A stretch of 64,000 nucleotides of DNA from the NCBI GenBank assembly GCA_963802255.1, contig CAWDHY010000001.1, positions 491,842 through 555,841 on the forward strand. The letters are read 5' to 3'. Source of the stretch: Candidatus Magasanikiibacteriota bacterium. Lineage in GTDB: Bacteria > Patescibacteriota > Patescibacteriia > Magasanikbacterales > GWA2-37-8. Shown in pieces: positions 1 through 64,000 of this stretch; position 1 is the first letter of the stretch; each line of letters opens with the position of its first letter. Under the pieces are notes generated by a model. The model made no database searches. It saw only the letters and a list, made by a program, of their open reading frames with translations, and was not told the origin of the DNA. A program made the translations under genes and the position numbers.

Positions 1-362
1 CGTATAAGCAGCCAGGCATCTGTTTGGGTGAGTAATTTAAAATGATTCGGTAGGCCGATATTTAGGCCGTATTGTTCAAGAAGCCGCTGACAAAAAGCGT
101 GAAATGTTGAAATGTGCATATCCAGATAACCGACATCCATTATCTCATCAACTCTATCCTGCATTTCCGCTGCCGCTTTTTCGTTAAACGTCAATGCCAA
201 TATTTCATCCGGCTTTGCCAATTTATTATCAATTAAATATTTGATTTTTTGCGTAATAACCGTTGTCTTTCCTGTGCCAGCACCGGCGACAATAATAAGA
301 GGCCCATTGATATATTCAATAGCTTTTTTTTGATTGGCATTTAACATTATTTTTTCAGACAT
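1..362 (-). CDS. UvrD/PcrA-like superfamily I DNA helicase, N-terminal fragment (runs off window start)
   Basis: Reverse-strand translation from ATG at 360-362 reads 'MSEKIMLNANQKKAIEYINGPLIIVAGAGTGKTTVITQKIKYLI...'. It has a Walker A motif 'GAGTGKT' and 'ALTFNEKAA', typical of the UvrD/Rep/PcrA N-terminus. Confidence 0.7.
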   Translation of the reverse strand, partial: MSEKIMLNANQKKAIEYINGPLIIVAGAGTGKTTVITQKIKYLIDNKLAKPDEILALTFNEKAAAEMQDRVDEIMDVGYLDMHISTFHAFCQRLLEQYGLNIGLPNHFKLLTQTDAWLLI

Positions 363-964
363 ATTTTTTGATGGCCGTCTTTGCCGCTGGCGACAATTAA
401 TGCGTGATATTCCTGAAATAATTTTGTTGATTTCCGCAGTTTTGACTGAAAATATTTTTGGTAATCTTCATATGAAGAAAAACTGCAATTCATTCGTTCG
501 CAAAGACGTTTTGTGTAAGCGTCAATGACAAATATAGGCATATTACCGGCGTATAGAAGAATTGAATCGGCGGTTTCCGGTCCTATCCCCCAGACCGATA
601 ATAATTTTTCACGGGCATTAGCAAGTTGTTTACTGAATAAATTTTCAATACGGCCATTTAAGTCAGTGTCAATCCATTTACAAAAAAATTTTAGTTTTTT
701 GGATTTTTGCCTGTAATAACCAGTCGGACGAAGACACTTTTGAAGTTTAGATTCCGGACATTTAATAATTGCTTTAGCGCTCAGCAATTTATTTTCGTTA
801 AGACAAGCCAGCGCCTTTTCCACATTTTTCCACGATGTATTTTGGGTTAGTATGGCACCGACTGAAATTTCAAAGGCGGAATTATCCTTGCTATATTTAA
901 CAGGCCACCATTTTTGCGTTCCATAAATTTGATGCAGTTTCTTGTAAATACCAAAAATATCCAT
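347..964 (-). CDS. HhH-GPD superfamily base-excision DNA glycosylase (endonuclease III-like, no C-terminal 4Cys Fe-S motif)
   Basis: 205 aa. It has a helix-hairpin-helix motif 'LLSVWGIGPETADSILLYA' followed by a catalytic Asp region. The C-terminus lacks the Cx6Cx2Cx5C cluster of canonical Nth. Confidence 0.6.
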   Translation of the reverse strand: MDIFGIYKKLHQIYGTQKWWPVKYSKDNSAFEISVGAILTQNTSWKNVEKALACLNENKLLSAKAIIKCPESKLQKCLRPTGYYRQKSKKLKFFCKWIDTDLNGRIENLFSKQLANAREKLLSVWGIGPETADSILLYAGNMPIFVIDAYTKRLCERMNCSFSSYEDYQKYFQSKLRKSTKLFQEYHALIVASGKDGHQKICLKK

Positions 965-1000
965 ATAAATGGATTACCAATCTAATTGATATAAAAAATG

Positions 1001-1141
1001 CTATACAATTTCTTCCTCAGCGTCATTCTTGTTACAGCCGCATTCGCAGGCTTCGTCGCAGTTGCACCCGTCAGTACATTTGCATTCAGGGCCGCAATCG
1101 CAGCCTGGTCCGCAGTCGCACTGTTTTGTTTCTTCGTCCAT
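1001..1141 (-). CDS. small Cys-rich protein, metallothionein-like (46 aa; not in supplied ORF track because <60 aa)
   Basis: Reverse strand ATG at 1141..1139 to TAG at 1003..1001 gives 'MDEETKQCDCGPGCDCGPECKCTDGCNCDEACECGCNKNDAEEEIV', with 12 Cys in 46 aa arranged as CxC/CxxxC repeats. It lies between the atpC terminator and the glycosylase gene. Confidence 0.35.
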   Translation of the reverse strand: MDEETKQCDCGPGCDCGPECKCTDGCNCDEACECGCNKNDAEEEIV

Positions 1142-1195
1142 AAATAATTATCAGGTCCATAAAATTGGACTATGCTTAACAGTATATCAAAAAGA

Positions 1196-1223
1196 AAAAC
1201 CCGGGACAATACCCGGGTTTTTC
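1196..1223. terminator. bidirectional rho-independent terminator downstream of atpC
   Basis: 'aaaaaCCCGGGacaataCCCGGGttttt': perfect 6-bp GC stem with an A-run upstream and a T-run downstream. Confidence 0.7.
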
Positions 1224-1229
1224 TTGTAT

Positions 1230-1652
1230 TTAAGACCGTATTTTTCTGTATTTATTTCCAACTTTTAGACGAAGTAATGCCCTATTCAGTGTCGCCTGCA
1301 AAGCGGCATATTCCACACCATCCAACTTGCGCTCTTCATTCATGGTTTTTAGAGCAAGTTCTTTGGCTGCTTCAGCTTCATCAATATTAATCTCTTCGGC
1401 GCGTTCAGCTGCGTCGGCCAATATGACAATTGAATTATCCGAACGAATTTCCGCAAAACCGCCGGACACGGCCATTGAAAATTCCTGGTCATTTTTTTTA
1501 CAGGTTAATTCACCCGGTTCAAGGATAGATACCAATGGAATATGGTGTGGCAAAATTGTAATTTCTCCCTCTTTTGTATTCATTGTCACCTGGTCAATTT
1601 CATCGGAAAAAATTACTCTTTCAGGTGTAATAATTTGAAATTTTAATGGCAT
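1230..1652 (-). CDS. atpC: F0F1 ATP synthase subunit epsilon
   Basis: 140 aa, last gene of the atp operon. N-terminal beta-sandwich and C-terminal helical region typical of epsilon. Confidence 0.85.
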   Translation of the reverse strand: MPLKFQIITPERVIFSDEIDQVTMNTKEGEITILPHHIPLVSILEPGELTCKKNDQEFSMAVSGGFAEIRSDNSIVILADAAERAEEINIDEAEAAKELALKTMNEERKLDGVEYAALQATLNRALLRLKVGNKYRKIRS

Positions 1653-1657
1653 ATTTA

Positions 1658-3938
<2,281 letters not shown>

Positions 3939-3943
3939 AGCAA

Positions 3944-5434
3944 TTATTTTTTAGAAAACTCCCCACAGGCCTCTTTCAGCTCTTTTTCAATTTCTTTATC
4001 CCAGCTACCACCACTAATTTTTCCGAGTAGCAGGGATTTTGTGCGGTCAATAAATTCATGAAATTTTGTCTCCCAATCACGCATATTTTTAATATCAATG
4101 CCGTCGGCAAAACCGTTTGAAACGGCAAAAATAACCGCCACCTGATTGGCGACCGGCATAGGCTGGTATTGGGGCTGTTTTAGAATTTCAACTAAACGCT
4201 GACCAAGACTGATTTGTTTTTTTGTTTCGGGATCAAGGTCACTGGCGAACTGCGCAAACGCCTCCAATTCACGAAATTGAGCCATTGATAGTTTTAGTTT
4301 TCCGGCAACTTTTTTCATCGGCTTTATCTGAGCGGCTGAACCGACTCTTGAAACCGATAGCCCGACATTTAAAGCCGGCCTGATACCGCGATAAAAAAGG
4401 TCTGATTCAAGATAAATTTGTCCATCGGTAATTGATATGACATTCGTCGGGATATATGCGGTCACATCTCCGGACTGCGTTTCAATGATTGGAAGAGCGG
4501 TAATTGACCCACCCCCGGCTTCCTTATTGCGTCTGCAGGCCCTCTCTAAAAGTCGTGAGTGAAGATAAAACACATCGCCGGGATATGCTTCACGACCGGG
4601 TGGACGGCGAAGAAGCAGTGATATTTCGCGATATGCCCACGCCTGTTTGGAAAGATCGTCATAGATGCAAAGCACATCTTTTCCTTTATCCATAAAATAT
4701 TCCGCCATGGCAACGCCAGCATAAGGCGCAATATACAAAGTTGAAGCCGGATCAGAAGCCCCGGCGACAACAACAATCGTATAATCCATCGCCCCGGTTT
4801 CTTTTAATTTTGCTACTATGCGGGCTATTTTAGATTCCTTTTGGCCAATTGCGACGTAAACGCAAATCATATCATGGCCTTTTTGATTAATAATGGTATC
4901 AATCGCCAGTGCTGTCTTACCGGTCTGCCGGTCGCCGATTATAAGTTCGCGCTGTCCCCGGCCTATTGGGATCATCGCATCAATCGGCTTGATTCCCGTT
5001 TGTACCGGTTGTGAAACTGGCTCTCTGGTCATAACACCGGGCGCAATTTTTTCAATCGGATAAAATGTTTTGGTTTTAATGTCAGCACCGCCGTCAATCG
5101 GTTGTCCTAGAGGATTAACGACCCGCCCGATAAGTTCTTCGCCAACCGGTACGGATAAAATTCTTCCGGTTCGTTTAACCGTATCCCCTTCTTTTAAATG
5201 CTTGTATTCGCTCAGCAAAACAGCACCGATTGTTTCGTCTTCCAAATTTAAGGCAACGCCAAAGGTATCGCCGGGAAATTCAAGCATTTCGTTTGATTGA
5301 CATTTTGTCAGGCCTGACATGCGCGCGATACCGTCTCCCACCTCTACGATGGTGCCCGTCTCAACGGTTTCGACCTGTTTTTCATATGCAGAAATATTTT
5401 TTCGAAGCTCCTCAACAATTGAGTTTATAGACAT
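3944..5434 (-). CDS. atpA: F0F1 ATP synthase subunit alpha
   Basis: 496 aa. Walker A 'GDRQTGKTA'. Conserved alpha-subunit core. Confidence 0.9.
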
Positions 5435-5438
5435 AAAT

Positions 5439-5825
5439 TTACACTAAAGATTGTTCAAATTTATTTAGCTGAGTTTTTAAACTTGCATCCATGATTTTGT
5501 CCTGCGTTTTAATTATTATTCCACCGATTAAAGAAGAATTGATTTTCGTTTTTAGTTCCACTTTATCACCAAAAAGTTTTTTAACTGATTCAATTGTTTT
5601 TTCAGAAAGAGGGCGCGCTGAAATTACTTCTAAAAATTCAACACCCTGCTGCTGTTTTGAATATTTGACGAAATTTTCAATAATCAGCCCTGTTTTCTTT
5701 AACATTCTTTTGCGAGCGAGCAACGCGGAAAAATTTTTAATAATTATACTCAGGTCATCTCCTTTTTTATCCTTCGTTGCCTGCCATAGTGCGACAGACA
5801 GTTGTTTTGGTGTTAATTTTGCCAT
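5439..5825 (-). CDS. atpH: F0F1 ATP synthase subunit delta (OSCP)
   Basis: 128 aa, immediately upstream of atpA. Typical short CPR-like delta. Confidence 0.7.
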
Positions 5826-5827
5826 AA

Positions 5828-6397
5828 CTATTTGTTCAGTTGAGACAAGGCGTCGGTAATCAATTTTTTATCTTTATTGTCATCAATTTTTTCATCAAGA
5901 ATTTTTTCCAGTGCGGCGGTGACCAAAGTTGCCGTTTCCTTTTTCAATTCTGAAATCATTTCACTTTTTTCAGCCGCAATATTATTTTTAGCCTGTTCAA
6001 CCAAAACATTGACGTCGTTTTTTGTTTTTATTTTTGCTTCGTCCGCGATTATGTCAGCTTCAATTTTTGTTTTTTCCAGTAAAGCATTTGCTTCAGCTTT
6101 TGCCACTTCCATGCGGTCCTGATAATTTTTTTCACCCAATTTTAACATCTCCTCAATTTTTTTTGAGTTATCAATGCTTTCATTGATAATATTCTGCCTT
6201 TCCGCCAATTTTTTACTGAGTGGTTTGAGAATTAAAAACCATAGAATCAAAAATACAATGGCAAAATTCATCAGCTGAAAAGCAAACAATGTTCCGTTGA
6301 TGCCCAGGGAGCTGAGGATTCCTCCGTCAACAGATGAAGATGTCTCCGTCACCTCATCATGCGTTTCAACGGCATAAGCCGCTTCTAATATTTGCAT
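5828..6397 (-). CDS. atpF: F0F1 ATP synthase subunit b
   Basis: 189 aa. Single N-terminal TM helix then a long charged coiled-coil ('...KKLAERQNIINESIDNSKKIEEMLKLGEKNYQDRMEVAKAEANALLEK'). Confidence 0.8.
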   Translation of the reverse strand: MQILEAAYAVETHDEVTETSSSVDGGILSSLGINGTLFAFQLMNFAIVFLILWFLILKPLSKKLAERQNIINESIDNSKKIEEMLKLGEKNYQDRMEVAKAEANALLEKTKIEADIIADEAKIKTKNDVNVLVEQAKNNIAAEKSEMISELKKETATLVTAALEKILDEKIDDNKDKKLITDALSQLNK

Positions 6398-6423
6398 AAA
6401 TAATATTTAAAAAAATTTTAGTC

Positions 6424-6446
6424 AACCGGCCGGAAAATCGGCCGGT
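6424..6446 (-). promoter_or_regulatory. intra-operon stem-loop between atpE and atpF
   Basis: 'ACCGGCCGgaaaatCGGCCGGT', an 8-bp GC stem in the 57-nt atpE-atpF spacer. Plausibly a processing/stability or partial attenuator element that uncouples c-subunit from b-subunit expression. Confidence 0.4.
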
Positions 6447-6454
6447 CTCAAAAA

Positions 6455-6691
<237 letters not shown>

Positions 6692-6715
6692 TTAGTTAAT
6701 CTAAATTAAATTATT

Positions 6716-7492
6716 TTAATGTTCTTCGGCGACATGTGGTTTGGTTGTTGCGATAGTAAGGTATACCAATGTTAAAATCGCGAATACGCCCGCCTGAATC
6801 AAACCAACCAATATTTCCAGAAACATAAATGGCGTCGGCACCAAAAAAGCCACCAGACTGCTCATAACCGTAATCAGGATTTCGCCGGCAAATATATTGC
6901 CAAATAGCCGGAAAGAAAGCGATAGGACTTTCGCCAATTCTGATATTACTTCCAATAATCCCACAAATAATTCTATTATCGCTGAAAAAATAGCCAGCGG
7001 ACCTTTTTTTATACTGAAAATCAACTGTTTAATTTGAATAAATTTGCCGATGTAGGTAAAAAATCCAACCGCAATTAGGCCCCATACGTGCGATGTTATC
7101 AGCGCGACAAGTGTCATACCAAAAACCAGATTCAGGTCTGTATTTGCCGGACGAAGAAGCATTTTATGTTCATAAGTAATACTCCCTGTTCCCGGTAGCA
7201 GGCCAAGCCAATTTGATAGTAGTATGAAAAAAAATGCTGAACCGACTAACGGCAAGAATTTTAGCGTTTTTTTTCTGTCTCCGGTCACTTGGTCAAAAAA
7301 ACCCAGCAACGTTTCAAGAATAAATTCAAAAGTATTCTGAAACTTACCGGGACGCAATGAAATTTTGCGTTTTATGATAATGCCAATAATAAGAAAAATA
7401 ATTATTGCAAGCCATGCATTGATTACAGTATTTGTTATGGGTAATGGCCCCAGATAAAAGAGAATATCCGGCGCTATCGTTGGTATGTGCAT
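6716..7492 (-). CDS. atpB: F0F1 ATP synthase subunit a
   Basis: 258 aa polytopic membrane protein. Has the conserved Arg-containing helix ('...LSLSFRLFGNIFAGE'). Confidence 0.85.
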   Translation of the reverse strand: MHIPTIAPDILFYLGPLPITNTVINAWLAIIIFLIIGIIIKRKISLRPGKFQNTFEFILETLLGFFDQVTGDRKKTLKFLPLVGSAFFFILLSNWLGLLPGTGSITYEHKMLLRPANTDLNLVFGMTLVALITSHVWGLIAVGFFTYIGKFIQIKQLIFSIKKGPLAIFSAIIELFVGLLEVISELAKVLSLSFRLFGNIFAGEILITVMSSLVAFLVPTPFMFLEILVGLIQAGVFAILTLVYLTIATTKPHVAEEH

Positions 7493-7494
7493 AA

Positions 7495-7827
7495 TTATTT
7501 ATCCATATCGTCGTATTCTTTTCCGTATCGTTTCGCTTTTTCAATGATAATTTTGACGGATATAAGAAATGCGTTTAAAAGAAACAAAATTATAAATAAA
7601 GGATTTGTTCCGTACTTTTCATCGACATACTGACCCGCCAATGCGGCTAAAACCGCCGGAACCGCAATGCTAAAACCCATGTCAAGCATGATCTTTACGC
7701 CGAGCGCGTAGTAGCTATTATTGCTGGATTGTTTTTTTGGCTTATCTTGCATATAAATTGACGCCAATATTTTATACAAATACCCTTGCAAAGTCAAGGG
7801 TATTTTTAATTTTTTTGGGGATAACAC
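7495..7827 (-). CDS. putative ATP synthase protein I / AtpZ-like small membrane protein
   Basis: Small two-TM protein directly upstream of atpB, the usual position of atpI/atpZ. The true start may be the internal Met 'MQDKPKK'. Confidence 0.35.
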   Translation of the reverse strand: MLSPKKLKIPLTLQGYLYKILASIYMQDKPKKQSSNNSYYALGVKIMLDMGFSIAVPAVLAALAGQYVDEKYGTNPLFIILFLLNAFLISVKIIIEKAKRYGKEYDDMDK

Positions 7828-7881
7828 CGGTTATCGAGACGATAATTCTCAGTGAAGTAAGGTTTTGTAGGGAAATTTTGG

Positions 7882-8727
7882 TTAGATTTCGATTTTATTA
7901 AATAATTTAAGAGCGTTTCGGCCGGTTTGGTCGACAACTTCTTCAACTGCCATACCCTTTAGTTCAGCCACCTTTTTTGCCACCTCTTCAACCATCCAAG
8001 GTTCGCAGCGTTTTCCGCGATATGCCTGTGGTGCCAGATATGGCGCGTCTGTCTCGATTAAAATCCTATCAATAGGGCAATTTTTTACCACTTCAATAAG
8101 GTCATCCTGAGTTTTGGGGTCGGTTTTTTTTGGTGGAAAGGTAATTACACCGGTAAACCCCAGATATAACCCTGCATCCAGATATTCTTTGGCATAATCC
8201 CAGCCGGAAGTGTAGCAATGGACCACTCCGCGCGGGGTGGGTTTAAGCGACCGCAACAGGTCAATCATTTGTCTGTGCGCGTCGCGCACATGGATTACCA
8301 TCGGCAGGTTGAGTTTTTGTGCCAGCTTATATTGTCCGATAAAAGCATCTGTTTGAATTGCCAACGCCTCTGTTTCATCTACACCTTCCGGCAAATGATA
8401 TAATTCAAGCCCGCACTCCCCTATTGCTATAACTTTCGGGTGGGATGCAAGTTTTTCATAAAATTCAAAATTAAATTTTTCTTCACGCGATTTAAATTGA
8501 ATTTCTTCTTCATCAACTTCAGCTGATATCAGATGTATTGGGTGTAAGCCGACCGTAGCGTATGCTTTTTCATATTTTTTGGCGTAGTCCAAAGCACGCT
8601 CACTGGTGTCGCGCTGTGAACCTACAATATTTATAAGCATTCCTTTATCAGCGCATTTATTATAAATAATTTCAGCGTCATCTTTGTAGGCATTGAATTG
8701 CAGATGGCAATGAGTGTCAAATAACAT
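7882..8727 (-). CDS. tatD: TatD family metal-dependent hydrolase (DNase)
   Basis: N-terminus 'MLFDTHCHLQF' (HxH) and later 'VIAIGECGLE', 'IHVRDAH', 'ILIETDAPYLAP' match TatD motifs. Confidence 0.85.
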   Translation of the reverse strand: MLFDTHCHLQFNAYKDDAEIIYNKCADKGMLINIVGSQRDTSERALDYAKKYEKAYATVGLHPIHLISAEVDEEEIQFKSREEKFNFEFYEKLASHPKVIAIGECGLELYHLPEGVDETEALAIQTDAFIGQYKLAQKLNLPMVIHVRDAHRQMIDLLRSLKPTPRGVVHCYTSGWDYAKEYLDAGLYLGFTGVITFPPKKTDPKTQDDLIEVVKNCPIDRILIETDAPYLAPQAYRGKRCEPWMVEEVAKKVAELKGMAVEEVVDQTGRNALKLFNKIEI

Positions 8728-8732
8728 AATAT

Positions 8733-10559
8733 TTATAAATTTATCGTTAGACTTAAATTACTGAATATATTATCACTTAGACGGCAGTCTATTATCCAGT
8801 TGTCAAAGTATTTCATTCTTTCCGCATACGTCATTTGCCGCGGCTGGCTTTTTTCCTGTTGCAGAGGAAATACATATGTCGAAATTGATTTTTCTTTTAA
8901 TACCAGTCCAACCGCCAATCCTTGTTGCGTCGGTAAGGAAAAATATTGATCAAAAATAAAATTTCCGAGTGAATAAAAAATGGGCCTATTGTTGTAGATT
9001 TCCATTTCCTGAACTACGTGAGGGTGGTGCCCGATTATTGCGTCACCGCCGGCGTCAATAAGTTCATGCGCCAGAAAACGCTGTCTGGAATTTGAAATCT
9101 CTTTGTATTCCTGTCCCCAATGAATATTAATCAGCACAAAATCAGCATTGTCATCCCCCTTCTTGATTAAACTTTTTAAGGCCGGCAAATCAACCGGTGA
9201 ATTTGTGTCATTTATGCCGATAAAAGCAATGTTAAAATTGCCGACGTGTTTAATGATGAGTGAATTATTGTCAATTATATATTGGTTACCGTAAACATCA
9301 AATCCTGCGTTTTTTAAATTTTCTGAAGATTCTGCAAATCCGGCTGTTCCCATATCAAAGCTATGGTTATTTGCCTGGCTAAATATTCCAAAATTATATT
9401 TTTTAAGAATCGGAATTAATAATGGGTCAAAGCGAAAAGCAATCTCTTTGCTTGTCGCTCTTCGCGAATTTGCGAATGGTCCTTCCAAATTTGCATGTAT
9501 AAGATCCGCTCCCTTAAAAAACCTATCCTCTTCGCCGGCCAATTTTTCAAATACAAAATCCGCGCCATTTTTGTCGATTTGATTTTTAACGCTTCTGTCG
9601 AGCATTAAATCTCCAAAAAATAATATTGAAGCCGACTTCTCTTCTATGGGATTGCCATCGGCAAAATATGGAGAGTAATAGCTGGTTGTTTCTTCAAACT
9701 CCGGATTGTTCAGTTGCAAATCCGAACTTCCGGTCATTTCATAAACAATCTTACGGGCATTAATTTTTTCCAATGATTTCCAAAGACAATATAAACTTGG
9801 AATGGAATCTATTTCCATTTTATCCAGTCTGGCATAATCAAAATTTCTAACGACTGACCGGTTTAGTTCATCGTGAAATGAGGCAACTGCAGGATTTTGA
9901 TAGTGTGAAAAATCAATTGAAGAAATAAATACTCCATCGTCCGGCACTATTTCTAATAATGTATCAAGCATCTTATCCAAAGATGAAGTCGGAGCATTAT
10001 AAGGGAAAATCAAAGGTACAATTTTTGTTTCCGGCAGATAATTTGCAATAAAACTCACGAGCGCTCCAATTGAATATTCACCCGCCATGGTATTCAGGTC
10101 GTCTTTAGCTGAATTATTCTGATAAAGAGTTGTTAAAATATCTCTTTCGGTTTTTACTCTGCCATATGGTGTATTCCAATCACTAATTGCGGAAATTACC
10201 GATGAATCGCCTTTCTGCAAATGGTTTGGGCCGAAAATGACAATGGTTGAAGGTTTTTGCTTTGATAAATATTTAAAAAGAGTTGCCGGTATATTACCGC
10301 CAACCATATGGTGCGGAACAATTGCTCCGCGAATTTTGCCCAAGTCCTTGTTGATATCAATCGCCTGAATGAATAGTTCATCGTAGAAATTTCTGTCAAA
10401 TGGTATAGCCTGAATTACCGGTTCGTTCGTAAGCACGAATTCGGTTTGTGAAGAAGATGGTGATCCCAACTCTTTATAAGTTGTATTTTCCGGCAACTGA
10501 CTAAATTTACACCCAGGCAGTAAAATAAAGCAGACTGATATCAGTATTAATACGCGCAT
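8733..10559 (-). CDS. fusion lipoprotein: N-terminal Memo-like (AmmeMemoRadiSam system protein B family) domain + C-terminal CapA/PgsA-like metallophosphoesterase domain
   Basis: Signal peptide with lipobox 'ILLPGC'. N-terminal half has 'AIVPHHMVGG...VIFGPNH', 'EYSIGALVSF...IVPLIF', 'SSIDFSHY' (Memo family motifs). C-terminal half has 'ANLEGPF', 'ANNHSFDMG', 'HWGQEY', 'GGDAIIGHHPHV' (CapA/PGA_cap motifs). Confidence 0.6.
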   Translation of the reverse strand: MRVLILISVCFILLPGCKFSQLPENTTYKELGSPSSSQTEFVLTNEPVIQAIPFDRNFYDELFIQAIDINKDLGKIRGAIVPHHMVGGNIPATLFKYLSKQKPSTIVIFGPNHLQKGDSSVISAISDWNTPYGRVKTERDILTTLYQNNSAKDDLNTMAGEYSIGALVSFIANYLPETKIVPLIFPYNAPTSSLDKMLDTLLEIVPDDGVFISSIDFSHYQNPAVASFHDELNRSVVRNFDYARLDKMEIDSIPSLYCLWKSLEKINARKIVYEMTGSSDLQLNNPEFEETTSYYSPYFADGNPIEEKSASILFFGDLMLDRSVKNQIDKNGADFVFEKLAGEEDRFFKGADLIHANLEGPFANSRRATSKEIAFRFDPLLIPILKKYNFGIFSQANNHSFDMGTAGFAESSENLKNAGFDVYGNQYIIDNNSLIIKHVGNFNIAFIGINDTNSPVDLPALKSLIKKGDDNADFVLINIHWGQEYKEISNSRQRFLAHELIDAGGDAIIGHHPHVVQEMEIYNNRPIFYSLGNFIFDQYFSLPTQQGLAVGLVLKEKSISTYVFPLQQEKSQPRQMTYAERMKYFDNWIIDCRLSDNIFSNLSLTINL

Positions 10560-10562
10560 AAT

Positions 10563-11084
10563 TTAAAATAGGCCGATCGTACTTTTAATAATCTTTACTG
10601 CATCGGGAATAAAAGGTTTTAAAATAGAGATTAAACTGTCAAGATGCGGTGCAACTTTTGACGTATCAAGAGCGGACATAAATTTTGCACCCAAAGGAAA
10701 TCTGGAAATAAAATATAATATGATGCCTAAAACCAGCGCGCCCTCAATCAATCCGAAAATAAGACCGAGCATTTTGTTGGCTGAATTAATGAAAGGAAGT
10801 TTAGTAAATATTCCGAGAAATTTATTAATAAGCCAGAAAATAAGACCGACCAGCCTGTTAATGAGAACAAATGAAATAATAAAAACCACGATTTTTGTCA
10901 TATTACTCTCCCAGCCGGTGGCATTCATAATCCATGCGGCCACTGGCGCGTAGAACCTGAAGGCTAGATATACGCCAAGCACAGTGCCGATAAGTGAACC
11001 TATCGTTTGCACTAAACCAAACCATAGTCCGGCTAAGCCGAAACCCGCGATAATCAGTATGAGCGCTATATCAAATAATGACAT
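10563..11084 (-). CDS. cvpA: CvpA family membrane protein (colicin V production protein-like)
   Basis: 173 aa, four TM segments. 'MSLFDIALILIIAGFGLAGLWFGLVQTIGSL' is a typical CvpA N-terminus. Confidence 0.7.
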   Translation of the reverse strand: MSLFDIALILIIAGFGLAGLWFGLVQTIGSLIGTVLGVYLAFRFYAPVAAWIMNATGWESNMTKIVVFIISFVLINRLVGLIFWLINKFLGIFTKLPFINSANKMLGLIFGLIEGALVLGIILYFISRFPLGAKFMSALDTSKVAPHLDSLISILKPFIPDAVKIIKSTIGLF

Positions 11085-11093
11085 AAGAGATAT

Positions 11094-12626
11094 TTATGTT
11101 AGGCGCGGAAAAAGCGCCTCGGGCTTATTGATTTTTTTTCCAACAGTTAATTCCGCCCAGCCATTTAACAGGTTTAGCGGTTTTGCGAATTCTTCTCCGG
11201 CATCAACGCCCAGCTGATTCAGTATTTTTACCGCAGTTTCAGGCATGACCGGCCAAATCATTACCGCTATCTGACGCAGTGATTCCGCTAAATGGTAGAG
11301 CAAGTCATTTACTTCATCCATTTTTCCGGCCTTGGCCATAGCCCAGGGCTGGAGGTCAGAAATTTTTTGGTCGCAGTGAGTAATGAATGTCCACACCGAC
11401 TCCAGGGCGCGGTCAAATCTAAATTTAGACATATTTTCCTCATATGACGGCCAAATAACGTCCTTCAGATAATCAACCATATCGTGGTCTATATTCTTTA
11501 CCTTTGGCACTGTACCATCGCAATACTTTTCAATCATTACTAAAATGCGGTTGGTTAAGTTTCCTATTCCATTTGCCAAATCGCCATTGTAACGGGCAAT
11601 AAGTTTATCAACCGAATAGTCGCCATCGCTGTTGAATGGCATTTCACGCATAAAAAAATGACGGATAGCGTCGAGCGGATAATCGGAAGACAGTTTTAAT
11701 GGGTCAATAACATTGCCGATAGTTTTGCTCATTTTTTGGCCATCAATTGTAATCCAGCCATGCGCCGCTATCATTCTTGGCAATTCAATTCCGGCCGACA
11801 TTAACATGGCTGGCCAAAGTAAAGAGTGAAAACGGTTAATTTCTTTTCCAATTACATGGGCATCGGCGGGCCAGTATTTTTTAAAAGCCGAATCGTCATC
11901 CGAACCATATCCCAAAGCGGTAATGTAGTTCGTCAGTGCGTCAAACCAGACGTACATTACCTGTGTCTCGTCGTTTGGAACGGGTATGCCCCAGGTAAGT
12001 TTGTCCGTTGACCGTGAAACGCTGATATCCTCAAGTCCGTTTTTCAAAATATTCAGCATTTCATTATAACGATTTTCCGGATATACGAAAGTCGGATTTT
12101 GTTCAAATAACAATTCAAGCGGTTCCTGATATTTTGATAAGCGGAAAAAATAATTTTCTTCTTCCAGTACTTCCGGCTCCTTCAGATGGTCCGGACATTT
12201 TCCGTCAACCAAATCTTTCTCGGTTTTGTAAGCTTCACAACCAACGCAATAAAGGCCTGAATATTTTTTCTTGTAAATATCTCCGCTCTCCACCGCGGCC
12301 AGCCAAAATTTTTGTGCCGCCTTCATATGACGCTCTTCGGTTGTGCGGATAAAATCGTCATTTGAAATGTTCCATTGGTCGGCTAAATTTAAAAATACCG
12401 CTGATTTCTCACTGCAATACTCTTCAACCGGTTTGCCTTTTTCTTTGGCCGCTTTATACATTTTTTGTCCGTGCTCATCTGTTCCAATCAGAAAAAATAC
12501 GTCTTTTCCGGTTAAACGCTGATATCTGGCCATTACATCGGCGTACAAAAATAAAAAAGCGTGGCCAATATGGGGATTATCATTAGCATACGGAATGGCT
12601 GTAGTTATGTAATATTTATTTGTCAT
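11094..12626 (-). CDS. metG: methionine--tRNA ligase
   Basis: Class I 'HIGH' motif ('PYANDNPHIGHAF') and 'KMSKT'. Zn-knuckle cysteines 'CVGCEAY...CPDH'. Confidence 0.9.
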   Translation of the reverse strand: MTNKYYITTAIPYANDNPHIGHAFLFLYADVMARYQRLTGKDVFFLIGTDEHGQKMYKAAKEKGKPVEEYCSEKSAVFLNLADQWNISNDDFIRTTEERHMKAAQKFWLAAVESGDIYKKKYSGLYCVGCEAYKTEKDLVDGKCPDHLKEPEVLEEENYFFRLSKYQEPLELLFEQNPTFVYPENRYNEMLNILKNGLEDISVSRSTDKLTWGIPVPNDETQVMYVWFDALTNYITALGYGSDDDSAFKKYWPADAHVIGKEINRFHSLLWPAMLMSAGIELPRMIAAHGWITIDGQKMSKTIGNVIDPLKLSSDYPLDAIRHFFMREMPFNSDGDYSVDKLIARYNGDLANGIGNLTNRILVMIEKYCDGTVPKVKNIDHDMVDYLKDVIWPSYEENMSKFRFDRALESVWTFITHCDQKISDLQPWAMAKAGKMDEVNDLLYHLAESLRQIAVMIWPVMPETAVKILNQLGVDAGEEFAKPLNLLNGWAELTVGKKINKPEALFPRLT

Positions 12627-12628
12627 AT

Positions 12629-13318
12629 TTACTTTTTAATTACAATTACAAATTCCCCTCTTTCTTCTTTCATATTATTTATGACTTCGCTTATTGTACC
12701 GCGGTATATTGTTTCATGAATTTTAGATATTTCCCGGCAAACAATGATTTCACGTTTGGAATTCAGGACACCCTCAAGTTCCTTAAGGCATTTCATAATC
12801 CGGTGGCCTGACTCATAAAAAACAACGGTTTGCTGTTCCCGGGCTAGATCGCTGAAAAATTTTTGACGCTTATTTTTCAGCGGCGGAAAACCGAGAAAAA
12901 TAAATTTGTCTGTGGGAAATCCGGATACGGATAACGCGCAGATAGCCGCACAAGGTCCCGGAATGGGGATAATTTCCGTAATACCGGATTTAACCAAGTC
13001 GCTAATTAGCAGATTGCCCGGATCGGATATTCCCGGCGTTCCGGCATCGGTTACCAACGCCAGATTTTTGCCGTCTTTGAGTTTTTCCGATATTTCTTTA
13101 ATTTTTTTTAAATCGCTGTGCTGATGATAGCTTATCAGGGATTTTGAAATGTTGTAGTGCAGTAGCAAGTTTTTTGTAACTCTGGTGTCTTCGCATAAAA
13201 TAAAATCTACGCTTTTTAATGTTTCAAGCGCGCGGAGGGTGATGTCTCCAAGATTGCCGATAGGAGTGGCTACAATGTAGATCTTTCCCTGATTCATATT
13301 AGATACATTGTACGTCAA
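12629..13318 (-). CDS. rsmI: 16S rRNA (cytidine1402-2'-O)-methyltransferase
   Basis: 'GKIYIVATPIGNLGDITLRALETLKSVDFILCEDTR' is the RsmI/tetrapyrrole-methylase-fold signature. Confidence 0.85.
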   Translation of the reverse strand: MTYNVSNMNQGKIYIVATPIGNLGDITLRALETLKSVDFILCEDTRVTKNLLLHYNISKSLISYHQHSDLKKIKEISEKLKDGKNLALVTDAGTPGISDPGNLLISDLVKSGITEIIPIPGPCAAICALSVSGFPTDKFIFLGFPPLKNKRQKFFSDLAREQQTVVFYESGHRIMKCLKELEGVLNSKREIIVCREISKIHETIYRGTISEVINNMKEERGEFVIVIKK

Positions 13319-13371
13319 ATTACGGCTGAAATCAAGAAAGCCGGGTTTTTATCATAGACAATTAGTTGAAA

Positions 13372-13400
13372 TAAAAAACCCGCTGTTAAGCGGGAATTTT
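13372..13400 (-). terminator. rho-independent terminator after ferredoxin gene
   Basis: 'aaaaaaCCCGCtgttaaGCGGGaatttt' hairpin between the fdx stop and the rsmI start. Confidence 0.55.
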
Positions 13401-13401
13401 A

Positions 13402-13584
13402 CTACTCAAGAGTAATCGCTTGCACCGGACATCCGTCGGATGCCTGTTTAATCGTTTCTTCCGGGTCGCCTGCAGGATTCATCACCTCTGACTTTCCATC
13501 CTCGCCCATCTTAAATGTATTGGACGCTACCGCGACGCAAGCACCGCAACCGATGCATTTTTCCTTGTCTACTTTTGGTGTCAT
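13402..13584 (-). CDS. 4Fe-4S single-cluster ferredoxin
   Basis: 60 aa. 'CIGCGACVAV...C' plus distal 'CP' is the single [4Fe-4S]/[3Fe-4S] ferredoxin pattern. It is the last gene of the isc cluster. Confidence 0.8.
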   Translation of the reverse strand: MTPKVDKEKCIGCGACVAVASNTFKMGEDGKSEVMNPAGDPEETIKQASDGCPVQAITLE

Positions 13585-13601
13585 AAGACAAAAATATTAA
13601 A

Positions 13602-14279
13602 TTAACCAAAATATTTTTCCCAATAATATCTGACCAGTTCCTCAATTGCTTCTCTTGATTCCGGTTTGGCTACGCCAACTTTTAATTTTTTCTGTACGTC
13701 TTCGACTGATAGTGCGCCTTCCAAAACTGCCTCCTCAATATCATGATCGGTAATGTTAAGGTCCCTGTCAATAATTTTTTTACCGGCTGTTATAACGCGC
13801 GAATGTTGTTTTGTTTTGCGGAAATAGTCATTAATGGCGGCTTGAAGAGCTTTATCCCCAAGTACCGAACAATGAATTTTTCGGTCGGGCAACCCTCCCA
13901 GACGTTTAAGAATATCGCTCGGTGTAATTAATAAGGCTTTATCAAGCGTCATTCCGCCTTTTTCTTTTATCATCTCGCTTAATACTGATGTTGAGGCAAT
14001 AGCGGAACCACAACCAAATGTACGCCAGCGGCAGTCCTTAATCTTTTCATTTTTTGGGTCAATTTTTAGCCAAAGAACCATCTCATCTCCGCAAGCCGGC
14101 GACCCGACTCTTCCCATAGCGTTGAATTTAAATTTCTTTTCTTCCTCATAGCGCATGAAATTGCGGGGATTAAAAAAATGATCCTTGACGATGTCGGAAT
14201 AAAGCCATTCACTGCCGTCTTTGGCGCGTACATCGCCTTTTCTTTTAATAACACTTTTTTTAGTCGCTTTTTTTGGCAT
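13602..14279 (-). CDS. NifU/IscU-type Fe-S cluster scaffold with a C-terminal extension
   Basis: IscU core motifs 'GSPACGDEMVLWLKI', 'RTFGCGSAIASTSVL', 'IHCSVLGDKALQAAI'. A roughly 70-aa C-terminal tail resembles a BFD-like domain but lacks its cysteines. Confidence 0.8.
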   Translation of the reverse strand: MPKKATKKSVIKRKGDVRAKDGSEWLYSDIVKDHFFNPRNFMRYEEEKKFKFNAMGRVGSPACGDEMVLWLKIDPKNEKIKDCRWRTFGCGSAIASTSVLSEMIKEKGGMTLDKALLITPSDILKRLGGLPDRKIHCSVLGDKALQAAINDYFRKTKQHSRVITAGKKIIDRDLNITDHDIEEAVLEGALSVEDVQKKLKVGVAKPESREAIEELVRYYWEKYFG

Positions 14280-14282
14280 ATA

Positions 14283-15518
14283 TTATTTGAACCTAGCGTG
14301 CAATTTTTCGCTCATTTTTACCGGACTGATTTCTCGTAATTGCGCGACGATGGCCGGCAAATATTTCATTATGTAATCAATATCAGCTTTACCGTTACTT
14401 TTTCCAAAAGTAAACCTCAAACTGCCGTGCGCCATTTCGTAAGGCATGCCCATTGCGCGCAAAACATGTGAAGGTTCCAACGATTCCGAGGTGCAGGCTG
14501 ATCCGGTGGAACACATTATACCATATTCATCCAGGTATAAAAGCATTGCTTCGCCTTCAATATTCATAAAAGTAATGTTCAAATTATTCGGCAAGCGGTT
14601 CTCTCCGATTTCCGGGCCATTGATTTTAATATCAGGTATTTTTTCACTGACTTTTTTCCAGAAGTATTCTGTCAGCCGGCGTAATCTGAGAGACTCAGCT
14701 TCCCGATCCTTTTGGGCAAAATACAGCGCTCTAGAAAGACCAATAATGGCCGGTACATTTTCCGTTCCGGCCCGACGGCCTTTTTCCTGTCCACCGCCTA
14801 AAATTACCGGCTTGATTTTCACTCCTCTGCGCAAATACAACATGCCGGCTCCTTTTGGCCCGTACACCTTGCTTCCGTTTAGTGTCATTAAATCAACATG
14901 CAGTTTTTCAACATCCAAATTTAAATAGCCTGATGCCTGGCAGGCGTCGCTATGAAAATAAGGATAAGGTGTATTATTATTTTTTCGGTATTTTAAAATC
15001 TCACGCCCGATTTCGGCAATCGGCTGAATCGCGCCCATTTCGTTGTTTGCGTACATGATGGAAATTAGAATGGTGTCCGGACGAATAGCCTTGATGACAG
15101 CAGCAACATTAACGATTCCATTTTTATCAACAGGGATGTAGGTTGTTTCAAAACCATTTTTTGCTAAGTCCTCAAGCGGTTTAAGTACGGCATGATGTTC
15201 AATGCCCAAAGAAATAATATGCTTTCCCCTGTTTTTGTGTGCGTTTGCAATGCCATAAATGGCCAGATTGTCCGATTCTGAGCCACTGCCGGTAAAAATA
15301 ATATTCTCAGGTAAAGCGTGAATTAACCCGGCAATGTTTTTTCTGGCTTCAGTTATTGCTTTTTGAGCGCTTCTGCCGATGTTGTACAGGGCCGAAGGAT
15401 TACCAAATTCCTTTGTAAAATAAGGTTTCATGGAATTAAAAACACGCTCGTCCAATGGTGTCGTAGCCGCGTGGTCCAAATATATTTTTTTGATTTTTTT
15501 GGGTTTTGGCAACATAAA
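14283..15518 (-). CDS. iscS: cysteine desulfurase (NifS/IscS)
   Basis: 'HAATTP', 'SGSESDNLAI', PLP-lysine region 'LNGSKVYGPKGAGMLY', active-site 'GSACTS'. The likely start is 'MLPKPKK' at 15518, because the ORF-track start at 15557 overlaps iscR. Confidence 0.85.
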   Translation of the reverse strand, partial: FMLPKPKKIKKIYLDHAATTPLDERVFNSMKPYFTKEFGNPSALYNIGRSAQKAITEARKNIAGLIHALPENIIFTGSGSESDNLAIYGIANAHKNRGKHIISLGIEHHAVLKPLEDLAKNGFETTYIPVDKNGIVNVAAVIKAIRPDTILISIMYANNEMGAIQPIAEIGREILKYRKNNNTPYPYFHSDACQASGYLNLDVEKLHVDLMTLNGSKVYGPKGAGMLYLRRGVKIKPVILGGGQEKGRRAGTENVPAIIGLSRALYFAQKDREAESLRLRRLTEYFWKKVSEKIPDIKINGPEIGENRLPNNLNITFMNIEGEAMLLYLDEYGIMCSTGSACTSESLEPSHVLRAMGMPYEMAHGSLRFTFGKSNGKADIDYIMKYLPAIVAQLREISPVKMSEKLHARFK

Positions 15519-15519
15519 A

Positions 15520-15921
15520 TTATAAATCGGAAAGTTTTGTCTTATCAAGAATATCACCGATTTTTTTATTCATTTTCGTCAGCTTGATTTTTAGGCTGCA
15601 TTTTTTGGTATTTCCTTTGCATTTTGCCACTCCCTTGGTACAAAGACATGGTAAAATGGCACTGTCGCCTTCAATTGACTCAATAATCTTTTTTAACGAG
15701 ATTCGTTTATCCGGAATATTTAAACAGTATCCGCCTGATACACCGGCTCCGGCCTTGATAATTCTAGCCTGACGAAGTTTTCTGGCAATTTTTTGGAGAA
15801 ATAAAAAAGAAATATCGGTATCTCTGGAAATTTCACGCAGACTGATAAATCCGGCTTTTTGTTTGGCCAGATATTTCAGCATGTGAATCGCGTAATCGGT
15901 CTCCCTTCGCATTGTCATCAT
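15520..15921 (-). CDS. iscR: Rrf2 family transcriptional regulator (IscR-like, with Cys ligands)
   Basis: N-terminal wHTH 'TDYAIHMLKYLAKQKAGFISLREIS'. Cys cluster 'CLCTKGVAKCKGNTKKC'. Leads the nifS-nifU-fdx cluster. Confidence 0.75.
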   Translation of the reverse strand: MMTMRRETDYAIHMLKYLAKQKAGFISLREISRDTDISFLFLQKIARKLRQARIIKAGAGVSGGYCLNIPDKRISLKKIIESIEGDSAILPCLCTKGVAKCKGNTKKCSLKIKLTKMNKKIGDILDKTKLSDL

Positions 15922-15925
15922 ACAA

Positions 15926-16510
15926 TTATATGGGTAGCGTTAAATTAATATTTGTTTTGTTTGAATCAATATTTTTTTCAGAAAAATCAACTGCGAACGG
16001 GATTGTTTCACCGGTCAGGTTTTTGTAAAACAATTGTCTGTTATCTCTGCCAAATTCGTACAATTGTTTTGTCACATTAACATCCTGTTCGCAATATTTT
16101 TTTATTTCATCAATTTTTCCTTCGCGGTACCATTTTATCGCCTGCAAACCGTCGGCGCTCTTTTGAATATTATCAAGTGTTGCTTCAGCCAAATCGGCCA
16201 GCTTAAGACGAATGCCCAAACTCTCCTTCACTATTTTCATCAGATCTAAATGAGGAATTTTTGTCAGATCGCCCAGATAATAGTTCATAAGAATGGGTAA
16301 ATCAAAATGCTCGCTATTATACCCGATAATCCGGTCCGCCTTTTCCAGTATGGGCCACAACTTGCTCAATTCGTTTTCTGTGAAGCTTTCAAACTTATCC
16401 GTATCGTAACGGTAAATGGAAACGACCGAAATTTTAAATTTTTTCATGTCATTTTCCACTTCGGCAAAGGAATTTTGCGTTTCAATGTCAAACACTATTT
16501 CATTCTTCAT
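15926..16510 (-). CDS. DEDD-family 3'-5' exonuclease (RNase H-like fold)
   Basis: Exo I 'VFDIETQN', Exo II 'GYNSEHFDLPIL', Exo III 'YCEQDVNVTKQLY'. Confidence 0.5.
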   Translation of the reverse strand: MKNEIVFDIETQNSFAEVENDMKKFKISVVSIYRYDTDKFESFTENELSKLWPILEKADRIIGYNSEHFDLPILMNYYLGDLTKIPHLDLMKIVKESLGIRLKLADLAEATLDNIQKSADGLQAIKWYREGKIDEIKKYCEQDVNVTKQLYEFGRDNRQLFYKNLTGETIPFAVDFSEKNIDSNKTNINLTLPI

Positions 16511-17649
16511 AATTTGCTTGATAAATTCATACTAATATAATATGATATTGGCGTAATTTTGTCAAGACCGCAGAAATCAACCGATTTTTCCATCTTTTCA
16601 ATAGTATTAAGGTCAGACTTTATTTTCGGGTGCTTTGCCACAAAAAGTGAACAGCAATCCTCATACGGACGGACCGAAATGCCGAACGTGCCCAAGCGCC
16701 TGGCGGTTTTAACTATATCCGATTTATTGGCACCTATTAAGGGTGTCAATTTAAGCATTTCCGTTGATTTATAAATAACATCCATGTTGTCCAGAGTTTG
16801 GGAGGCGACCTGGCCGAGCGAATCACCGGTGGCAAGAGCCAGTATTTTTTCTTTTTTTGCGATGATCTCGGACAGTTTAAACATCATCCTTCTGGAAACA
16901 ATCATGCGGGAATCGGCCGGAATTTTCATCACGATTTCTTTCTGATATGAGGCAAAAGGAACAATAATCAATTTTATCTCGGGCTGATAACCCGAAAGAT
17001 TTTTCGTCAAATCAATTATTTTTTCCGATACTTCTTCGGTTACGTCCGTTTGATTTTGAAAATGAACCAGCATTATCTCCCCTCCCCTTTTCATAATTTC
17101 ATAGGCGGCGACAGGACTGTCTATACCGCCGGATAAAAGACATAAAACTCGTCCTGAAGTTCCCGTCGGCAAGCCACCGGCACCGTCGGAAAGATTGCCA
17201 TAAATGATGGATTTTGACCGCCCGATATCCACGTGAAATACCAAATCCGGATTTTTCAGATTTACTTTTAATCCTGATTCATCAGCCATAATTTTCCCCA
17301 GTTTAATATTCAAATCTTCCGATGTGTGTTCGTAGCTTTTATCTGACCTTGAAGTAAGAATTCTGAAAGATTTATCATTTTTGCCGACAGGAATTTCCAT
17401 TAGCGCTTCGGTAATTTTTTTTATGTCACGCCGGCAAACAAGAGCCGGGGCAAACTTGGCGATGCCTGGTGTAAGTGAAAGCCTTTCTAAATCGGTATGT
17501 TCAACATTTTCCAATAACAGCCCACCCTCTACACGACGCGCCCGGATGCCCTTAAAAAGCCGGCCGATATTATCTGCCAGCTTTTTTACAAACATTCCTT
17601 TGTTATTCCCTTTGAGAAATATTTCGTCAAAGTGTACAATTACGTCCAT
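16507..17649 (-). CDS. thiI: tRNA 4-thiouridine(8) synthase
   Basis: N-terminal THUMP-like region and PP-loop 'LLSGGIDSPVAAY'. Sits next to the cysteine desulfurase gene. Confidence 0.8.
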   Translation of the reverse strand: MDVIVHFDEIFLKGNNKGMFVKKLADNIGRLFKGIRARRVEGGLLLENVEHTDLERLSLTPGIAKFAPALVCRRDIKKITEALMEIPVGKNDKSFRILTSRSDKSYEHTSEDLNIKLGKIMADESGLKVNLKNPDLVFHVDIGRSKSIIYGNLSDGAGGLPTGTSGRVLCLLSGGIDSPVAAYEIMKRGGEIMLVHFQNQTDVTEEVSEKIIDLTKNLSGYQPEIKLIIVPFASYQKEIVMKIPADSRMIVSRRMMFKLSEIIAKKEKILALATGDSLGQVASQTLDNMDVIYKSTEMLKLTPLIGANKSDIVKTARRLGTFGISVRPYEDCCSLFVAKHPKIKSDLNTIEKMEKSVDFCGLDKITPISYYISMNLSSKL

Positions 17650-17655
17650 TTCAGT

Positions 17656-18897
17656 TTACATTAATTCTTTGACTATTGATTTTAATTGCACCAATTTCAC
17701 TTCAGCCTCATTTCGCTTCTTTAACTCAACGGATTTTTTTTCAAGAGTTTTTCCTGATACAATAATTCTGTAAGGAAGACCGATTAAGTCCGCGTCTGAT
17801 AATTTCTCTCCGGCTGATGCTTTGTCGCGGTCATCAAACAAAACTTCAACTCCTGATTTAAGCAATTGCTGATATATCTCATCGGCGCTTTCGCGGGTTG
17901 CGTCATCTTTTCCGATGCGCGCCAGATATACTTTGTATGGTGCGATTGCTTCCGGCCAGATAATACCTGTTTCATCGTGAAATACCTCCACTACCGCTCC
18001 CATAATTCTTGACGGTCCCATACCATAACACCCCATCGGAATTTCTTTTTCTTTTCCTTCTGCATCCGCGTATTTAAAATTAAACGCGCCTGAAAACTTA
18101 TTTTTTAATTTAAAGATATTACCCACCTCAATACCGGTTTTTTCCACCAACTTTTCCGAACCGCACTCGGGGCATGATTTTTGGTCCCCGATAATTTCCT
18201 TATTTACGGCAATATTGCATTTTTCACATAAAAATATCGTATCTTCACCGGATTCGGCTAGAGTTTGGTATTCGTGTGAATATTTGCTGAACGCCCCGCC
18301 TGACGCGTAGGTTAAGACTGTTTTTCCGCCCCCAAGCCCCAGTCGTTCAAAAATTCTGAAATATGCTTCCTTCACCACTTCGTAATAGTTATCCAGGTCC
18401 TGTTCGTCGGGATGGAATGAATACAAATCTTTCATATTGAATTCCCTTCCCCGCAGAAGTCCGGATTTTGCCCGTGGTTCATTTCTGAACTTGTTCTGTA
18501 TCTGATACACGGCGACCGGCAAATCCTGATAAGAAAAAACAAATTTTTGCGCCAAAGGAGTAACCACCTCTTCATGCGTCGGGTTAAGCACAAGCTTTGT
18601 ACCACCTTGTCCCTCAAATTTAAATAAAATATCCATCTTCGAACGTCCTGTCATCTCATAACTTTCTTCCTGCGTCATGGCAGGCATTAAAATCTCATTT
18701 GCCCCGATGGCATTCATTTCTTCACGTATAATATTCTGAATTTTTCCCAGAACACGAAGACCAAGCGGTAGATAATTGTACACGCCGGCGATTTGCTTGG
18801 AAATAAAACCTCCGCGAACCAGTAATTTAGCGTTTATGCTTTCTTCGTCTGCGGAAATTGATTTTGATGTTTTACCGAATAATTGTGATACGCGCAT
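17656..18897 (-). CDS. proS: proline--tRNA ligase (short form without INS editing domain)
   Basis: 'MRVSQLFGKT...' ProRS N-terminus, class II motifs 2 and 3 ('FRNEPRAKSGLLRGREFNMKDLYSFH', 'GCYGMGPSRIMGAVVE'), Zn-binding 'CEKC...CPECG'. At 413 aa it lacks an insertion domain. Confidence 0.7.
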   Translation of the reverse strand: MRVSQLFGKTSKSISADEESINAKLLVRGGFISKQIAGVYNYLPLGLRVLGKIQNIIREEMNAIGANEILMPAMTQEESYEMTGRSKMDILFKFEGQGGTKLVLNPTHEEVVTPLAQKFVFSYQDLPVAVYQIQNKFRNEPRAKSGLLRGREFNMKDLYSFHPDEQDLDNYYEVVKEAYFRIFERLGLGGGKTVLTYASGGAFSKYSHEYQTLAESGEDTIFLCEKCNIAVNKEIIGDQKSCPECGSEKLVEKTGIEVGNIFKLKNKFSGAFNFKYADAEGKEKEIPMGCYGMGPSRIMGAVVEVFHDETGIIWPEAIAPYKVYLARIGKDDATRESADEIYQQLLKSGVEVLFDDRDKASAGEKLSDADLIGLPYRIIVSGKTLEKKSVELKKRNEAEVKLVQLKSIVKELM

Positions 18898-18904
18898 AAT
18901 AATT

Positions 18905-19357
18905 CTATTCTTCTTTTAACAGTTTTCGTTTTAAAATTGTCTTATAAATATCTCTGCGCCATATCATACCGACTAGTTTTCCATTTTCAACTACCGGCAG
19001 ACGACTGACATGTTTTGCCAGCATCAACGCTCCGGCGCGAAGAACTGGATCATCAGGATGAACATAAACAAAATCACGGCTCATAAATACCTCAACTTTG
19101 TGATCCTTTATTTCATCAATCTTATTCTCCCTCTCTTCATAATCAACATACAACTCAGGATTATTGTAATAGCTTGTGTAATAGGGAAAAAGCACCCGAA
19201 AAAGGTCTTTTTCAGAAACAATGCCGACAATTCTGTCATTATCCACTATCGGCCCCCCGCTGATGTTATTTTCATCTAAAATTTTAAAAACTTGCTCATA
19301 GGTTGAGCCGCTCGGAATAGCAATGTATTCTTTGTCCATTAATTCTTTGACTTTCAT
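18905..19357 (-). CDS. CBS domain pair protein
   Basis: Two CBS motifs ('GGPIVDNDRIVGIVSEKDL' and 'RLPVVENGKLVGMIWRRDI'). Confidence 0.75.
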   Translation of the reverse strand: MKVKELMDKEYIAIPSGSTYEQVFKILDENNISGGPIVDNDRIVGIVSEKDLFRVLFPYYTSYYNNPELYVDYEERENKIDEIKDHKVEVFMSRDFVYVHPDDPVLRAGALMLAKHVSRLPVVENGKLVGMIWRRDIYKTILKRKLLKEE

Positions 19358-19406
19358 ATATTTTGGTTAATATTTATATTTCAATAATAACGCAAAAATA
19401 ATTTTT

Positions 19407-20177
19407 TTACAATAGGATTAGCCAAAATAACAGAGCCACAACTATTCTGTATATTCCAAATGCCACAAAAGAGTGATTCTGAACATATTTTATTAGCCAT
19501 TTAACTACAAACCATGCGACAATAAATGCTGTTACAAAACCAATTGCCAACAATAACCATTCTTGTCCGGCAAATGACGCGCCCGTTTTAAAAAGGTCTA
19601 AAAAAGTTGCCGCCAGCATGGTTGGAATTGCCAATAAAAAAGAAAATTCTACGATAGCCTTTCGCTTGATTCCCATGGACAAACCGCCGATTATTGTAGC
19701 CGCCGCGCGCGAAACACCCGGTATCATGGCGAAGCATTGGAAAAAACCGATAATAAGCGCCTGCTTGGAAGTGATTTGTTCAACTTCTTGAATGGTGGCC
19801 ACTTTTTCTTTATGAAAATATTCAAAAATTATTAACAATATGCCGCCAACCAGCAAAGACCATAGTACAATTTGAGAGTTATTGAGAAGGTATGCTTTTA
19901 TGAATTTATAGGCGAATAAGCCGATTACCGCTGCAGGCAGGAATGCGATAAAGACTGTTTTAAAAAGAATTTTTTGAGCAAAAACTCTTTTAAAATAAAA
20001 TAAAATTACGGCGCAAATGGCGCCAAGTTGTATCCCAATTTCAAAACTAGATAAAAACGCCGTTTTGGCAATTTTTAGAAGGTCGGAAACAAGAATAAGG
20101 TGGCCGGTTGATGAAATAGGTAAAAATTCCGTAATTCCTTCAACAATTCCCAAAATTAGGGCATGAAATATCGTCAT
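19407..20177 (-). CDS. uppP: undecaprenyl-diphosphate phosphatase
   Basis: 'GIVEGITEFLPISSTGHLIL' and 'PGVSRAAATIIGG' are BacA/UppP signatures. Eight TM helices. Confidence 0.85.
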   Translation of the reverse strand: MTIFHALILGIVEGITEFLPISSTGHLILVSDLLKIAKTAFLSSFEIGIQLGAICAVILFYFKRVFAQKILFKTVFIAFLPAAVIGLFAYKFIKAYLLNNSQIVLWSLLVGGILLIIFEYFHKEKVATIQEVEQITSKQALIIGFFQCFAMIPGVSRAAATIIGGLSMGIKRKAIVEFSFLLAIPTMLAATFLDLFKTGASFAGQEWLLLAIGFVTAFIVAWFVVKWLIKYVQNHSFVAFGIYRIVVALLFWLILL

Positions 20178-20289
20178 ATGTGGATAATTATATCATAACA
20201 CTAAAAAATATGCACAGATATTTATGTTTTTTGCTATACCTTGCAAAATATATATGTTATAATATCACAAGTGATTACTAATAATTTTT

Positions 20290-22791
20290 ATGCAAAAAAG
20301 GAAAATTAGCTATTTTGTTATAGCAATATTTTGTTTATTTTTCATTGCCTTACCCGTAATGGCAGGTTCACCAAGCGGAAATGATTGGTTCCAATTGTTG
20401 GCCTCTCCTTACACGGGCGCTGATAATACGGGTGATGGAGGGTCTGGTTCGGGAGATGACCTCAATTATTACTATGTCGGTCAAACTTGGACGCAGGCAA
20501 TACAAATTCGATCAGACAACACTGACGCGGCAAATATTTGGCTGGAACATGACGCTCTCTATACTACTTCCTCAAATCTTCTCACCGGTACATATTTTCC
20601 CAACTGGTCAGGCCAAACTGTTAGCGTGATTTCCGGCACGAATTTCAGAATCAAATCAACGGGATATCGTACAAGTGGGGTGTCTTCAGGCCTTGGTAAT
20701 TTCGGTTCAGTACAATTTACCGCAATTCGTCCTGCTACTGCAAATTATGGCACAAGTTCTCCTGCGGTCATAAATATCAACATCGGCACTGTAGGAAATA
20801 CTACTGAATCAAACATATCGTATCTTGGAACTGATATTTTAGACGACGCAGAAGATTTTAGTTTTCAAGTATGGGCTGACACGAAAAAGCCCTATGCTTT
20901 GAATCCGTCTCCCGGAAATGGCACATCCGGTATAGATGTGGACGCGCTTTACACATTTGACCTGCGCGATTCAAAAAATGGCGAGGGCGACAACTCCGGC
21001 GTTGGCACTGGCGTAGATACAGCCACACCACCGGGAATAATCACTTTTGACGACGGTGGCGGAGCAGTAAGTTACACCTCTTTTGATTCTTACAGCTGTT
21101 CCGGTATCTGGGGAACAAATTTATGCAATGTATCAATAAACCCAACCAGTCCGTCCGGAATAGCCGGAGATTCAAGAAATTGGGAATATAATACTTCATA
21201 CACTATAAATATTGGCGGTTTTCAAGATTACGCTTCTACAAATCAAGACCAGTTAGGCGACGCGAATGGTCCGAATACAGCGGACACAAAAACCTGGACA
21301 TTTATCACAGAAGCGGATACTGTCGCTCCTCGCGTTCAATCAGAAACACCGGCCAGGGGCTCATCGGGTAATAGCGTTTCCACAAATGTTACAGTTGAAA
21401 TAGTTGATAAAAAAACATATCCTGGGAATATTTCCGGCACTGGCGTCGCGCCAAGCACATGCCGGATAAGAATATCATCCCCATCTTTTTCTGCCACTGT
21501 TTACCAGCAAGGTTCAGGCGGTGTTACGGTAACGCCAATTGATTATGGTTATAGTTTTGTCATCAATCCGGCCAGCGATTTTGCCCAAAATGAAACCGTC
21601 TCTGTTAGTGTATATGATTGTCAGGATCTGGCATCAAATACTATGGTTACAGACAATTACACTTTTTCAACCGCTGATTCTGATAGGCCTTATGTTGACA
21701 CTTTGAATCCGGCTAACGACGCGACTATTTCAGAAACAGACAATATTTCATTTCATATTAAAGACGATGGCACAGGAGTTGATATAACCAAGACCGTCGT
21801 CTATCTAAACGGCATTTATTATACCAACAGCGGTGGAGCCGGACAGGTTACGGTTAATGATACGAGAATAACCTTTGCATCCAGTTTAAATTTTAATGGC
21901 GGTAATTATGGAGGCGATACGACCGCTCGTACCGGCTCGGCAAACGATTACGCCATTACTATTGATCCGCAAGCCAATTTTGCTACCGGCGAGGCGGTGC
22001 CGATTATAATATATTCCGAAGATACCACGGGTAATCTTATGGAGAGATTTGTCTATGCCGTTGCCACAACCGGTGGAAGTTGTCCTTCAGGCTCAACATA
22101 CTGCGGGGCAAATACTTCCTGGGATGCGGGATTGCTTCAATGCACCGGAACTGGCGGAGGAGGTGGGAGCTGTGGTGGAACAGGCGGAGGAACGACTCCC
22201 CTGTCTATCAACCCGTTAAATGTTACTGCCACGCAAGTTGACGAAGATACAGTGCTCGTCGTTTGGTACACGAGCAAACCGGCAAGCGGAAGAGTGATTT
22301 ATGGGTTAAACTCCCCCGCTGAATATGGAACTTCGCCAAATTATAATTATCCTTATTCAACAGCGGAAAACAGCGAAGAGACCATCTATCATTCAATGAT
22401 GGTAAACGGGTTGTCACCGGGCCAAATTTATTATTTCAGACCGGTCAGTAAAAGCGGGAGTGAAGAATTGAGGGGTCCGGAAGTGCAAATGGCGGTTCGT
22501 TTTGGAACTGAGCAGATTACGGTTCCTTGTGAAGAAAAGACAATCACCTGTCCGACTTGCCCTGTCTGCCAGAAAACAACAGTTCCGACAACTCGCCCGC
22601 CAGCGACAACGCCCGTGACACCGGTACAGCCACCGTCAGTGATTTCACCGCCAGTGGTTGATACAATTACTAAATCACTTATTAAAATATTGAATATTCA
22701 AATTCAGGGTGCCGAACAAACAGAAACCGATAAAATTTGGATAAATGGAAGCAGTATTCCTTCAATTAAAATAAAGATGATTATATATTAG
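20290..22791 (+). CDS. large secreted surface protein: signal peptide, multiple bacterial Ig-like (SbsA-type) repeats, C-terminal FN3 domain and Pro/Thr-rich tail
   Basis: Signal peptide 'MQKRKISYFVIAIFCLFFIALPVMAGS'. Repeated modules such as 'DRPYVDTLNPANDATISETDNISFHIKDDGTGVDITKTVVYLNG'. FN3 module 'VTATQVDEDTVLVVWYTSKPASGRVIYG...GLSPGQIYYFRPVS'. Then 'TTRPPATTPVTPVQPP'. Confidence 0.6.
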   Translation: MQKRKISYFVIAIFCLFFIALPVMAGSPSGNDWFQLLASPYTGADNTGDGGSGSGDDLNYYYVGQTWTQAIQIRSDNTDAANIWLEHDALYTTSSNLLTGTYFPNWSGQTVSVISGTNFRIKSTGYRTSGVSSGLGNFGSVQFTAIRPATANYGTSSPAVININIGTVGNTTESNISYLGTDILDDAEDFSFQVWADTKKPYALNPSPGNGTSGIDVDALYTFDLRDSKNGEGDNSGVGTGVDTATPPGIITFDDGGGAVSYTSFDSYSCSGIWGTNLCNVSINPTSPSGIAGDSRNWEYNTSYTINIGGFQDYASTNQDQLGDANGPNTADTKTWTFITEADTVAPRVQSETPARGSSGNSVSTNVTVEIVDKKTYPGNISGTGVAPSTCRIRISSPSFSATVYQQGSGGVTVTPIDYGYSFVINPASDFAQNETVSVSVYDCQDLASNTMVTDNYTFSTADSDRPYVDTLNPANDATISETDNISFHIKDDGTGVDITKTVVYLNGIYYTNSGGAGQVTVNDTRITFASSLNFNGGNYGGDTTARTGSANDYAITIDPQANFATGEAVPIIIYSEDTTGNLMERFVYAVATTGGSCPSGSTYCGANTSWDAGLLQCTGTGGGGGSCGGTGGGTTPLSINPLNVTATQVDEDTVLVVWYTSKPASGRVIYGLNSPAEYGTSPNYNYPYSTAENSEETIYHSMMVNGLSPGQIYYFRPVSKSGSEELRGPEVQMAVRFGTEQITVPCEEKTITCPTCPVCQKTTVPTTRPPATTPVTPVQPPSVISPPVVDTITKSLIKILNIQIQGAEQTETDKIWINGSSIPSIKIKMIIY

Positions 22792-22792
22792 T

Positions 22793-23830
22793 ATGAGTCA
22801 AACAGAAAATACATCTCAACCTCAAGAATATCAACTTCAAAGCGACCCGGAAGGAAATTGGCTGATTAAAATTGATAATAATTTATCCGCCGGAGCACAT
22901 GTTGTTTCTGTTGAAGATGAAAATGGAAACACCGACCAGGCGATGATGTATGTGGTAAAAGAAGCCGGCACAGTGCAAAAAGAAGTATCGGTAATAGATA
23001 GAGTTACGGAAACTGTTCCCGGATTTTTTTGGTGGATATTGTGGCTCTTGGTTCTTGCTATCGCTCTATTATCCGCATATCTTTTGCGCGTTTCCAGGAA
23101 GGCGGACAATTTGGAAAATATCATGCCTCAGGAAACGAAACACAATTATGCGATAAAAGCGCTTATTCTCACGATTTTGGCCTTTATCTGTGTCCTGATT
23201 ACGGGCATATACATCAACCGTCAGACAAATTTCCTTTCTCGTTTTATGTCAAAAAATCAGGAACCGGTGGTGATTAATGAATTATCAGGTCAGATAGTCG
23301 CTCCATTTACCGGCATCGGTGTCGGCGGGGTTGATGTATCAAGCGGAGAAACATCCATAAGGACTTCCGGCTCGGGCTCGTTTATCTTCAGCAATGTCGC
23401 TCAGGAAACAGGCGTTAAAATTACATATTCTTCATTATTGCGTCCGATTGTCTTTATCCCTTCGGTCGGTCAGGATAAACAGCATTTGAATATATATTTT
23501 GACGCTGAGATGTATAACATCCTCTTTAGAGTGATGGACGCCGAGGCGCGCGGACAGATTAGAGATGTTTATACCAAATATGCTTCAAAACAAATCAAGG
23601 AATTAAATAACGAAAATCTTTTCACCACAAACTACAATACCGCTCTGACACCGGAAAATGTTAACGATCAGGAGCTTGTGGTTGTGAAGAATGAAATTGT
23701 GGATAACTACTCGGTGGATAGGTATGATATTGATTTTTCTAAGGTTGTACTGATAACTGTAAATATTCACGGTAAAAACGAGGTCTACGCGCTCGCGCTT
23801 GAGGACAATGAATGGAAGCTGGTGAAATAA
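22793..23830 (+). CDS. membrane protein of unknown function, translationally coupled to the large surface protein
   Basis: Its start is 1 nt after the stop of the upstream gene. Two hydrophobic helices ('FFWWILWLLVLAIALLSAYLL', 'ALILTILAFICVLITGIYI'). No recognisable family. Confidence 0.5.
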   Translation: MSQTENTSQPQEYQLQSDPEGNWLIKIDNNLSAGAHVVSVEDENGNTDQAMMYVVKEAGTVQKEVSVIDRVTETVPGFFWWILWLLVLAIALLSAYLLRVSRKADNLENIMPQETKHNYAIKALILTILAFICVLITGIYINRQTNFLSRFMSKNQEPVVINELSGQIVAPFTGIGVGGVDVSSGETSIRTSGSGSFIFSNVAQETGVKITYSSLLRPIVFIPSVGQDKQHLNIYFDAEMYNILFRVMDAEARGQIRDVYTKYASKQIKELNNENLFTTNYNTALTPENVNDQELVVVKNEIVDNYSVDRYDIDFSKVVLITVNIHGKNEVYALALEDNEWKLVK

Positions 23831-23844
23831 TAAAAAATCAAAAT

Positions 23845-23875
23845 AAAAAACGGCCACATGTGGCCGTTTTTTTAA
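23845..23875. terminator. bidirectional rho-independent terminator
   Basis: 'aaaaaacGGCCACatgtGGCCGttttttt' between convergent genes. Confidence 0.7.
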
Positions 23876-23890
23876 TAATATAAAAATTTA

Positions 23891-24550
23891 TTACCTATCA
23901 CCTTCTACATCAAGATTCTTCATGAGCAAACTCAAATCAACTGAATTAACAACAGTATCCTGATTCAAATTTTCTCTAACATCATTACCAGTCGCGTCAT
24001 CTTGATCTAGGTGACGCAATAAGAGGGATAAATCTACTGAATTAACCACATCATCGCCTAAAGTAGTGGTAGAATTGCCTATATCATTAATATCGCCGGC
24101 TAACAGGCGTATGGGACCAAATGATGATGAATTATCCGCCTGGGTAAAATTTAGTGTGTTTGTCGCGTTATCAACCAGCGTTATATCATTTAATTTTCGT
24201 GATAAATGCTGCCAGCCCTTAATACAGACATCGTATGTACCGGATGCGACATTAAAAGGAATTAATGTCAGATATTCACCGGCAACCGTGGTTGTGGCCA
24301 GCTCATCCATTGAATCAAGTATCACATCATCCCCGTCCGTAGCAGTACGGACTGTAATATAAAAATTTGTTTCCCAATTAGTGCTGGACGCACCGGATCG
24401 CCCTTCCGGAATTGCCCATTGGACTACTGCCGAAGTGGAACTGTCTACATAAAGATAAACATCATATTCAGCGGCAATAACATTAGCCGTTCCGGCTATA
24501 AGGAGCAGTGTTAAAGCGATAATAAGTGATTTATTGCTTCCGATTCCCAT
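23891..24550 (-). CDS. secreted protein with C-terminal dockerin-like (EF-hand-type Ca-binding) repeat pair
   Basis: Probable signal peptide from 'MGIGSNKSLIIALTLLLIAGTANVIAAEY'. The C-terminus has two dockerin-type segments, 'GDINDIGNSTTTLGDDVVNSVDLSLLLRHL' and 'GNDVRENLNQDTVVNSVDLSLLMKNL'. Confidence 0.5.
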   Translation of the reverse strand: MGIGSNKSLIIALTLLLIAGTANVIAAEYDVYLYVDSSTSAVVQWAIPEGRSGASSTNWETNFYITVRTATDGDDVILDSMDELATTTVAGEYLTLIPFNVASGTYDVCIKGWQHLSRKLNDITLVDNATNTLNFTQADNSSSFGPIRLLAGDINDIGNSTTTLGDDVVNSVDLSLLLRHLDQDDATGNDVRENLNQDTVVNSVDLSLLMKNLDVEGDR

Positions 24551-24551
24551 A

Positions 24552-25328
24552 TTAGTTGACGTAAGCAGTGATGATAAAATGACCATGATAAACACCTGAC
24601 GGTTGATTATAGTCAGGATTTACTTCGGCTTTCAAATTAATCGTAGTAGTAACAAAACTTACATTAGCGGCACTGGATCGGCTTAATGTTAAAGCTGAAG
24701 TGGTAAATTTATCCCAGCATTTTCCGGGTGTATCAACACCACCCGAATAATTACAGGTGTCAGAACCATTATCCAGGAAACGTTGGATTATATCATCTCC
24801 TTCGGGGGAAAAACCAAAACCAGCGCTAGTCGTGGTGAAGGCCCAGTCAAAGTCCGGGTCCGAGCCAACGGAGGAATAATCCGGAAAAGTAGTAGATGCA
24901 TCAATCTGGAGAGAGGGCGAAGTTGATGCAGTAATTTGTAATGAATAGCCGGTTGTGTTATCTGTTAAAACAGCTAAATTTACAGAGCCCGTAGCAGTAC
25001 CACCTGTCATCCCGGGAATATTCATTAAAATTGTTGAAGTTGTATCAATAGAAAGTGTGATTTGTGCCTCCTGATCCATTTGCTGATAACCGGCACTTAA
25101 ACTGAATATATCGCTGTATGACCAACCGGTTGCTATTTCTCCCAGAGTATCCTCTTCAATAAAACTATCGCTTGTTCCTAATCCACCGCCAAAATTAACA
25201 GAGTCCCTTTCAATTTTCCAGCTATCACTCTCCATTACAGACCCAAAAACCGGCGTTACAAAAACGCCGGTTAGAAGTATCATTGCTACAACAAAACAAA
25301 TTTTTATAGGTCTATTATACCGCATCAT
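24552..25328 (-). CDS. secreted WxL-like domain protein (paralog of 26465..27079)
   Basis: Probable start 'MMRYNRPIKICFVVAMILLTGVFVTPVFG' (ORF-track start 25397 is an out-of-frame read-through). Shares 'GMTGGTATG', a mid motif 'TGYSLQITAS' and C-terminal 'QPSGVYHGHFIITAYVN' with the paralog. These resemble WxL motifs 1 and 2. Confidence 0.4.
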   Translation of the reverse strand: MMRYNRPIKICFVVAMILLTGVFVTPVFGSVMESDSWKIERDSVNFGGGLGTSDSFIEEDTLGEIATGWSYSDIFSLSAGYQQMDQEAQITLSIDTTSTILMNIPGMTGGTATGSVNLAVLTDNTTGYSLQITASTSPSLQIDASTTFPDYSSVGSDPDFDWAFTTTSAGFGFSPEGDDIIQRFLDNGSDTCNYSGGVDTPGKCWDKFTTSALTLSRSSAANVSFVTTTINLKAEVNPDYNQPSGVYHGHFIITAYVN

Positions 25329-25334
25329 AACACT

Positions 25335-26383
25335 ATGATTGCGGCGGCGTATCATTAGTTGATGTATTATTCTTTTTTTTGCCGCCTTTATATTCAAAGT
25401 TTTTCTTAAACCATTTTCTGATACCTCTGATAATTACTAACAATAGGAATAATCCGCCAAGAATTATGGCAATTACTTTCCAAGGTAGCACCCAAAAGGC
25501 AACAGTTTTTGTATCAATTTGGTTTCCATATCCGCGATTTAAAGATATTTTGGCTTTATATCGCCCTATTGTTAATTCCCGGTCCCATGTTTTTGTCTCT
25601 GACTCTTTCAGAGTTAGGCATTACATAATATGGGTCAATTGAAATCTGTTCAACCATCATGCCATAGAGATTTGTTATTTCAACAACTCCATAAGGGGTA
25701 TTATATACATTTCCACTATTTTCGTATGACCAATTAAAATTAACCGGAGCACTCCTATACCACCTATTATCGGACTTAAAAGATTTTAAGACACCTTCTT
25801 CTTTTACATCGCCCGGAATGCGGATAAAAAATAAGTTAGCAATACGGGTTTCATAACTGACGCCACCCCTTACTTCTTCTTCCTTAAGGCGTTCTTCTTC
25901 AAGCGGGTCCATTGACTCATAGGAAAACATTATAGCGCCATAAAGACCGCCCGGCTGGGCATCCATCGGAATAGAAATAACGACCGGTATATTTGCTCTA
26001 TCGCCTGGTTGAAGTACGATTTCATAAGTATCTAAAGTGATATAATCCTTTAATGAATACGGACCTTTTTCATCGCCTAAAAATTTAATAAGCTCACCCA
26101 GTTTATCAGGTGATGTAAAATCTTCAACCTTGAGAATAAACCTCATTTGTTGTTGAAAACGATTAGTAATCGTAACATTCTTAACTGATGTTTCGCCTGG
26201 TTTAATTACCATCTCGGTTTTTCCCGGACTCACCACAAAATCATCTTTAATGGGAGTATCCTTAATCTGATCTATTGTGTAAATTCGTTCAATCGTCGTA
26301 GCTTTCGCTACCGGAATTATTGAAGGAAGCGCAAACACACATACAGTGATAAATAATCCTAATATTCTTTTACTCTTACTCAT
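25335..26383 (-). pseudogene. DUF916-like (WxL-cluster associated) cell-surface protein; C-terminal TM anchor displaced into another frame by a frameshift near 25556-25580
   Basis: Signal peptide 'MSKSKRILGLFITVCVFALPSIIPVAKA'. The body 'FVVSPGKTEMVIKPGETSVKNVTITNR...MRFILKVEDF' is chaperone/MSP-like. The annotated frame stops at 25556 ('...NNRAI*'). The adjacent frame continues with '...ISLNRGYGNQIDTKTVAFWVLPWKVIAIILGGLFLLLVIIRGIRKWFKKNFEYKGGKKKNNTSTNDTPPQS*', a textbook TM anchor plus basic tail. Confidence 0.45.
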
Positions 26384-26464
26384 ATTGATTGAATATTATA
26401 TAAATAATTTATTTAATTACCCAGATGCCCCAATTTTGGGGCATCCGGATAGTAAATAAATATA

Positions 26465-27079
26465 CTATTTCATTGCTGCTGTTAATGTGACATGAGCCGT
26501 ATAAGGCCCGGATGGTTGGTCGCCATCAGCAGCCACTACAGCTTGGTAATACATGGTCGTTGACGTCCCTCCCCCTGGGCCAGGAATAGTAGCGTTATGA
26601 TCTGATCCCTCGTTAACCAAAGCATCAGATGTTGTTAACGGGAAATAGTAAGAACTATTGGTAGTGGCACCAAAGCAAGCACCTGACGCACAAGCCCATG
26701 CTCCCGCACTGATATTCGCGAAAGAATGCCCTGCCGCGATACCAGTTCCTTGCATTGCAGTATCATTTCCTGCTTTTGCGTTTAATGTCCAACCAGTACT
26801 ATTGTTTGTATATACGGTACAAGCTCTATTGCCTGTAGCTGTTCCGCCGGTCATACCTAAGATGTTCGGCGTCATATAAAGGGTTGATGTTGTGCAATCC
26901 AAAGCAATTTCACCATCAACACCTAACGTTACATCATATTCGCAACTTGGTGGATAACCAACGGATGACGTTGAATACGGTCCGTAGTCATAAGCTTTAG
27001 ATGTCGCACCCTCAAGTAACATAAATCCATTGAATGCAACAATCGCAAATCCTACAACGATTCCTAAAATTTTCTTCAT
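26465..27079 (-). CDS. secreted WxL-like domain protein (paralog of 24552..25328)
   Basis: Signal peptide 'MKKILGIVVGFAIVAFNGFMLL'. Has 'GMTGGTATG', 'STGWTLNAKAG' (WxL-like motif) and C-terminal 'QPSGPYTAHVTLTAAMK'. Confidence 0.4.
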   Translation of the reverse strand: MKKILGIVVGFAIVAFNGFMLLEGATSKAYDYGPYSTSSVGYPPSCEYDVTLGVDGEIALDCTTSTLYMTPNILGMTGGTATGNRACTVYTNNSTGWTLNAKAGNDTAMQGTGIAAGHSFANISAGAWACASGACFGATTNSSYYFPLTTSDALVNEGSDHNATIPGPGGGTSTTMYYQAVVAADGDQPSGPYTAHVTLTAAMK

Positions 27080-27287
27080 ATATAATTTATAATTTATTCG
27101 TTAAGCTGGCGTTAATTAACTGTCGACGGTTTAACTATGCCAGCACTTATTTTTTGGCCTCGACCTTTATATGTGACCATATTTTATATGCTTATATTAT
27201 AGCATTTTTTGACGTTTTATATAAGATTTTATCAAGAGCCTACATGTGGATAACTAAACATAATATTTATTCAAAAATAACTCCCCC

Positions 27288-27319
27288 TTGATTTAATAAA
27301 ACAAATGTGTTATTATAAT
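27288..27319 (+). promoter_or_regulatory. sigma70-type promoter (TTGATT-17-TATTAT with TGn extended -10)
   Basis: 'TTGATTtaataaaacaaatgTGtTATTATaat', about 30 nt upstream of the small basic ORF. Confidence 0.45.
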
Positions 27320-27350
27320 ATCCAGTTAAAAAATTCAAGCAAAACTCATT

Positions 27351-27464
27351 ATGAATAGCGCGCTTAAATCCCGCATAAAACATGCCCGAAAAAACACAAA
27401 AATGGGTAAAAAACTGCGGTCACAAACCAAAAAATTGAGAGAAAAACGCAAAGTCAACTATTAA
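27351..27464 (+). CDS. 37-aa highly basic small protein (ribosomal-protein-like or nucleic-acid-binding composition), own promoter and terminator
   Basis: 'MNSALKSRIKHARKNTKMGKKLRSQTKKLREKRKVNY', with 16 of 37 residues K or R. The stop is immediately followed by a strong terminator. Confidence 0.35.
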   Translation: MNSALKSRIKHARKNTKMGKKLRSQTKKLREKRKVNY

Positions 27465-27497
27465 AAAATACCCTGTAAATACAGGGTATTTTTATTA
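27464..27497. terminator. bidirectional rho-independent terminator
   Basis: 'aaaaaaTACCCTGTAaaTACAGGGTAttttt'. Also terminates the minus-strand gene that ends at 27506. Confidence 0.7.
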
Positions 27498-27505
27498 TTT
27501 TTGCC

Positions 27506-28033
27506 TTATTCAACCTCAATTTTTGCCGTATTTATCCCGTCGCACATAATATAATTGGTACCCGCCGTTTTTGCTGTGGCGATTACGAAACCATAGGCGC
27601 CGATATGATATGACGCTGTACCGACTTTTATGGTATGGGCTTTTCCATCCCGGTTGTCCAACATAAACGAACTTCCCTTTTTAATTATCATTGTCCCTGG
27701 AGTTGCTCGTCCGTTAATAAATTGAAAACGGTATCCTGAAGCGCTGTAAATCTTTAATGCGTTTGTGTATGAGAGCGTAGCTGCTCCCGGCGCCTTTACA
27801 GCGGGTTGGGTAGTCGTTTTGGTGGTCTTTGTCGTTGTCGCAACTGTCGAGGTTGTTGATGTCGCCATGTCTTCTGTTGTGGAAGTTGTGTCTGATGTTT
27901 CTTCCCCCATTTGCTCAGTCTGTGTGTTATCATTTGATGCGGGCGCGTTTTTTCTTGATGTGAAGGCAAATACACCTAGTACTAACACTGCCACAGCTAT
28001 AGCAACAATCGCAATGATTTTATTTTTTTCCAT
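27506..28033 (-). CDS. membrane-anchored Thr-rich secreted protein of unknown function
   Basis: N-terminal TM 'IIAIVAIAVAVLVLGVFAF', Thr-rich linker 'TSTTSTVATTTKTTKTTTQP', about 100-aa C-terminal globular domain. Confidence 0.5.
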   Translation of the reverse strand: MEKNKIIAIVAIAVAVLVLGVFAFTSRKNAPASNDNTQTEQMGEETSDTTSTTEDMATSTTSTVATTTKTTKTTTQPAVKAPGAATLSYTNALKIYSASGYRFQFINGRATPGTMIIKKGSSFMLDNRDGKAHTIKVGTASYHIGAYGFVIATAKTAGTNYIMCDGINTAKIEVE

Positions 28034-28046
28034 AATTATAGGCTAT

Positions 28047-29417
28047 TTAAAGTGATACTTGAATTTCGTTTGAATATACCCCGCATTTACCTCCGAGATA
28101 TTCACAAACTCTTACATAGTATAGCCCATCACCATCAAAAGCGTCAATTGTGGCAGAGGTTGCGTTCGGGTCAGTCAAGTACTGATATTTATCACCATCA
28201 CGGCAGGGATATGTCGGGTGGGTATTTTTAGAATAGACCACTTTAAAGCCCTGGTCTGAATATCCACTCACCCGCCATAATACTTGACCACTGCCCAGAG
28301 ATGAAACGCTGATTGAGCTTACCGCGTCACTTTTTTCTGTGACTGCCTCTTTTTCCGCAGTAGGCGCTGTAACTTTGATATTATTGCTATATACGCCACA
28401 TTTACCGCCTAAATACTGGCATACGCGGAAATAATAGGTTTTACCATCGGTTATAGCCCATTTGTACGATCTGACACCGCTTTCGGACAGATAAATATAG
28501 TCATTACCCGGATAAACTGGATTTATTGAGGTGCTTTTAACGAGTTTAAAGCCATTCGGTGAACTGACATTTTTTACCGACCAGCTCAAACTTACCCCAC
28601 CGGCAACCGCTTTGGCTGATAATGTGATACCACTCGCCACTGTTTCAACCGGTTTTTCAGTGGATACAGGTTTTTCTTCTTCTGCTATTTTTTCTGTGGA
28701 TGTTTCAGCAGTGTCTTCTGTAGCTGAAATTTCTTCTGTCATTTTTGCGTCTTCAGCTTCGTTCCATTTAACAAACGCATCCTTGTCAGCAGTGGCAATC
28801 TTTACAAATACTTTTTCAGCCTTCTTGTTATCGGAGTTAAGCACATAATATTTATTGCCCTGTTCAACAAGTATTTCTCCCTCCCCTACTCCGATAATTT
28901 TTACTTTGTTTTCATAAACTTCAACGCCTTTAATTTTTTCCTCGTTGATTGTCTTGTAAGCAGTGCCAACCGACTGATAGGTAGCGCCTGCAGACGCCAC
29001 TTCAAAAATACGTTCTGATTTAACAACGCGGGTATATGCCTGGCCTTTATTATTTGTAATCACAAAATGATCCGGGTCCAAACTGGTGAGCGTGACGGAC
29101 GAGTTGCTATTCAAGCGGATAGCACTGCCGTCGTCCAGATTGATAATTGCCTTGCCCGCCCCGATTATTTCCACTGAATCGCCTTCTTTTAGACTGGTAT
29201 CAGCGCTTGCGCGAGTCCACGCTCCATCGCCAGACTTGTATTCTACCGAGCCTTCAACAAATATGATTTGTGCGCCTACGGTTGTCGCCATCTGGTTTTC
29301 AGTCGGTGCCTGCACTTTTTCCGGCCTGGTATAGTAATAAAATACGCCCAGAACAGCCGCCAGAAATACAAAAAATATTATCCGGCCGGTTGTCCCGTTT
29401 GTTTGTGTTTTGTCCAT
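28047..29417 (-). CDS. membrane-anchored protein with FecR-like domain and two tandem approx. 85-aa Cys-containing C-terminal repeats
   Basis: N-terminal TM. The FecR-like segment is 'IIGAGKAIINLDDGSAIRLNSNSSVTLTS'. The two repeats each end with 'YYFRVCQYLGGKCGVYSNNIKVT' / 'YYVRVCEYLGGKCGVYSNEIQVS'. Confidence 0.45.
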   Translation of the reverse strand: MDKTQTNGTTGRIIFFVFLAAVLGVFYYYTRPEKVQAPTENQMATTVGAQIIFVEGSVEYKSGDGAWTRASADTSLKEGDSVEIIGAGKAIINLDDGSAIRLNSNSSVTLTSLDPDHFVITNNKGQAYTRVVKSERIFEVASAGATYQSVGTAYKTINEEKIKGVEVYENKVKIIGVGEGEILVEQGNKYYVLNSDNKKAEKVFVKIATADKDAFVKWNEAEDAKMTEEISATEDTAETSTEKIAEEEKPVSTEKPVETVASGITLSAKAVAGGVSLSWSVKNVSSPNGFKLVKSTSINPVYPGNDYIYLSESGVRSYKWAITDGKTYYFRVCQYLGGKCGVYSNNIKVTAPTAEKEAVTEKSDAVSSISVSSLGSGQVLWRVSGYSDQGFKVVYSKNTHPTYPCRDGDKYQYLTDPNATSATIDAFDGDGLYYVRVCEYLGGKCGVYSNEIQVSL

Positions 29418-29495
29418 ACGGGTTAAATTAATAAATTATTCACTATTTTAGGATATCATAAATTTTAGCGATGTCCAAGCATATCTTGACTGCCG

Positions 29496-29524
29496 GGAGA
29501 TTTTGTACTATGATATTTACGATT
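29496..29524 (+). promoter_or_regulatory. near-consensus sigma70 promoter for tRNA-Asn (TTGACT-17-TATGAT)
   Basis: 'TTGACTgccgggagattttgtacTATGAT'. The tRNA starts about 15 nt downstream. Confidence 0.6.
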
Positions 29525-29572
29525 CTTTCACAATTTATTCCGGGGTAGCGCAGCGGTAGCGCAGTTGACTGT

Positions 29573-30176
29573 GGGCACGTTCTCGCCCCATAATAATTTT
29601 TTTATGGGAAGGGAAAAAAGGAGATATGCTGATCGTGCCGCCTATATGATAAAAGCGGTTGATAAAAGACGGAAACTAATCCGAAAAATGTCAGTCGAAT
29701 ATATGGGTGGTCGCTGTGCAATTTGTGGCTATAATAAATGTAATTATGCGCTTGAATTCCATCATAAGAATTCTGACGCGAAAGATTTCGGCATTTCAGC
29801 TAAAGGATATACCAGGAGCTGGGAGAAAGTTAAAGCCGAGCTTGATAAGTGCGTTTTATTGTGCGCAAATTGCCACAGAGAAATACACGAAGGCATGACG
29901 CAGCTTCCTTGAGTAATCAAGGTCGTAAACGAGGTGAATTGTCCCGATAAGCAATCGGGATCTCGCAAATATATAATTTTAGTGAAGCGGGACTGGGAGC
30001 CTAAACTGTGAAAACAGTATGGTAATCAGCAGCCGAGCCCGCAAAGGCGGGAAGGTTCAGAGACTATCCTTTTACAGGAGTACATCAATTTTTTTGATGG
30101 AAGCGCCTCGCTCCTTCGATTTATATGCGAAGGATGATGATATAGTCCACCCTATTTGGAAACAGATAGACAAGTG
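29573..30176 (+). mobile_element. group I self-splicing intron with internal HNH homing-endonuclease ORF
   Basis: Recognisable group I core elements: P-like 'GCGGGA' (29986-29991), Q-like 'CCCGC' (30037-30041), R 'GUUCAGAGACUA' (30055-30066), S 'GAUAUAGUCC' (30139-30148), P2-like hairpin 'UCCCGAUaagcaAUCGGGA', terminal G at 30176. The ORF occupies a 5' peripheral loop. Confidence 0.7.
29604..29912 (+). CDS. HNH homing endonuclease (intron-encoded)
   Basis: '...CAICGYNKCNYALEFHHKNSDAKDFGIS...LLCANCHREIH': CxxC...HH...N...CxxCH, the HNH motif. The start could be ATG 29604 (MGREK...) or 29690 (MSVEY...). The ORF-track TTG start at 29565 lies inside the tRNA exon and is rejected. Confidence 0.7.
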   Translation: MGREKRRYADRAAYMIKAVDKRRKLIRKMSVEYMGGRCAICGYNKCNYALEFHHKNSDAKDFGISAKGYTRSWEKVKAELDKCVLLCANCHREIHEGMTQLP

Positions 30177-30222
30177 TAATCAATTGGTCGTGGGTTCGAA
30201 TCCCACCCCCGGAGCGAAAGAG

Positions 30223-30247
30223 AAAAAATCCCGATAGGGATTTTTTT
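30223..30247 (+). terminator. rho-independent terminator after tRNA-Asn
   Basis: 'aaaaaATCCCgataGGGATttttttt'. Confidence 0.65.
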
Positions 30248-30250
30248 ATT

Positions 30251-30440
30251 GAACGACGGGGAGCAACCAAATAGTTTTGGTTGCGTGTGGGGTGAGAACG
30301 CCGGAGCGATGTTTGGCGAGCTTGCTGGCGAGACAAACCGCGAGGCGGTGGCCAGACAAAATTTTCGGAAGAAAATTTTAGTCGAAGCCGAATCCCACCC
30401 CCGGTGCAAAATTAAAACAAGGCCTGAACGGCCTTGTTTT
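30251..30440 (+). repeat. tRNA-linked GC-rich structured element, copy A (candidate ncRNA / miniature integrative element)
   Basis: Hairpin 1 'GCAACCAAAtagtTTTGGTTGC'. Core 'ACGCCGGAGCGATG'. Hairpin 2 'GTTTG...CAAAC'. Core 'CGCGAGGCGGTGGC'. GGAA-tetraloop hairpin 'AAAATTTTCggaaGAAAATTTT'. 'GTCGAAGCC', then 'CGAATCCCACCCCCGG', which duplicates the tRNA-Asn 3' end. Own terminator 'aaaacAAGGCCtgaacGGCCTTgtttt'. Homologous copies at 41817..42027 and 56558..56770. Confidence 0.6.
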
Positions 30441-30455
30441 AATTTGATAATTAAT

Positions 30456-31271
30456 TTACTCGTTTATCCCCACAAACGGTGTCGCTTCACCCCAATAAGT
30501 CGGCACTTTTCCATCCCACTTTTCTATCCAGCGTAATTCCACGACCTTCGGGTTTAAAATAAGGGCCTGAGCTTCAGTTTTGATAGCTTTTGCCTTTCCT
30601 TCTGCTTCTATCACTTTTTGGTCCGCTTCAATCCGGATTCTCTCCAAATCCCGCTCTGCCTTGAGTTTAAGTTGTTCAGCCGTTACCTTGGCTTCAATCG
30701 CTTCATTAAACGATTTGGAAAAATCAAAAGCTGTAATATTTATTTCGTCTACGACAATATGATTTTTTATCAATCTCTCCGCTAAATTAATTTTAATCTG
30801 GTCTTTAACATCTTCACGCCTGATTATCAGCTCCTCAGCCGTAAATTTTGCCGTGACCGCTTTAACCGCCTCCTGGATTGATGGCGCGATTATGCGTGAG
30901 TTATAATCTTTCCCCACATCCCGCCAAATAACATTCACATTAGCCGGCGACAGATGGTAATTTATAGCAATTTTTGATGTGACTATCTGCAAATCTTTGG
31001 AAGACGCGCTTGCAGGCACTTCATCTTTTTGCATTTTAACATCCATTTTTACTACCCTTTGTATTAAAGGAATTTTAAAATAAAGACCTTCACCAAATAC
31101 CTTGTCCTTAACAGCTCCAAATTGTAACAGCACTCCTCTTTCACCCGCTCCCACAGTTCCTACTGAACCAAATATTAACGATGCGACAACAACCACAAGC
31201 GCTGAAAGCAATATGCTTTTTTTTATTTTCTTAATATTTTCTATCTGCTGTGGATCAAATACATTGTTCAT
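30456..31271 (-). CDS. SPFH/band-7 (prohibitin/HflC-like) membrane protein
   Basis: N-terminal TM then SPFH domain ('ERGVLLQFGAVKDKVFGEGLYFKIPLIQRVVKMDV') and C-terminal coiled coil. Confidence 0.8.
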   Translation of the reverse strand: MNNVFDPQQIENIKKIKKSILLSALVVVVASLIFGSVGTVGAGERGVLLQFGAVKDKVFGEGLYFKIPLIQRVVKMDVKMQKDEVPASASSKDLQIVTSKIAINYHLSPANVNVIWRDVGKDYNSRIIAPSIQEAVKAVTAKFTAEELIIRREDVKDQIKINLAERLIKNHIVVDEINITAFDFSKSFNEAIEAKVTAEQLKLKAERDLERIRIEADQKVIEAEGKAKAIKTEAQALILNPKVVELRWIEKWDGKVPTYWGEATPFVGINE

Positions 31272-31290
31272 ATTTCGCGATTATATTAAA

Positions 31291-31875
31291 TTAACGGCTC
31301 CTTAATGTCTTAATAATTTTTTTCAACTCAACCATTTTAATTTCTCTCCCGACCATAAGCTTAGTCAATGTTTCCAATTCCTTAATTTTAGTGAGTAATT
31401 TTTTCGTCCGCTCGCCAACCTTCGCTTCAAGTCCTTTCATATAATCGGCCATTTTTTCATCCAGCTTTCTTCTTGTTGTTATATCCTCCATAGCCAGGAC
31501 AATCAATTGTAATGAGTCAATTCGTTTAGCATTAATTAAAATGAATTTTTCTCCGATTTTTTGAAATTTATGCCTAACTTCGTAGTTTGTGACAATTTTG
31601 TTTTTTGGCAGTATTTCCTCGAGCAGTTTTTTTAGAACTTCAATATTCCACTGTCCATTACCTAAATCATAAAAAAACTTGTTAACCGTATCTTTTGGTT
31701 TAACGCGAAAATAATCATAAAAAATAGGATTAGCCGTGATAATGCGTAAATCGCAATCTAAAATTATAAAAGGTTCTCGGGCCACATCAACAAGCATTTT
31801 CATGTAATGTACCGCATTTTTACGCAAATCTTGATTTATTTTTGATTTTATTTTGTTTACAGCCATATTAAACAA
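31291..31875 (-). CDS. PAS domain protein with C-terminal coiled coil (no output domain)
   Basis: PAS core 'MLVDVAREPFIILDCDLRIITANPIFYDYF...'. The C-terminal roughly 60 aa are a predicted coiled coil. Confidence 0.55.
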   Translation of the reverse strand: MFNMAVNKIKSKINQDLRKNAVHYMKMLVDVAREPFIILDCDLRIITANPIFYDYFRVKPKDTVNKFFYDLGNGQWNIEVLKKLLEEILPKNKIVTNYEVRHKFQKIGEKFILINAKRIDSLQLIVLAMEDITTRRKLDEKMADYMKGLEAKVGERTKKLLTKIKELETLTKLMVGREIKMVELKKIIKTLRSR

Positions 31876-31954
31876 AAATACTTAATAAATACTTTTTTTA
31901 TTGTACCATTTACTAACGATAAGCTCAAACTGCTTATATAAAAAGGTAAATTTG

Positions 31955-33160
31955 TTAATCAATCTCCTGCGACAATAATATCCTAGCCTTTTCCTGCCAA
32001 ATCAACTCTCCCCTATTTTCCATTTCAAGAAGGTAGTCCGCGATAATTGCTTCCCGTTCTTGTTTTTCGGGCAATAATTTTATGTAAGCGAGTAATAAAT
32101 CGTATTGTGCCACCAGCCGTTTATCGTTATCTTCAATTTGAAGCCATAAATTGTTCTGATAAGCCCAAGATATAAATTCCGGGTTCTCAATATTTTCTTC
32201 AATCACGCCCAACAATTTTGCCTGTACTGTCTCTTCTTCTACTCCGGAATAATCATTTTTATTGAGCAAATGTTTTATCGGCCCCAAAGTTATGTCAAGG
32301 TATTCTTCTATTCGTTCCGGTTCATAAGGGATATCCTGAACAGGATACAGAGGGCGCATGGTCAAATGAATTTTTTCCGGATGATTGGCCACATCCATAG
32401 CGGATACCGCTTCAATCAATTTTTGAGCTTGATTAAAAGACAAATCGGTTTTGATCGTTTTGTAGACAATATATTGTAAAGCAGTATCCAATTTTGATAT
32501 TTCCGTCGGGATAAACTGAACCATCATTTGTTTGATGAAGGTGGAATGATTATGAGCGCGCTGAGGCTCGCCGATGGCATAACCCTGGCGTTGTCTTAGC
32601 CACTGAAGAGTTTCAGTGGTTGGCAGATTCAAGTTGCGCAGAATTCCAAGCACTTCGGAAAAACCGACAACTGCTAAATAATCGGCTTTAACCCCGAGAA
32701 TTTTTTCAATCTGCTTTATGCCATATTCCAAACCGCCCAGACCGCAGGCATTTGATACATAATAATCGGAAGATGTTGAGCCTTTTCCGGGTGGCAGAGG
32801 TGAATATGTACCGCGAGGCACGGCTGTAATCGTGACGTTGTCGGAATTCTTATCTATTGTGACAAGTTGGATCGCATCACAATGTCCGTTCTCCTGACCG
32901 ATGCGTGAATCAAGACCGATAAAAAGCAACCGCACCATATTATCTTCGCCAAAAATATCTTCAATTCCCTCTTCAGAACTATTTACACGGCGGGAATCAA
33001 TAATACTATCAATCGCCTGATTTCTAGCTTTTTCAACCGCACGTTCTGCCGCTACGGCTCGCAACCAAAATACTCCCCTGATTAACAACCAGATAGACAA
33101 CCCTGAAATTAGGATAATTAAAAAAATGGTAATTTTCCTTTTTATTTTCATAAAATTCAT
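31955..33160 (-). CDS. LytR-CpsA-Psr (LCP) family cell-envelope phosphotransferase
   Basis: N-terminal TM. 'LFIGLDSR...GHCDAIQLVTIDKNSDNVTITAVPRGT' matches the LCP core (conserved Asp/Arg, 'PRD/G'-type motif). Confidence 0.65.
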   Translation of the reverse strand: MNFMKIKRKITIFLIILISGLSIWLLIRGVFWLRAVAAERAVEKARNQAIDSIIDSRRVNSSEEGIEDIFGEDNMVRLLFIGLDSRIGQENGHCDAIQLVTIDKNSDNVTITAVPRGTYSPLPPGKGSTSSDYYVSNACGLGGLEYGIKQIEKILGVKADYLAVVGFSEVLGILRNLNLPTTETLQWLRQRQGYAIGEPQRAHNHSTFIKQMMVQFIPTEISKLDTALQYIVYKTIKTDLSFNQAQKLIEAVSAMDVANHPEKIHLTMRPLYPVQDIPYEPERIEEYLDITLGPIKHLLNKNDYSGVEEETVQAKLLGVIEENIENPEFISWAYQNNLWLQIEDNDKRLVAQYDLLLAYIKLLPEKQEREAIIADYLLEMENRGELIWQEKARILLSQEID

Positions 33161-33369
33161 TTTACTCCTCCTGCCAAAAAAGGCAATATATACGGCGTTT
33201 ATTTACTAAAATATCGTACTCATCCGATATTGTGCACAAATCAATATATATTGACTTTTTAGTATATTTATGCTACACTAATATTCACAAAAATATCCCA
33301 GGTAGGAACATAGTCGAATTTTACCCGTGATCAATTTTTGTAAATTATTCACAATGTTTCTATCTACCT

Positions 33370-33570
33370 ATGACAGGTACTATCAAGACTCTGATTGCAG
33401 ATAAGAACTTTGGCTTTATCACCCCTGAAGATGGCTCAAAAGATTTATTCTTTCACGCCACTTCTTTAAACGGTATTGATTTTACCGCTTTAAAGCAGGG
33501 TGATGCAGTCACTTTCGAAGTCGAGCAGTCGGAAAAAGGTCCGAGAGCAGTCAATGTCGCTCGCGCCTAA
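33370..33570 (+). CDS. cold-shock protein (CSD)
   Basis: 'GTIKTLIADKNFGFITPEDGSKDLFFHATSL' carries RNP1/RNP2-like motifs of CspA. Preceded by a roughly 100-nt leader. Confidence 0.85.
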   Translation: MTGTIKTLIADKNFGFITPEDGSKDLFFHATSLNGIDFTALKQGDAVTFEVEQSEKGPRAVNVARA

Positions 33571-33580
33571 TACCTCTTAA

Positions 33581-33612
33581 AAAAAGCCCTCCTGAAAATG
33601 GAGGGTTTTTTA
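33581..33612. terminator. bidirectional rho-independent terminator
   Basis: 'aaaaaaGCCCTCCtgaaaatGGAGGGttttttaat'. Confidence 0.65.
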
Positions 33613-33625
33613 ATATATAAAATTT

Positions 33626-34957
33626 TTAAAATTCGGTCAGTTTATCGTCTTCATCCGGACGCTTTACACCGTGAAAAACAGCATCAATAATATTTTGCAC
33701 GCCAAATTGCCGGCCATCCAAAAAACCTGACATAGCCGCTTCCGCAAGCCAGCCTGATTCAACCCAGTCAAAAAGCCATTCATTGGTATAGCGCGGATTA
33801 TCCTGGAATATTCCGGCTCCGATCGTCTTTAACCATGTTTTATTAAACACTTCCTGTGAACCGATCGGAGGGGCAGTGACGATCGGCAGGCCCAAGGCGC
33901 TATAAAACACCAATTCGCTCGGTTTAGTCCAAAGAACATCGGTTTCACGCAGGCATTCATTAAACCGCCTGAAATAATCTTCTTTGTGAATATCAAATAA
34001 AATATGCAAGTTTCGCTCATACGCTTTGCTGAGCCCTGTTTTTTTTATTCTCTCGTGAAAATAACGATAGACATCATTTCTCGTGCCGGCAACCAGATTA
34101 AAATTAATTTCATTATTTAATATTTTCTTTTTTAAACTGATTAATATATCATCTGCTAATACCTTTTGTGCGCCGGCGCCTCCGACTGCGAATGTTACGG
34201 TTAATGGATGATTATGTTTTGCCTCAATCTTTATATCCTTCAAAAAATGTCTAATCGTTTCCGCATATTTTTTTCTATAACGTTTTTCCGGGTCAAGATT
34301 TATCAGTCTTTCCGCAACATCAGATTTTAATTTTCCTAAATTTGCGCCACCCAAGTTTTCTTCCGGTAAGGGAAACCCAGTCAGAAATATGTTTCCTTCC
34401 TTTACGCCATATGATTTTAGCCTTTCAACCACCCGCCGGCACGGTGCTAAATATTTAATGCGACTATGAGCCGGATTTAGAGCCACCCATGTGCGGCTGA
34501 TATCCGAGTCGCAGATAATGGTGTAAATTTCATTTTTAAAACCATGCTCTTCAGCAAAAAAAGCAACCGTAAAAAAAGAAGTGATTAGAGGGACATCTTC
34601 CTGATTCAGATAATCAATCAAATCCTTCCCCCATCCGCCCCTTATCCAGTTGTACATCTCTCTAATTTGAAGCGTGGGCTTGGATAAATCACGTCGGGGA
34701 TAAAACTGCGGTATCGCCTGAAGTTTGTCATATTGATTGAAAAGCCAGTTTCCAACAACCGGTATATTAGTCAATCGTGAAACGAATTCATAAAAAGACC
34801 GCGTTCTTTTCCATATTTTAAGATCGTGGCTTGGGATACCCCGGTAATTATTAGCATTGATGACTTGGCCCGTCGGCGACAAATGCCGAAGAGGATGAGC
34901 GGCGCGCTGATGGCCATAACCCATATCCACAGCTACAATCCATGCTTTGTAATCCAT
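33626..34957 (-). CDS. putative GT-B fold glycosyltransferase (MurG/MGDG-synthase-like N-terminal G-x-G-H motif)
   Basis: 'AVDMGYGHQRAAHPL' near the N-terminus and 'VTFAVGGAGAQKVLADDIL' mid-protein resemble GT28-type nucleotide-sugar transferases. Exact family not resolved. Confidence 0.4.
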   Translation of the reverse strand: MDYKAWIVAVDMGYGHQRAAHPLRHLSPTGQVINANNYRGIPSHDLKIWKRTRSFYEFVSRLTNIPVVGNWLFNQYDKLQAIPQFYPRRDLSKPTLQIREMYNWIRGGWGKDLIDYLNQEDVPLITSFFTVAFFAEEHGFKNEIYTIICDSDISRTWVALNPAHSRIKYLAPCRRVVERLKSYGVKEGNIFLTGFPLPEENLGGANLGKLKSDVAERLINLDPEKRYRKKYAETIRHFLKDIKIEAKHNHPLTVTFAVGGAGAQKVLADDILISLKKKILNNEINFNLVAGTRNDVYRYFHERIKKTGLSKAYERNLHILFDIHKEDYFRRFNECLRETDVLWTKPSELVFYSALGLPIVTAPPIGSQEVFNKTWLKTIGAGIFQDNPRYTNEWLFDWVESGWLAEAAMSGFLDGRQFGVQNIIDAVFHGVKRPDEDDKLTEF

Positions 34958-34958
34958 A

Positions 34959-35663
34959 TTACTTCCTCCTTAATAATTTATTTTTCGCGAAAATAAAACC
35001 CATTTTTTTATCAAATTTTGACGGAAAAACCTGAACGCCAAAATGATTTTCCCGTAATATTTGCTCTAAAACTTTATGATTTTTTGAGCCGAAATTATGA
35101 TATTCAAAAATAAAAAAATTGATTATCAAAAAATCTTTGGCGGATAAATTTGAAATGACATCATATTCTCCGCCTTCAATATCCATCTTTACCAAATCAA
35201 TACATTTCAGTTTATATTTTTTTGCTAAATCCGGCAGAGCGCAGGTATTCACCTTAACTGCTTTTTCGCTAGTGAGAAACCCCGCGTTTTTTAAGGAATG
35301 ATTCTGACTGTCATCTGAAATTAGCAGCTCAGCATCCCCACTTTCTCCCGTTAATGCCGCAGATAATGGCTCTACATTTTTGACATTATTTAATCTGAAA
35401 TTCTCGAGCATAAAAGCATAATTCCTTTCCTCTGGTTCAAGCGCCAAAATTTTGACTTTTGAATTTAGAATTCTGCAATAAATTGTAAAATAGCCCGCGT
35501 GCGCACCAGCGTCTATAATTGCTGTTTTGGCATTGATAATTACGTCTTCCGCGCTCCTATATTCTCTATATTTGAATATTTCTCCTGCGACACTATCATC
35601 CACATCATCACGCAATTGAAGTTCAATTTGTTTGCCTGATAATTTTACTCTTCTAGTTTTCAT
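34959..35663 (-). CDS. FkbM family SAM-dependent methyltransferase
   Basis: 'AIIDAGAHAGYFTIYC' (FkbM motif) and 'LEPEERNYAFMLENF'. Confidence 0.7.
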   Translation of the reverse strand: MKTRRVKLSGKQIELQLRDDVDDSVAGEIFKYREYRSAEDVIINAKTAIIDAGAHAGYFTIYCRILNSKVKILALEPEERNYAFMLENFRLNNVKNVEPLSAALTGESGDAELLISDDSQNHSLKNAGFLTSEKAVKVNTCALPDLAKKYKLKCIDLVKMDIEGGEYDVISNLSAKDFLIINFFIFEYHNFGSKNHKVLEQILRENHFGVQVFPSKFDKKMGFIFAKNKLLRRK

Positions 35664-35734
35664 ATGGTTAATTATACATCAAATATCAACGAAAAACAAA
35701 AAAGCCACGCCAATAGCGTGCTATATTTCACTCG

Positions 35735-35805
35735 TTCCGGGGCTTGGAATCGAACCAAGATAGACAGCTTCAAAGGCTGTTGTCCTACCTTTAGACGACC
35801 CCGGA
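35735..35805 (-). tRNA. tRNA-Gln(UUG)
   Basis: Minus strand reads 'UCCGGGGUCGUCUAAAGGUAGGACAACAGCCUUUGAAGCUGUCUAUCUUGGUUCGAUUCCAAGCCCCGGAA', 71 nt, with U1-A72, anticodon loop CUUUGAA and discriminator A. Confidence 0.8.
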
Positions 35806-35807
35806 AA

Positions 35808-36716
35808 TTAAACCTTTAACTGTCGTCTCATTGCCAAGAAGCTTGACGCAATAGTCAATATGAGTACAGCTAAAGCCTGAATACCAAACAGGTAGAAGAT
35901 ATGCGAATTATAGTAATTTGTCAAGCTGAAACTATTGGGAAAAACGATCTGAACATAAGGATCAATCCAGCGCAAGGCCATATATATGAGACCGCCGGTC
36001 AGACCCACGCTAAGAATTGTATAAATAACTGATTCAATGACATACGGCCCTTTAATGAACCAGCTGGAAGCCCCAACCAGGCGTTTGATGCTGATTTCAA
36101 TCCGGTGCGTATAAATCGCCACCCTTACCGTATTAAAAATAATCAAAAATGAAATTACGGCAAAAAGCACAGACAGGCCAAAACCAAGACGCTCAATCCG
36201 GTTAGTTATATTTTGAATCTTTTCAATCCCCTCTTCATGACCTTCAAAACTTTTTGTTTCAATTAAGTTTTCATATTCCGGCACATCAAGCGCCGACAAA
36301 ACTTTTTTATAATCTTCAGGTTCCCGGGTTTTAATAATTAGGGTCGGGCCAAAAGGATTTTCGCCCAATTCTGTTAATCCAGCCAATACATCCTCACTGA
36401 GTTTATGACGCTCTTCAAAAGACTTCAAAACATCTTCGCGGGTCATCAATTGGGCATCTATCACTTCGGGAAATTGCGCTAAATATTTTTGAACATCAGT
36501 CACTTCTTTATCCAGCGCTTCCGCTTTGAAATACAAGCTAACATTAATTTGATTTTTAACCAATTTAACCGCTTCTTTTGTTACAACATCTACCGACCAT
36601 AAAACATTGACGGATAAAAGCATCAACACAAGAATAAAAACCGTCATGAAAGACAGGCCAATATTGCGTCCAAGGTCCTGAAAAGCGAATTTTAGTAATC
36701 TCCAAAATGCGGTCAT
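35808..36716 (-). CDS. ftsX: cell division ABC transporter permease FtsX
   Basis: 302 aa. N-terminal TM, large extracytoplasmic loop, three C-terminal TM helices. Directly downstream of ftsE. Confidence 0.8.
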   Translation of the reverse strand: MTAFWRLLKFAFQDLGRNIGLSFMTVFILVLMLLSVNVLWSVDVVTKEAVKLVKNQINVSLYFKAEALDKEVTDVQKYLAQFPEVIDAQLMTREDVLKSFEERHKLSEDVLAGLTELGENPFGPTLIIKTREPEDYKKVLSALDVPEYENLIETKSFEGHEEGIEKIQNITNRIERLGFGLSVLFAVISFLIIFNTVRVAIYTHRIEISIKRLVGASSWFIKGPYVIESVIYTILSVGLTGGLIYMALRWIDPYVQIVFPNSFSLTNYYNSHIFYLFGIQALAVLILTIASSFLAMRRQLKV

Positions 36717-37393
36717 AAACGATATTTACCTTCGCGTTCGTCAGATGAAATTTCACCGCCTCGCAAAGTTATTACCCGCCGTCGCAAGCTGTTTACAATC
36801 TCGCGATTATGCGTCGCGAGCAAAACGGTTGTACCGAATTCATTAATTTTTTTTAAAATTTCAATTATTTCAACCGTATTTATAGAATCGAGATTTCCGG
36901 TCGGTTCGTCCGCAATCATTATTTTTGGACGATGCACCAGTGATCTGGCTATTGCTACACGCTGTTGCTCGCCTCCGGAGAGTTGTTGGGGATAACGATG
37001 ATATTTATCGCTAAGCCCCACAATATCCAAGACCTGCGGTACTACTTTATGAATTCGCTCCCCTGTTTCACCGGCAACTTCAAGAGCAAAAGCTACGTTT
37101 TCATATACAGTTTTTTTCGGCAATAATTTGAAATCCTGAAAAATAACGCCTATCTGACGCCTTAGAAATGGTATATCAACCGGACTGATACTGGTAATGT
37201 CCCAATCCCCGATAAAAATTTGCCCCTTTGTCGGTTTTTCCTCGGCAATTAATATTTTTACCAATGTTGATTTTCCCGTTCCGCTCTGTCCGACAATAGA
37301 AACTAACTCGCCGGCGCCTATGTGCAAGTTGATATCGCGAAGCCCGATAGATTCTTCGCTGTAAATTTTGCTTACTCCATTTAACCGAATCAT
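36713..37393 (-). CDS. ftsE: cell division ATP-binding protein FtsE
   Basis: Walker A 'GQSGTGKST', signature 'LSGGEQQRVAIARSL', Walker B '[12 protein letters not shown]'. The likely start is 'MIRLNGVSK' at 37393, preceded by 'TGgTATAAT' 10 nt upstream. Confidence 0.85.
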   Translation of the reverse strand: MIRLNGVSKIYSEESIGLRDINLHIGAGELVSIVGQSGTGKSTLVKILIAEEKPTKGQIFIGDWDITSISPVDIPFLRRQIGVIFQDFKLLPKKTVYENVAFALEVAGETGERIHKVVPQVLDIVGLSDKYHRYPQQLSGGEQQRVAIARSLVHRPKIMIADEPTGNLDSINTVEIIEILKKINEFGTTVLLATHNREIVNSLRRRVITLRGGEISSDEREGKYRL

Positions 37394-37465
37394 AACAATA
37401 TAAATTATACCATATTTTTTTGTAAGCAGACAATCACAAAATGATACGCATTTTTGACTCAATTG

Positions 37466-37537
37466 AGCCGACCGCGGGATTTGAACCCGCAACCTACGGT
37501 TTACGATACCGTTGCTCTACCGTTGAGCTAGGTCGGC
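37466..37537 (-). tRNA. tRNA-Thr(CGU)
   Basis: Minus strand 'GCCGACCUAGCUCAACGGUAGAGCAACGGUAUCGUAAACCGUAGGUUGCGGGUUCAAAUCCCGCGGUCGGCU', with G1-C72, C2-G71 and U73. Confidence 0.85.
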
Positions 37538-37571
37538 GTCGAAAGCAAAGTAATCTTTGCTCCGTACTCCG

Positions 37572-37642
37572 AGCGGGATACGAGAATCGAACTCGCATCT
37601 CTTGCTTGGGAAGCAAGCATACTACCACTGTACTAATCCCGC
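37572..37642 (-). tRNA. tRNA-Gly(CCC)
   Basis: Minus strand 'GCGGGAUUAGUACAGUGGUAGUAUGCUUGCUUCCCAAGCAAGAGAUGCGAGUUCGAUUCUCGUAUCCCGCU', with anticodon loop UUCCCAA and U73. Confidence 0.85.
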
Positions 37643-37646
37643 TTTA

Positions 37647-37672
37647 GAAAAGGCGGGGAATTACCCCGCCTT
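37647..37672 (-). terminator. rho-independent terminator after the PPIase gene
   Basis: 'aaaGGCGGGGaattaCCCCGCCttt' hairpin 5 nt upstream of the tRNA-Gly 5' end. Confidence 0.55.
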
Positions 37673-37682
37673 TATGGGCAAA

Positions 37683-38714
37683 TTATTCAACATCCAGCGG
37701 ATTGTGTATTTTTGATATATACCAATTCACATCAGCTTTTCGGCGCTCAGCATCGATCATCACTGCGTATTTTGGCAGGCTGAAAAATATATGTCTTGCT
37801 TTAACTTTTTCTACATCAACCATTTTTCCGTTCGCGTCCGCTTCTTTTTCAGTCGTTTTATCCTCTAACAAAATAATGTGATAGCCCTCGGGTGATTCTA
37901 CAAGCTCCTGACTAATTTCACCTTTTTCCATTGAGAAAACCGCCTGTTCAAATTGCGGCACCATCTCTCCTTTTGCGAACCAGCCGAGATCACCACCCTT
38001 CAGGGCGGTCGCGTCTTCTCCATATTTCGTGGCCATTTCTTCAAAATTGGCACCAGCCAAAATCTGGGCCAGTACCGATTCGGCTAAAGCAATTTTTTCT
38101 TCACGCAATTTGGTTCCCATTTCAATATATTCATACAATTTCCCCTGTATGATATACGGTCTGATGACATTATTTTCATACTCTTGGAAAGTCCAGCCGT
38201 AGCGGGCCAATATTTCCTGTTCGGCTGTCGCCTGATCCGCAAAATTCGAAAGCAACTGCTCTTTAATATTCGCCACATCAGTTTCCAAAACGGATAAATT
38301 ATATTTCTTTGCCAAATCATCCACAATTACATTATCTATCAGCCGGTTGACTACATTATCTGACAATTCAACCTCGGTTAATCCGGCCATATCGCCCCCA
38401 TATTGTTTATCATAATCTTGCAACAGATGGATCGCTCTCATGTCACCGATGTAAGATGAATAAGAAATCACATGGCCATTGACCTTTGCGAGGGGCAATC
38501 TTAACACCGAAGATACTATCTTTGTGGCATTATCAGTAGCTCCCTGAAAATAAACCCGTATTACCCCATAACCGGCAAAAACAATCACGATCAAGCCAAT
38601 TAAACCGAATAAACCATACAGAAATAAGTCGCGATTTTTTCTGCCTTTGTCCGATAATTTACTCCGCTCATTTTTTGGCGCTTCAGTCTGCTCCGTTGTT
38701 GATATATTATCCAT
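37683..38714 (-). CDS. membrane-anchored parvulin-type peptidyl-prolyl isomerase (PrsA/SurA-like)
   Basis: N-terminal TM 'LYGLFGLIGLIVIVFAG'. PpiC domain 'ILAGANFEEMATKYGEDATALKGGDLGWFAKGEMVPQFEQAVFSMEKGEISQELVESPEGYHII'. Confidence 0.75.
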   Translation of the reverse strand: MDNISTTEQTEAPKNERSKLSDKGRKNRDLFLYGLFGLIGLIVIVFAGYGVIRVYFQGATDNATKIVSSVLRLPLAKVNGHVISYSSYIGDMRAIHLLQDYDKQYGGDMAGLTEVELSDNVVNRLIDNVIVDDLAKKYNLSVLETDVANIKEQLLSNFADQATAEQEILARYGWTFQEYENNVIRPYIIQGKLYEYIEMGTKLREEKIALAESVLAQILAGANFEEMATKYGEDATALKGGDLGWFAKGEMVPQFEQAVFSMEKGEISQELVESPEGYHIILLEDKTTEKEADANGKMVDVEKVKARHIFFSLPKYAVMIDAERRKADVNWYISKIHNPLDVE

Positions 38715-38720
38715 ACTAAA

Positions 38721-39119
38721 TTAATTTGCGGTGAAAAAATTCCACCATTTAATAATATTTGAAATGCTGGTTGATTCTACCATTTTGTCATTTTCTTGTC
38801 TACTGTCCGCCAAGCTATCCCCTGAGCCGCTGATAATAGCCACCTGTTCACCCGGTTTAACCATATTAAACTCCATTCGCGCTTTTTTTTCGGCGAAATC
38901 TGAAGATTGAACAAACTTCAGAATCTCCAATGTTTCTATTTTTTTCGTTTCCAAATTGCCGGCTTCCAATTTTAGACGTCCGATTTCCTGTTCTATCTGA
39001 TAATCCTGATAGTATGACCTGATGAAGGCAAAACCGACAAAAAAAATACCTGCCAATAAAATAAATAGGAAAAATTTTGAGTAGAAAAATTGTGACCAGC
39101 CACTATTTCTTTTACTCAT
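38721..39119 (-). CDS. FtsB/DivIC-like septum formation initiator
   Basis: Single TM followed by a coiled coil ('YQIEQEIGRLKLEAGNLETKKIETLEILKF'). Confidence 0.55.
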   Translation of the reverse strand: MSKRNSGWSQFFYSKFFLFILLAGIFFVGFAFIRSYYQDYQIEQEIGRLKLEAGNLETKKIETLEILKFVQSSDFAEKKARMEFNMVKPGEQVAIISGSGDSLADSRQENDKMVESTSISNIIKWWNFFTAN

Positions 39120-39121
39120 AG

Positions 39122-39748
39122 CTATTTACCGTTTTCAAAATTATCAATTTGATTATCAACACGGTTTTTAATTTCAGTTAACTCATTTATACCAAGCGAA
39201 GACAAAACGCGGTAAAAATTATTGATTGCCAGTTGATTGCCGGCCACTTGTCTGCGTTTCATAACCCTTCCGGATATTTCCGTTAATTGATCGGCGAAAA
39301 ATTGCGCTTGGTGCACTCCATGTAGAGTCAGGGCATAAGAATCGCTGAATACATCAATTGTAATGTCGCCATAATCAAAAAAACGAGCGCCAAATCCTTT
39401 TTTATGTACAAAAATATCTTTGATTTCACTAAGAGCGGTGGCAGTGATGGTTTCGTCAAGCAAACCGTGCTTCTCAACATCCACAAGCCGGCGCGTAGTG
39501 ATTACCCAAAAGTTTTTTTTACTGGCGGACCATGCCCTGAAAATTACAATCAAACCAATAAAACCGATTGCTGTAAGCACGATATTTCCGACAACACCAT
39601 TTGCCAGGAGCCAAAAACTGAAAAAGGCTCCTAAAACTAATACGAAAATACCGGTAAAAAAATGCCAAAAATGAAAAAGGGGTGAAGAGTGAATTAATTC
39701 TATTATATCTTCCCCTTCCACTAAACTAATTTTTTTTCTGAGTGACAT
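39122..39748 (-). CDS. membrane protein with bacterial PH (YdbS/YdbT-like) domain
   Basis: Two TM helices then 'NFWVITTRRLVDVEKHGLLDETITATALSEIKDIFVHKKGFGARFFDYGDITI'. The start was moved to 'MSLRKK' (39748) to avoid overlap with the upstream gene. Confidence 0.45.
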   Translation of the reverse strand: MSLRKKISLVEGEDIIELIHSSPLFHFWHFFTGIFVLVLGAFFSFWLLANGVVGNIVLTAIGFIGLIVIFRAWSASKKNFWVITTRRLVDVEKHGLLDETITATALSEIKDIFVHKKGFGARFFDYGDITIDVFSDSYALTLHGVHQAQFFADQLTEISGRVMKRRQVAGNQLAINNFYRVLSSLGINELTEIKNRVDNQIDNFENGK

Positions 39749-41021
39749 ATTTAATTGCTTCGCGGGCGGCCTGCCGGTCGTCCCATGAAATTTTTTTACC
39801 ATTTGATATAGCAATAAACGGTTCCGTACCCTTTGCGGTAATTGCTACCATATCACCCGGCTCGGCAATTTCCATGGCTTTTTGAATGGCGAATTTTCTA
39901 TCGGTTTGAACCAGCAAATTAACACCGTCTTTTTTACCGGTTTTTCTTGCCCCGGACGCAACCATTTCTGCGATATCTGACGGATTCTCATCATAACAAT
40001 TTACGTCAGTAACGATAACTACATCAGCCATTTCACCGGCTATACGGCCCATCTCCTCTCTTTTTTGTATATCCCGCCCTCCACCGTCCGATCCTATAAC
40101 AGAAATGATTTTCCCCTTATCACTGACAAAACGCCTTAAGTTAGAAAATAATTCAGCCAGACTCATTGGTTCATGAGCATAATCAACCACAACTTTGTAC
40201 GGCTGTCCTTCATCCAAAAATTCCATTCTTCCGGCAATACCCCGCACTGACGCGAGCCCGGAAAATATTTTGTCGCTTGTGATTCCCTGCGATTGTGCCA
40301 CAGCTACTGACGCAAGCGCATTATAGACATTGAAGGCTCCGGGAACATTTATTTCATACCTCACACCATCGACCGTAAAAACGGACCGGCCGATAGTAGA
40401 TTCAAGAATTTGTCCCTGTATATTGGCACCTGGTATCTTTATTCCATAAGTAAACTTCTTATCGGCGGAAAATCGTAAGAAATAATCTGAGTTCGCGTCA
40501 TCTGTGTTGGCGATAATAATTTTTTCTATTATTTTACCGTTTATTTCTTTACGACTCTGTTGCATCAGGCGGGCAAAAATTTTACCCTTATCGCGCTTCA
40601 AATTTTCAAACCCCCCATGACGTTCCGAATGTTCAGTGCCCAAATTTGTAAATACTGCAATGTCATAATTCAAACCCACATGCCGGTACTGCAATATCCC
40701 CTCAGATGAAGTTTCAACGACCGCATATTGACATCCTGCTTTCACCATTTCGCGCAGCATTTTTTGTATCTGGCCGCGGCCAAGCATCGTCATTTTTTTA
40801 TCATTAGACCACCTTTTGTCACCAATTTGGAATTCAACGGTGGAAAGCATACCAACTTTGTAACCGGCAGCTTCCAAAACCGAGGAAATAAAACGAGAGG
40901 CGGAAGATTTGCCTTTCGTGCCGGTTACACCGATAATAATCATTTTTTTAGACGGTCTTCCGTATAAGAAATATGAAAACCAGGCAAGTTTCCAATGGTA
41001 TAGTTTCTTAAACCAATTCAT
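39726..41021 (-). CDS. Mur ligase family protein lacking an N-terminal substrate domain (MurT/CapB/FolC-like)
   Basis: P-loop 'IGVTGTKGKSS' near the N-terminus. Central and C-terminal Mur-ligase domains ('DYAHEPMSLAELFSNL', 'ISVIGSDGGGRD'). Confidence 0.5.
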   Translation of the reverse strand: MNWFKKLYHWKLAWFSYFLYGRPSKKMIIIGVTGTKGKSSASRFISSVLEAAGYKVGMLSTVEFQIGDKRWSNDKKMTMLGRGQIQKMLREMVKAGCQYAVVETSSEGILQYRHVGLNYDIAVFTNLGTEHSERHGGFENLKRDKGKIFARLMQQSRKEINGKIIEKIIIANTDDANSDYFLRFSADKKFTYGIKIPGANIQGQILESTIGRSVFTVDGVRYEINVPGAFNVYNALASVAVAQSQGITSDKIFSGLASVRGIAGRMEFLDEGQPYKVVVDYAHEPMSLAELFSNLRRFVSDKGKIISVIGSDGGGRDIQKREEMGRIAGEMADVVIVTDVNCYDENPSDIAEMVASGARKTGKKDGVNLLVQTDRKFAIQKAMEIAEPGDMVAITAKGTEPFIAISNGKKISWDDRQAAREAIKYVTQKKN

Positions 41022-41025
41022 AATT

Positions 41026-41631
41026 TTATTGCCTTTTTAAACTTACCTCGTAAACAACTTGCTCCAATTTATGCAATGCCTGTTTGGCTTGATCAAATTT
41101 CTGACGGTTATAGCCAGTCAGATCCATGTCTACAAGCTCTGTAATTATTTGTTCTGCGATTTCATAGCAATCTGTTACTCGTTCAAATTTTTTCTCGGTA
41201 GCGCATTTTATCGCATAACGATATAATTCTCCAGGCACATCACAAAGACCACTGATATACATATCGGCGGCAACATCCATTCCTGTAACTTCACCAAGCA
41301 GGTCTTTGTCTAATGCTTGCCTGACTAAATCAGCTTCAACAAACTCTTCAAGCGCCGCTTTATATGATCCTTCACCGGACAACCTTTCATCAGATTTGAT
41401 GATTTCATCGGCTTCAGAAAGTTTTATTCTGGCCTGAGACAGTAAACCCTCAGCAGCCGTCATATCATCTCTGACAAGGGCAAAAATCGCCTTCTTGGAC
41501 TGCTGCTGGGCATCCCCCGATATTTTAATAATTTCCCGCCTTTTTTCCGCATAATTTAGCAATACAGAGCGTATATTTGAAAAATATTTTTTGTCTAACA
41601 TAAAATAAAATAATAATGATTTATCCACCAT
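41026..41631 (-). CDS. translin-like all-helical protein (tentative)
   Basis: 'DMYISGLCDVPGELYRYAI' resembles the translin 'G-x-x-D-x-x-GEL-x-R-x-A' motif. About 200 aa. Confidence 0.3.
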   Translation of the reverse strand: MVDKSLLFYFMLDKKYFSNIRSVLLNYAEKRREIIKISGDAQQQSKKAIFALVRDDMTAAEGLLSQARIKLSEADEIIKSDERLSGEGSYKAALEEFVEADLVRQALDKDLLGEVTGMDVAADMYISGLCDVPGELYRYAIKCATEKKFERVTDCYEIAEQIITELVDMDLTGYNRQKFDQAKQALHKLEQVVYEVSLKRQ

Positions 41632-41702
41632 TTTCAGATCCCCCCTTGATTTTTTTGTAAATATATTATATCATTTGCCAAGTGTTATGTCTATTGGCCC
41701 GG

Positions 41703-41777
<75 letters not shown>

Positions 41778-41816
41778 AATCCCTCTTTATGGGGGTATTT
41801 TTGTTTTTGGCTCGGA

Positions 41817-42027
41817 GCGACCAAACTGCTTTGGTCGCAACTGGGATGAGGACGCCGGAGCGATGTCGCGCGACGCAGGATGGCGAACGCGACCGCGAGG
41901 CGGTGGCTAGACAAAATTTTCGGAAGAAAATTTTAGTCGAAGCCGAATCTTTACCCGCTTTGAGTGGCCAGCCGGGTCACAACACTAAAAATTGCCCTTT
42001 TAGGGCTCTTTTTTTATGTTTAAATTC
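41817..42027 (+). repeat. tRNA-linked GC-rich structured element, copy B
   Basis: Same architecture as copy A. Hairpin 1 'GCGACCAAActgcTTTGGTCGC' with compensatory changes. Cores 'ACGCCGGAGCGATG' and 'CGCGAGGCGGTGGC'. Hairpin 2 'GTCGCG...CGCGAC'. Identical GGAA hairpin and 'GTCGAAGCCGAATC'. Ends with 'CCAGCCGGGTCACA', a duplicate of the tRNA-Lys 3' end, plus terminator 'GCCCTttttaGGGCtcttttttt'. Confidence 0.6.
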
Positions 42028-42100
42028 TGTATTGCAATATTCCATGAATCTGTTAGTATAGCCACGGTTCATTTTACATAAATAAAAGGGGGCGACAATT

Positions 42101-42907
42101 TTGGAAAACTCACATGATAAATTGCAACTGGAAGAATTGACAAAATCATTGTCTCGGCGTGCCAGTTCGGGCGACGTAAAAGCCAGAAAGGAATTGATTG
42201 AATTTCATCTGTCATTGGCAAGGTATTATGGCAATAAATACGCCCGTTTTCATCCGCATGAACGCGCCGATATTGAACAATGCGCATATGTCGGACTTTG
42301 TCGGGCGGTAGACGGATACGACCCTGAAGCCAACAACGCCTTTAGTACATACGCCGTTTGGTTGATAAAAAGTGAAATTCGCGCATATTTAAGAGGGTTG
42401 TCGGTCGTCCGTGTTAATCAGGGAGACAGAACTAAATTAAACGTAATAGAACGCTACGTTAGAAATTATCGGCAAAAAAATCATGATAATCCTTCGGATA
42501 ACGAAATCGCTATCGGGACCGGCATTAAAGTAAGTCTGATTCCTGAAATCCTTGCAGTCCGCGAGGCTTCTGCGGAATGTTCGCGTATTCCGCTTGATAA
42601 TCCGGATTTGCCATCTAAGCTGTCACCTCTGCATGACTGTGAAAATGCGATATATTCCGAAGCTAACGCCATTGCCAGACGAGTACTCAAAATTACTCAG
42701 GTACTGCTTATATTAAATGATAATGAGCGTAGAGTAATTATTGAACGATTTGAACTGGCCGGGCATCATAATTGCTCGCGGCGTCAACTAGCCAAAGAAT
42801 TCGGATGCAGTCAGAAACATATTGAGGCAATTGAGCAAAGAGCTCTCCAAAAAATACGAAAGTTCATTACACATATTAATCGTGAACGAGAGAAAAATTA
42901 CTTCTAA
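42101..42907 (+). CDS. sigma-70 family RNA polymerase sigma factor (alternative, group 3-like)
   Basis: Region 2 'LARYYGNKYARFHPHERADIEQCAYVGLCRAVDGYDP...FSTYAVWLIKSEI'. Region 4 HTH 'RRQLAKEFGCSQKHIEAIEQRALQKIRKF'. Confidence 0.7.
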   Translation: MENSHDKLQLEELTKSLSRRASSGDVKARKELIEFHLSLARYYGNKYARFHPHERADIEQCAYVGLCRAVDGYDPEANNAFSTYAVWLIKSEIRAYLRGLSVVRVNQGDRTKLNVIERYVRNYRQKNHDNPSDNEIAIGTGIKVSLIPEILAVREASAECSRIPLDNPDLPSKLSPLHDCENAIYSEANAIARRVLKITQVLLILNDNERRVIIERFELAGHHNCSRRQLAKEFGCSQKHIEAIEQRALQKIRKFITHINREREKNYF

Positions 42908-42985
42908 CGCGCTTACCGGCATGTTCCGCTAGGCGCGTTTTTTTATCTTGTAATAATTCTCGGCCTCTGTTAAAATCCGTTTATT

Positions 42986-44186
42986 ATGAAATTTTCAATT
43001 GTTACACTCGGATGCAAACTGAACCAAGCGGAATCTGACGAAATTAAAAATGAATTGATTAAGCTTGGCCATATATTTGTACCGTTTCACACGACTGCGG
43101 ATATTGTAATTATCCGCGCCTGTGCGGTTACAATGAATGCAAGCCAGACAGCGCGCGAACTGATACGCCAAGCTAAAAAGCAAGGCTCTTTTGTGATCGT
43201 CGGCGGATGTCTGGAAAACCGTGATTTACCGGAAATTGATTATATTGCGCAAACGGCCGGTGATATTGTGAAAAAAATCGATTTGCTGGATTACCGCCTG
43301 CGCGGGAATGATAATAGGGCCGCCAAAAGTCAATACCCGAATGCACTTGTGCCAAACCGCACCCGCGCTCTTATAAAAATTCAAACTGGATGTAATTTTA
43401 ATTGCGCCTATTGTATCATCCCCTTTTTCCGCGGAAAATCGAAAAGTGTTCCGGTAAAAAATATTATTAAAAAAATCATAAAAGCCGAAAAAGAAAATTT
43501 TAAAGAGATTACCCTGACTGGTGTAAATATTTGCCTATATCGATCGGGGAAAACAAATTTAGCCGGACTTTTAAAAAAAATACTGAGCCATACAAAAATA
43601 GAGCGCATTCGTATCGGCTCTCTGGATCCCCGCCTTATACCATCCGACCTTATTTCAATATTTGATAACTCCGAGATTAATGCCGCATTGGCATCTGTCA
43701 TTGCAGTCCGGATCTGACGGTGTATTGACGCGTATGAAGCGGGGCTATACGACGAAAAATTTTTTTAGCTTGATTAAAATTGCACGCGCACATTACCCGT
43801 TATTTTCTTTTACAACCGATATTATTACGGGCTTTCCCGGCGAGACTGAAAAGGAATTCAATGAGACATTTTTATTTGTAAAAAAGGTGGGTTTTACGAA
43901 AGTTCATGTCTTTCCTTATTCCAAACGACCAAATACAATGGCTGAGCAATTGAAGGAACAGGTACAGGATAAAATAAAAAAAGAGCGCGTAAAGCGTCTG
44001 ATAAGACTGTCTGAATCAATAGCCAAAAAATACGAATCAAAACTAAAAGGTAAAATACGTCCTGTATTATTTGAACAAAAAAAAGACGGTTATTGGATCG
44101 GCTTCACACCTGAATATACCAGAGCAAGGTATCGTTCGGATAAAAATTTAAAAAATAAAATAATTAAAATAAAAATAGACCCCTAG
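42986..44186 (+). pseudogene. MiaB/MtaB-family radical-SAM tRNA methylthiotransferase, split by a +1 frameshift near 43670-43690
   Basis: Frame A (42986..43717) has the MTTase N-domain 'TLGCKLNQAESDEI' and 'TGCNFNCAYCIIP'. Frame B (43662..44186) continues 'LMPHWHLSLQSGSDGVLTRMKRGYT' plus a TRAM-like end. Neither piece is a complete enzyme. Confidence 0.7.
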
Positions 44187-44194
44187 TAATGGGC

Positions 44195-45268
44195 CTATTT
44201 TTTTACAGTCATTTTGATTATTTCAACAATTTTTTCCGGTTGAGCCGCCGGTAATGAATTGTGTAAAACCCGGCCGATTGCTTCACGTTTTATCGGATCG
44301 TGCGCCAAATCATTTATTTTTACGGCTAATTCAGCGCCACCGGCACAACGTTCATCAATCAGGAGCACAGCCCCGGCTTTTGCCAGAGGTTCGGCATTTT
44401 TTTCCTGATGTGTATCAGAAATAGGCATTAATATTACAGCTTTTGACAAATATGCAAGTTCTGTAAGCGTAGCAAATCCGGCGCGGGAAAATACTATATC
44501 CGCGGCATTTAACGCGTAAATCATTTCTTCATTTAAAAAACGATACGTCTTGTAATTCGGATAATTTTTTGTTGCCTTTTCATTTTTTTCAGCGCTGCGT
44601 TCCGGACCGACGATGTGGATAATATGCCAAGACCGGTTAATATCAGGTAGCATGTCAAAAACCATTTCGTTCAATTTATACGCTCCCGTACCGCCTCCTA
44701 CGGCAAGGATCACCGGCTCGTTATCATAAATAGCAAAAAATTCTTTTGATTTTCCGATATCCGCCCAAACATCCCGGCAAGGATTGCCGATCCACTCTGT
44801 TTTATTTTCATCAAAATATTTAATACTATCTTCAAGAGCCACTGTTATTTTTAAGGCCGTTCTGGCCATCAATTTGTTGGCTAATCCGGGCAATACATCT
44901 TGCTGGTGCACCCACGTTGGAATACCCAAAAACCAGGCCGCCCAATGAAGAGGAACGCTGACAAATCCACCAGCTGATATGAGCAAATCCGGCGCTTCCT
45001 TTTTTAAAATGGATATTGATTCAAAAAAAGCCAGAATTATTCTGAATATATCAAACAAATTGACAAACGAAAAATATCTGCGGAATTTACCCGACCTAAT
45101 CGGCATAAACTTAATTCCGGCCGACTCCACCACCCGCTTCTCCGGTCCGCTTTTTGTGCCTATCCATAAAAATTCGCAATGAAAATTGCGAATTTTACAT
45201 GCATTAGCAACCGCTAAAAGAGTTGTAACCGGCCCAAGCGTTCCGCCGCCTGATAAAATAATTTTCAT
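44195..45268 (-). CDS. murG: undecaprenyldiphospho-muramoylpentapeptide beta-N-acetylglucosaminyltransferase
   Basis: 'GGFVSVPLHWAAWFLGIPTWVHQQDVLPGLANKL' and the N-terminal G-rich loop 'LSGGGTLGPV'. GT28 MurG architecture. Confidence 0.75.
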   Translation of the reverse strand: MKIILSGGGTLGPVTTLLAVANACKIRNFHCEFLWIGTKSGPEKRVVESAGIKFMPIRSGKFRRYFSFVNLFDIFRIILAFFESISILKKEAPDLLISAGGFVSVPLHWAAWFLGIPTWVHQQDVLPGLANKLMARTALKITVALEDSIKYFDENKTEWIGNPCRDVWADIGKSKEFFAIYDNEPVILAVGGGTGAYKLNEMVFDMLPDINRSWHIIHIVGPERSAEKNEKATKNYPNYKTYRFLNEEMIYALNAADIVFSRAGFATLTELAYLSKAVILMPISDTHQEKNAEPLAKAGAVLLIDERCAGGAELAVKINDLAHDPIKREAIGRVLHNSLPAAQPEKIVEIIKMTVKK

Positions 45269-45269
45269 T

Positions 45270-46589
45270 TTAATAATCTCTCAGCTTTTGAACTATATTC
45301 ATGTCCTTAATTTTTTCCAGCGCTTTCGCCTCGATCTGGCGAATGCGCTCACGCGTCACGCCAAATTCTTGTCCAACTTCTTCAAGAGTATGTGTTACAC
45401 CATCGGTTAGGCCAAAACGCATTTCCAGAATTTTTTGTTCACGAGCCGACAAATCTTTAATTGCTTCCTTCACATAGTCACGTAAAATCTGCAAACCTGC
45501 CGCACGGTCCGGAGAAACATTTTTTACGTCTTCGATGAAATCCTGAAGCGACGAATCATCATCATCGTCGCCGACTGACACTTCCAACGATACAGTATCC
45601 TGAGAAATTTTTATAATGTGATTGATTTTGTCCACTTCCTCGCCCATCTCAGCCGCCAATTCTTCAGGCGTCGGGTCTCTTCCCAAATCCTGCAATAGCC
45701 GGCGCTGAATCTGCTGGAAGCGATTTATTGTTTCAACCATATGCACAGGAATACGGATGGTCCGAGATTGGTCGGCCAGAGCTCTGGTTATCGCCTGGCG
45801 AATCCACCATGTGGCATAGGTGGAAAACTTATAACCCTTTCTATAGTCAAATTTTTTAACCGCCCTAAATAAACCAATATTGCCTTCCTGTATCAAATCC
45901 AGAAGAGATAATGTTTTTCCGACGAATTTTTTAGCAATTGAAACGACCAGGCGCAGATTGGCCTCAATCAGTTTACATTCAGCGGCCCGGTCGCCTTTTT
46001 CTTTTCGTTTTGCCAGTGAGACTTCTTCTTCTCCTTTTAGCAATGGAATTTTACCAATTTCCCGCAAATACATTTGGATTGAATCGGATGAAATCTGCCC
46101 CAAATCAAAAGGCACATCCATATCCGGCTGTTCACCCTGGAAACCTTTTAATACTTCTTTCCTCTCGGCATGGGAACCAAGCAATCCGTTTTGGCTTTCA
46201 ACCAATGTCACTCCGTTTTTTTCAAGTAAATCAAGAAAGCCCTCGTAAAGATCCAAGTATCTTTCAGGACGGTTAAAAATGCTCAACATTTCAATTTCAG
46301 TAATAAACCCTCTTACGCGCCCTTTATCTATTAAATGCCAAACTCGGTCATCGGACGGTTCAACGACCTCTTCAATGATAATGGCTTGTTTAATTTTTTT
46401 TAAATGTTTTTTTGGTTTAGCGGTGACTTTCGATTTCTTCACGACTTTCTTTTTAACCGGTTTTTTAACTGATTTTTTTACCTGTTTTTTTAAAATTCTT
46501 TTTTTGGCTGATTTGCCTTTCTTCAAAACGGCCTTCTGGGACGTTTTGCGGGCAGTCGCCTTCTTGATTGTCCTCTTTTTCTGGGACAT
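45270..46589 (-). CDS. rpoD: primary RNA polymerase sigma factor RpoD with Lys-rich N-terminal extension
   Basis: Region 1.2 '[16 protein letters not shown]'. Region 2.4 '[13 protein letters not shown]'. Region 4.2 '[24 protein letters not shown]'. The N-terminal roughly 75 aa are '[12 protein letters not shown]...[11 protein letters not shown]'. Confidence 0.9.
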
Positions 46590-46595
46590 AAATTA

Positions 46596-48401
46596 TTATT
46601 TTGTTAAATCCATTATTTGTTTAAGCAGTTCATTTTCCCGCTTGCCATCTCCTAAATTTTGAACTGCCTTTAATTCGCGCGCCAGTTCATCGCGCCGATT
46701 TTTAATTCGCATTTTTTCGATTTCGCCGATAATCAATACCGCTTCTTTTTCACAGTCTTCGTCGCTCAAATCCGCATAATCTTTTTGCGACTGCATATAA
46801 AGAATGTCCACGATATTTTCTCCTGATGCATTATTTAACTTAAAATCACCAAGCGACAGCCGGATGTTACTATTATATTGCTTTTCCATAAAATCGTAAA
46901 GGGTGCTATAGATGGTGTCTGCAAAATATTCCGGTTTTATATACGCATGCAAAGCAGTAAAAATTGCAGGATGGCCGACTAACAAAGCGCAAATTTTTTG
47001 ACGCAAAAGGTCTGTCCGTTGTCCTCCAACGAAGCTCACTTCCTGATTTTTTGGCATTATCACCGCAGATGACGAAACCGGTTCGCGTATATTTCTCTTT
47101 ATTTTCCGCAATTCTTCCAGTAATATCGCGGTATCAGCGCCAAGAATCTCCGACATTTTTTTAATCCACGCCTCGCGCTCAACTGCAAAAGGAATCTTTG
47201 CGATTTCAGTTAAAAGAGCATCGGCCGATCTCTGTTTAATTTTTGGGTCGCTGAGATTAGCATCTTTCAAAATATTAGAAAAATACCATTCCATTATTCC
47301 GGTCGCTTCATTTACTGATTTAAACCAGACATCAGGATTCTTCTTAAGACATTCGTCAGCATCTTTTCCCGCGCCTTCCGGTATATTTATGACTTTTATG
47401 TTTAACCCGGCTAACAACGCCACATCAATCCCTCTCTTGGCGGCATTTTGACCGGCGCTATCCGCATCAAAAGCCATAGCAATATTATTTGTATATCGTT
47501 TTATCAGGTGAACCTGTTCATCAGTCAAAGCAGTGCCGGAGGCGGCGATCACATTTTTCATTCCCGCTTCATGACAGGCAATCACGTCCATTTGTCCTTC
47601 CACAAGTACAGCCAGATCTTTCATCTTAATTTCCTGCTTGGCTTTATTTAGACCATATATTAGCCTGGACTTATCATAAACTATGGTTTGCGGAGTATTC
47701 ACATATTTACCCCCTGAATTTTCGGTTTCAACGAGAATTCTCCCTGTAAAACCGGCGATATTACCATGGACATCATGTATTGGAAACATTATTCTTCCAC
47801 GAAATCTGTCATAATAACTTTTTCGCTCGTCATTTTTAACGGTTAATCCGGATGCTACTAAGTCATCAATACCAAAACCCTTCTTGATAAGATACTGGGT
47901 TAGAAGTTCCCATTGGTCCGGAATAAAGCCAATCTGCCAATCTATTAGTGCTTCATTTTTTAGTGCCCGTTCTTTCAATAAATACTCTCTTGCCTGGGCA
48001 GCCGAAGACATCTCCGTTAAAAAGTGATGAAAAAAATACGCGGCTTTTGAATTTATTTCGTAAATTCTATTTTTTTGACTCTTGTTAATCTCATTATACT
48101 GGCTTGATTCAATTTTAATTCCTGCCCGGTCCGCCAATAATTTCAATGTTTCCGAAAAATCAAGCCCTTCCATTTCCTGAACAAATGTAAAAATATCTCC
48201 ACCCTTGCCACAACCAAAACAATGCCAGATTTGCTTTTCCGGATGCACCATAAATGATGGTGTTTTCTCATGATGGAACGGGCACGGCGCCTTCCAATTT
48301 GCACCCGCTTTTTTTAGGGGAAGATATTCCTGAATCAACTGAACTATATCAACCCGGTCTTTGATTGCCTGTGTATCCGCCATAACAATTAAAACAGCCA
48401 A
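46596..48401 (-). CDS. dnaG: DNA primase
   Basis: Zn ribbon 'CPFHHEKTPSFMVHPEKQIWHCFGCGKGGD' and TOPRIM 'LVEGQMDVIACHEAG'. Confidence 0.9.
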   Translation of the reverse strand: MAVLIVMADTQAIKDRVDIVQLIQEYLPLKKAGANWKAPCPFHHEKTPSFMVHPEKQIWHCFGCGKGGDIFTFVQEMEGLDFSETLKLLADRAGIKIESSQYNEINKSQKNRIYEINSKAAYFFHHFLTEMSSAAQAREYLLKERALKNEALIDWQIGFIPDQWELLTQYLIKKGFGIDDLVASGLTVKNDERKSYYDRFRGRIMFPIHDVHGNIAGFTGRILVETENSGGKYVNTPQTIVYDKSRLIYGLNKAKQEIKMKDLAVLVEGQMDVIACHEAGMKNVIAASGTALTDEQVHLIKRYTNNIAMAFDADSAGQNAAKRGIDVALLAGLNIKVINIPEGAGKDADECLKKNPDVWFKSVNEATGIMEWYFSNILKDANLSDPKIKQRSADALLTEIAKIPFAVEREAWIKKMSEILGADTAILLEELRKIKRNIREPVSSSAVIMPKNQEVSFVGGQRTDLLRQKICALLVGHPAIFTALHAYIKPEYFADTIYSTLYDFMEKQYNSNIRLSLGDFKLNNASGENIVDILYMQSQKDYADLSDEDCEKEAVLIIGEIEKMRIKNRRDELARELKAVQNLGDGKRENELLKQIMDLTK

Positions 48402-48471
48402 GCAACTGGCTTTTTAAGTAAGTTTGTACGGTTGAATATTATCATTGCGACGCTTTGTTTGCAAGCTGGGT

Positions 48472-49725
48472 TTATTCACGACGCAGTGCTTCAATCGGGT
48501 TTAGCGCAGCCGCTTTTTTAGCCGGATATATTCCAAAAATCAATCCAATTGCCGCAGAAAAACCAATAGCAAGAAATATTGACGATGCCGGAATAACGTA
48601 GACCCAGGCAAGATTACTTGAAACAGCACTCCAATATATTAGCAGAGCAAATAAAGAACCGAGTATTATTCCTACAATGCTTCCGGCTAAAGTCAAAATA
48701 ACCGCTTCGGCTAAAAATTGAAATAGAATATCCCGGCGTGTCGCTCCCAGTGATTTACGCAAACCAATTTCAAATACTCTTTCAGTGACGGACACATACA
48801 TAATATTCATTATCCCTACTCCGCCGACAACAAGTGAAACGCAAACTAATGCCACTAAAAGTAAAATAATTCCGTCGACAATAGTTTTTAACATATTAAT
48901 CCCTTCCTCCATGGTATTAACTGCAAAATCATCTTTGTCCGGATCGGTAATATCATGATTTTCCCGGATAATTTCTTCAAGATCAGCTACCGTTTGGTCG
49001 CTCATCGACATGTCTTTCATCTTGGCGATAATAGCCGTGTAATAATCAACACCCATTAAACGTTTCTGAAGAGTTTTAACCGGCACATAAAGAAAATTAT
49101 CCATATCAATAAAAGTATAAGACCCGCGAGCAGCAGCGGTGCCGATTACTCTAAACGGTTTCCCGCGGACATGAACGATTTTTCCTTCAGCCGGTTCATC
49201 GCCAAAAAATTTTTCTTTTACGGTTTGGCCGAGTACAACGACCTGTGCCAAGGAATCGTCTTCGTCTTTTGTATACATGCGTCCTGTCGCCATTACAAAT
49301 TTTTCAACTTCAGCCATCTGATAGCCTTCTCCGGCCAACATAATTTTTTGCGTTTGACCTCCGTAACTGACAACTTCCTGGCCGAACATATATCCATAGG
49401 CCGCTTCAATATTCGGATGTTTTTCAATATCGATTCTATCCCTTTCTTTTAATGTTGTAATTGTTATCCCTTGAGCCAACCCCATCGCATTTTCACTGGA
49501 TGTTTTTTTGGTACTTGGAACTTTTACTTCAATACTCATGGTATTTGGTCCGAATGTTTCCAATTCTCCCATTATCATGGCGTTCAGGCCTTCCCCGGCA
49601 GCCATAATAGAAATAACCACGGCAATGCCTATACTTATTCCGAGTATCGTTAAGATTGAGCGCATTTTTTTTGCGCGCAAGGCAACCAAAGCGAGTTTTA
49701 CTGCGGTTTTTACAGTATTAAACAT
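48472..49725 (-). CDS. ABC transporter permease (MacB/FtsX-like, with periplasmic domain)
   Basis: N-terminal TM, large periplasmic domain, C-terminal FtsX-type 3-TM bundle. Confidence 0.7.
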   Translation of the reverse strand: MFNTVKTAVKLALVALRAKKMRSILTILGISIGIAVVISIMAAGEGLNAMIMGELETFGPNTMSIEVKVPSTKKTSSENAMGLAQGITITTLKERDRIDIEKHPNIEAAYGYMFGQEVVSYGGQTQKIMLAGEGYQMAEVEKFVMATGRMYTKDEDDSLAQVVVLGQTVKEKFFGDEPAEGKIVHVRGKPFRVIGTAAARGSYTFIDMDNFLYVPVKTLQKRLMGVDYYTAIIAKMKDMSMSDQTVADLEEIIRENHDITDPDKDDFAVNTMEEGINMLKTIVDGIILLLVALVCVSLVVGGVGIMNIMYVSVTERVFEIGLRKSLGATRRDILFQFLAEAVILTLAGSIVGIILGSLFALLIYWSAVSSNLAWVYVIPASSIFLAIGFSAAIGLIFGIYPAKKAAALNPIEALRRE

Positions 49726-49727
49726 AT

Positions 49728-50966
49728 TTATTCATAACGCAGGGCCTCAATCGGATCAAGACGGCTCGCTCGACGAGCCGGAACAAGACCGAATAACAAT
49801 CCTAATCCGATAGATACAGTGCAAGCGATTACGATCGATGAAGGAGCGATAATAAAATCCCAATTATATCCAAGACTGTTGGCAATGCTGGCCACAGAAA
49901 AAGAAATTATGACACCTAAAACTATTCCGATTAATCCTCCGATCAAAGTTATCATAACCGTTTCCACTAAAAATTGCGTGGTAATATGAATATTTTTTGC
50001 CCCAACCGCTTTTCGTAGACCAATTTCCTTAGTTCTCTCTTCAACAGCGGCGAGCATGATATTCATTATACCGATACCGCCAACCAAAAGAGCGATAGCA
50101 GCCACAAATGTCAGAAACATTCGTAACGCATTTGTGATATTGGTTATTGATTCAACTCCCTGAGCCATTGATTGAACGGTAAAATCATCGTCTTCAGGCT
50201 TTTCAATATCATGTCTCTCGCGCAAAACAGATTCAACGAACAATACCGCCCCATCAACGTTTTCCGCACTATCTACTTTGAACCTCGCCATGCTTAAATA
50301 ATCTATGCCTAATAATAGTTTCTGAGCGGTAGTGACAGGAACATATATCTGATTATCCTGATTTTGAAAACCGCTTGACCCGCGTTTACGCATTACTCCT
50401 ATAACCGTAAAATTAGTTTTTTTAATCTTAATTTGCCGGCCGATCGGATTTTCATCATCAAATAAGTCTTTCGCCGTTTGGTCCCCCAAAACCGCCACGC
50501 GGGCTGATCCGCGCTCTTCCTCCTGCCCAAAAAATCTTCCTGTGGCGACATCAGTATTTTCCACTGATGGCAGTTCCGCTGATGTACCTACAAAAGCAAC
50601 GTCTGTTTTTCGGTCACCGGCCGTAATTGTATCCTGGCCCCGCACATAAACTGCGGCAGCGACCAGATGCGGATAATTATTCGCCATTATTTTAGTTACA
50701 TCCTCATATTTTAGTGTGGTGATAATAATTCCATAAACAGAAGCAGGCGGTCCCTTTTCATCTGATTTACCCGGCAACACGCCGATTAAATCGGTGCCCA
50801 TGCTTTTTACCTGATTAAGTATCAGACTTTGAGCGCCGGCACCGACGGACATAATAACAACGACCGCCATAATGCCGATAATAATTCCTAGCATCGTCAA
50901 AAACGACCGCATTTTGTTGCGGCCAATCAGATGCCAGACGGCATGGGTTGTTTCAAGAATATTCAT
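49728..50966 (-). CDS. ABC transporter permease (MacB/FtsX-like), paralog of upstream gene
   Basis: Same architecture and clear sequence similarity to 48472..49725 ('IGLRKAVGAKN' vs 'IGLRKSLGATR'). Confidence 0.7.
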   Translation of the reverse strand: MNILETTHAVWHLIGRNKMRSFLTMLGIIIGIMAVVVIMSVGAGAQSLILNQVKSMGTDLIGVLPGKSDEKGPPASVYGIIITTLKYEDVTKIMANNYPHLVAAAVYVRGQDTITAGDRKTDVAFVGTSAELPSVENTDVATGRFFGQEEERGSARVAVLGDQTAKDLFDDENPIGRQIKIKKTNFTVIGVMRKRGSSGFQNQDNQIYVPVTTAQKLLLGIDYLSMARFKVDSAENVDGAVLFVESVLRERHDIEKPEDDDFTVQSMAQGVESITNITNALRMFLTFVAAIALLVGGIGIMNIMLAAVEERTKEIGLRKAVGAKNIHITTQFLVETVMITLIGGLIGIVLGVIISFSVASIANSLGYNWDFIIAPSSIVIACTVSIGLGLLFGLVPARRASRLDPIEALRYE

Positions 50967-50967
50967 A

Positions 50968-51687
50968 CTACTTTACCAACTCAGACGCTCCATTTGCCAG
51001 CTGTCTGTTATTTACTTTTTCATCAACCACAATTTCACCATCTTTAATTCGTAATATTCTCTTTGCATGCTCCGCCGTATATCTTTCATGGGTAACAAGA
51101 ATAATTGTATGCCCTTCTTCATTTAGATTTTGAAGGATACGCATAACCTGCAGACCAGATTTTGAATCCAAATTACCCGTCGGCTCGTCGGCAAAAATTA
51201 CGGCCGGTTCATTAACCAGAGCCCGGGCAATTGCCACTCTTTGTTTTTCACCACCGGAAAGTTGACTGGGAACAAACTGCAGACGATGATCTAATCCGAC
51301 TGAAGACAGCGCGGCTTTTGATTTTGCCAGTCGTTCTTTTTCCGGCATTTTCGTATAAATGAGAGGAAGCATTACATTTTCCATCACTGTCGTACGCGGT
51401 AATAAGTTAAAAGCCTGAAAAACAAAACCAACCGACTGGCTTCGCATCACCGCCAATTCATCGTCGGTGAGAGTGCTGACATCGCGCCCGTTAAACACAT
51501 ATTTCCCTTTTGAAAGCTTATCCAAAAAACCAAGAATATGCATAAGCGTTGATTTGCCGGAACCGGATGGCCCCATAATTGCCACAAACTCGCCTTTTTC
51601 AATTTTAAAATTCAAATCATGAAGAACCGGCGTAACTACCTCTTCATTAACATATTCTTTATCTAAGCTTATAATTTCAATTAATGC
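50968..51687 (-). CDS. ABC transporter ATP-binding protein (MacB/LolD-type)
   Basis: Walker A 'GPSGSGKST', '[15 protein letters not shown]', '[11 protein letters not shown]'. The likely start is 'MALIEIISL'. Confidence 0.85.
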
Positions 51688-51691
51688 CATA

Positions 51692-53434
51692 CTATTTTGC
51701 CTCAATAACGCTAATAATTATTTCATCACCTTCATTAATGCCCTCAAGAATTTCGACTTGTCCATCATCTGCGCGCAAACCAAGTTTAACCGGCACGTCT
51801 ACTGACTCACCATTTACTAAAACTCTAACATATTTTCCATTTCCATTATTCGTCCTTATTGTTCTTAACGGAACATAAAGCGCGTTCTCCCGTGAAGCGG
51901 TGCTAACCGTAACATTAGCCGTCATTCCCGGCTTAATTTCTTTTTCCGAGTCATCAAGCGTTACTTTAACTTTATAATAAACAACATCCTGCACGTCTGT
52001 TGAAGCCGGGTCAATTGATAAAACCTTACCATTAAACTTTACGTCATCGCCGTACGCGTCCAGAGTAACCGCAACATTATCCTGCAGATTTAGCTTAATT
52101 ACATCGGTTTCAGGAATATCCACTTCAATCTCAAAGTGCGGCGATAATAAATCCAGCGAAACTTCGCTCATTGAAGCGAATTCACCCTTCTTTTTGTATA
52201 TCTTTGTGACTACGCCATCAATCGGGGCTCTCATTATCGCCTTATTACGATTGGCTATAGCTTGTGAAAGCGCCGCTCTGTAAGCTGCGACATCAACTTC
52301 CCGGGGCGGATTAATTTTAGAATCAAGATTAGCCTGCGCCTGTTTATATGAAGCATCTTTGATGTCAATATTGCTCTGCGCCGTTTTTTTCGTATTATCC
52401 AAATCCGAAAGCGCCTTATTGTAAGCTATTAAATAGGTACTGTAACTATTTTTCGCAGTGCTAATTTGTTGGCGCTGGGAAATAATGGAATTGTATTGCG
52501 CGCTTGCGGCCGACCGGGCTGATTCTATTGTCGTTTTTTTTAAGTCTAAAGCCGTCTGGGTAACAGAACCGGACGGTGAAGTCGCAACCAATACATCTTT
52601 AACGCTGGTTAACAACTGAGTACAACCACTCAAAGCAATTTCAGTTAAATTCAAAGCCTCATCGATTAATACCCTTTGACTCTCCGTCGTCAACCCGACA
52701 ATTAATGATCGGGCTGAAGATATTTTTAATTTAGCATCTGAATACATTAAATTTGCAGTCGCTAATTTCGAAGTATCTTTAATGGATAAATATTGTTCAA
52801 AGTCATCATTTGCCAAAGGATTATCAATGCCTAAAATATTATCAGCCTGAGTCAGGCTATTATCCATTGTTGAAAGGCTCGATTGAAGTGCTGCAACGGC
52901 ATTTTCATAAGCATTTGAAACAATCTCGCTATTATCCCCTCCCTCGGCCAATTTCAAATTATTTTTCGCCGTTTCAACAGACGATTCCGCGGTTGAAACA
53001 GTATGAAGTGCATCGGCACGCGCCTGGTCCAAGGAAGCCTTAGCCAAATCAACAGCCGATTGATAATATGAAATATCCTCTTTGGTGGCGCCCGCTAGCT
53101 TCTGATTTAAATTTGCACTCGCCTGAGCAACTGCCGCATCAAGGTCAGAAGATTTTAAACGCATTAATATATCATTGGCTTTAACTGCGGACCCCTCAAT
53201 AGCTTTGACCTCCGAAACAGTGCCGGAAATTTCAAAACGTAAAGACAGGTCGTTGGCTGATTGAATCTTGCCAGTTGCCTCAACCGTCTGCTTAATCGTA
53301 CCAACTGCGGCCTTTACCGTTTCATACTCAACCGGCGCATTGGCCTTCTTATATTGATTATATGAATAGAGGCCTATCAGTAGGGCAAAAATTGAGGCGG
53401 TAATTATAAACTTTTTTGATTTAAAAAAAGACAT
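51692..53434 (-). CDS. HlyD/MacA-type periplasmic adaptor with very long coiled-coil hairpin
   Basis: N-terminal TM, barrel-sandwich/lipoyl motifs, roughly 300-aa alpha-helical repeat region, C-terminal beta-barrel. Confidence 0.65.
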   Translation of the reverse strand: MSFFKSKKFIITASIFALLIGLYSYNQYKKANAPVEYETVKAAVGTIKQTVEATGKIQSANDLSLRFEISGTVSEVKAIEGSAVKANDILMRLKSSDLDAAVAQASANLNQKLAGATKEDISYYQSAVDLAKASLDQARADALHTVSTAESSVETAKNNLKLAEGGDNSEIVSNAYENAVAALQSSLSTMDNSLTQADNILGIDNPLANDDFEQYLSIKDTSKLATANLMYSDAKLKISSARSLIVGLTTESQRVLIDEALNLTEIALSGCTQLLTSVKDVLVATSPSGSVTQTALDLKKTTIESARSAASAQYNSIISQRQQISTAKNSYSTYLIAYNKALSDLDNTKKTAQSNIDIKDASYKQAQANLDSKINPPREVDVAAYRAALSQAIANRNKAIMRAPIDGVVTKIYKKKGEFASMSEVSLDLLSPHFEIEVDIPETDVIKLNLQDNVAVTLDAYGDDVKFNGKVLSIDPASTDVQDVVYYKVKVTLDDSEKEIKPGMTANVTVSTASRENALYVPLRTIRTNNGNGKYVRVLVNGESVDVPVKLGLRADDGQVEILEGINEGDEIIISVIEAK

Positions 53435-53444
53435 AAGTAAAAAA

Positions 53445-53666
53445 TTATTTTTTATTTAGATGTAAAGTTACTTCATTAATAATATGACGCATTTGTTCCT
53501 CGGGTACCAAAATAATTTTGCCCATGTGTTCAATTACTAAAAATCTCTCCCCTTCTTTTAACTTTAAACGCTCCCTTGCTTCTTTCGGGATAACAAGTTG
53601 ACCCCTTGAACCCAGGCTGGTAGCCCCGCATATAGAACCTGGCAAAAAACTTGCATTTTTCTTCAT
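53445..53666 (-). CDS. AbrB/MazE-fold (SpoVT/AbrB domain) DNA-binding protein
   Basis: 'RGQLVIPKEARERLKLKEGERFLVIEHMGKIILVPEE' is the swapped-hairpin AbrB/MazE signature. No cognate toxin gene is adjacent. Confidence 0.55.
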   Translation of the reverse strand: MKKNASFLPGSICGATSLGSRGQLVIPKEARERLKLKEGERFLVIEHMGKIILVPEEQMRHIINEVTLHLNKK

Positions 53667-53727
53667 ATAATATGATGAATATAATAAATCATACTTATCA
53701 TACTTTTAAGCACTAAATCTGTCAAGT

Positions 53728-55188
53728 TTACTTCTCCACTTCCCTTGCTTCCGCTTTACTGAGAAATTCCTTCTTAATCTTATCAAAATATTTCATTGCC
53801 GCCTCGTATTCATTTGGAATAACACCGTCGAGTATTGCCTCTTCAATCGCCTTCTTAATTTTTCCGACTGTTCGTCCCGGTTTTAAGCCGCATAATTTCA
53901 TTATTTCATCCCCGCGAAGTGGCGATTGAAACTCACGCAATTTATCTTTTTCCATCACCTCAATAATTCGTTTTTCAAGCCGGTCATAATTTTTTAAACG
54001 CTTTTCTTTCTTTAAGGGATTACCCGTAGTTATATCGGACCGTCCTAATTTCAATAAATCATCCAGCTCAATATTTAAATTAACGATTAATCGTCTTACC
54101 GCGGAATCCGTTATGCCTTCATCCATCAACGAAATAGGCTGTTGATGCCACCGAACAAGCTTCGCAAGATATTCATTATTATCATTTGACATATGAAGCC
54201 GCTTGCCAATCTGTTTGGCGAGTTTGCGTCCGACATGCTCATGTTGATAAAAAGTCCAGCCAATTTTAGGCACGAATTTTTTTGTTTGCGGCTTCCCGAT
54301 ATCGTGAAGAAGAGCCGCAAAACGCAACAACGTATTATCGGTCTTTTCCGCGATATTATCCACAACCTTAAAAGTATGTACCAAATTATTTTTATGCTGA
54401 TGGCCAAAAACTTCCTCAACTCCATCCAGTTTAGCAACTTCAGGAAGAATAATGTCTAATAAACCGGTCTGGAACATCAGTATTAAACCAACTGAAGGAA
54501 TTTTACAGGACAGCAAACGCATAAGCTCCTCCTGTATTCTTTCCGCAGAAACTATCTTAAGACGGGAGCCATTTTTATGAATTGATTTTAAGGTGTCTTG
54601 GTCAATACCAAAATTTAACTGCGCGGCGAAACGAATGGCACGCATCATGCGAAGAGGGTCATCACTAAAAGTATCGTCCGGATCTAATGGTGTTTTGAGC
54701 AAGCGGTTTTTTATGTCTTTAATTCCGAAGCATGGATCAATTATTGATTTTTTAAAAATTACAGACGAAGGTTTTGCCGTTTTGGTGAAAACACTCACCG
54801 GTATCGCCATCGCATTCACGGTAAAGTCTCTCCGTAATAAATCCTCAGCCAATGTTGATTCAGTCACTACCGGTTTGCGTGAATTTTTTTTGTACTTTTC
54901 TGTCCTTGCTCCGGCAAATTCCAGAACTAAAGCATCTTCGTCTTCTTCCAACAAATATCTGGCTGTATCAAAATCCGCAAATTCAACCAGGCTTCCTGTC
55001 TTTTCTATTTCATCATCAAACGCTCTCGCAAATTCTATACCGCTGCCTTCAACTACAAAATCAATATCTTTTTTTTGATCTATGCCAATTAAAAAATCAC
55101 GCACAAATCCGCCGACTATAAAAACCGGCGTATTAGTTTTTTTTGAAACCGAATGAATTACCTTAAATACATCCGAATTTTTTGACAT
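53728..55188 (-). CDS. cca: CCA tRNA nucleotidyltransferase (poly(A) polymerase head + HD domain)
   Basis: 'FIVGGFVRDFLIG...DIDFV' nucleotidyltransferase motif. HD domain 'HTFKVVD...LLHDIGKP'. Confidence 0.8.
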   Translation of the reverse strand: MSKNSDVFKVIHSVSKKTNTPVFIVGGFVRDFLIGIDQKKDIDFVVEGSGIEFARAFDDEIEKTGSLVEFADFDTARYLLEEDEDALVLEFAGARTEKYKKNSRKPVVTESTLAEDLLRRDFTVNAMAIPVSVFTKTAKPSSVIFKKSIIDPCFGIKDIKNRLLKTPLDPDDTFSDDPLRMMRAIRFAAQLNFGIDQDTLKSIHKNGSRLKIVSAERIQEELMRLLSCKIPSVGLILMFQTGLLDIILPEVAKLDGVEEVFGHQHKNNLVHTFKVVDNIAEKTDNTLLRFAALLHDIGKPQTKKFVPKIGWTFYQHEHVGRKLAKQIGKRLHMSNDNNEYLAKLVRWHQQPISLMDEGITDSAVRRLIVNLNIELDDLLKLGRSDITTGNPLKKEKRLKNYDRLEKRIIEVMEKDKLREFQSPLRGDEIMKLCGLKPGRTVGKIKKAIEEAILDGVIPNEYEAAMKYFDKIKKEFLSKAEAREVEK

Positions 55189-55190
55189 AA

Positions 55191-56249
55191 CTATACTTTT
55201 TTATTCGAACCGATGCGTTTTAAAGCTACATCTTTCTCAATAAGATTTTGATCAAGTAATTCCTTTACAGAATTCTCCATGGTCACCATACCTTCTTTTA
55301 CGCCGGTTTGAATCATCGACTTAATCTGATTTACGTTATTTTCTCTGATTAAATTGGCTACTGCCGGAGTATTAATTAGAATTTCCCGCGCCGGAACCCG
55401 GCCACCATTTTTTGCGGGTATCAGATGCTGTGCAACAACAGCCCGCAAAACTGATGACAATTGAGTCAGTACCTGTTTCTGTTTTGAGCCCTCAAATACA
55501 TCTACAATTCGTTCAACCGCTTCTGCGGCGCTGGGTGTATGTAAAGTGGAAAAAACCAAGTGCCCGGTTTCAGCGGCAGTAAGAACGGTCGCTATTGTTT
55601 CCGGGTCACGCATCTCTCCGACGAATATAACATTCGGATCCTGACGCAATACATGTTTCAACGCATTCGCGAAAGTCAGAGTGTCTTTACCAACTTCCCG
55701 TTGCTCAATTAGACTCATTTTATCTTTAAAAACAAACTCAATCGGATCTTCAATTGTAACAATGTGAGCCTTGCGTTGCTTGTTAATTTCTTCAATCATT
55801 GACGCGATAGTCGTAGATTTACCGCAACCAGTCGGTCCGGTAACCAAAACCAATCCATCCAACAACCCGCTCAAACCTCTTAAAGTGTCGTTAAAACGAA
55901 GATCGTCCGGAGTTGGAACCTCCGTCGGAATTAGTCGTGCGGCCAAGCCAATCTTCTCATCTTGCTGGTGAATATTAACGCGGAACCTGACTCCGCTCAC
56001 TTCATAGGCAAAATCCAACTCCTTTTCTGATTCGTATTGTTCACGTTGGCCCGGCAACAATAACGCCGCTATCGCCCGGTTCAATGCGCCATTTTCAAGA
56101 ACATTACTGTCTAATTCCACCAAATCGCCATGCAGACGCATCATCGGTTTTTCCGCTCCGACAAGATGCACATCAGAGGCGCCATTTTTAATTGCCTGTT
56201 TAAAATATGTATTTATATCAAGCATAAAATATATGTTATATTGTAACAT
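55191..56249 (-). CDS. pilT: type IV pilus retraction ATPase PilT
   Basis: Walker A 'GPTGCGKST', Walker B and His box 'GHLVFSTLHT'. PilT-type N-terminus 'ASDVHL'. The start may be the internal 'MLDINTY'. Confidence 0.8.
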   Translation of the reverse strand: MLQYNIYFMLDINTYFKQAIKNGASDVHLVGAEKPMMRLHGDLVELDSNVLENGALNRAIAALLLPGQREQYESEKELDFAYEVSGVRFRVNIHQQDEKIGLAARLIPTEVPTPDDLRFNDTLRGLSGLLDGLVLVTGPTGCGKSTTIASMIEEINKQRKAHIVTIEDPIEFVFKDKMSLIEQREVGKDTLTFANALKHVLRQDPNVIFVGEMRDPETIATVLTAAETGHLVFSTLHTPSAAEAVERIVDVFEGSKQKQVLTQLSSVLRAVVAQHLIPAKNGGRVPAREILINTPAVANLIRENNVNQIKSMIQTGVKEGMVTMENSVKELLDQNLIEKDVALKRIGSNKKV

Positions 56250-56260
56250 TATAGCACAAT

Positions 56261-56300
56261 TTGACTCTATTGAAAAGAAACATTAAATGTGATAAAATTT
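56261..56300 (+). promoter_or_regulatory. candidate promoter for the tRNA-Pro pair (TTGACT ... A/T-rich -10)
   Basis: 'TTGACTctattgaaaagaaacattaaatgtgataaaatt' ends about 8 nt before tRNA-Pro(GGG). The -10 element is degenerate ('TAAATG'/'GATAAA'). Confidence 0.3.
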
Positions 56301-56307
56301 TGCAATT

Positions 56308-56381
56308 CGGGGTATAGCTCAGTTGGCTAGAGCGCATGCATGGGGTGCATGAGGCCGCAGGTTCAAGTCCTGTTACCCCGA
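56308..56381 (+). tRNA. tRNA-Pro(GGG)
   Basis: 'CGGGGUAUAGCUCAGUUGGCUAGAGCGCAUGCAUGGGGUGCAUGAGGCCGCAGGUUCAAGUCCUGUUACCCCGA', with C1-G72 and A73 (bacterial Pro signature). Confidence 0.85.
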
Positions 56382-56453
56382 CAAGTTTATGTAAATTAAA
56401 AAGTTGACAATGCGAGTTAATTAACGTATTATTTATTCGCTTTTCGGGGTGTA

Positions 56454-56527
56454 GCTCAGTTGGCTAGAGCGCATCGTTCGGGACGATGAGGCCGCAGGTT
56501 CAAGTCCTGTCACCCCGACTAAACAAA
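56454..56527 (+). tRNA. tRNA-Pro(CGG)
   Basis: 'CGGGGUGUAGCUCAGUUGGCUAGAGCGCAUCGUUCGGGACGAUGAGGCCGCAGGUUCAAGUCCUGUCACCCCGA'. Confidence 0.85.
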
Positions 56528-56557
56528 ATACCGCCTTGGCGGTTTTTTGTTTTTGAG

Positions 56558-56770
56558 GGGTGTGGCGAGCAAATAGTTTTGCTCGCCAAAGGACTTGAAC
56601 GCCGGAGCGATGCCGCGCGACGCATGCGAGCGAGCGCGGCCGCGAGGCGGTGGCTAACCCGAGCCGGCGGAAGCCGATGAGAGGCGAAGCCAAGTCCTGT
56701 CACCCCGACTAAACAGAAATACCGCGTGAGCGGTTTTTTGTGTTTTGAGGGGTGTGGCGAGTAGCAAAAG
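56558..56770 (+). repeat. tRNA-linked GC-rich structured element, copy C, with approx. 75-bp duplication of tRNA-Pro(CGG) 3' end + terminator
   Basis: Hairpin 1 'GGCGAGCAAAtagtTTTGCTCGCC'. Cores 'ACGCCGGAGCGATG' and 'CGCGAGGCGGTGGC'. Hairpin 2 'CCGCGC...GCGCGG'. 'CGGCggaaGCCG' GGAA hairpin. 'GGCGAAGCC'. Then 'AAGTCCTGTCACCCCGACTAAACAgAAATACCGCgtgaGCGGTTTTTTGTgTTTTGAGGGGTGTGGCGAG', which duplicates 56511-56577 with a compensated loop change in the terminator. Confidence 0.6.
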
Positions 56771-56925
56771 TCCTCATTTACCCGATACAACCTTGACGAA
56801 TCAGCTAAACTATGCTATGAATATCTGTCGTGAATATTATAGGATATTAAATTCTCGCTCGTTCAACAACGGCCCTTCAGGACTGTTCTCAAAAAAGCCC
56901 ACCTTATAAGTGGCAAGGAGGTCGC

Positions 56926-57663
56926 GTGCAGATAGAAGAGGTCAAGATAACCGATCATATCTGGAGCTACGTTTCCGAAAAGTATCTCGAGGCCGGACTT
57001 GCTGACGAGCTGATCCACGGCATGAGGCACATGCGCCACGTACGCGAGGTCTGCAACAACATCTGCGACGTGCAGATCTTGGACTCGCGGGTCATCAGGT
57101 GCCTGCACGCAGCGGTCGACATCCACGACATCGGTCGGGCCGTCGACAAGACGCGCGATCACGCCATGGTGTCCTCGGAGGTGTTCCGGCAGATGGCTCT
57201 CGATGATCTGGCAACGGACGAGTACGAGGCGGTGCACTTCGCCGTCATACACCACAGCCGCGGCCTGCGCGCCATCGGCATCAACGAGGCGAAAGACCTG
57301 AAGGAGGTCCTGCTCGGCCTGCTGTGCGTCTGCGACCACGCGGATGCCGCAAGCCCCGACGGTGCGGCCCGAGCCGCGCTCGCACTGAAGAACAAACCGA
57401 TCCTGTCGGACAACTACACGGCCGAACATCTGCGCGAGCTGATGACCAACGGTTGCGCGCCGGAGCTGATGAACGTCTACAAGAACGACAGCCTGGCGGC
57501 TCACCTGGCCTACAACTACTGCGCCACCGCGCACATCATCGCGCCGGTCCGGCACCTGCTCAACGGCCGCTACATGAAGGACTGGAGCGATCCGCGCCTC
57601 GCCATGTTCCGCGTCATCGTCGAGACCTACCTGAATCTGCAGGAGAAGAAGAACCTCCTGTAG
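56926..57663 (+). CDS. HD-domain phosphohydrolase encoded in a GC-rich foreign insert
   Basis: GTG start 5 nt after a perfect SD 'AAGGAGG'. 'HGMRHMRHVREV...VDIHDIGR' is the H...HD motif. Third-position-GC-rich codon usage contrasts with the rest of the window. Confidence 0.6.
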   Translation: MQIEEVKITDHIWSYVSEKYLEAGLADELIHGMRHMRHVREVCNNICDVQILDSRVIRCLHAAVDIHDIGRAVDKTRDHAMVSSEVFRQMALDDLATDEYEAVHFAVIHHSRGLRAIGINEAKDLKEVLLGLLCVCDHADAASPDGAARAALALKNKPILSDNYTAEHLRELMTNGCAPELMNVYKNDSLAAHLAYNYCATAHIIAPVRHLLNGRYMKDWSDPRLAMFRVIVETYLNLQEKKNLL

Positions 57664-57700
57664 CCCGCGTTTCCACCGACTTCGGAATAGAAGTTCCTTA

Positions 57701-57727
57701 GCCCCCACTCCTGGGGGCATTTTTTTA
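57701..57727 (+). terminator. rho-independent terminator after HD-domain gene
   Basis: 'GCCCCCActccTGGGGGCattttttt'. Confidence 0.7.
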
Positions 57728-57743
57728 TGAATAATTCAATTAA

Positions 57744-57769
57744 AAAATCGCCTCATGGCGATTTTTTTC
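57744..57769 (-). terminator. rho-independent terminator after the cupin PGI gene
   Basis: 'aaaaaATCGCCtcatGGCGATttttttt'. Confidence 0.6.
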
Positions 57770-57774
57770 TATTA

Positions 57775-58380
57775 TCATACAATTTCCAATCCGCCCAAGT
57801 CCTCAATCTTAATCTCTGTATACAATTTATTTTTTACCAGCGCGGGAACTCCGTTATGTTCTATCACGTAATAAGCAAACCCTCTCATCTGTTTTACCAA
57901 TTCATAATCAGCGTGCCCTGGCAAACTAACCGGGTCGCGCTCTTCAAAATCAACCGGGCTATCATCAGCGGTAACTAAGTAGGTTGTGCCAATATTTGCA
58001 ACTAGGTGCCCAAAACCGGTGGGCATGTAGACGCTATCCCCTTGCTTCACTTTGATTGCTTTAAACTCATCAACAACATCCGCTATCGGGCTCCCCTTTT
58101 CATCAATAGCCAATTTTTGCGTTATCACCACTCCCTCTCCGAATAAAATCCAATATGTTTCATCAAGATCCCCGACATGATAATGGCCATAAGTTTTTAC
58201 ATATTCGCCACCTATTGTTCCGGGTTCCCAAATTGTAATATTCTTCTGCTCTTTTCCACCCCGAATCATATAGTAGTGGACATCTGGAGCGCTAACACCT
58301 GAATCCATTAGCACCTCCTTCATTTTTTCATTTGTTCTGGCCGCGTAATGCTTACCTACATTTCTAAAATCAATATTCAT
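57775..58380 (-). CDS. cupin-type glucose-6-phosphate isomerase (archaeal cPGI-like)
   Basis: Cupin motif 1 'TYGHYHVGDLDETYWILFGEG' and motif 2 'PTGFGHLVANIG' match the Pyrococcus cPGI pattern ('TKGHFHAKLDRAEVYVALKGKG', 'PPYWAHRTVNIG'). About 200 aa. Confidence 0.5.
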   Translation of the reverse strand: MNIDFRNVGKHYAARTNEKMKEVLMDSGVSAPDVHYYMIRGGKEQKNITIWEPGTIGGEYVKTYGHYHVGDLDETYWILFGEGVVITQKLAIDEKGSPIADVVDEFKAIKVKQGDSVYMPTGFGHLVANIGTTYLVTADDSPVDFEERDPVSLPGHADYELVKQMRGFAYYVIEHNGVPALVKNKLYTEIKIEDLGGLEIV

Positions 58381-58401
58381 AAAATTATATTAAAAAAATA
58401 T

Positions 58402-59262
58402 TTAAGTTGATAACGCTTCCTGTAAAAATTCTTCTAACGCATCTCGCCACGGTCTCTGCGGCTTTGTTTTAGATGTTAAAAGGGTTGAATCCGCCGGGCG
58501 TTTTGCCGGATTATTTAATTCCGACGAGGAAATGGGAATTAATTTAGGCATTTTTCTCGTTAATTTGAATATCTCTTCCGCCCATTCAAACCAACTGCAT
58601 GAACCGGAGTTTGCGCCATGATATATTCCTGAATCGGCATTATTTTTTATTAACGCCAATGTATATTCCGCTAAATCCGGAGCGTAGGTAATACTTCCAC
58701 GCTCATCGTTTACCACTCTTATTTCCGGTAAATTACTTTTTTCCAGCATTATTTCAACAAAACTTTTTTTACTTTCACCGCTTCCTCGCTTCCCAAAAAT
58801 TCTCGCCGGACGAATAATATGGTATTTCCCCCCTACTTCTTGAATATTTTTTTCTCCCAGATATTTTGATCTTCCATAGACGCTCAGCGGGTTCGGCGTA
58901 TCTCCTTCCAAATAACCGCCTTTTTTTGTTCCATCAAAAACATAATCTGTTGAATAATTAACAAAAAAAGAGCCCATCTCTTTTGCTGTCTCAGCCAAAA
59001 TTTTGGGCGCGTTTGAATTGACCGCATAGGCTAAAACGCTTTCATGCTCATCCATTTCCGCTAAATCTACTTTATTATAACCGGAAGCATTTATTAATAT
59101 TGCGGGATTTAAAACAAAAATTTTTTCTGAAAAATTGTTTTGCGACAAATCGAGATTCTCTTTATCCCATGCGACAACATCAAAATCGTTATCAGAAAAT
59201 ATTCTGACTAATTCCTGACCGAGCATGCCTTTTGATCCGAGAATCAAAACCTTTTCCTGCAT
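58402..59262 (-). CDS. rfbD: dTDP-4-dehydrorhamnose reductase
   Basis: Rossmann 'VLILGSKGMLGQEL' and 'YxxxK'-type SDR active site. The start was set at 'MQEKVLILG' because the ORF-track start overlaps the upstream gene. Confidence 0.7.
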   Translation of the reverse strand: MQEKVLILGSKGMLGQELVRIFSDNDFDVVAWDKENLDLSQNNFSEKIFVLNPAILINASGYNKVDLAEMDEHESVLAYAVNSNAPKILAETAKEMGSFFVNYSTDYVFDGTKKGGYLEGDTPNPLSVYGRSKYLGEKNIQEVGGKYHIIRPARIFGKRGSGESKKSFVEIMLEKSNLPEIRVVNDERGSITYAPDLAEYTLALIKNNADSGIYHGANSGSCSWFEWAEEIFKLTRKMPKLIPISSSELNNPAKRPADSTLLTSKTKPQRPWRDALEEFLQEALST

Positions 59263-59266
59263 AAAA

Positions 59267-59671
59267 TTATACTGCAATAACTTTTCTATACTCTTCGTAA
59301 TCTTCAATATAGTCGCTTCTATCCTCACTATAATTTGTTGAAGATATTGCGAGAAGCACTGCATCTTCGCTAAAATCCTTAAATCCATGCCAAACATAAT
59401 TTCCAACATAAAAAGCGTCCCCAGGTCCTGCAAACGGTATTTCTTCTTTTCCGTTCCCACGGTCTATAATTGCGGTGGATGTGCCCTTAATCATAACAAA
59501 TAATTCCTTCTCCTCTTTGTGACAATGCTGTCCGGTAGCCGATTTACAATCCTGAATAAAATAGATACGTTTAACATCGAAGTCAATATAATCCTTCAAC
59601 TCCGCGATGCTATATGTAGCTTTCTCATTTACTACTACTTTCAGAACTAATTTCTTATAATCTAATTGCAT
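59267..59671 (-). CDS. cupin sugar isomerase/epimerase (FdtA/WxcM-like 3,4-ketoisomerase or short RmlC-like)
   Basis: 134 aa. 'ATGQHCHKEEKELFVMIKGTSTAIIDRG' His-containing cupin core. Sits between rfbB and rfbD. Confidence 0.45.
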   Translation of the reverse strand: MQLDYKKLVLKVVVNEKATYSIAELKDYIDFDVKRIYFIQDCKSATGQHCHKEEKELFVMIKGTSTAIIDRGNGKEEIPFAGPGDAFYVGNYVWHGFKDFSEDAVLLAISSTNYSEDRSDYIEDYEEYRKVIAV

Positions 59672-59701
59672 AAAATATTTTTTTCAATTTTACAAAATAA
59701 T

Positions 59702-60793
59702 TTAAACAGCTTCTTCGCCTGAAGCAATTTTTTCGTCGTGTAATTTTTCACGCTTTGTTCTCGTGGGGGCGTGATTTATCTGGTAGGCATCGTCATGCAT
59801 GGACCATAGATTCTCCACCCAATCACGGTGTGTTAAATACCAATTAATTGTCTCCGACATCCCAATTTCAAATTGACCGCGGTCATACACCGGCTTCCAG
59901 CCCAATGACATTAATTTCGACGCATCAATAGCATAGCGCAAATCATTTCCCGGACGGTCTTCAACAAACTCAATCATACTCTCCGGCTTATTCATCAATG
60001 ACAATATCATTTTTGAAACTTCCAAATTATTACGCTCATTGTCTACGCCAACATTATAGATTTCACCGGCTTTTCCATCGTGCAGCATTAAATCAAGGGC
60101 GGCGCAGTGGTCAGTAACATATATCCAGTCACGCACATTAACACCTGAACCATGAATTAATATCGGCTTATTTTTCAATAACCGGAATATTGAGGAAGGT
60201 ATCAGTTTTTCCGGATACTGATAAGGGCCATAATTATTTGAACAATGCGTCACCACAACCGGTATCTTATGCGTTACGAAATACGACCGGCAAACCATAT
60301 CGCCGCCCGCTTTTGCCGCGGCATAGGGCATGTTCGGCTCAATCGGGGTTGATTCGGTGAAACGACGCTCATCATCGAGCGCAAGCGTGCCATAAACCTC
60401 ATCGGTTGAAACATTAACAAATTTTTGCAGACCAAAATAACGCACCAGATTACAAAGCATCAGTACGCCATAAGTGTTTGTCATGACAAAATCAGAACAA
60501 TCTCCAAAAATGGAGCGGTCGACATGTGTTTCAGCGGCAAAATTGATTACGTGGCTAATTTTATATTTTTCGACAACTTCAGCCAAAAGTTTATAATCAC
60601 AAATATCGCCCTTGATAAATGTATAGCGACTTGAATATTCCAATTTTTCCTCAACATCTTTAAGGTTGTCGAGGTTACCGGCATAGGTCAGCTTATCATA
60701 ATTCACCACCTCATAATGAGGATGCTTCTTCAGAATATAGTGAATAAAATTTGAGCCTATAAACCCTGCACCGCCGCAAACTAATATCTTCAT
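59702..60793 (-). CDS. rfbB: dTDP-glucose 4,6-dehydratase
   Basis: 'MKILVCGGAGFIGSNFIHYIL', 'YAAAKAGGDMVCRSY' (YxxxK). Extended SDR. Confidence 0.85.
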   Translation of the reverse strand: MKILVCGGAGFIGSNFIHYILKKHPHYEVVNYDKLTYAGNLDNLKDVEEKLEYSSRYTFIKGDICDYKLLAEVVEKYKISHVINFAAETHVDRSIFGDCSDFVMTNTYGVLMLCNLVRYFGLQKFVNVSTDEVYGTLALDDERRFTESTPIEPNMPYAAAKAGGDMVCRSYFVTHKIPVVVTHCSNNYGPYQYPEKLIPSSIFRLLKNKPILIHGSGVNVRDWIYVTDHCAALDLMLHDGKAGEIYNVGVDNERNNLEVSKMILSLMNKPESMIEFVEDRPGNDLRYAIDASKLMSLGWKPVYDRGQFEIGMSETINWYLTHRDWVENLWSMHDDAYQINHAPTRTKREKLHDEKIASGEEAV

Positions 60794-60815
60794 AAGCAAA
60801 TGTTTCATTCTGGTG

Positions 60816-61910
60816 CTACCACCAGACTAATATTTTAAGTAAATACCAATAAATTGTAAAGATTGTGTTTACTCCCGCGCGGATTATTACCGGCAAACGT
60901 AAGTCCGCTGTACCCACTCTAACTGCGGCGCCTGATAAAATTTTACGGTCAGAAATAGTTCTTTGCTTCTGTATAATTTTTCTATCAGCCAGCCAAATTT
61001 TCCAATTGGCGGGTCTCAGCCAGTAGCTATAAACCTTCATCAGTTCGGAAAACCATCCGTTTGCGATTGCCAAGAGTATCAACCCGGCATTATACAAAAT
61101 TTCCAACGGAAAAAGTATTAACAGAGTCGGCCATTTATAAAATAATAATTTTAAAGCATGGCGGTTTCTTTCAATCCAGAAAAATTTGTTCGGTTTATTC
61201 AAGAACTCATACTGATGATAAAATACAGCTCTGCCCGCCAAACCAATTTTATAACCGCGGCTTTTCAGGCGCAGAGAATACTCGGTGTCTTCGTGATAAA
61301 GAAAAAATTTATCGCTCCAATAGCCGGCTTTTTCAAGAAGGTCAGTTCGTAAAAAAGCGGCCGCTCCGCTGACATAACCAGTTTCAGAAAAATCCGGATA
61401 AATATCCTTTGCCGCCTCGCGATAATTGGAACAAAATCCGATGCCTAAATAATGAAATTCATTGCCTGAAGAATTAACAAGATGTTTTTCCGGATAAAGA
61501 AGTATTAACGGTTGGCATTCGCCAATTTCCTTATCTTTTTCCATCACTACTACCATCTCGCTTATGGCAGAATTTTTTAAATTGCCGTCGGCATTGTGTA
61601 AAAATATATATTGAGCGCCGTGTTCGGCCGCATAACGTGAGCCGAAATTATTACCCGCCGAAAAACCGATGTTTTCCCCCGGTTCAAGAATAACCGTTTC
61701 AGGTAAAAACTGACGCCTATTATTAACCTCAAAATTAATATAATCCAATTGCGATTCCTCACCCGAACGCGGACCATTATACACAATTATAAGCATTAAA
61801 TTTGTTTTTTGGTATGTCTGCTGAGTGATTGCTTCCAACGCCATGACCAAATATTTTTTCGGTTCATCAGCCCAGCACAAATAGACGATTGCCGTTTTAG
61901 GGCTATTCAT
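60816..61910 (-). CDS. family 2 glycosyltransferase with C-terminal membrane region
   Basis: GT-A core with 'FSAGNNFG', 'LHNADG', 'YHEDTEYSLR' (DxD/ED motifs). Two C-terminal TM helices. Confidence 0.65.
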   Translation of the reverse strand: MNSPKTAIVYLCWADEPKKYLVMALEAITQQTYQKTNLMLIIVYNGPRSGEESQLDYINFEVNNRRQFLPETVILEPGENIGFSAGNNFGSRYAAEHGAQYIFLHNADGNLKNSAISEMVVVMEKDKEIGECQPLILLYPEKHLVNSSGNEFHYLGIGFCSNYREAAKDIYPDFSETGYVSGAAAFLRTDLLEKAGYWSDKFFLYHEDTEYSLRLKSRGYKIGLAGRAVFYHQYEFLNKPNKFFWIERNRHALKLLFYKWPTLLILFPLEILYNAGLILLAIANGWFSELMKVYSYWLRPANWKIWLADRKIIQKQRTISDRKILSGAAVRVGTADLRLPVIIRAGVNTIFTIYWYLLKILVWW

Positions 61911-62737
61911 AATTCGTGCGGATAATAACGGCGGTTATTCCGCCATTTAAAAAAATACTTCAGCCAGCTGATAATGTGAACGCGGGTAAATGGATTCGTA
62001 ATAAGTGCGCGCAATACACCGGGCACTTTTGCCGAAGCGCGTCCATGAGTATGCCTCAAATATATGTCGTGTACATAATAAACCGCCCATCCGGCTTCCC
62101 AGAGACGACGGCATAAATCACTATCTTCGGCATACATAAAATATCGTTCATCAAAACCTCCGACCTGTTCATATGCTTCTCTGCGAAAAAACATGGCCGA
62201 ACCCATAACCCAGTCAACCGGCATGGTACGATTGTGATCAAAATCCTTCATTAAGTATCTGCTTGTAGATTTTTTTCCGGTCTCCGTCTGACCGATGCTT
62301 GTTCTCGAAAAAACCGGCTGAAAAAAAGACGGAAAACGATAACAAGAGAATTGAAGGGATCCATCCGGATAAAATATTTTCGGTCCTGCCATTCCGATTT
62401 TTGGATTTTCATCCATAAATCTTTTCATACGCGACAAAAAATTCTGGCCGGAAGGAAATTCAGTATCCGGATTTAACATAAAATAATACTTCGCCTGTAT
62501 GGCTTCAAAGGCGCGGTTGTGCGAATAACCGAAGCCCATATTATTTTCTTGTTTTATCACTTTGAGATTGGTATATTTTTTTTCCAGATCCTCGACATTT
62601 TCACCGGACGCGTTGTCTATAATAACAACACCAAAATTCAGTTCGGAACCGACTGAATCGCCATAAAGCGTATCAAGAGATTTTTCTATCTCCGCTCGTT
62701 CTTTCGTATTTACCATTGTTACACAAATATCAAACAT
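61907..62737 (-). CDS. family 2 glycosyltransferase
   Basis: 'VVIIDNASGENV' and 'MYAEDSDLCRR' are typical GT2 motifs. Confidence 0.7.
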   Translation of the reverse strand: MFDICVTMVNTKERAEIEKSLDTLYGDSVGSELNFGVVIIDNASGENVEDLEKKYTNLKVIKQENNMGFGYSHNRAFEAIQAKYYFMLNPDTEFPSGQNFLSRMKRFMDENPKIGMAGPKIFYPDGSLQFSCYRFPSFFQPVFSRTSIGQTETGKKSTSRYLMKDFDHNRTMPVDWVMGSAMFFRREAYEQVGGFDERYFMYAEDSDLCRRLWEAGWAVYYVHDIYLRHTHGRASAKVPGVLRALITNPFTRVHIISWLKYFFKWRNNRRYYPHEL

Positions 62738-62743
62738 ACGGCA

Positions 62744-63868
62744 CTAAAGCCACCAACGCCTTAAACCTTTCCAGTAAAGACGTCTTGATTTAATTATCGA
62801 TTTTCTGGCCTCACGGGTGTATTTGCGAGATTTGACAATCTCCGCCAATCCTTTGAATACAACTTTCGGATCTGAAAATAATAAATAAAAAAACTTCTTC
62901 ATCTCATACCAAAAAATAAACGGAAAATCGATCAAAAAATTCTGCCAGCACTCATTTTTATATAACGTCCTTAAATGATTTTTATAAGAATGATATCTGA
63001 CAAAAAACGACTGACCGGCCTTATTCTTTAAAGCTGACCAATCACTCATTTTTTTCGGCCCGGCTCCCGTGCGGTCATGATAAACGGCTGTATCCAGAAT
63101 TACATAGGAAACATACCCGGCGTTGCGCAATCTATAAGCCAAGTCAAGATCTTCTTTATACGAATGATAAGTCGGATCAAATATATTGCCGCCCGGCAAT
63201 AAAACAGCGTCTATAACGCTTTTTCGGTAGACGGAAAACGCACCGGAAACGCCGAATACTTCAAGGGCGGTTTTGTCGAATATTTTTTGCACATCAAGAG
63301 AAGAACTGTCTTTAGCCCATTCCTGGCGAGTAAGCCATTCCACGGCTCGCCTGTTGCGGAATAGCCGGATGCCAACCGCGTCAATCTGTGATGTTAGTCC
63401 GTTTTGAATTGCCAATGTAATATCAGCGCCGTCCTGTGAACCGGCATTGGAACGCTCAAAATCCCATCGCATCAGTCGCGGCGCGACCGCGGCAGTATTT
63501 TCATGCGCATCCAAAAAAAATACTGATTTTTCCAAAACATCCGGCATCAGATATGTATCCACATTCAATAAAACAAAATAAGGCGTGTGGGTCTCCCGGT
63601 AAGCCTGATTATGCCCGGACGCAAAACCAAGGTTCTCATTATTCCATAAAAAACGAGCTTCAATCCCCGACCCTTCCAGTGCGCTTTTAATCAAATCCGA
63701 AGTATTATCTGTTGACGCATTGTCGACAATTATCAACTCGAAATCTTTAAACGTTTGATTTCTTAATGAAGCTAATAAATATGGAATATAACGCGCGCCA
63801 TTATGAACGACTAAATTGACGCTTAACTTATGCATAACATTATTTATTAATAACGAAAGTAATGGCAA
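62744..63868 (-). CDS. family 2 glycosyltransferase
   Basis: 'LIIVDNASTDNT' and 'SYKEDLDLAYR'. Confidence 0.7.
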   Translation of the reverse strand: MPLLSLLINNVMHKLSVNLVVHNGARYIPYLLASLRNQTFKDFELIIVDNASTDNTSDLIKSALEGSGIEARFLWNNENLGFASGHNQAYRETHTPYFVLLNVDTYLMPDVLEKSVFFLDAHENTAAVAPRLMRWDFERSNAGSQDGADITLAIQNGLTSQIDAVGIRLFRNRRAVEWLTRQEWAKDSSSLDVQKIFDKTALEVFGVSGAFSVYRKSVIDAVLLPGGNIFDPTYHSYKEDLDLAYRLRNAGYVSYVILDTAVYHDRTGAGPKKMSDWSALKNKAGQSFFVRYHSYKNHLRTLYKNECWQNFLIDFPFIFWYEMKKFFYLLFSDPKVVFKGLAEIVKSRKYTREARKSIIKSRRLYWKGLRRWWL

Positions 63869-63872
63869 TGGC

Positions 63873-64000
63873 TACCGGCCGAAAGATGGCAATCCAGATC
63901 CACTTATACCACGGTTCCCATTTCATAAAATATTGCAGCATGCTTTTGGTAAAATTTTTCTGCTTCCACAGCACCGGCATTTTTTTAAAACTTTGACCGA
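63873..64000 (-). CDS. C-terminal fragment of a membrane protein (runs off window end)
   Basis: Reverse frame '...MPVLWKQKNFTKSMLQYFMKWEPWYKWIWIAIFRPVAIAITFVINK*', stop 4 nt before the next ATG. Confidence 0.35.

Follow-up and report, generated by a model that had tools for sequence, protein, structure and literature searches.

Background

A pilus of the CPR bacteria that is assembled with membrane-anchored PapD-like chaperones was described in a 2026 preprint (10.64898/2026.03.03.709456). Its host is Candidatus Mycosynbacter amalyticus, a CPR member of the Saccharimonadia, and one of its components, PamR, is an FN3 protein with a C-terminal transmembrane (TM) helix (10.64898/2026.03.03.709456). 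The filament of this Pam pilus has been observed, and the model of its chaperones and its assembly rests on AlphaFold predictions in this preprint, which mentions neither WxL nor DUF916 (10.64898/2026.03.03.709456).

[quoted passage not shown] The solved complex 9i25 and AF2 models show that WxLIP binds the WxL domain, and in the modelled contact (AF2) an inserted strand completes the WxL sandwich.

Here we compare these systems, together with the chaperone-usher pili (Pap/Fim, CFA/I, Csu, Caf1), with an operon from Candidatus Magasanikiibacteriota. The operon is present in a window (the whole stretch of DNA that was analysed) of 64,000 nt, which corresponds to positions 491,842-555,841 of the forward strand of contig CAWDHY010000001.1. 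We conclude that it is probably a minimal, usher-less, chaperone-assisted module for surface assembly, either of a fibre or for display, of the type of the CPR Pam pilus.

Results and discussion

Organisation of the locus

The ORF listing of the window contains the four successive minus-strand genes that were reported in the first-pass annotation, here called A, B, C and D (Table 1). The signal peptides that had been seen on all four were also recognised: read by eye, the N-termini of A-D start with a basic n-region, which is followed by a hydrophobic core and by small residues ahead of the mature protein. At most 4 nt separate B from C and C from D. A-D form one transcription unit bounded by two hairpins, of which the upstream one was found by a consensus scan only.

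Table 1. Features of the operon and its direct surroundings (positions in the 64,000-nt window)
Feature	Position	Strand	Description
Upstream hairpin	27464..27493		palindromic, GC-containing, T/A runs; between gene A and the upstream gene 27506-28033
Gene A	26465..27079	-	204 aa; signal peptide and single pilin-like domain, without long N-terminal extension
Gene B, N-terminal part	25556..26383	-	275 aa; signal peptide, DUF916-like first Ig-like domain, most of second Ig-like domain
Gene B, frame break	25590..25594	-	A5 homopolymer
Gene B, C-terminal part, shifted frame	25333..25593	-	end of second domain, FWVLPWK motif, TM helix, basic tail
Gene C	24552..25328 (alternative start 25355)	-	258 aa; signal peptide, conserved N-terminal extension, pilin-like domain; PamT homologue
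Gene C, N-terminal extension	25065..25241	-	residues 30-88; three SxNY/GG-type repeats; candidate donor or linker strand
Gene D	23891..24550 (ORF to 24595)	-	219 aa from the likely ATG at 24550
Gene D, dockerin-like repeats	23912..24058	-	residues 165-213: GDDVVNSVDLSLLLRHL and NQDTVVNSVDLSLLMKNL
Downstream hairpin	23845..23872	-	terminator-like, 12-bp stem, T tail; directly 3' of D; common to the convergent gene
Two convergent genes	20290..23830	+	833-aa Big_5/FN3-like secreted protein; 345-aa membrane protein

The reading frame of B is broken at the A5 run. Deletion of one A results in a protein of 349 aa, which can be aligned over its full length with intact homologues of 320-360 aa. The C-terminal TM anchor that had been proposed for B does exist, but it is encoded in another frame than the 275-aa ORF. 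The frameshift is either a homopolymer sequencing error or it marks an inactivated or phase-variable locus. From the split at the A5 run it could be argued that the locus is decayed or non-functional, a pseudogene cluster in this organism, and the public record of the contig indeed holds the same truncated B product of 275 aa. We regard this as improbable, since, apart from the frameshift, each half of B is intact and highly similar to its homologues up to the last residue, A, C and D are intact, and single-base errors in homopolymers are frequent in assemblies. Moreover, decay would bear on the state of the locus and not on its nature.

B is a member of the DUF916/WxLIP family

The B sequence in the window scored 25.8 bits (E=1e-5) against Pfam PF06030 (WxLIP_PGBD), narrowly missing the threshold of 27.3 bits, and 38 of the 49 members of the B family matched this model. 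Among the CPR relatives of B, some are already assigned to PF06030 by precomputed annotation or bear the NCBI name 'DUF916'. In view of these names and of the Pam preprint of 2026, the earlier statement that nothing comparable had been described in CPR is outdated. The B-family profile matched the solved EfmWxLIP1 in the PDB (E=4e-7), and comparison of the family with seven Firmicutes WxLIPs by hhalign gave a probability of 97.3% (E=2.5e-11; reversed decoy P=0.056).

The AF2 model of B (pLDDT 90.5) shows two beta domains and a C-terminal helix at residues 301-328. Its best Foldseek match was the WxLIP 9i25_C (E=1.6e-13), with 9i25_C and 9i1y both at E≈1e-13; after the WxLIPs came RbmA and the chaperones CfaA, CsuC, EcpB and Caf1M. 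After correction of the frameshift, B has the architecture of a WxLIP, with two Ig-like domains followed by a C-terminal TM helix, and its 349 aa lie within the 320-380 aa expected of this family. B is thus a genuine homologue of the DUF916/WxLIP family with a PapD-like chaperone fold, in agreement with the DUF916-type, PapD-like body that had been recognised at first pass.

No Pfam match to DUF3324 (PF11797, WxLIP_HBD) was found in B, and hhalign aligned B with the WxLIPs over domain 1 only; the Foldseek alignment of the B model with 9i25_C (275 columns) covers both domains. The N-terminal WxLIP motif NQIDKxxxYFDLK is not kept, and the CPR B family has DFVVGPGK.E at this place.

The paralogous subunits A and C

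Judged by their sequences, A and C are true paralogs, with a similarity far above chance (BLASTP E=3e-11, 29% identity; A-family against C-family profile by hhalign, E=1.2e-54). All the motifs on which their paralogy had first been based are present: GMTGGTATG is common to both, STGWTL occurs in A and TTGYSL in C, and the C-terminal motif reads QPSGPYTAHVTLTA in A and QPSGVYHGHFIITA in C.

Both proteins had also been likened to WxL proteins, and for membership of that family we found no support. In a Pfam scan, neither A nor C matched WxL (PF13731) at E<=1, nor did any of the 80 A-family members. A custom WxL HMM, built from 14 Firmicutes WxL domains, recovered all Firmicutes WxL proteins (E 1e-66 to 1e-11) and gave no match below E=6 among the CPR a and C ORFs. 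Comparisons of the subunit families with WxL by hhalign gave P values of 0.0095 and 0.03 (probability 4% and 1.6%), with only the last strand aligned. WxL domains have two Trp-x-Leu motifs on adjacent strands. The first of these is present in A (GWTL) and in C (GYSL), and the second is missing, the C-terminal strand being without Trp (HVTLTA, FIITA; family consensus T.TA). Pfam, custom HMM and hhalign were all negative for A and C as WxL-domain proteins. A itself had no Pfam match, and Caf1 and PsaS gave weak matches in 4-5 of the 80 A-family members.

A significant match of C was obtained with the NCBIfam model CPR_pilus_PamT (NF058579, "CPR-type pilus protein PamT"; 35.7 bits, E=5.7e-9), and PamT was matched by 57 of the 61 C homologues (best 3.8e-13). 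The equivalog cutoff of this model is 240 bits, so C is a distant homologue of PamT and not an ortholog.

In the AF2 monomer model of C, the domain at residues ~110-258 is predicted with confidence (pLDDT >90). The best Foldseek matches of this model were mostly donor-strand fibre subunits, namely CfaE, the pilin domains of PapG and FimH, CsuA/B, CfaB, PapE and TasA; with a best E of 9e-4 and TM-scores of 0.2-0.5, the likeness of fold between C and the pilins is weak. Among the best 50 matches, the solved WxL chain 9i25_A was absent.

The N-terminal extension of C (residues 30-88) is better conserved than the domain, with a mean top-residue frequency of 0.64 versus 0.56. In the monomer model it is disordered (pLDDT <50). 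The same pattern of conservation with low pLDDT is shown by the donated Pam linker (10.64898/2026.03.03.709456). The extension is the likely donor strand. In longer relatives of C, this segment lies between the passenger domains and the C-terminal domain. The C profile matches 2431 clusters at the 50%-identity level. Sixteen of 146 representative C relatives are B–C fusions and 33 have extra sequence ahead of or inside the C module; in most of the latter, passengers precede the extension and the C-like domain, as in tip adhesins or PamA/B.

Conservation of the module and resemblance to WxL clusters

About 70 of 80 Patescibacteria loci retain the gene order a–B–C–X. In most cases the fourth gene, X, codes for an FN3 protein with a C-terminal TM helix. 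The a–B–C part mirrors the WxL–WxLIP–WxL order of Firmicutes, as in E. faecium pEfm12493, where proteins of 232, 340 and 237 aa are encoded in this order. As in the WxL clusters, two paralogous subunit genes lie beside one WxLIP gene; the subunits encoded here are not WxL by sequence. The csc-like arrangement of small subunit, WxLIP and second subunit that had been pointed out earlier is a real resemblance at the level of the system.

No match to the usher family was found in any of the eight proteins of the region, nor in the related loci. When the 64-kb window was scanned with the subunit profiles, only A and C were matched, both of them single-domain proteins; two-domain major pilins of the PamA/PamB type are absent from the operon, and two-domain relatives exist elsewhere.

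The likeness to WxL clusters could be read as a non-filamentous display of the WxL type, in which the membrane-anchored B binds A and C via an inserted strand and stabilises them at the cell surface. A and C would then be extremely diverged WxL-like anchors, holding themselves or fused passengers on the wall, and no polymer would be formed. We consider this rather unlikely. B is demonstrably a WxLIP homologue, the gene order equals that of WxL–WxLIP–WxL in E. faecium, E. mundtii and Niallia plasmids, and larger relatives bear the C-like domain C-terminally behind passengers, as large WxL proteins do, but all statistical tests of A and C against WxL were negative. Motif V.TDN..G[WY].L is collinear with VqVtD.RG..GW.L and the final strand G.Y.AT.T.TA can be set beside tY.s.LtW.L, with hhalign scores slightly above those of decoys; against this, the second of the two Trp-x-Leu motifs is lacking, the best 50 structural matches of the C model include pilins and not 9i25_A, and the cluster has no small LPXTG protein. 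Furthermore, PamT, to which C shows significant similarity, belongs to a filament system that has been observed.

Gene D and its dockerin-like module

In D, a signal peptide precedes a beta-rich domain of ~130 aa, and the protein ends with a dockerin-like module. The first-pass annotation had described two canonical dockerin repeats. The repeats are visible in the sequence as two segments of the type xDxxVNSVDLSLLxxxL at the end of the protein, and as in type I dockerins (PF00404) they form two tandem segments of ~22 residues with the Ca-binding pattern D/N-x-D/N…VNSVDL…L. The earlier call was roughly right but is weakly supported: D scored 18.3-18.7 bits against Dockerin_1 (E≈0.002-0.003), below the Pfam threshold of 22.9 bits. 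Three of five D orthologues also gave weak, sub-threshold matches (15.6-18.3 bits). In further contrast to type I dockerins, the D locus has no glycoside hydrolase context, and no match to cohesin families was found among the seven flanking proteins scanned.

D is restricted to a small sub-clade, and most related loci encode in its slot an FN3 protein with a C-terminal TM helix. This PamR-like tether is missing from the window, with D in its place. In the closest relatives, D-like genes were always accompanied by genes for a surface protein of 800-845 aa and a membrane protein of 344 aa, and the convergent 833-aa and 345-aa proteins of the window may be functionally linked. This constant company, the duplicated dockerin-like segment and the weak Dockerin_1 matches in the orthologues would fit a cellulosome-like scaffold, with the dockerin of D docking on a cohesin of a neighbouring surface protein and A-C as accessory wall proteins. 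Such a scaffold is very improbable, given that every dockerin score is under the Pfam threshold, that a cohesin match is absent in the flanking proteins scanned and that D occurs in the small sub-clade only, whereas a–B–C is the conserved core. Dockerin-like modules are, moreover, common outside cellulosomes.

Comparison with the described systems

With the Pam pilus the operon shares its CPR lineage, the Sec export of all components, subunits that are truncated Ig-like (pilin-fold) proteins and a PapD-like chaperone that keeps a C-terminal TM helix and has no usher, B being likened to it by fold and anchor. In both systems the linker or extension and the acceptor domain are the most conserved parts. 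C is similar to PamT, a PamR-like FN3 and TM protein is encoded in most related loci, and some related loci adjoin a gene for a giant Peptidase_S74 (tail-fibre-like) protein. The differences are that C is only a distant relative (36 bits against the 240-bit equivalog cutoff), that the two-domain major pilins PamA, PamB and PamE are absent here, that there is one chaperone instead of two, and that the window has, in the place of a PamR-like tether, a dockerin-like protein. In addition, the module is found in Parcubacteria/Magasanikbacteria-type lineages instead of Saccharimonadia or Microgenomatia, and it is known here from genes and monomer models, whereas the Pam filament was observed.

The WxL/csc clusters have in common with the operon the DUF916 domain and two-domain Ig-like body of B, an acidic insert of ~20 residues at the same position, the C-terminal TM helix, and a WxLIP gene that lies between the genes of two paralogous secreted subunits. 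In both, small forms with the domain alone occur alongside large passenger-bearing forms, and a chaperone-like contact by an inserted strand has been modelled for WxLIP and may be made by B as well. In contrast, A and C are not detectable WxL domains (the second motif is missing), the second domain of B has no Pfam DUF3324 match and its N-terminal motif differs, the small LPXTG protein is absent, and the host belongs to the CPR instead of the Bacilli.

The likeness to the classical, alternate and archaic chaperone-usher pili is one of fold: B resembles CfaA, CsuC, EcpB and Caf1M, C resembles the pilin domains of CfaE, PapG, FimH, CsuA/B and CfaB, and relatives in which a passenger at the N-terminus is combined with a pilin-like domain at the C-terminus resemble tip adhesins. 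However, an outer membrane and an usher are absent here, the chaperone is anchored in the membrane instead of soluble, and similarity in sequence is undetectable except for the sporadic weak matches to Caf1 and PsaS.

Proposed assembly

Based on these comparisons, a Pam-type assembly could proceed as follows. B would be exported by Sec and tethered to the cytoplasmic membrane by its C-terminal helix, exposing two Ig-like domains. A and C, also Sec-exported, would be subunits with a single pilin-like beta-sandwich domain as their core. At the outer side of the membrane, B would capture each subunit by inserting a strand into its incomplete sandwich (donor-strand complementation). The extension of C would then displace the chaperone strand in the preceding subunit (donor-strand exchange), giving a short fibre or stalk of C. 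As A has no extension, it could only accept a strand and would cap the fibre; we propose that this small paralog is an acceptor-only cap or a small subunit. In most related loci the base would be tethered by the PamR-like FN3 protein with its C-terminal TM helix. In this lineage D, secreted and with a dockerin-like Ca-binding module, would replace the gene of the FN3 tether, and it may connect the assembly with further surface proteins, among which the co-travelling proteins of 833 and 345 aa are possible partners.

Several observations were counted against the Pam-type reading: the weak likeness of fold between C and pilins, the PamT score below the cutoff, the frameshift in B, an operon without a PamA/PamB-like two-domain pilin and a PamR-like tether, and a PamT that is said to be without a linker strand (10.64898/2026.03.03.709456).

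Implications

The pairing of a DUF916/WxLIP chaperone with two secreted pilin-like subunits links the CPR Pam pilus to the Gram-positive WxL clusters. We tentatively suggest that the Pam pilus and the WxL/WxLIP (csc) clusters of Firmicutes might even be two branches of one ancient monoderm system, with the DUF916-type protein as the single-membrane counterpart of PapD. In such a system this protein would hold incomplete-sandwich subunits by strand complementation and pass them on without an usher. If this is true, donor-strand chemistry may underlie the assembly or display of WxL proteins, and the a–B–C module of Parcubacteria would be a minimal ancestral form of the Pam and WxL systems.

The lifestyle of CPR bacteria is one of attachment to other cells, and its least understood aspect is their surface appendages. 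Among Parcubacteria-type lineages, which lie outside those with reported Pam pilins, the compact a–B–C module is widely distributed, and its C-like domain looks like a portable unit at the C-terminus through which passenger domains of various kinds are joined to the system. B, which shares its family with the WxL-interacting protein of enterococci, listeriae and lactobacilli, connects a filament system of the CPR, in a concrete and testable way, with a locus for adhesion and virulence in Gram-positive bacteria, the mechanism of which is debated.

Organisation and relatives of the operon

The four consecutive minus-strand genes A, B, C and D lie between a hairpin on the A side and a strong terminator-like hairpin on the D side, with gaps of at most 4 nt between B and C and between C and D. 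Each of the four products begins with what resembles a signal peptide (judged by eye), and the G + C content of the region (~40%) is similar to that of the remainder of the window. A consensus scan showed no excess of promoter-like sites over shuffled sequence. One near-consensus sigma-70-like site (TTGAAA, 18 nt, TATAAT; 11 of 12 matches) lies ~55 nt before the start of D, still within the 3' end of C, and is a possible internal promoter for D. Neither a second copy nor an LPXTG partner was found within the 64-kb window.

Features of the operon and its surroundings (window positions)
Feature	Position	Strand	Description
Neighbours of D	20290-23830	plus	833-aa secreted Big_5/FN3-like protein, 345-aa membrane protein
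Hairpin, D side	23845-23872		strong, terminator-like
Gene D	23891-24550	minus	219 aa from most plausible ATG
Gene C	24552-25328	minus	ORF, 258 aa
Sigma-70-like site	24606-24635	minus	possible internal promoter
Gene B	25556-26383, then other frame to 25333	minus	ORF, frameshifted
A5 run	25590-25594	minus	reading frame of B breaks
Gene A	26465-27079	minus	ORF, 204 aa
Hairpin, A side	27464-27493		bounds the four genes
Two upstream genes	27506-29417	minus	456-aa and 175-aa products
Split tRNA gene (apparent)	29537-30215	plus	interrupted by group I intron, ~640 nt
HNH-like ORF	29565-29912		115 aa, inside the intron
Rfam Intron_gpI match	29845-30169		56.8 bits

The larger product encoded upstream of the operon has a FecR domain and duplicated C-terminal domains, the smaller one a TM helix and a region rich in Thr; neither gene was kept beside the cluster at the other loci compared. 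The halves of the apparent tRNA gene were delimited by eye (5' half TCCGGGGTAGCGCAGCGGTAGCGCAGTTGA…, 3' half …TCAATTGGTCGTGGGTTCGAATCCCACCCCCGGA), and ARAGORN called no tRNA in this interval.

With one genome taken per species, 80 related loci were collected across many Patescibacteria lineages: Magasanik-, Buchanan-, Jackson-, Kaiser-, Nomura-, Falkow-, Zambryski-, Taylor-, Campbell- and Nealsonbacteria and Paceibacterota. In about 70 of the 80 the order was an A-type gene a (~230 aa), B (~330 aa), C (~255 aa) and a fourth gene, X, whose product usually has 450-540 aa and combines FN3 domains with a C-terminal TM helix. Firmicutes clusters have the order WxL–WxLIP (WxL-interacting protein)–WxL, for example 232–340–237 aa on pEfm12493, and the analogy with csc/WxL clusters drawn in the first-pass annotation is real at the system level. 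On the E. faecalis plasmid p1_EfsC94, a WxLIP–WxL pair is flanked by genes for a lytic polysaccharide monooxygenase and for a pectate-lyase-like adhesin of 1424 aa. DUF916 is reportedly also mentioned in a 2025 paper on His-brace metalloproteins.

In three Kaiserbacteria loci (L001-L003), giant proteins ending in a Peptidase_S74 domain are encoded directly upstream of a–B–C (called lengths 1552-3164 aa, with some truncated at the end of the locus). Peptidase_S74 is a domain of the tail-fibre or endosialidase chaperone type. These proteins recall the tail-fibre-like neighbour described in connection with Pam, a CPR (Patescibacteria) pilus (10.64898/2026.03.03.709456). In that 2026 preprint two filaments of Ca. 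Mycosynbacter amalyticus, composed of PamA and PamB, were solved. On the basis of AlphaFold models, the membrane-anchored, PapD-like PamC and PamD were proposed to drive usher-less donor-strand exchange, with PamT as the tip and PamR, an FN3 protein with a TM helix, as the tether (10.64898/2026.03.03.709456). X resembles PamR in its FN3 domains and C-terminal TM helix. With a CPR relative now described (10.64898/2026.03.03.709456), it no longer holds that nothing like the operon is known in CPR.

B is a membrane-anchored WxLIP-type protein

The ORF of B as listed ends at 25556, and the TM segment is encoded in the other frame. Deletion of one A from the A5 run gives a B of 349 aa, alignable to intact homologues of 320-360 aa through their conserved end (RxxxxxWxRxFxFGRYxAxLxLNRGY…FWVLPWK, then the TM helix, then WFxxNFE). 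In the public record, this 628-kb contig carries a truncated product of 275 aa. The frameshift may reflect a homopolymer (assembly) error, a real inactivation leaving a pseudogene, or a phase-variable site.

B matched Pfam WxLIP_PGBD (PF06030) with E=1e-5 and 25.8 bits, narrowly missing the threshold of 27.3 bits; PF06030 matched 38 of 49 homologues, some of which were already annotated with it or named by NCBI as DUF916 proteins. A PDB search with the B-family profile found E. faecium WxLIP1 (9i25_C, 9i1y) at E=4e-7. A search for full-length EfmWxLIP1 with a 126-residue fragment returned fragments only, and the matching contig was a long-read assembly with many frameshifts; clean WxL and WxLIP sequences for comparison were taken from plasmid records instead. 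Aligned by hhalign with seven Firmicutes WxLIPs from these plasmids, the B family gave a probability of 97.3% (E=2.5e-11) covering the first domain, against P=0.056 for a reversed decoy.

The AlphaFold2 model of B (pLDDT 90.5) consists of two beta domains with a helical acidic insert (residues 160-173) and a C-terminal helix (301-328). B also has a conserved loop at residues ~100-114 (LLGxEKGPYSLKDY). Its best structural matches were 9i25_C (E=1.6e-13), from the entry entitled "WxLIP from Enterococcus faecium locus A bound to long WxL", and 9i1y, followed by RbmA and the chaperone-usher chaperones CfaA, CsuC, EcpB and Caf1M. The second domain of the family had no DUF3324 match in the Pfam scan, and the WxLIP motif NQIDKxxxYFDLK was not kept. 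B is a WxLIP/DUF916-type, PapD-like, membrane-anchored protein; its initial assignment to DUF916 is upheld by the Pfam matches of its homologues, the hhalign result and the structural match to 9i25_C.

C is a PamT-like subunit with a conserved extension

The NCBIfam model NF058579, "CPR-type pilus protein PamT", matched C (E=5.7e-9) and 57 of 61 C homologues (best 3.8e-13), all scoring far below its equivalog cutoff of 240 bits. No Pam model of NCBIfam matched A, B, D, X or the neighbours. The domain of C was modelled with confidence (pLDDT >90 from residue ~110), and Foldseek matched it mostly to donor-strand subunits (CfaE, the pilin domains of PapG and FimH, CsuA/B, CfaB, PapE, TasA), with weak scores (best E=9e-4). 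A few A-family members weakly matched Caf1 or PsaS. C is a PamT-like subunit with a pilin fold. The sole PDB match of the C-family profile, BtpiA, was at chance level and was discarded; a PDB sequence search with A alone gave no match.

Residues 30-88 of C contain three SxNY…GG-type repeats and end in AGYQQM. Conservation is higher here than in the folded domain (mean top-residue frequency 0.64 vs 0.56), yet the pLDDT of this segment in the monomer model is 40-51. In PamA and PamB, conservation is reported to be highest in the donated linker and in the site that binds it (10.64898/2026.03.03.709456). Because the extension of C is likewise conserved, yet unfolded, we infer that it is a donor or linker strand. 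A has no such N-terminal extension and would thus be able to accept a strand but not to donate one.

The C profile retrieved 2431 clusters (50%-identity level) at E<=1e-3 and 285 at E<=1e-30. B and C were called as a single protein in 16 of 146 new representatives (P0246, P0249, P0252-P0254, P0256, P0258, P0259, P0261, P0263, P0264, P0267, P0275, P0350, P0371 and P0381), where the TM helix of B runs directly into the signal-peptide-like segment of C; these fusions may be real or read-through gene calls. A further 33 of the 146 have extra sequence ahead of or within the C module, in most cases passenger domains (100-1950 residues) that come before both the extension and the C-like domain; in a few cases an inserted domain separates these two. 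Large surface proteins such as P0247 (670 aa), P0362 (1205 aa), P0296 (2187 aa), P0272 (365 aa) and ~30 others carry the SxNY extension and C-like domain C-terminally, behind unrelated passengers, e.g. FN3 repeats. This position suggests that the C-like module is a portable anchor or pilin domain; the layout is common to PamA/B, chaperone-usher tip adhesins and large WxL proteins.

No WxL domain is detectable in A or C

Sequence comparison identifies A and C as paralogs, well beyond chance (BLASTP E=3e-11; family profiles by hhalign E=1.2e-54 across 174 columns). The motifs reported for both in the first-pass annotation are present, and two collinear resemblances to WxL domains were seen: V.TDN..G[WY].L in A/C with VqVtD.RG..GW.L, and G.Y.AT.T.TA with tY.s.LtW.L. 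The second tryptophan is missing from A/C, and homology was unsupported by statistics. Pfam gave no match for A or C, nor WxL in 80 A-family members. An HMM built from 14 WxL domains (Enterococcus, Listeria, Bacillus and Niallia plasmids and an E. faecium chromosome) recovered all Firmicutes WxL and no CPR subunits, and reverse searches also failed. With hhalign, WxL gave P=0.0095 for the A family and 0.03 for the C family, aligning the last strand alone, against 0.18-0.67 for reversed decoys. All of these sequence tests were non-significant, and the WxL membership proposed for A and C was rejected. The solved WxL chain, 9i25_A, did not appear in the 50 best structural matches for the C model.

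D and its accompanying genes

Two repeats, GDDVVNSVDLSLLLRHL and NQDTVVNSVDLSLLMKNL, form the end of D. Dockerin_1 matches to D and to three of five orthologues did not reach threshold, and no cohesin family matched the flanking proteins scanned. Here and in the closest relatives of the window (L015, L017, L022 and L060) a D-like protein of ~220 aa takes the place of X, and its gene always occurs together with genes for a Big_5/FN3 protein (800-845 aa) and a membrane protein (344 aa), in either orientation.

A proposed minimal Pam-type module

The best-supported reading of the operon is a minimal Pam-type module. The membrane-tethered WxLIP/PapD-like chaperone B would hold secreted pilin-fold subunits by strand complementation, C would be passed onto the previous subunit through its conserved extension, and A would serve as a cap. 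Its main competitor is a WxL-like display complex that does not polymerise, and the two interpretations differ solely in whether the subunits form a polymer; we consider the chances of actual filament formation to be even. WxL and DUF916 are unmentioned in the Pam preprint (10.64898/2026.03.03.709456), and a link between the CPR Pam-type system and the WxLIP family was not found in the literature searched. Since B is homologous to WxLIP, whose complex with WxL has been solved and modelled as strand insertion, the general chaperone-subunit principle very probably applies to this CPR system.

Follow-up and report, generated by a model that had tools for sequence, protein, structure and literature searches.

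Group I introns that interrupt tRNA-Asn(GUU) genes at position 35/36 have been described in Patescibacteria by Nakagawa et al. (mSystems 2026; preprint 2025, 10.1101/2025.07.03.662931), who assign them to subgroup IA; an HNH gene (PF01844) is present in 4 of their 15 tRNA-Asn introns (PMC13011429). A homologous intron self-splices in vitro, the 35/36 junction having been sequenced and the omega-G changed to C as a control (PMC13011429). According to the same source, these introns had earlier been listed as 'Asn.4Ug' in the tFind work (Williams 2020). The survey further gives 81% of bacterial tRNA introns as subgroup IC, none of those from Patescibacteria, and confines the HNH-bearing 35/36 IA introns, within complete genomes only, to Patescibacteria (PMC13011429).

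The locus analyzed here lies in a stretch of 64,000 nucleotides (hereafter the window) from a genome outside the set of 95 complete genomes of Nakagawa et al. The window intron and the published ones have in common the host tRNA, the 35/36 site, the boundaries formed by an exon U and an intron-terminal G, the subgroup and probably the host group; in the supplementary sequences, too, the end of the open reading frame (ORF) carries the guide ...GCAGCUUCC... (PMC13011429). Compared with the intron spliced in vitro, the core of the window intron shows 75.6% identity, and compared with a Paceibacteria intron 79.7% (both sequences from PMC13011429); an insertion of 51 nt with two hairpins in P4 distinguishes the window intron from the published ones. 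The initial annotation of this DNA had considered an ORF-containing tRNA-Asn intron at 35/36 unusual, but its class, position, subgroup and HNH gene are all published (PMC13011429). Work of 2025–2026 has already established introns of this kind, and their splicing, in Patescibacteria, and the window intron is therefore a further example and not a discovery.

The split tRNA-Asn gene

The features of the locus are collected in Table 1. The two exons, joined, give 72 nt in which ARAGORN recognizes a tRNA-Asn(gtt) with a normal cloverleaf, and the coordinates of the two halves, 604 nt apart in the initial annotation, proved exact. The spliced tRNA is nearest to an intron-less tRNA-Asn of the comparison set. 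The 5′ exon end ...CUGU is kept in 79 homologous loci, U29572 and G30176, the latter directly before the 3′ exon, being invariant across them. Judged by sequence comparison, the occurrence of the HNH gene in a split tRNA across the homologous loci is far beyond chance, because 79 of the 80 sampled loci lie within split tRNA-Asn genes with the HNH gene inside and share the junction ...CUGU/intron...G/UAA....

The main value of the window instance is one of annotation. Default ARAGORN misses the unspliced gene and its intron mode reports a tRNA-Ser(gga) in the window; as default tRNA finders either miss such genes or call them Thr or Ser, the genomes seem to be without tRNA-Asn and their completeness scores drop.

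Table 1. Features of the intron-containing tRNA-Asn locus (window positions)
Feature	Position	Strand	Basis and remarks
Promoter-like site upstream of the tRNA gene (TTGACT-17-TATGAT)	29486..29514	+	Consensus scan; putative function
tRNA-Asn 5′ exon	29539..29572	+	34 nt, positions 1–35, ends at U35 of anticodon GUU
Internal promoter-like site	29565..29594	+	Consensus match; putative
Group I intron	29573..30176	+	604 nt, begins and ends with G (omega-G 30176), preceded by exon U
HNH endonuclease ORF, 102 aa, in P1 loop (L1)	29604..29912	+	ORF reading, homologues, HNH pattern
Internal guide sequence, P1 3′ strand (C-GCAGCU)	29899..29905	+	Guide GCAGCU = 29900–29905
P2 hairpin (CCUUGA-GUAA-UCAAGG)	29907..29922	+	6/6 pairs changed on both sides; 100% of cells paired; ORF stop UGA in 5′ strand
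P3 5′ strand (CGAGGUG), then J3/4 AAUU 29937–29940	29930..29936	+	Compensatory changes in 3 of 7 pairs; 98.7% paired
51-nt two-hairpin insertion (29942–29960, 29961–29992) in P4 5′ strand	29942..29992	+	Comparative alignment; lineage-specific
P4 (CUGG 29993–96 with UCAG 30026–29), encloses P5/P5a 30000–30022	29993..30029	+	4 pairs, 3 compensatory, 100% paired
P6 (GCC/GGU) and P6a (CCCGC 30038–42 with GCGGG 30047–51)	30032..30056	+	5/5 P6a pairs compensatory
P7 5′ strand (GACUA, in R element; partner 30143–30147)	30062..30066	+	Invariant in 34 sequences; fits Rfam consensus
P7.1 (30067–30079) and P7.2 (30083–30099) between P7 and P3′	30067..30099	+	8/8 pairs compensatory; 85% and 78% of cells paired
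P3 3′ strand (CGCCUCG)	30104..30110	+	Covariation
P8 hairpin	30112..30134	+	RNAalifold, compensatory changes
P7 3′ strand (UAGUC, in S element)	30143..30147	+	Rfam alignment, comparative alignment
P9 hairpin, GAAA tetraloop, then 7-nt tail to omega-G 30176	30152..30169	+	7 pairs, 6 compensatory
tRNA-Asn 3′ exon	30177..30214	+	38 nt, U36 to A72 plus discriminator G73; CCA not encoded
Terminator-like hairpin and U-tract 3′ of the tRNA	30223..30247	+	Read from the sequence, not listed by the consensus scan; putative

Fold and subgroup of the intron core

The Rfam family RF00028 (Intron_gpI) matches the region 29845–30169 with 56.8 bits, above the gathering score of 50 bits (E 9e-12 and 1.5e-13), and the R and S elements recognized in the initial annotation were located at 30055–30066 (GUUCAGAGACUA) and 30139–30148 (GAUAUAGUCC), respectively. 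In the Rfam alignment, P1 falls within the ORF and the region of P4 is taken for a long insertion; its placement of P1, P2 and P4 is unreliable in the window and was discarded, so that a comparative alignment of homologues made with MAFFT was used instead. Among 34 homologues, 92.2% of the cells are paired and 36 of the 52 pairs have changes on both sides; the covariation score of 0.559 compares with at most 0.165 in slid controls and is reached by none of 500 shuffles. RNAalifold independently finds P2, P3, P4, P5, P6, P6a, P8 and P9, and is the source of support for P8, whose register in the pair-by-pair tally is off by one column. P7 is invariant and covariation is therefore uninformative for this helix.

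Helices P1 through P9 could thus be placed in the P1–P10 folding that had been proposed as a check, but P10 was not found, the 3′ exon having no pairing partner in the sequence that precedes the guide. The GCGGG/CCCGC pairing initially considered P4-like had to be reassigned: CCCGC and the GCGGG downstream of it form P6a, and the upstream GCGGG (29987–91) closes a hairpin of the 51-nt insertion. This insertion is common to three homologous loci (L001, L002 and L038) and missing in most relatives; L001 has compensatory changes in its first hairpin. P5 contains the sequence CCUAAA...UAUGG, a putative GAAA-receptor-like motif of 11 nt. Both P7.1 and P7.2, the criterion of subgroup IA, were found between P7 and the 3′ strand of P3, and by its predicted fold the core is IA-like. 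Subgroup IC3, with a compact core that lacks P7.1/P7.2 at this place, was considered as well; as both helices are present, the intron was not filed there.

P1, the guide sequence and the splice site

The guide begins with G29900, which forms a wobble pair with U35 (29572) of the 5′ exon; C29901, A29902 and G29903 then pair with G34, U33 and C32, U29905 pairs with G30, and on the other side C29899 pairs with the intron base G29573. C29904 is opposite A31, an A-C mismatch of the window allele due to the A31-U39 pair of this tRNA, and adjoins only four Watson-Crick or wobble pairs of P1. The last codons of the ORF, ACG-CAG-CUU-CCU-UGA (T-Q-L-P-stop), double as guide and 5′ strand of P2, and the ORF therefore sits in the P1 loop; P1 is a plain hairpin in the ORF-less homologues L049 and L074. 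The guide is GCAGCY in 72 loci, of which 67 retain a pair between the first intron base and the base preceding the guide (GC 51, AU 13, GU 2, CG 1), a level reached by none of 2000 shuffles. The sequence GGUCG at 29921, initially considered a possible guide although its pairing stops two nucleotides short of the splice site, turns out to be the 3′ side of P2 and J2/3.

This geometry bears on the identity of the tRNA. ARAGORN in intron mode labels most of the homologous loci Thr(tgt) with an intron at 33, and a tRNA-Thr(UGU) gene interrupted two bases further 5′, at 33/34, would satisfy the exon-U/intron-terminal-G rule as well, since the dinucleotide GU recurs at both junctions. In that case, however, the wobble G of the guide should face U33, which is paired with A29902, and not U35. 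Moreover, U1-A72 and G73 of the tRNA body are those of the intron-less tRNA-Asn, whereas G1-C72 and U73 are found in the tRNA-Thr genes of genomes of this kind; the spliced homologue that was sequenced is joined at 35/36, and the miscall by ARAGORN and tFind is documented in PMC13011429. The tRNA-Thr assignment is thus hardly credible, and both intron-mode labels, Thr-tgt of most relatives and Ser-gga of the window, were rejected on P1 geometry and tRNA identity.

With tRNA-Asn as host, one may also ask whether the gene is a dead, disrupted pseudogene whose insert no longer splices. The window allele does combine the P1 mismatch with the 51-nt insertion in P4, but both features recur in several separate genomes and are therefore tolerated; the mismatch is found in 11 of the 57 loci tallied and in a published ORF-less Paceibacteria intron (PMC13011429). 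Against a pseudogene, neither exon is damaged and the two fold perfectly, the window copy retains every core helix in line with the covariation of the family, the ORF is of full length and 82–87% identical to its ten closest relatives, and ARAGORN finds no second tRNA-Asn gene within the 64-kb window. The gene is probably the only tRNA-Asn gene of the cell, and loss of function is very improbable.

The Rfam match, the covariation, the P1 pairing and the splicing of a homologue reported in PMC13011429 agree with the initial annotation of a tRNA-Asn(GUU) gene split at 35/36 by a group I intron with an HNH gene. We are highly confident that the locus is a functional tRNA-Asn(GUU) gene with a mobile group I intron, self-splicing and IA-like in its core, between U35 and U36; splicing of the window allele itself is presumed from these comparisons. 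The precursor would be transcribed from a promoter upstream of the tRNA, and the guide GCAGCU would pair with C32-U33-G34-U35 of the 5′ exon, placing the U35-G wobble at the splice site. Exogenous guanosine would attack after U35; the terminal G30176 would then occupy the guanosine site, and ligation of the exons would yield mature tRNA-Asn.

The HNH reading frame and its expression

The 102-aa ORF contains the CxxC...HH...N...CxxCH pattern of HNH nucleases, and residues C38, C41, H54, N89, C87, C90, H91 and H95 are invariant across 33 homologues, which have 40 invariant columns in all and a near-invariant C-terminal T-Q-L-P. The Pfam HNH profile (PF01844) gives 18.3 bits for the window protein, below the cut-off of 21.4, and reaches E<0.01 in 29 of 33 close homologues (best 4e-6); several homologues have a precomputed PF01844 match. 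In the predicted model (pLDDT 75.8), a strand-strand-helix arrangement is formed by residues 50–54, 83–87 and 88–96, following a long basic N-terminal helix (residues 2–33). The best PDB matches of this model in Foldseek are all HNH nucleases (Cap5, ScoMcrA, Cas5-HNH, Gme HNH), with weak scores (E>=0.4). A PDB sequence search yielded a weak HNH match only (E 0.03) and no detectable similarity to solved HNH homing enzymes. No record of an identical protein was found in the assembly index. We consider the product a putative homing endonuclease, with presumed nuclease activity and target; indirect evidence of homing comes from at least 79 genomes of several labelled phyla that have this gene at the same place in the intron, and from free-standing copies next to introns without ORF.

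Alternatively, the protein might no longer, or not only, be a homing nuclease and act as a maturase or domesticated factor. The 40 invariant columns in 33 sequences and the fixed length amount to a conservation unusually strong for a selfish endonuclease, the basic helix predicted at the N-terminus could bind nucleic acid, and the Pfam, PDB and Foldseek evidence for a nuclease family is weak for the window copy. Part of the C-terminal conservation is nevertheless due to the overlap of the ORF end with the guide and P2, and the residues for metal binding and catalysis (two CxxC pairs, HH, N, H) do not vary, as expected of an active HNH nuclease. Relatives without ORF exist, one of which splices without protein in vitro according to PMC13011429, and the free-standing copies of the gene that neighbour ORF-less introns agree with a mobile nuclease gene. 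A maturase or domesticated role is therefore unlikely, if less so than the two alternatives considered above. As a homing endonuclease, the enzyme would presumably cut intron-less tRNA-Asn genes near the anticodon, and repair would copy the intron in.

Expression of the gene was considered from the promoter-like sites. The −35 element (TTGACT) of the internal site lies in the anticodon stem and its −10 element (CATAAT) in the intron, 9 nt upstream of the ORF ATG. The consensus scan yields 3 sites in total vs. 2.4 expected by chance. In the same short segment of the relatives, a perfect TATAAT is present in 24 of 70 loci and a TG-N-TATAAT-type site in 20; a −10-like site occurs in 33 loci, compared with 14.8 in shuffles. 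There is no Shine-Dalgarno sequence before the ORF, which suggests a leaderless mRNA; the gene is probably expressed from its own promoter.

Homologues and taxonomic distribution

The HNH gene was found in at least 562 species genomes, and its product, of which 2407 clusters were counted, has a steady length of about 102 aa; identity among the listed homologues is 66–87%. The closest loci (82–86% protein identity), of which two (L001 and L003) have a 5′ exon identical to that of the window and the same tRNA 3′ end, are titled 'Patescibacteria group bacterium' or automatically labelled 'uncultured Gammaproteobacteria', followed by Falkowbacteria. Unlike in the published complete-genome survey, HNH-bearing introns are here also found in metagenome-assembled genomes labelled Elusimicrobia, Omnitrophota, Acidobacteriota and others. 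Besides these, there are ORF-less introns with free-standing HNH copies adjoining them. In the available parts of PMC13011429 we found no mention of the overlap between ORF and guide, of the internal promoter-like site or of free-standing HNH copies.

It is an evenly balanced proposition that the tRNA-Asn intron with the HNH gene spreads actively across phyla and is not a rare, mostly immobile relic of Patescibacteria only, which the published survey of complete genomes had suggested; its endonuclease gene would enter and leave the P1 loop, be wired into the ribozyme and perhaps have its own promoter. Movement in and out of the loop is proposed because free-standing copies adjoin ORF-less introns, and the wiring because the last codons form the guide and half of P2. 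A guide within endonuclease codons, free-standing relatives and occurrence in hundreds of species from several labelled phyla could aid the study of how homing-endonuclease genes colonize ribozymes, and the same details bear on whether the spread of tRNA introns among bacteria is really so limited.

A structured element trailing tRNA genes

A separate observation concerns a structured element of approximately 150 nt located 3′ of the tRNA-Asn gene (30257–30405), two more copies of which also trail tRNA genes. It ends in a copy of the 3′ end of the upstream tRNA, from C56 onward. No Rfam match was obtained at gathering or permissive thresholds, and a scan of viral contigs gave 0 matches. The neighbouring proteins, once clustered, are housekeeping proteins only, without a recurrent integrase, transposase, TnpB or reverse transcriptase. 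We found no description of the element in the literature, and the family is apparently undescribed. This is the most interesting observation made in the window and merits a separate study: should the family prove to be a mobile element of a new kind or a new class of tRNA-mimicking RNA, its value would far exceed that of the intron.

Comparison with known systems

The IC3 introns of cyanobacterial tRNA-Leu(UAA) (at 34/35), Azoarcus tRNA-Ile and Agrobacterium tRNA-Arg are also self-splicing group I introns of the anticodon loop, and like the window intron they form P1 with nucleotides of this loop. The Azoarcus intron in addition has a GAAA L9 loop and a receptor-like motif in P5, as has the window intron. 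On the other hand, the latter differs from the IC3 introns by P7.1/P7.2 between P7 and P3′, by its position at 35/36 and by the ORF inside. An IA-type core with P7.1/P7.2 together with an intron-encoded nuclease of the HNH family is known from phages, with I-HmuI (SPO1), I-TevIII (RB3) and the IA introns of phage T4; these phage introns, however, interrupt protein-coding genes, and the placement of their ORF differs from that in the window intron. A homing-endonuclease gene nested in a tRNA group I intron is also present in the cyanobacterial tRNA-fMet intron (PD-(D/E)XK) and in the tRNA-Arg(CCU) intron (LAGLIDADG) (PMC13011429). These two differ from the window intron in the nuclease family, the host tRNA and the position of insertion.

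The split tRNA-Asn(GUU) gene

Once joined, the two exons form a 72-nt sequence that is called as tRNA-Asn(gtt) by ARAGORN, with an acceptor stem of 7 bp, a D stem of 4 bp, an anticodon stem of 5 bp (one of them G-U) and a T stem of 5 bp. The intron is recognized by the Rfam model Intron_gpI with 56.8 bits, over the gathering score of 50. The joined-exon call, the Rfam match and the conservation of homologous loci in other genomes uphold the initial annotation of this feature as a tRNA-Asn(GUU) gene split by a group I intron with an HNH open reading frame (ORF). In its unspliced form the gene escapes detection: ARAGORN with default settings calls six tRNAs in the window, none of them at this place, and the Rfam tRNA model makes no call at the split gene. 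Genomes with such split genes will look devoid of tRNA-Asn, which constitutes an annotation pitfall.

Coordinates of the features discussed (window positions unless a locus is named)
Feature	Position	Remarks	Basis
tRNA-Asn(GUU) exons	29539–29572, 30177–30214
Intron	29573–30176	604 nt
Rfam Intron_gpI match	29845–30169
Promoter-like TTGACT-17-TATGAT		upstream of tRNA gene	consensus scan
Promoter-like TTGACT-18-CATAAT	29565–29594	-35 in anticodon stem, -10 nine bases before ATG	consensus scan
HNH ORF	29604–29912	102 aa, in P1 loop
Guide GCAGCU	29900–29905	inside ORF-ending codons ACG-CAG-CUU-CCU-UGA	comparison of 72 loci
P2	29907–29912 with 29917–29922	GUAA loop; ORF stop codon inside 5' strand
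Insertion in P4	29942–29992	51 nt, two hairpins
P7	30062–30066 with 30143–30147	GACUA with UAGUC
P7.1	30067–30079
P7.2	30083–30099
Trailing element, window	30257–30405	tRNA-Asn
	~41811–41980	tRNA-Lys
	~56548–56708	tRNA-Pro(CGG)
Trailing element, relatives	L002 2423–2578; L044 1110–1257
ORF-less intron locus and free-standing HNH gene, in order of position	L049 2023–2349, 2501–2782
	L074 2501–2794, 2833–3129
P8 loop with GTTCGAATCCCACTTGGGGAG	L064 ~2950–3000	within L064:2788–3031

Structure of the intron core

Thirty-four cores, spanning from the guide sequence to the terminal G, were aligned with MAFFT. From this alignment RNAalifold recovers P2, P3, P4, P5, P6, P6a, P8, P9 and part of P7.1, with double changes at 32 of the 41 pairs. 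For pair counting the structure was completed by hand with the P7 pseudoknot, P7.1 and P7.2; in this version, whose P8 register is one column off (that of RNAalifold being the better one), 92.2% of the cells are paired and 36 of 52 pairs show changes on both sides. The covariation score is 0.559; sliding the partners gives no more than 0.165, and none of 500 shuffles reached the real value. P7 is invariant among the 34 cores. The initial observation is confirmed and its main interpretation supported, and two structural details were wrong: the pairing GCGGG/CCCGC, taken for P4, is P6a in the comparative structure, and 'GGUCG' at 29921, proposed as a guide, is the end of P2.

Between P7 and P3' the window core contains two hairpins, P7.1 and P7.2, which place it in subgroup IA and not in IC3; it is therefore unlike the IC3 introns of cyanobacterial tRNA-Leu and Azoarcus tRNA-Ile. 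P5 includes a CCUAAA...UAUGG motif and the loop of P9 is GAAA, a combination resembling the receptor/tetraloop pair that small tRNA introns have. An insertion common to the window and the closely related introns of three homologous loci (L001, L002 and L038) interrupts P4 in its 5' strand; comparison of the window with L001 reveals compensatory changes in the first hairpin of this insertion. In a further homologous locus, L064, the P8 loop contains a sequence resembling a tRNA T-arm/acceptor-end fragment.

P1, the guide sequence and the splice junction

In two homologous loci, L049 (251-nt intron) and L074 (224-nt intron), the intron is ORF-less and P1 is a plain hairpin, in which exon GGCUGU and the first intron bases pair with ...C-GCAGCU. 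The corresponding GCAGCY was found after the ORF region in 72 loci. The guide G lies opposite U35, and the guide C, A and G pair with G34, U33 and C32, so that the guide is matched to anticodon-loop bases that are invariant in tRNA-Asn. Its fifth position does not track the variable 31–39 tRNA pair; an A-C mismatch occurs there in the window and in ten other loci of the guide tally, and is also seen in a Paceibacteria intron presented by Nakagawa et al. (mSystems 2026, PMC13011429). Intron position +1 pairs with the base immediately 5' of the guide in 67 of the 72 loci, by four different pair types, a conservation matched by none of 2000 shuffles. Taken together, the P1 pairing and the covarying +1 pair place the ORF in the loop of P1 (L1), and its overlap with the guide and P2 accounts for the conservation of the T-Q-L-P terminus in the protein. 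This location in L1, overlapping the guide sequence and P2, is a modest addition to what is described in PMC13011429, as are the possible internal promoter, the wider occurrence and the free-standing HNH genes treated below.

When run in intron mode on the unspliced gene, ARAGORN finds the correct outer boundaries, misplaces the intron and returns tRNA-Ser(gga); among the relatives (L001–L080) it mostly returns Thr(tgt) or Tyr(gta), and in some cases Asn(gtt) or Ser. This variation in label arises because both boundaries could formally also be shifted by two bases. The alternative boundary, at 33/34, would give a tRNA-Thr(UGU). This reading was rejected since the wobble in P1 falls at U35 and since the tRNA body carries U1-A72 and G73, matching the intron-less tRNA-Asn of the contigs compared; the tRNA-Thr genes compared, including the window's own, have G1-C72 and U73. 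Moreover, the sequenced spliced product of a homologue reported in PMC13011429 corresponds to 35/36. On these three grounds the insertion point between positions 35 and 36, as originally proposed, is retained.

The HNH protein and its expression

The window protein falls short of the Pfam HNH cut-off (18.3 vs. 21.4 bits); of 33 close homologues, 29 are matches to this family. Across an alignment of 33 proteins, 40 columns are invariant, among them both CxxC pairs, HH, N89 and H95; the C-terminal T-Q-L-P is near-invariant. The best 120 of the 2407 homologous clusters in the protein collection share 66–87% identity, nearly all with 102–135 residues. Among PDB sequences, a profile search found no proteins other than McrA and a group II intron maturase (E ~0.03), over the motif C..LC.NCHRE.H. 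The AlphaFold model (pLDDT 75.8) predicts that the N-terminus forms a long helix and that a strand-strand-helix unit is present; the top fold matches of the model in the PDB are HNH nucleases without exception, with E-values no lower than 0.4. The predicted membership in the HNH family rests on the invariant motif and the Pfam matches of the homologues.

No Shine-Dalgarno sequence precedes the HNH ATG. In the relatives, the 5' intron segment before the ORF is mostly 16–40 nt long. Of 70 loci, 24 have an exact TATAAT within it and 20 a TG two bases upstream; a -10-like hexamer occurs in 33 loci vs. 14.8 in shuffles. The extended -10 (TGnTATAAT) often lies 5–9 nt before the ATG. As a pattern match, this suggests that a leaderless HNH mRNA may be produced from a putative intron-internal promoter.

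Distribution and mobility

A scan of one genome per species identified at least 562 genomes encoding a relative of the HNH protein, and 80 loci were kept from those matched. In 79 of these 80, and likewise in the window, a split tRNA surrounds the gene, with the exon arrangement ...CUGU / intron...G / UAA.... The four published cases are far outnumbered, the HNH-bearing form being represented in at least 562 species-level genomes and by 2407 protein clusters. Titles of the loci include, among Patescibacteria, Falkowbacteria, Magasanikbacteria, Parcubacteria, Uhrbacteria, Peregrinibacteria and Saccharibacteria, and, apart from these, Elusimicrobia, Omnitrophota, Pyrinomonadaceae/Blastocatellia, Aerophobetes and Saccharicenans, all being depositors' labels of metagenome-assembled genomes (MAGs) in which mis-binning is possible. 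The HNH-bearing form thus also occurs in MAGs labelled as other phyla, subject to the same possibility of mis-binning. In PMC13011429, which covers complete genomes only, HNH-bearing IA introns at 35/36 are reported only from Patescibacteria and limited horizontal transfer is inferred, with the caveat that draft genomes might alter the picture.

Both loci with an ORF-less tRNA-Asn intron have a free-standing homologous HNH gene nearby, about 150 nt downstream in L049 and just upstream of the tRNA in L074. The free-standing protein of L049 is without the T-Q-L-P tail that overlaps the guide in the intron-borne copies. Free-standing HNH genes beside ORF-less introns are the pattern to be expected if the nuclease gene can move on its own, separately from the ribozyme, and suggest that it does so.

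A structured element trailing tRNA genes

Though outside the intron finding, a structured sequence of about 150 nt on the 3' side of tRNA genes is the most unusual feature of the neighbourhood. An exact 16-nt repeat of the 3' end of tRNA-Asn, CGAATCCCACCCCCGG, recurs 192 nt downstream of its first copy. The element between the two repeats shares 85% identity with the sequence at the corresponding position of L002, with flanks that are not conserved, and is missing from that position in L001. It folds stably (-68.7 kcal/mol, z = -5.3) and has no match in Rfam. The G+C content rises to ~51% at ~56900–58000, vs. ~40% elsewhere in the window; this region directly follows tRNA-Pro(CGG) and a truncated second copy of the element, and could represent a horizontal acquisition at a tRNA site.

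Scanning metagenomes with two invariant core blocks, ACGCCGGAGCGATG ... GAGGCGGTGGC, yielded at least 120 contigs (L081–L200). Among the matches listed, a tRNA on the same strand accompanies 98 of 113 assessable copies, most ending 20–100 nt upstream of the core motif, and 31 different anticodons are represented; about 80 of 91 copies end in an exact copy of the upstream tRNA's 3' end, at least 12 nt and most commonly 19 nt long. Of the 77 scorable copies among these matches, most have a repeat that begins on its left at C56 of the T-loop, immediately following GTT; on its right the repeat extends 0–65 nt beyond the tRNA. The segment directly 5' of the core is complementary to T-loop positions 56–60 and the 3' strand of the T-stem of the same tRNA. 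The closing stem covaries (for one pair, UA 13, CG 13, AU 8, GC 7), as do two internal hairpins, and 14 of 60 elements also reproduce the 5' acceptor strand of the tRNA, vs. 1.7 in permuted controls. It is possible that the element is a tRNA-mimicking small RNA; it could equally be read as a scaffold-plus-guide RNA, or as a tiny mobile element whose insertion creates a long target duplication of variable length, anchored in the T-loop. Its neighbouring genes include no recurrent integrase, transposase or reverse transcriptase and no associated protein gene, viral contigs gave no matches, and a literature search found no published description.

Comparison with published introns

Nakagawa et al. 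describe group I introns at 35/36 in 15 tRNA-Asn(GUU) and 3 tRNA-Asp genes from 95 complete Patescibacteria genomes. Of 28 introns at this position, 25 belong to subgroup IA; according to the same source, the position had been catalogued before by tFind work as 'Asn.4Ug', and ARAGORN and tFind mislabel the tRNAs concerned as Thr or Ala. A tRNA-Asn intron was reported to splice in vitro, with a sequenced junction and an omega-G to C control, and four Patescibacteria tRNA-Asn introns of more than 500 bp to encode an HNH protein (PF01844). The novelty implied by the initial annotation is therefore outdated, tRNA-Asn IA introns at 35/36 with HNH being already present in PMC13011429. Indeed, the published HNH-bearing introns given in its supplement share ...GCAGCUUCC... 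at the end of the ORF with the window, and the window core is 75.6% identical to the intron spliced in vitro and 79.7% identical to an ORF-less Paceibacteria intron of that study. Given this published class and the identity of the cores, the finding correctly identifies an element of a known kind.

What the first reader, a model, noticed from the sequence alone, without database searches (positions are those of the whole stretch)
30251..30440. Repeated GC-rich structured element inserted just after the terminators of three different tRNA loci, each copy ending in a duplicate of its own tRNA 3' end
Three copies (30251..30440 after tRNA-Asn, 41817..42027 after tRNA-Lys, 56558..56770 after tRNA-Pro(CGG)) share the same layout. 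From 5' to 3' this is: stem-loop 1, 'ACGCCGGAGCGATG', stem-loop 2, 'CGCGAGGCGGTGGC', a GGAA-tetraloop hairpin, '(G/T)CGAAGCC', then a copy of the 3' end of the adjacent tRNA and a terminator. All three stems change sequence between copies while keeping base pairing. Stem 1 is GCAACCAAA / GCGACCAAA / GGCGAGCAAA. Stem 2 is GTTTG / GTCGCG / CCGCGC. The GGAA hairpin stem is AU-rich in A and B and GC-rich in C. That covariation argues for selection on RNA structure rather than a decaying relic. The element is GC-rich in an AT-rich genome. The tRNA-3'-end duplication is specific to each locus, which is the footprint of an insertion that regenerates its target, as with integrative elements that use tRNA 3' ends as attB. 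But the cargo here is only about 130-150 nt and encodes no integrase. I do not recognise it as RNase P, SRP, tmRNA, 6S or a retron msr/msd. It could be a small tRNA-end-mimicking RNA family, a miniature non-autonomous integrative element mobilised in trans, or a new class of terminator-targeting insertion.
Basis: seen in the sequence. Interest (0 to 1): 0.85.

Follow-up and report, generated by a model that had tools for sequence, protein, structure and literature searches.

The report
Guide-bearing RNA element targeting tRNA T-loops
Next to many tRNA genes of the tiny "CPR" bacteria sits an apparently undescribed, protein-less ~150-200-nt element whose conserved folded RNA carries a 13-base guide matching its neighbour tRNA's T-loop and ends in a spare copy of that tRNA's 3' end, which suggests a new kind of RNA-guided mobile element or ribozyme.

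Summary
The window has three copies, each with two exact 14-nt cores and a locus-specific repeat of the neighbouring tRNA's 3' end. They belong to a large family: at least 117 copies in a capped scan, almost all in Patescibacteria and often several per genome, beside tRNAs with more than 30 anticodons. No Rfam family matches and five literature searches found nothing.

The RNA fold is strongly supported by covariation. It has a variable hairpin, helix P1 and an invariant three-way junction with tandem G·A motifs (P2, stem 2, P3).

The duplicated segment always starts at T-loop C56. Position 55 lies outside the duplicate, yet the element tracks it: all four independent C55 tRNAs have G opposite and about 100 T55 tRNAs have A.

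Orthologous PilT-tRNA-Pro(CGG) loci are mostly empty (~22, against 4 occupied). Hybrid tRNAs joined in the T-arm and tandem arrays also occur.

Best reading: a guide-directed element that homes to T-loop position 55|56 and regenerates the tRNA. The chemistry (ribozyme or trans-acting protein, RNA or DNA intermediate) is inferred, not shown. Terminator targeting is rejected.

The parts
30195..30214 (+). Copy A target and first repeat: T-loop and 3' end of tRNA-Asn (T54 30195, T55 30196, C56 30197, N73 30214). The tRNA is split by a group I intron; its 5' exon starts at 29539.
   Evidence: Sequence; Rfam RF00028 at 29845-30169; direct repeat D1.
30223..30247 (+). Copy A spacer: terminator-like hairpin plus T-run between the tRNA and the element.
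   Evidence: Sequence. The spacer type varies across the family.
30263..30284 (+). Copy A hairpin 1 (GCAACCAAA-TAGT-TTTGGTTGC).
   Evidence: Sequence. A hairpin is always present at this place but its sequence varies.
30287..30299 (+). Copy A internal guide: GTGGGGTGAG + AAC, complementary to tRNA-Asn positions 65..53, with sheared G.A opposite G57 and A58.
30299..30388 (+). Copy A conserved core: P2a/P2b with tandem G.A, stem 2, junction GU(G), and P3 with a GGAA loop, ending ...GAAGC.
   Evidence: Model R1 hit 30287-30398, 108 bits; covariation; MFE gives the same fold, z -4.7.
30389..30406 (+). Copy A second repeat (X2): C56..N73 of tRNA-Asn with 2 substitutions; its first 10 nt form P1 with the guide.
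30408..30445 (+). Copy A downstream terminator-like hairpin.
   Evidence: Sequence; weak terminator-type Rfam alignment.
41749..41768 (+). Copy B target and first repeat: T-loop and 3' end of tRNA-Lys(UUU), with the unusual T54-C55-C56.
   Evidence: ARAGORN and Rfam.
41809..41838 (+). Copy B acceptor-like 5' strand GGCTCGG (P0, 41809-41815) and hairpin 1 (41817-41838).
   Evidence: Sequence. P0 is enriched but optional in the family.
41841..41853 (+). Copy B internal guide CTGGGATGAG + GAC. The G at 41851 lies opposite the tRNA's C55, one of four independent C55-G cases.
41853..41943 (+). Copy B conserved core (P2, stem 2, P3).
   Evidence: R1 hit 41841-41953, 98 bits; MFE z -3.1.
41944..41979 (+). 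Copy B second repeat (X2) of the tRNA-Lys 3' end, interrupted by an 18-nt insertion at 41950-41967.
56499..56518 (+). Copy C target and first repeat: T-loop and 3' end of tRNA-Pro(CGG) (C56 = 56501).
56555..56587 (+). Copy C P0 5' strand (GAGGGGTG, 56555-56562) and hairpin 1 (56564-56587).
56588..56600 (+). Copy C internal guide AAAGGACTTG + AAC, the reverse complement of tRNA-Pro G53..T63.
56600..56690 (+). Copy C conserved core (P2, stem 2, GC-rich P3).
   Evidence: R1 hit 56588-56700, 103 bits.
56691..56745 (+). Copy C second repeat (X2, 56691-56708, identical to the tRNA) and second terminator.
56747..56786 (+). Remnant of an older, internally deleted copy after C: P0 and the start of hairpin 1 (56747-56761), then a degenerate third tRNA-Pro 3' fragment (AAAAGTCCTCATTTACCCGAT).
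   Evidence: Sequence comparison; inference.

Best explanation
This is a family of small (~150-200 nt), ORF-less elements found almost only in Patescibacteria, and I found no prior description of it. Each copy encodes a folded RNA. From 5' to 3' it has a variable hairpin, a 13-nt internal guide that is the reverse complement of positions 53-65 of one particular tRNA (T-loop plus the 3' strand of the T-stem), an almost invariant three-way-junction core (P2 with tandem G.A pairs, stem 2, P3), and then, with no linker, a copy of that tRNA from T-loop C56 to its 3' end. In the genome this unit lies just downstream of the matching tRNA gene. That arrangement is formally the same as an insertion between T-loop positions 55 and 56 that carries its own replacement 3' end, so the tRNA stays intact. 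I read it as a guide-directed homing element. The guide pairs with the uninterrupted T-loop and T-stem of a tRNA (RNA or DNA). A join is made at 55|56 between the 3' end of the core and C56. The unit becomes fixed next to the tRNA gene by recombination through the shared tRNA 3' segment. Because the tRNA is regenerated, the site can be hit again, which would give tandem arrays. SHOWN: the family and its distribution, the fold, the guide complementarity including position 55, the constant C56 boundary, empty and occupied orthologous sites, hybrid tRNAs joined in the T-arm, and tandem and decayed copies. INFERRED: that the guide is used for targeting, who does the chemistry (the RNA itself or a trans-acting protein), and whether the intermediate is RNA or DNA.
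For: (1) Family: a capped scan gave 115 loci with 117 true copies, nearly all in CPR MAGs and often several per genome. 94 of 121 pattern matches lie 32-300 nt downstream of a same-strand tRNA, with more than 30 anticodons. (2) Fold: on 71 sequences 84% of cells pair vs 31-42% for slid partners; 497 double-sided changes vs 69-160; 0 of 500 shuffles reach the observed values. P1, stem 2 and P3 covary; the junction and P2 are invariant. The RNA is on the tRNA-sense strand. MFE predictions agree. (3) The repeat always starts at C56, 36-41 nt after core 2, and is 18/18 identical to the tRNA in 54 of 93 copies. (4) The guide follows the tRNA: P1 positions covary with N59-N64. The 4-mer before GCCGG is the reverse complement of tRNA 53-56 in 92 of 93 copies (90 GTTC with GAAC, 2 GTCC with GGAC; the third GTCC case, L085, reads GGAG). 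All three GTCC tRNAs have G opposite C55. A fourth independent case is in L086. Position 55 is not in the duplicated segment, so the guide reads the intact tRNA across the junction (hypergeometric p about 8e-6 for the first three). (5) Mobility: in ~26 tRNA-Pro(CGG) sites next to PilT orthologs (62-81% identity) only the window, L116, L154 and L166 carry the element; ~22 go from the tRNA to a terminator and unrelated DNA. (6) L058 is the expected product of a Ser-type unit inserted into the T-arm of a tRNA-Asp: Asp body, Ser 3' end, terminator, Ser-type P0, hairpin, guide, core, Asp 3' end. L116b is a hybrid tRNA-Pro joined in the T-arm. (7) Tandem units occur in L110, L027, L030 and L067, and older downstream copies are decayed (window C). 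(8) Solo copies without a tRNA keep P1 at 10/10 pairs, so the RNA itself is maintained.
Against: No catalytic activity, transcript or circular or excised form has been observed, and no trans-acting protein was identified. There is no RT-like ORF in the window and no ORF inside the elements. The guide is paired within the molecule to the duplicated segment (P1), so using it on a target would require strand exchange. About half of the guides carry G.A mismatches opposite G57 and A58, which shows selection on RNA structure and not only on target complementarity. Retargeting to more than 30 tRNA species requires coordinated changes of the guide and the 3' segment, and no automatic mechanism for that was demonstrated. 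The position-55 covariation rests on four events. The patchy distribution could partly reflect loss rather than gain. The CCA test for an RNA intermediate was inconclusive.
Confidence: 0.5

Rival explanations
1. It is a cellular tRNA-scaffolded non-coding RNA gene. The conserved three-way-junction domain would be the functional part (protein binding or an unknown activity). It is displayed on a helix borrowed from a local tRNA duplicate, which gives a tRNA-like 3' end for processing by RNase P and RNase Z and for stability. Copies would arise by local duplication of tRNA genes and be lost at random. The guide would be only the 5' strand of a structural helix.
For: Solo copies away from tRNAs keep P1 perfectly. 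Tandem G.A motifs and invariant junction nucleotides suggest a protein-binding or tertiary core. An acceptor-like helix P0 is present in part of the family. The 3' segment keeps the discriminator, and CCA where it is encoded. Stem 2 and the P3 tip co-vary as modules.
Against: It does not explain why the junction nucleotides follow tRNA positions 53-55, which are outside the RNA's own helix. It does not explain the hybrid tRNAs joined in the T-arm or the tandem arrays. A cellular function is hard to reconcile with helices that take the identity of more than 30 different tRNAs, with 0 to 6 or more copies per genome, and with absence from most orthologous sites. P0 is missing in most copies, and P0 plus P1 is 17 bp rather than the 12 bp of a tRNA acceptor/T-arm stack.
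Confidence: 0.2
2. It is a miniature non-autonomous integrative element mobilised in trans by a tyrosine or serine recombinase that uses the tRNA T-loop region as attB, like genomic islands that regenerate the tRNA 3' end.
For: Direct repeats of the tRNA 3' part begin in the T-loop, a classical attB sublocation for tRNA-targeting integrases (established knowledge). The target is regenerated. Tandem arrays and hybrid tRNAs occur. Presence and absence vary at an orthologous site.
Against: A recombinase would not need RNA-level compensatory changes in three helices on one strand. One integrase family is not expected to serve more than 30 different tRNA species with a per-copy matching antisense segment. 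No integrase lies in or next to the elements, and there are no conserved arm-type sites. The element's left side is an inverted, not a direct, copy of the T-arm.
Confidence: 0.1
3. It is a trans-acting ribozyme that replaces tRNA 3' ends. The guide would bind a tRNA at positions 53-65. The RNA would then transfer its own spare 3' segment (C56 to the 3' end) onto the tRNA's 5' part at U55, repairing tRNAs damaged in the T-loop, acceptor stem or CCA end. This resembles engineered trans-splicing group I ribozymes.
For: The layout (guide spanning both sides of 55|56, core, 3' exon-like segment joined directly at C56 and stacked on P3) is that of a trans-splicing ribozyme. The spare segment is usually an exact copy of the cognate tRNA. 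The element is dedicated to its neighbour tRNA. T-loop and acceptor-stem tRNases exist among bacterial toxins (from memory, not checked here).
Against: There is no biochemical evidence. Several copies have a mutated or interrupted spare segment (window B, L090, L007). Only some tRNAs in a genome have one. Tandem arrays, hybrid tRNAs and empty orthologous sites fit a selfish element better.
Confidence: 0.08
4. It is a group IIC-like or other terminator-targeting insertion, or simply a decaying tandem duplication with no function.
For: In the three window copies the element follows a terminator. Class C group II introns are known to insert after terminators (established knowledge).
Against: There is no group II (or group I) signal in Rfam even at E<=10. 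Many copies follow the tRNA directly or after a non-terminator linker. The strong covariation and the near-identical cores across CPR phyla exclude a neutral relic.
Confidence: 0.02

Closest known systems
Group I introns, including those in Patescibacteria tRNA genes (PMC13011429) and engineered trans-splicing group I ribozymes
   Same: An internal guide sequence pairs with the sequence on both sides of the insertion or splice site (P1/P10 logic). They associate with tRNA genes in the same organisms; the window's tRNA-Asn carries a true group I intron. They have a compact conserved RNA core with GNRA loops and are mobile with a patchy distribution.
   Different: There is no match to the group I model. 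The core is ~95 nt and a simple three-way junction. The 3' terminal nucleotide is C, not G. The site is T-loop 55|56. The host tRNA is not interrupted, because the element brings a replacement 3' end. Splicing has not been shown.
tRNA-targeting integrative elements and genomic islands (tyrosine-integrase attB in the T-loop or anticodon loop)
   Same: Direct repeats of the tRNA 3' portion begin inside the T-loop. The tRNA gene is regenerated. Tandem arrays occur and older displaced fragments decay.
   Different: These elements are 150-200 nt instead of kilobases. They have no integrase and no arm sites. They carry a covarying structured RNA with an antisense guide specific to each tRNA.
IS110/IS1111 elements with bridge or seek RNAs, and other RNA-guided transposons
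   Same: A non-coding RNA encoded by the element carries a short programmable segment complementary to the insertion target.
   Different: No recombinase gene is in the element. There is one guide rather than paired target and donor loops, and the guide is paired in cis to a target copy. There is no sequence or structure similarity. The insertion duplicates about 18 nt or more of the target.
Retrozymes, viroid-like retroelements and Neurospora retroplasmid hybrid cDNAs
   Same: They are small, ORF-less, highly structured RNA-based elements. Tandem copies occur in DNA. A tRNA sequence is joined to the element, and integration by homologous recombination at a tRNA-related site has a precedent in the retroplasmids (from memory).
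   Different: No hammerhead or other known self-cleaving motif is present (Rfam negative). No RT was identified. No untemplated CCA clearly marks an RNA intermediate.
tRNA-like RNAs (tmRNA, YrlA/Y-RNA-like, viral TLS, mascRNA)
   Same: They have a 3' end identical to a tRNA acceptor and T region, and some copies have an acceptor-like helix.
   Different: There is no T-loop, D-arm or anticodon arm. ARAGORN and Rfam find nothing. The helix identity changes with the neighbouring tRNA. The stack is 17 bp rather than 12 bp.

Membership tests
Any Rfam 15 family | Covariance-model match at the gathering score, or a consistent weak match | tested here: not met
   Gathering scan of the window: only tRNAs and one group I intron elsewhere. 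E<=10 scans of copies A, B and C share no family. In 12 complex loci only tRNAs were found.
Group I intron | Conserved P3-P9 catalytic core (RF00028) | tested here: not met
   The model detects the true intron at 29845-30169 but not the elements.
Group I intron | Internal guide pairing with both flanks of the insertion site | tested here: met
   The guide plus AAC is complementary to tRNA 53-65 across the 55|56 junction, and position 55 covaries. This is a functional analogy only.
Group I intron | Terminal G at the 3' splice site and interruption of the host gene | tested here: not met
   The element ends ...(A/G)(A/G)GC before C56, and the upstream tRNA is intact.
Group II (class C) intron | Domain V/VI and RF00029 match; insertion just after a terminator | tested here: not met
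   No Rfam signal. The spacer is often not a terminator.
Integrase-type tRNA integrative element | Direct repeats of the tRNA 3' part flanking the element | tested here: met
   Repeat from C56 to N73 or beyond in about 75 of 93 copies.
Integrase-type tRNA integrative element | Integrase gene carried by the element | tested here: not met
   The elements are 150-200 nt with no ORF. The flanking genes in the window are a translin-like ORF, a sigma factor, PilT and others.
Integrase-type tRNA integrative element | Trans-acting integrase elsewhere in the genome | not testable with these tools
   Only 64 kb of the genome is available.
IS110/IS1111 bridge-RNA elements | DEDD/RuvC-like recombinase ORF plus a two-loop bispecific RNA | tested here: not met
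   There is no ORF in the element, and the RNA has a single guide in a three-way junction.
Retrozyme or viroid-like element | Known self-cleaving ribozyme (hammerhead, twister, etc.) | tested here: not met
   No such Rfam family at E<=10.
Retrozyme or viroid-like element | Circular RNA form | not testable with these tools
   This needs RNA data.
MITE | Family-constant terminal inverted repeats and a short fixed target-site duplication | tested here: not met
   The inverted segment (guide vs C56-N65) differs in every copy and matches the local tRNA. The repeat is 18 nt or longer and of variable length.
tRNA, tmRNA or tRNA-like structure | Cloverleaf or TLD detected; acceptor stem present | tested here: not met
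   ARAGORN finds no gene in the elements. An acceptor-like P0 with >=6/7 pairs is present in only 31 of 68 copies, against 19 expected by chance.

The most novel reading that the evidence does not exclude
The ~110-nt RNA (guide plus three-way-junction core) is itself a new class of ribozyme. It would carry out a transesterification at U55|C56 of tRNAs, directed by a 13-nt internal guide. That would make it a minimal self-splicing or reverse-splicing 'T-loop intron' that carries a spare 3' exon, usable either for its own spread or to replace damaged tRNA 3' ends.
Probability: 0.2. Interest if true: 0.95.

Novelty: categorically new. Interest (0 to 1): 0.85.

Why it matters
If this reading is right, CPR bacteria host an abundant kind of genetic element that has gone unrecognised: a protein-less, ~150-200-nt unit that selects its target, the universally conserved tRNA T-loop, through an RNA guide, and avoids harming the host by carrying a replacement tRNA 3' end. 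That would add a new member to the short list of RNA-guided mobile systems (group I and II introns, IS110 bridge RNAs, OMEGA/CRISPR systems), possibly with a new small ribozyme fold. It would explain part of the odd tRNA-gene neighbourhoods and tRNA fragments in CPR genomes, which also break assemblies and confuse annotation. It offers a naturally programmable 13-nt guide module that can be tested directly in vitro with a transcript and a tRNA. Even on the most conservative reading it is a widespread, strongly conserved RNA family absent from Rfam.

Tried and rejected
**Rfam.**
- Gathering scan of the window, permissive scans of all three copies, 12 complex loci and the L012 second core: no family.

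**5S rRNA resemblance.**
- I noticed that AACGCCG.AGCG..GAUG...GCGAG and the GAAC..GAAGUGA linker look like 5S rRNA.
- I rejected this because the helix topology differs and the Rfam 5S model gives nothing at E<=10.

**Whole element as a tRNA mimic with an acceptor stem.**
- P0 is only modestly enriched (31 vs 19 expected of 68) and is absent from many copies, so it is optional and not defining.

**Does the guide track the downstream copy or the real tRNA?**
- My first run had an off-by-one error.
- The corrected run shows the guide fits the real tRNA better in 16 of 19 discordant cases.
- Solo copies nevertheless keep P1 perfectly, so both pairings matter.

**CCA test for a mature-tRNA intermediate.**
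- Six copies have CCA where the gene lacks it, but those genomes mix CCA-encoding and CCA-less genes. Inconclusive.

**The 230-aa ORF inside copy L003 as a candidate mobility protein.**
- No Pfam or PDB match. Its family is a general neighbour of tRNA-Glu(UUC) and is not linked to the element elsewhere.

**Other searches.**
- Viral contigs: no copy.
- RT-like YxDD ORFs in the window: none.
- A preferred end point of the direct repeat (for example in the hairpin 1 loop): the ends are scattered. 61 of 79 are at the tRNA end; others are after the terminator or in or after hairpin 1.
- Literature: five searches found no description. The tRNA-intron paper does not mention the element.
Full report
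**1. The observation**

The three regions are as described.
- Both 14-nt cores are exact in all three copies. Every other match in the window has 2-3 mismatches, at chance level.
- The copies align over about 190 nt.
- Each locus repeats the last ~18 nt of its own upstream tRNA.
- ARAGORN misses tRNA-Asn because the gene is split by a group I intron carrying an HNH ORF (Rfam hit 29845-30169; 5' exon at 29539).
- Copy B's repeat is interrupted by an 18-nt insertion (41950-41967).
- Copy C's repeat extends through the terminator into the first 15 nt of the element, because the remnant of an older, internally deleted copy follows it (56747-56786).
- The elements are 51-61% GC in a 41% GC window.

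**2. A large family, absent from Rfam**

- Rfam 15 gives no match for any copy at gathering thresholds or at E<=10.
117 matches are true copies and 4 are chance hits in GC-rich genomes.
- Nearly all come from Patescibacteria MAGs: Magasanik-, Uhr-, Kuenen-, Pacei-, Sacchari-, Kaiser-, Ryan-, Yanofsky- and Moranbacteria. Some records labelled 'uncultured Gammaproteobacteria' are probably mislabelled; I did not verify this.
- Several genomes contribute 4-6 loci.
- No copy was found in viral contigs.
- Five literature searches found no description. A 2026 paper on group I introns in Patescibacteria tRNA genes does not mention the element.

**3. Link to tRNAs**

- 94 of 121 pattern matches have a same-strand tRNA 32-300 nt upstream, with more than 30 different anticodons.
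- The repeat of the tRNA 3' end sits at a fixed place, 36-41 nt after core 2. It always begins at T-loop C56 and is 18/18 identical to the tRNA in 54 of 93 copies.
- The spacer between tRNA and element can be a terminator hairpin, a recurrent loop GAACGAAGTGAG, or nothing. Terminators are therefore not the target.

**4. The RNA fold**

I aligned 71 non-redundant copies from the segment before the core to tRNA position 65 (A2) and proposed this structure:
- P1: the 10 nt before 'AAC' paired with C56-N65 of the duplicated segment.
- Junction AA.
- P2a (CGCC/GGCG), a bulged G, a tandem G.A/A.G, P2b (GCG/CGC), and an AU bulge.
- Stem 2.
- Junction GU(G).
- P3, with internal loops and a terminal loop. 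Its last base pair abuts C56 with no linker.

The counts support it:
- 84.1% of cells pair, against 31-42% when partners are slid by 1-3 columns.
- There are 497 double-sided changes against 69-160, and the covariation score is 0.40 against 0.15 or less.
- None of 500 shuffles reaches the observed values.
- P1, stem 2 and P3 covary. P2 and all junction nucleotides are invariant.

Other support:
- G.U outnumbers A.C in stem 2 and P3 (26 vs 8). The 325 conserved G.A cells would be C.T mismatches on the other strand. The RNA is therefore on the tRNA-sense strand.
- Independent MFE folding of window copies A and B reproduces the model (z = -4.7 and -3.1); copy C also folds well (z = -3.9).
- Stem 2 comes in two lengths that go with two types of P3 loop: 27-29 nt with GNRA, and 20-21 nt with GYGAC(N)GR. 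The raw table was 69/34 concordant against 6/5 discordant. All 11 discordant cases are mis-scored by my regular expression, judging by eye. This indicates either two lineages or a contact between the two arm tips.
- A covariance model built from A2 finds exactly the three window copies (98-108 bits). It also finds about ten further, more diverged copies in the fetched loci.

**5. The guide**

- The 5' strand of P1 is not a copy of the tRNA's own T-stem 5' strand. It is the reverse complement of C56-N65 and follows the variable T-loop positions 59/60 and the T-stem of whichever tRNA is adjacent. Opposite G57 and A58 it carries either Watson-Crick bases or a sheared G.A tandem.
- The 'invariant' GAAC before the core is the reverse complement of tRNA G53-T54-T55-C56.
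- Position 55 is not part of the duplicated segment, which is preceded by ...AGC.
- Among 93 copies with an upstream tRNA, all 90 tRNAs with GTTC have GAAC. The only three with GTCC have GGAC or GGAG. These are window copy B (tRNA-Lys), L051 (Asp) and L085 (Ser).
- A fourth independent case, a tRNA-Gly in L086, appeared among the diverged copies. A sister copy in the same locus beside a GTTC tRNA has A at that position.
- The hypergeometric probability of the first three coincidences is about 8e-6.
- The element therefore carries a 13-nt sequence complementary to the uninterrupted tRNA across the 55|56 junction. This is the logic of an internal guide sequence.
- Where the functional tRNA and the duplicated segment have diverged, the guide fits the functional tRNA better in 16 of 19 cases (after correcting a register error).
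- Solo copies with no tRNA nearby nevertheless keep P1 at 10/10 pairs (L010, L041, L102). The intramolecular helix is therefore also maintained.

**6. Evidence for mobility**

- The PilT-like gene next to copy C (window 55191-56249) retrieved 80 metagenome loci. About 50 encode orthologs at 62-81% identity, and about 26 sites have a tRNA-Pro(CGG) in the same relative position.
- Only L116, L154 and L166, plus the window, carry the element. About 22 run from the tRNA into a terminator and unrelated sequence.
- L058 reads: tRNA-Asp body, Ser-type 3' end, terminator, Ser-type acceptor-like strand, hairpin, guide, core, Asp 3' end. The Asp and Ser T-arms are nearly identical, so a Ser-type guide also matches the Asp T-arm. 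This is the product expected if a Ser-type unit (3' segment, spacer, hairpin, guide, core) inserted into the T-arm of a tRNA-Asp copy.
- L116 contains a second tRNA-Pro whose first 62 nt are identical to the occupied copy but whose 3' end is of the type seen at some empty sites. It is a hybrid joined in the T-arm.
- Full tandem units occur in L110 (205-nt period), L027, L030 and L067, and copies further downstream are more decayed (window C).
- The right end of the direct repeat is usually the tRNA 3' end (61 of 79). Otherwise it lies after the terminator T-run or in or after hairpin 1.
- Cores identical to window copy A sit next to a tRNA-Ser in L021, so cores move or are exchanged between tRNA contexts.

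**7. Mechanism**

What is shown is a conserved sense-strand RNA with these properties:
- It is guide-matched to tRNA positions 53-65.
- It is fused at C56 to a copy of the tRNA 3' end.
- It is located so that the arrangement equals an insertion at 55|56 that regenerates the tRNA.
- It is polymorphic between related genomes.

What I infer is that the guide selects the T-loop of a tRNA (RNA or gene) and that a join is made between the 3' end of P3 and C56. The direct stacking of P3 on P1 at that point is what a ligation junction would look like. The unit would then be fixed by recombination through the shared 3' segment. Repeated hits would give arrays because the target is restored.

I cannot tell whether the RNA is catalytic or serves a trans-acting protein, or whether the intermediate is RNA or DNA.
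- No RT-like ORF is in the window.
- In six copies the duplicated segment ends in CCA while the adjacent gene does not. The same genomes mix CCA-encoding and CCA-less tRNA genes, so this does not decide the matter.

**8. Rivals**

- *A cellular tRNA-scaffolded RNA gene.* This explains the conserved core, the solo copies and the optional acceptor-like helix (31 of 68 copies against 19 expected). It does not explain the position-55 tracking, the hybrids, the arrays or the empty sites.
- *An integrase-mobilised mini-island.* This explains the repeats. It does not explain the RNA covariation or the per-tRNA antisense guide, and no integrase is present.
- *A trans-acting ribozyme that replaces tRNA 3' ends.* This fits the layout and would be remarkable, but several spare segments are damaged.
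- *Group IIC-like terminator targeting, or a neutral relic.* Both are excluded.

**9. Comparison with known systems**

The element works most like an intron with an internal guide, combined with the target-regenerating trick of tRNA-integrating islands. It fails the defining tests of every family considered:
- no group I or II core;
- no integrase;
- no IS110-type recombinase or two-loop RNA;
- no known self-cleaving motif;
- no MITE-type ends;
- no tRNA, tmRNA or TLS fold.

I therefore rate it as outside the known kinds. Only the sequence-level facts are established, and the library I could search may lack a very recent description.

**10. Verdict**

The finding is real, widespread and apparently undescribed. 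Interest 0.85. Confidence is about 0.5 for the guide-directed homing reading. I put the probability that the RNA is itself a new ribozyme at about 0.2.

Noticed in passing
window 29539-30216: tRNA-Asn(GUU) is split in the anticodon loop by a ~600-nt group I intron (Rfam RF00028 at 29845-30169) that encodes an HNH-type endonuclease ORF (...CANCHREIHEG). ARAGORN therefore misses the gene. This matches the recently described Patescibacteria tRNA-Asn/Asp introns (PMC13011429).
   Followed up: partly
L012 ~985-1160 (and again after 1340): A second, unrelated GC-rich core (~150 nt, starting GGGCAGAAGTGAGCGGCGAGCGCCC...) sits in the same layout: a guide complementary to the tRNA-Asp T-arm, GAAC, the core, then the tRNA 3' end from about A58. 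It alternates in tandem with the type-1 element (407-nt period). It has no Rfam family. This suggests that the guide-GAAC...3'-end platform is used by more than one RNA.
   Followed up: partly
many loci, e.g. L011, L021, L027, L033, L086; also inside L005 4887: A recurrent loop GAAC(G/A)AAGTGA(G) directly follows the tRNA 3' end and precedes the acceptor-like strand of the element. The same motif caps a hairpin inserted into the duplicated 3' segment in L005, and it resembles the start of the L012 second core. 24 of 100 loose matches are followed by a type-1 core within 140 nt. Its function is unknown.
   Followed up: partly
window 41950-41967; also L007, L008, L005, L090, L019: The duplicated tRNA 3' segment is often interrupted at the same place (after about position 61-63) by an extra hairpin or a short motif such as AATAGCGAAGCGC. 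This could be decay or an additional module.
   Followed up: no
L116 1987-2060 (minus strand): A hybrid tRNA-Pro(CGG): nucleotides 1-62 are identical to the element-bearing copy 1.4 kb away, while the 3' end is of the type seen at some empty sites. This gives mismatches in the acceptor and T stems and a lower Rfam tRNA score (53.5 vs 66 bits). It may be an excision or gene-conversion footprint.
   Followed up: partly
L003 5457-6149; L199, L200, L202-L206, L196: A CPR-specific ~230-aa protein family (N-terminal HTH, no Pfam or PDB match, 128 relatives) lies immediately next to tRNA-Glu(UUC) in nearly every context examined. In L196 it is followed by a tRNA-Glu 3' fragment, and in L003 it sits between the tRNA and a type-1 element. 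It may be another tRNA-associated selfish gene.
   Followed up: partly
L010 ~780-1080, L161 (downstream of tRNA-Pro), L127, L196 ~2350-2480, L199 ~3250-3330: Another repeated intergenic element of CPR genomes, with blocks such as GGAAGGGGGTTGGGGGGAA, GGGCGGGCAAA..., AAAAAGGTTCGAGC(T/G)..GTTCAG.AATT.CGA and CCGCCGCCGAATTT.GTATTTCGCTTTGCGAAATGCGCCGC. It often lies near tRNAs and near the element studied here.
   Followed up: no
L017, L035, L038, L062, L100, L105: The duplicated 3' segment ends in CCA although the adjacent functional tRNA gene lacks an encoded CCA (6 of 63; the reverse occurs in 2). This could mean that the downstream segment is the original CCA-encoding gene end, or that it derives from a mature tRNA. 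Other tRNA genes in these genomes are mixed, so the question is unresolved.
   Followed up: yes
family-wide (alignment A2): Two structural subtypes: stem 2 of 27-29 nt always goes with a GNRA-type P3 loop, and stem 2 of 20-21 nt always goes with a GYGAC(N)GR loop. This fits a tertiary contact between the two arm tips, or two old lineages.
   Followed up: partly
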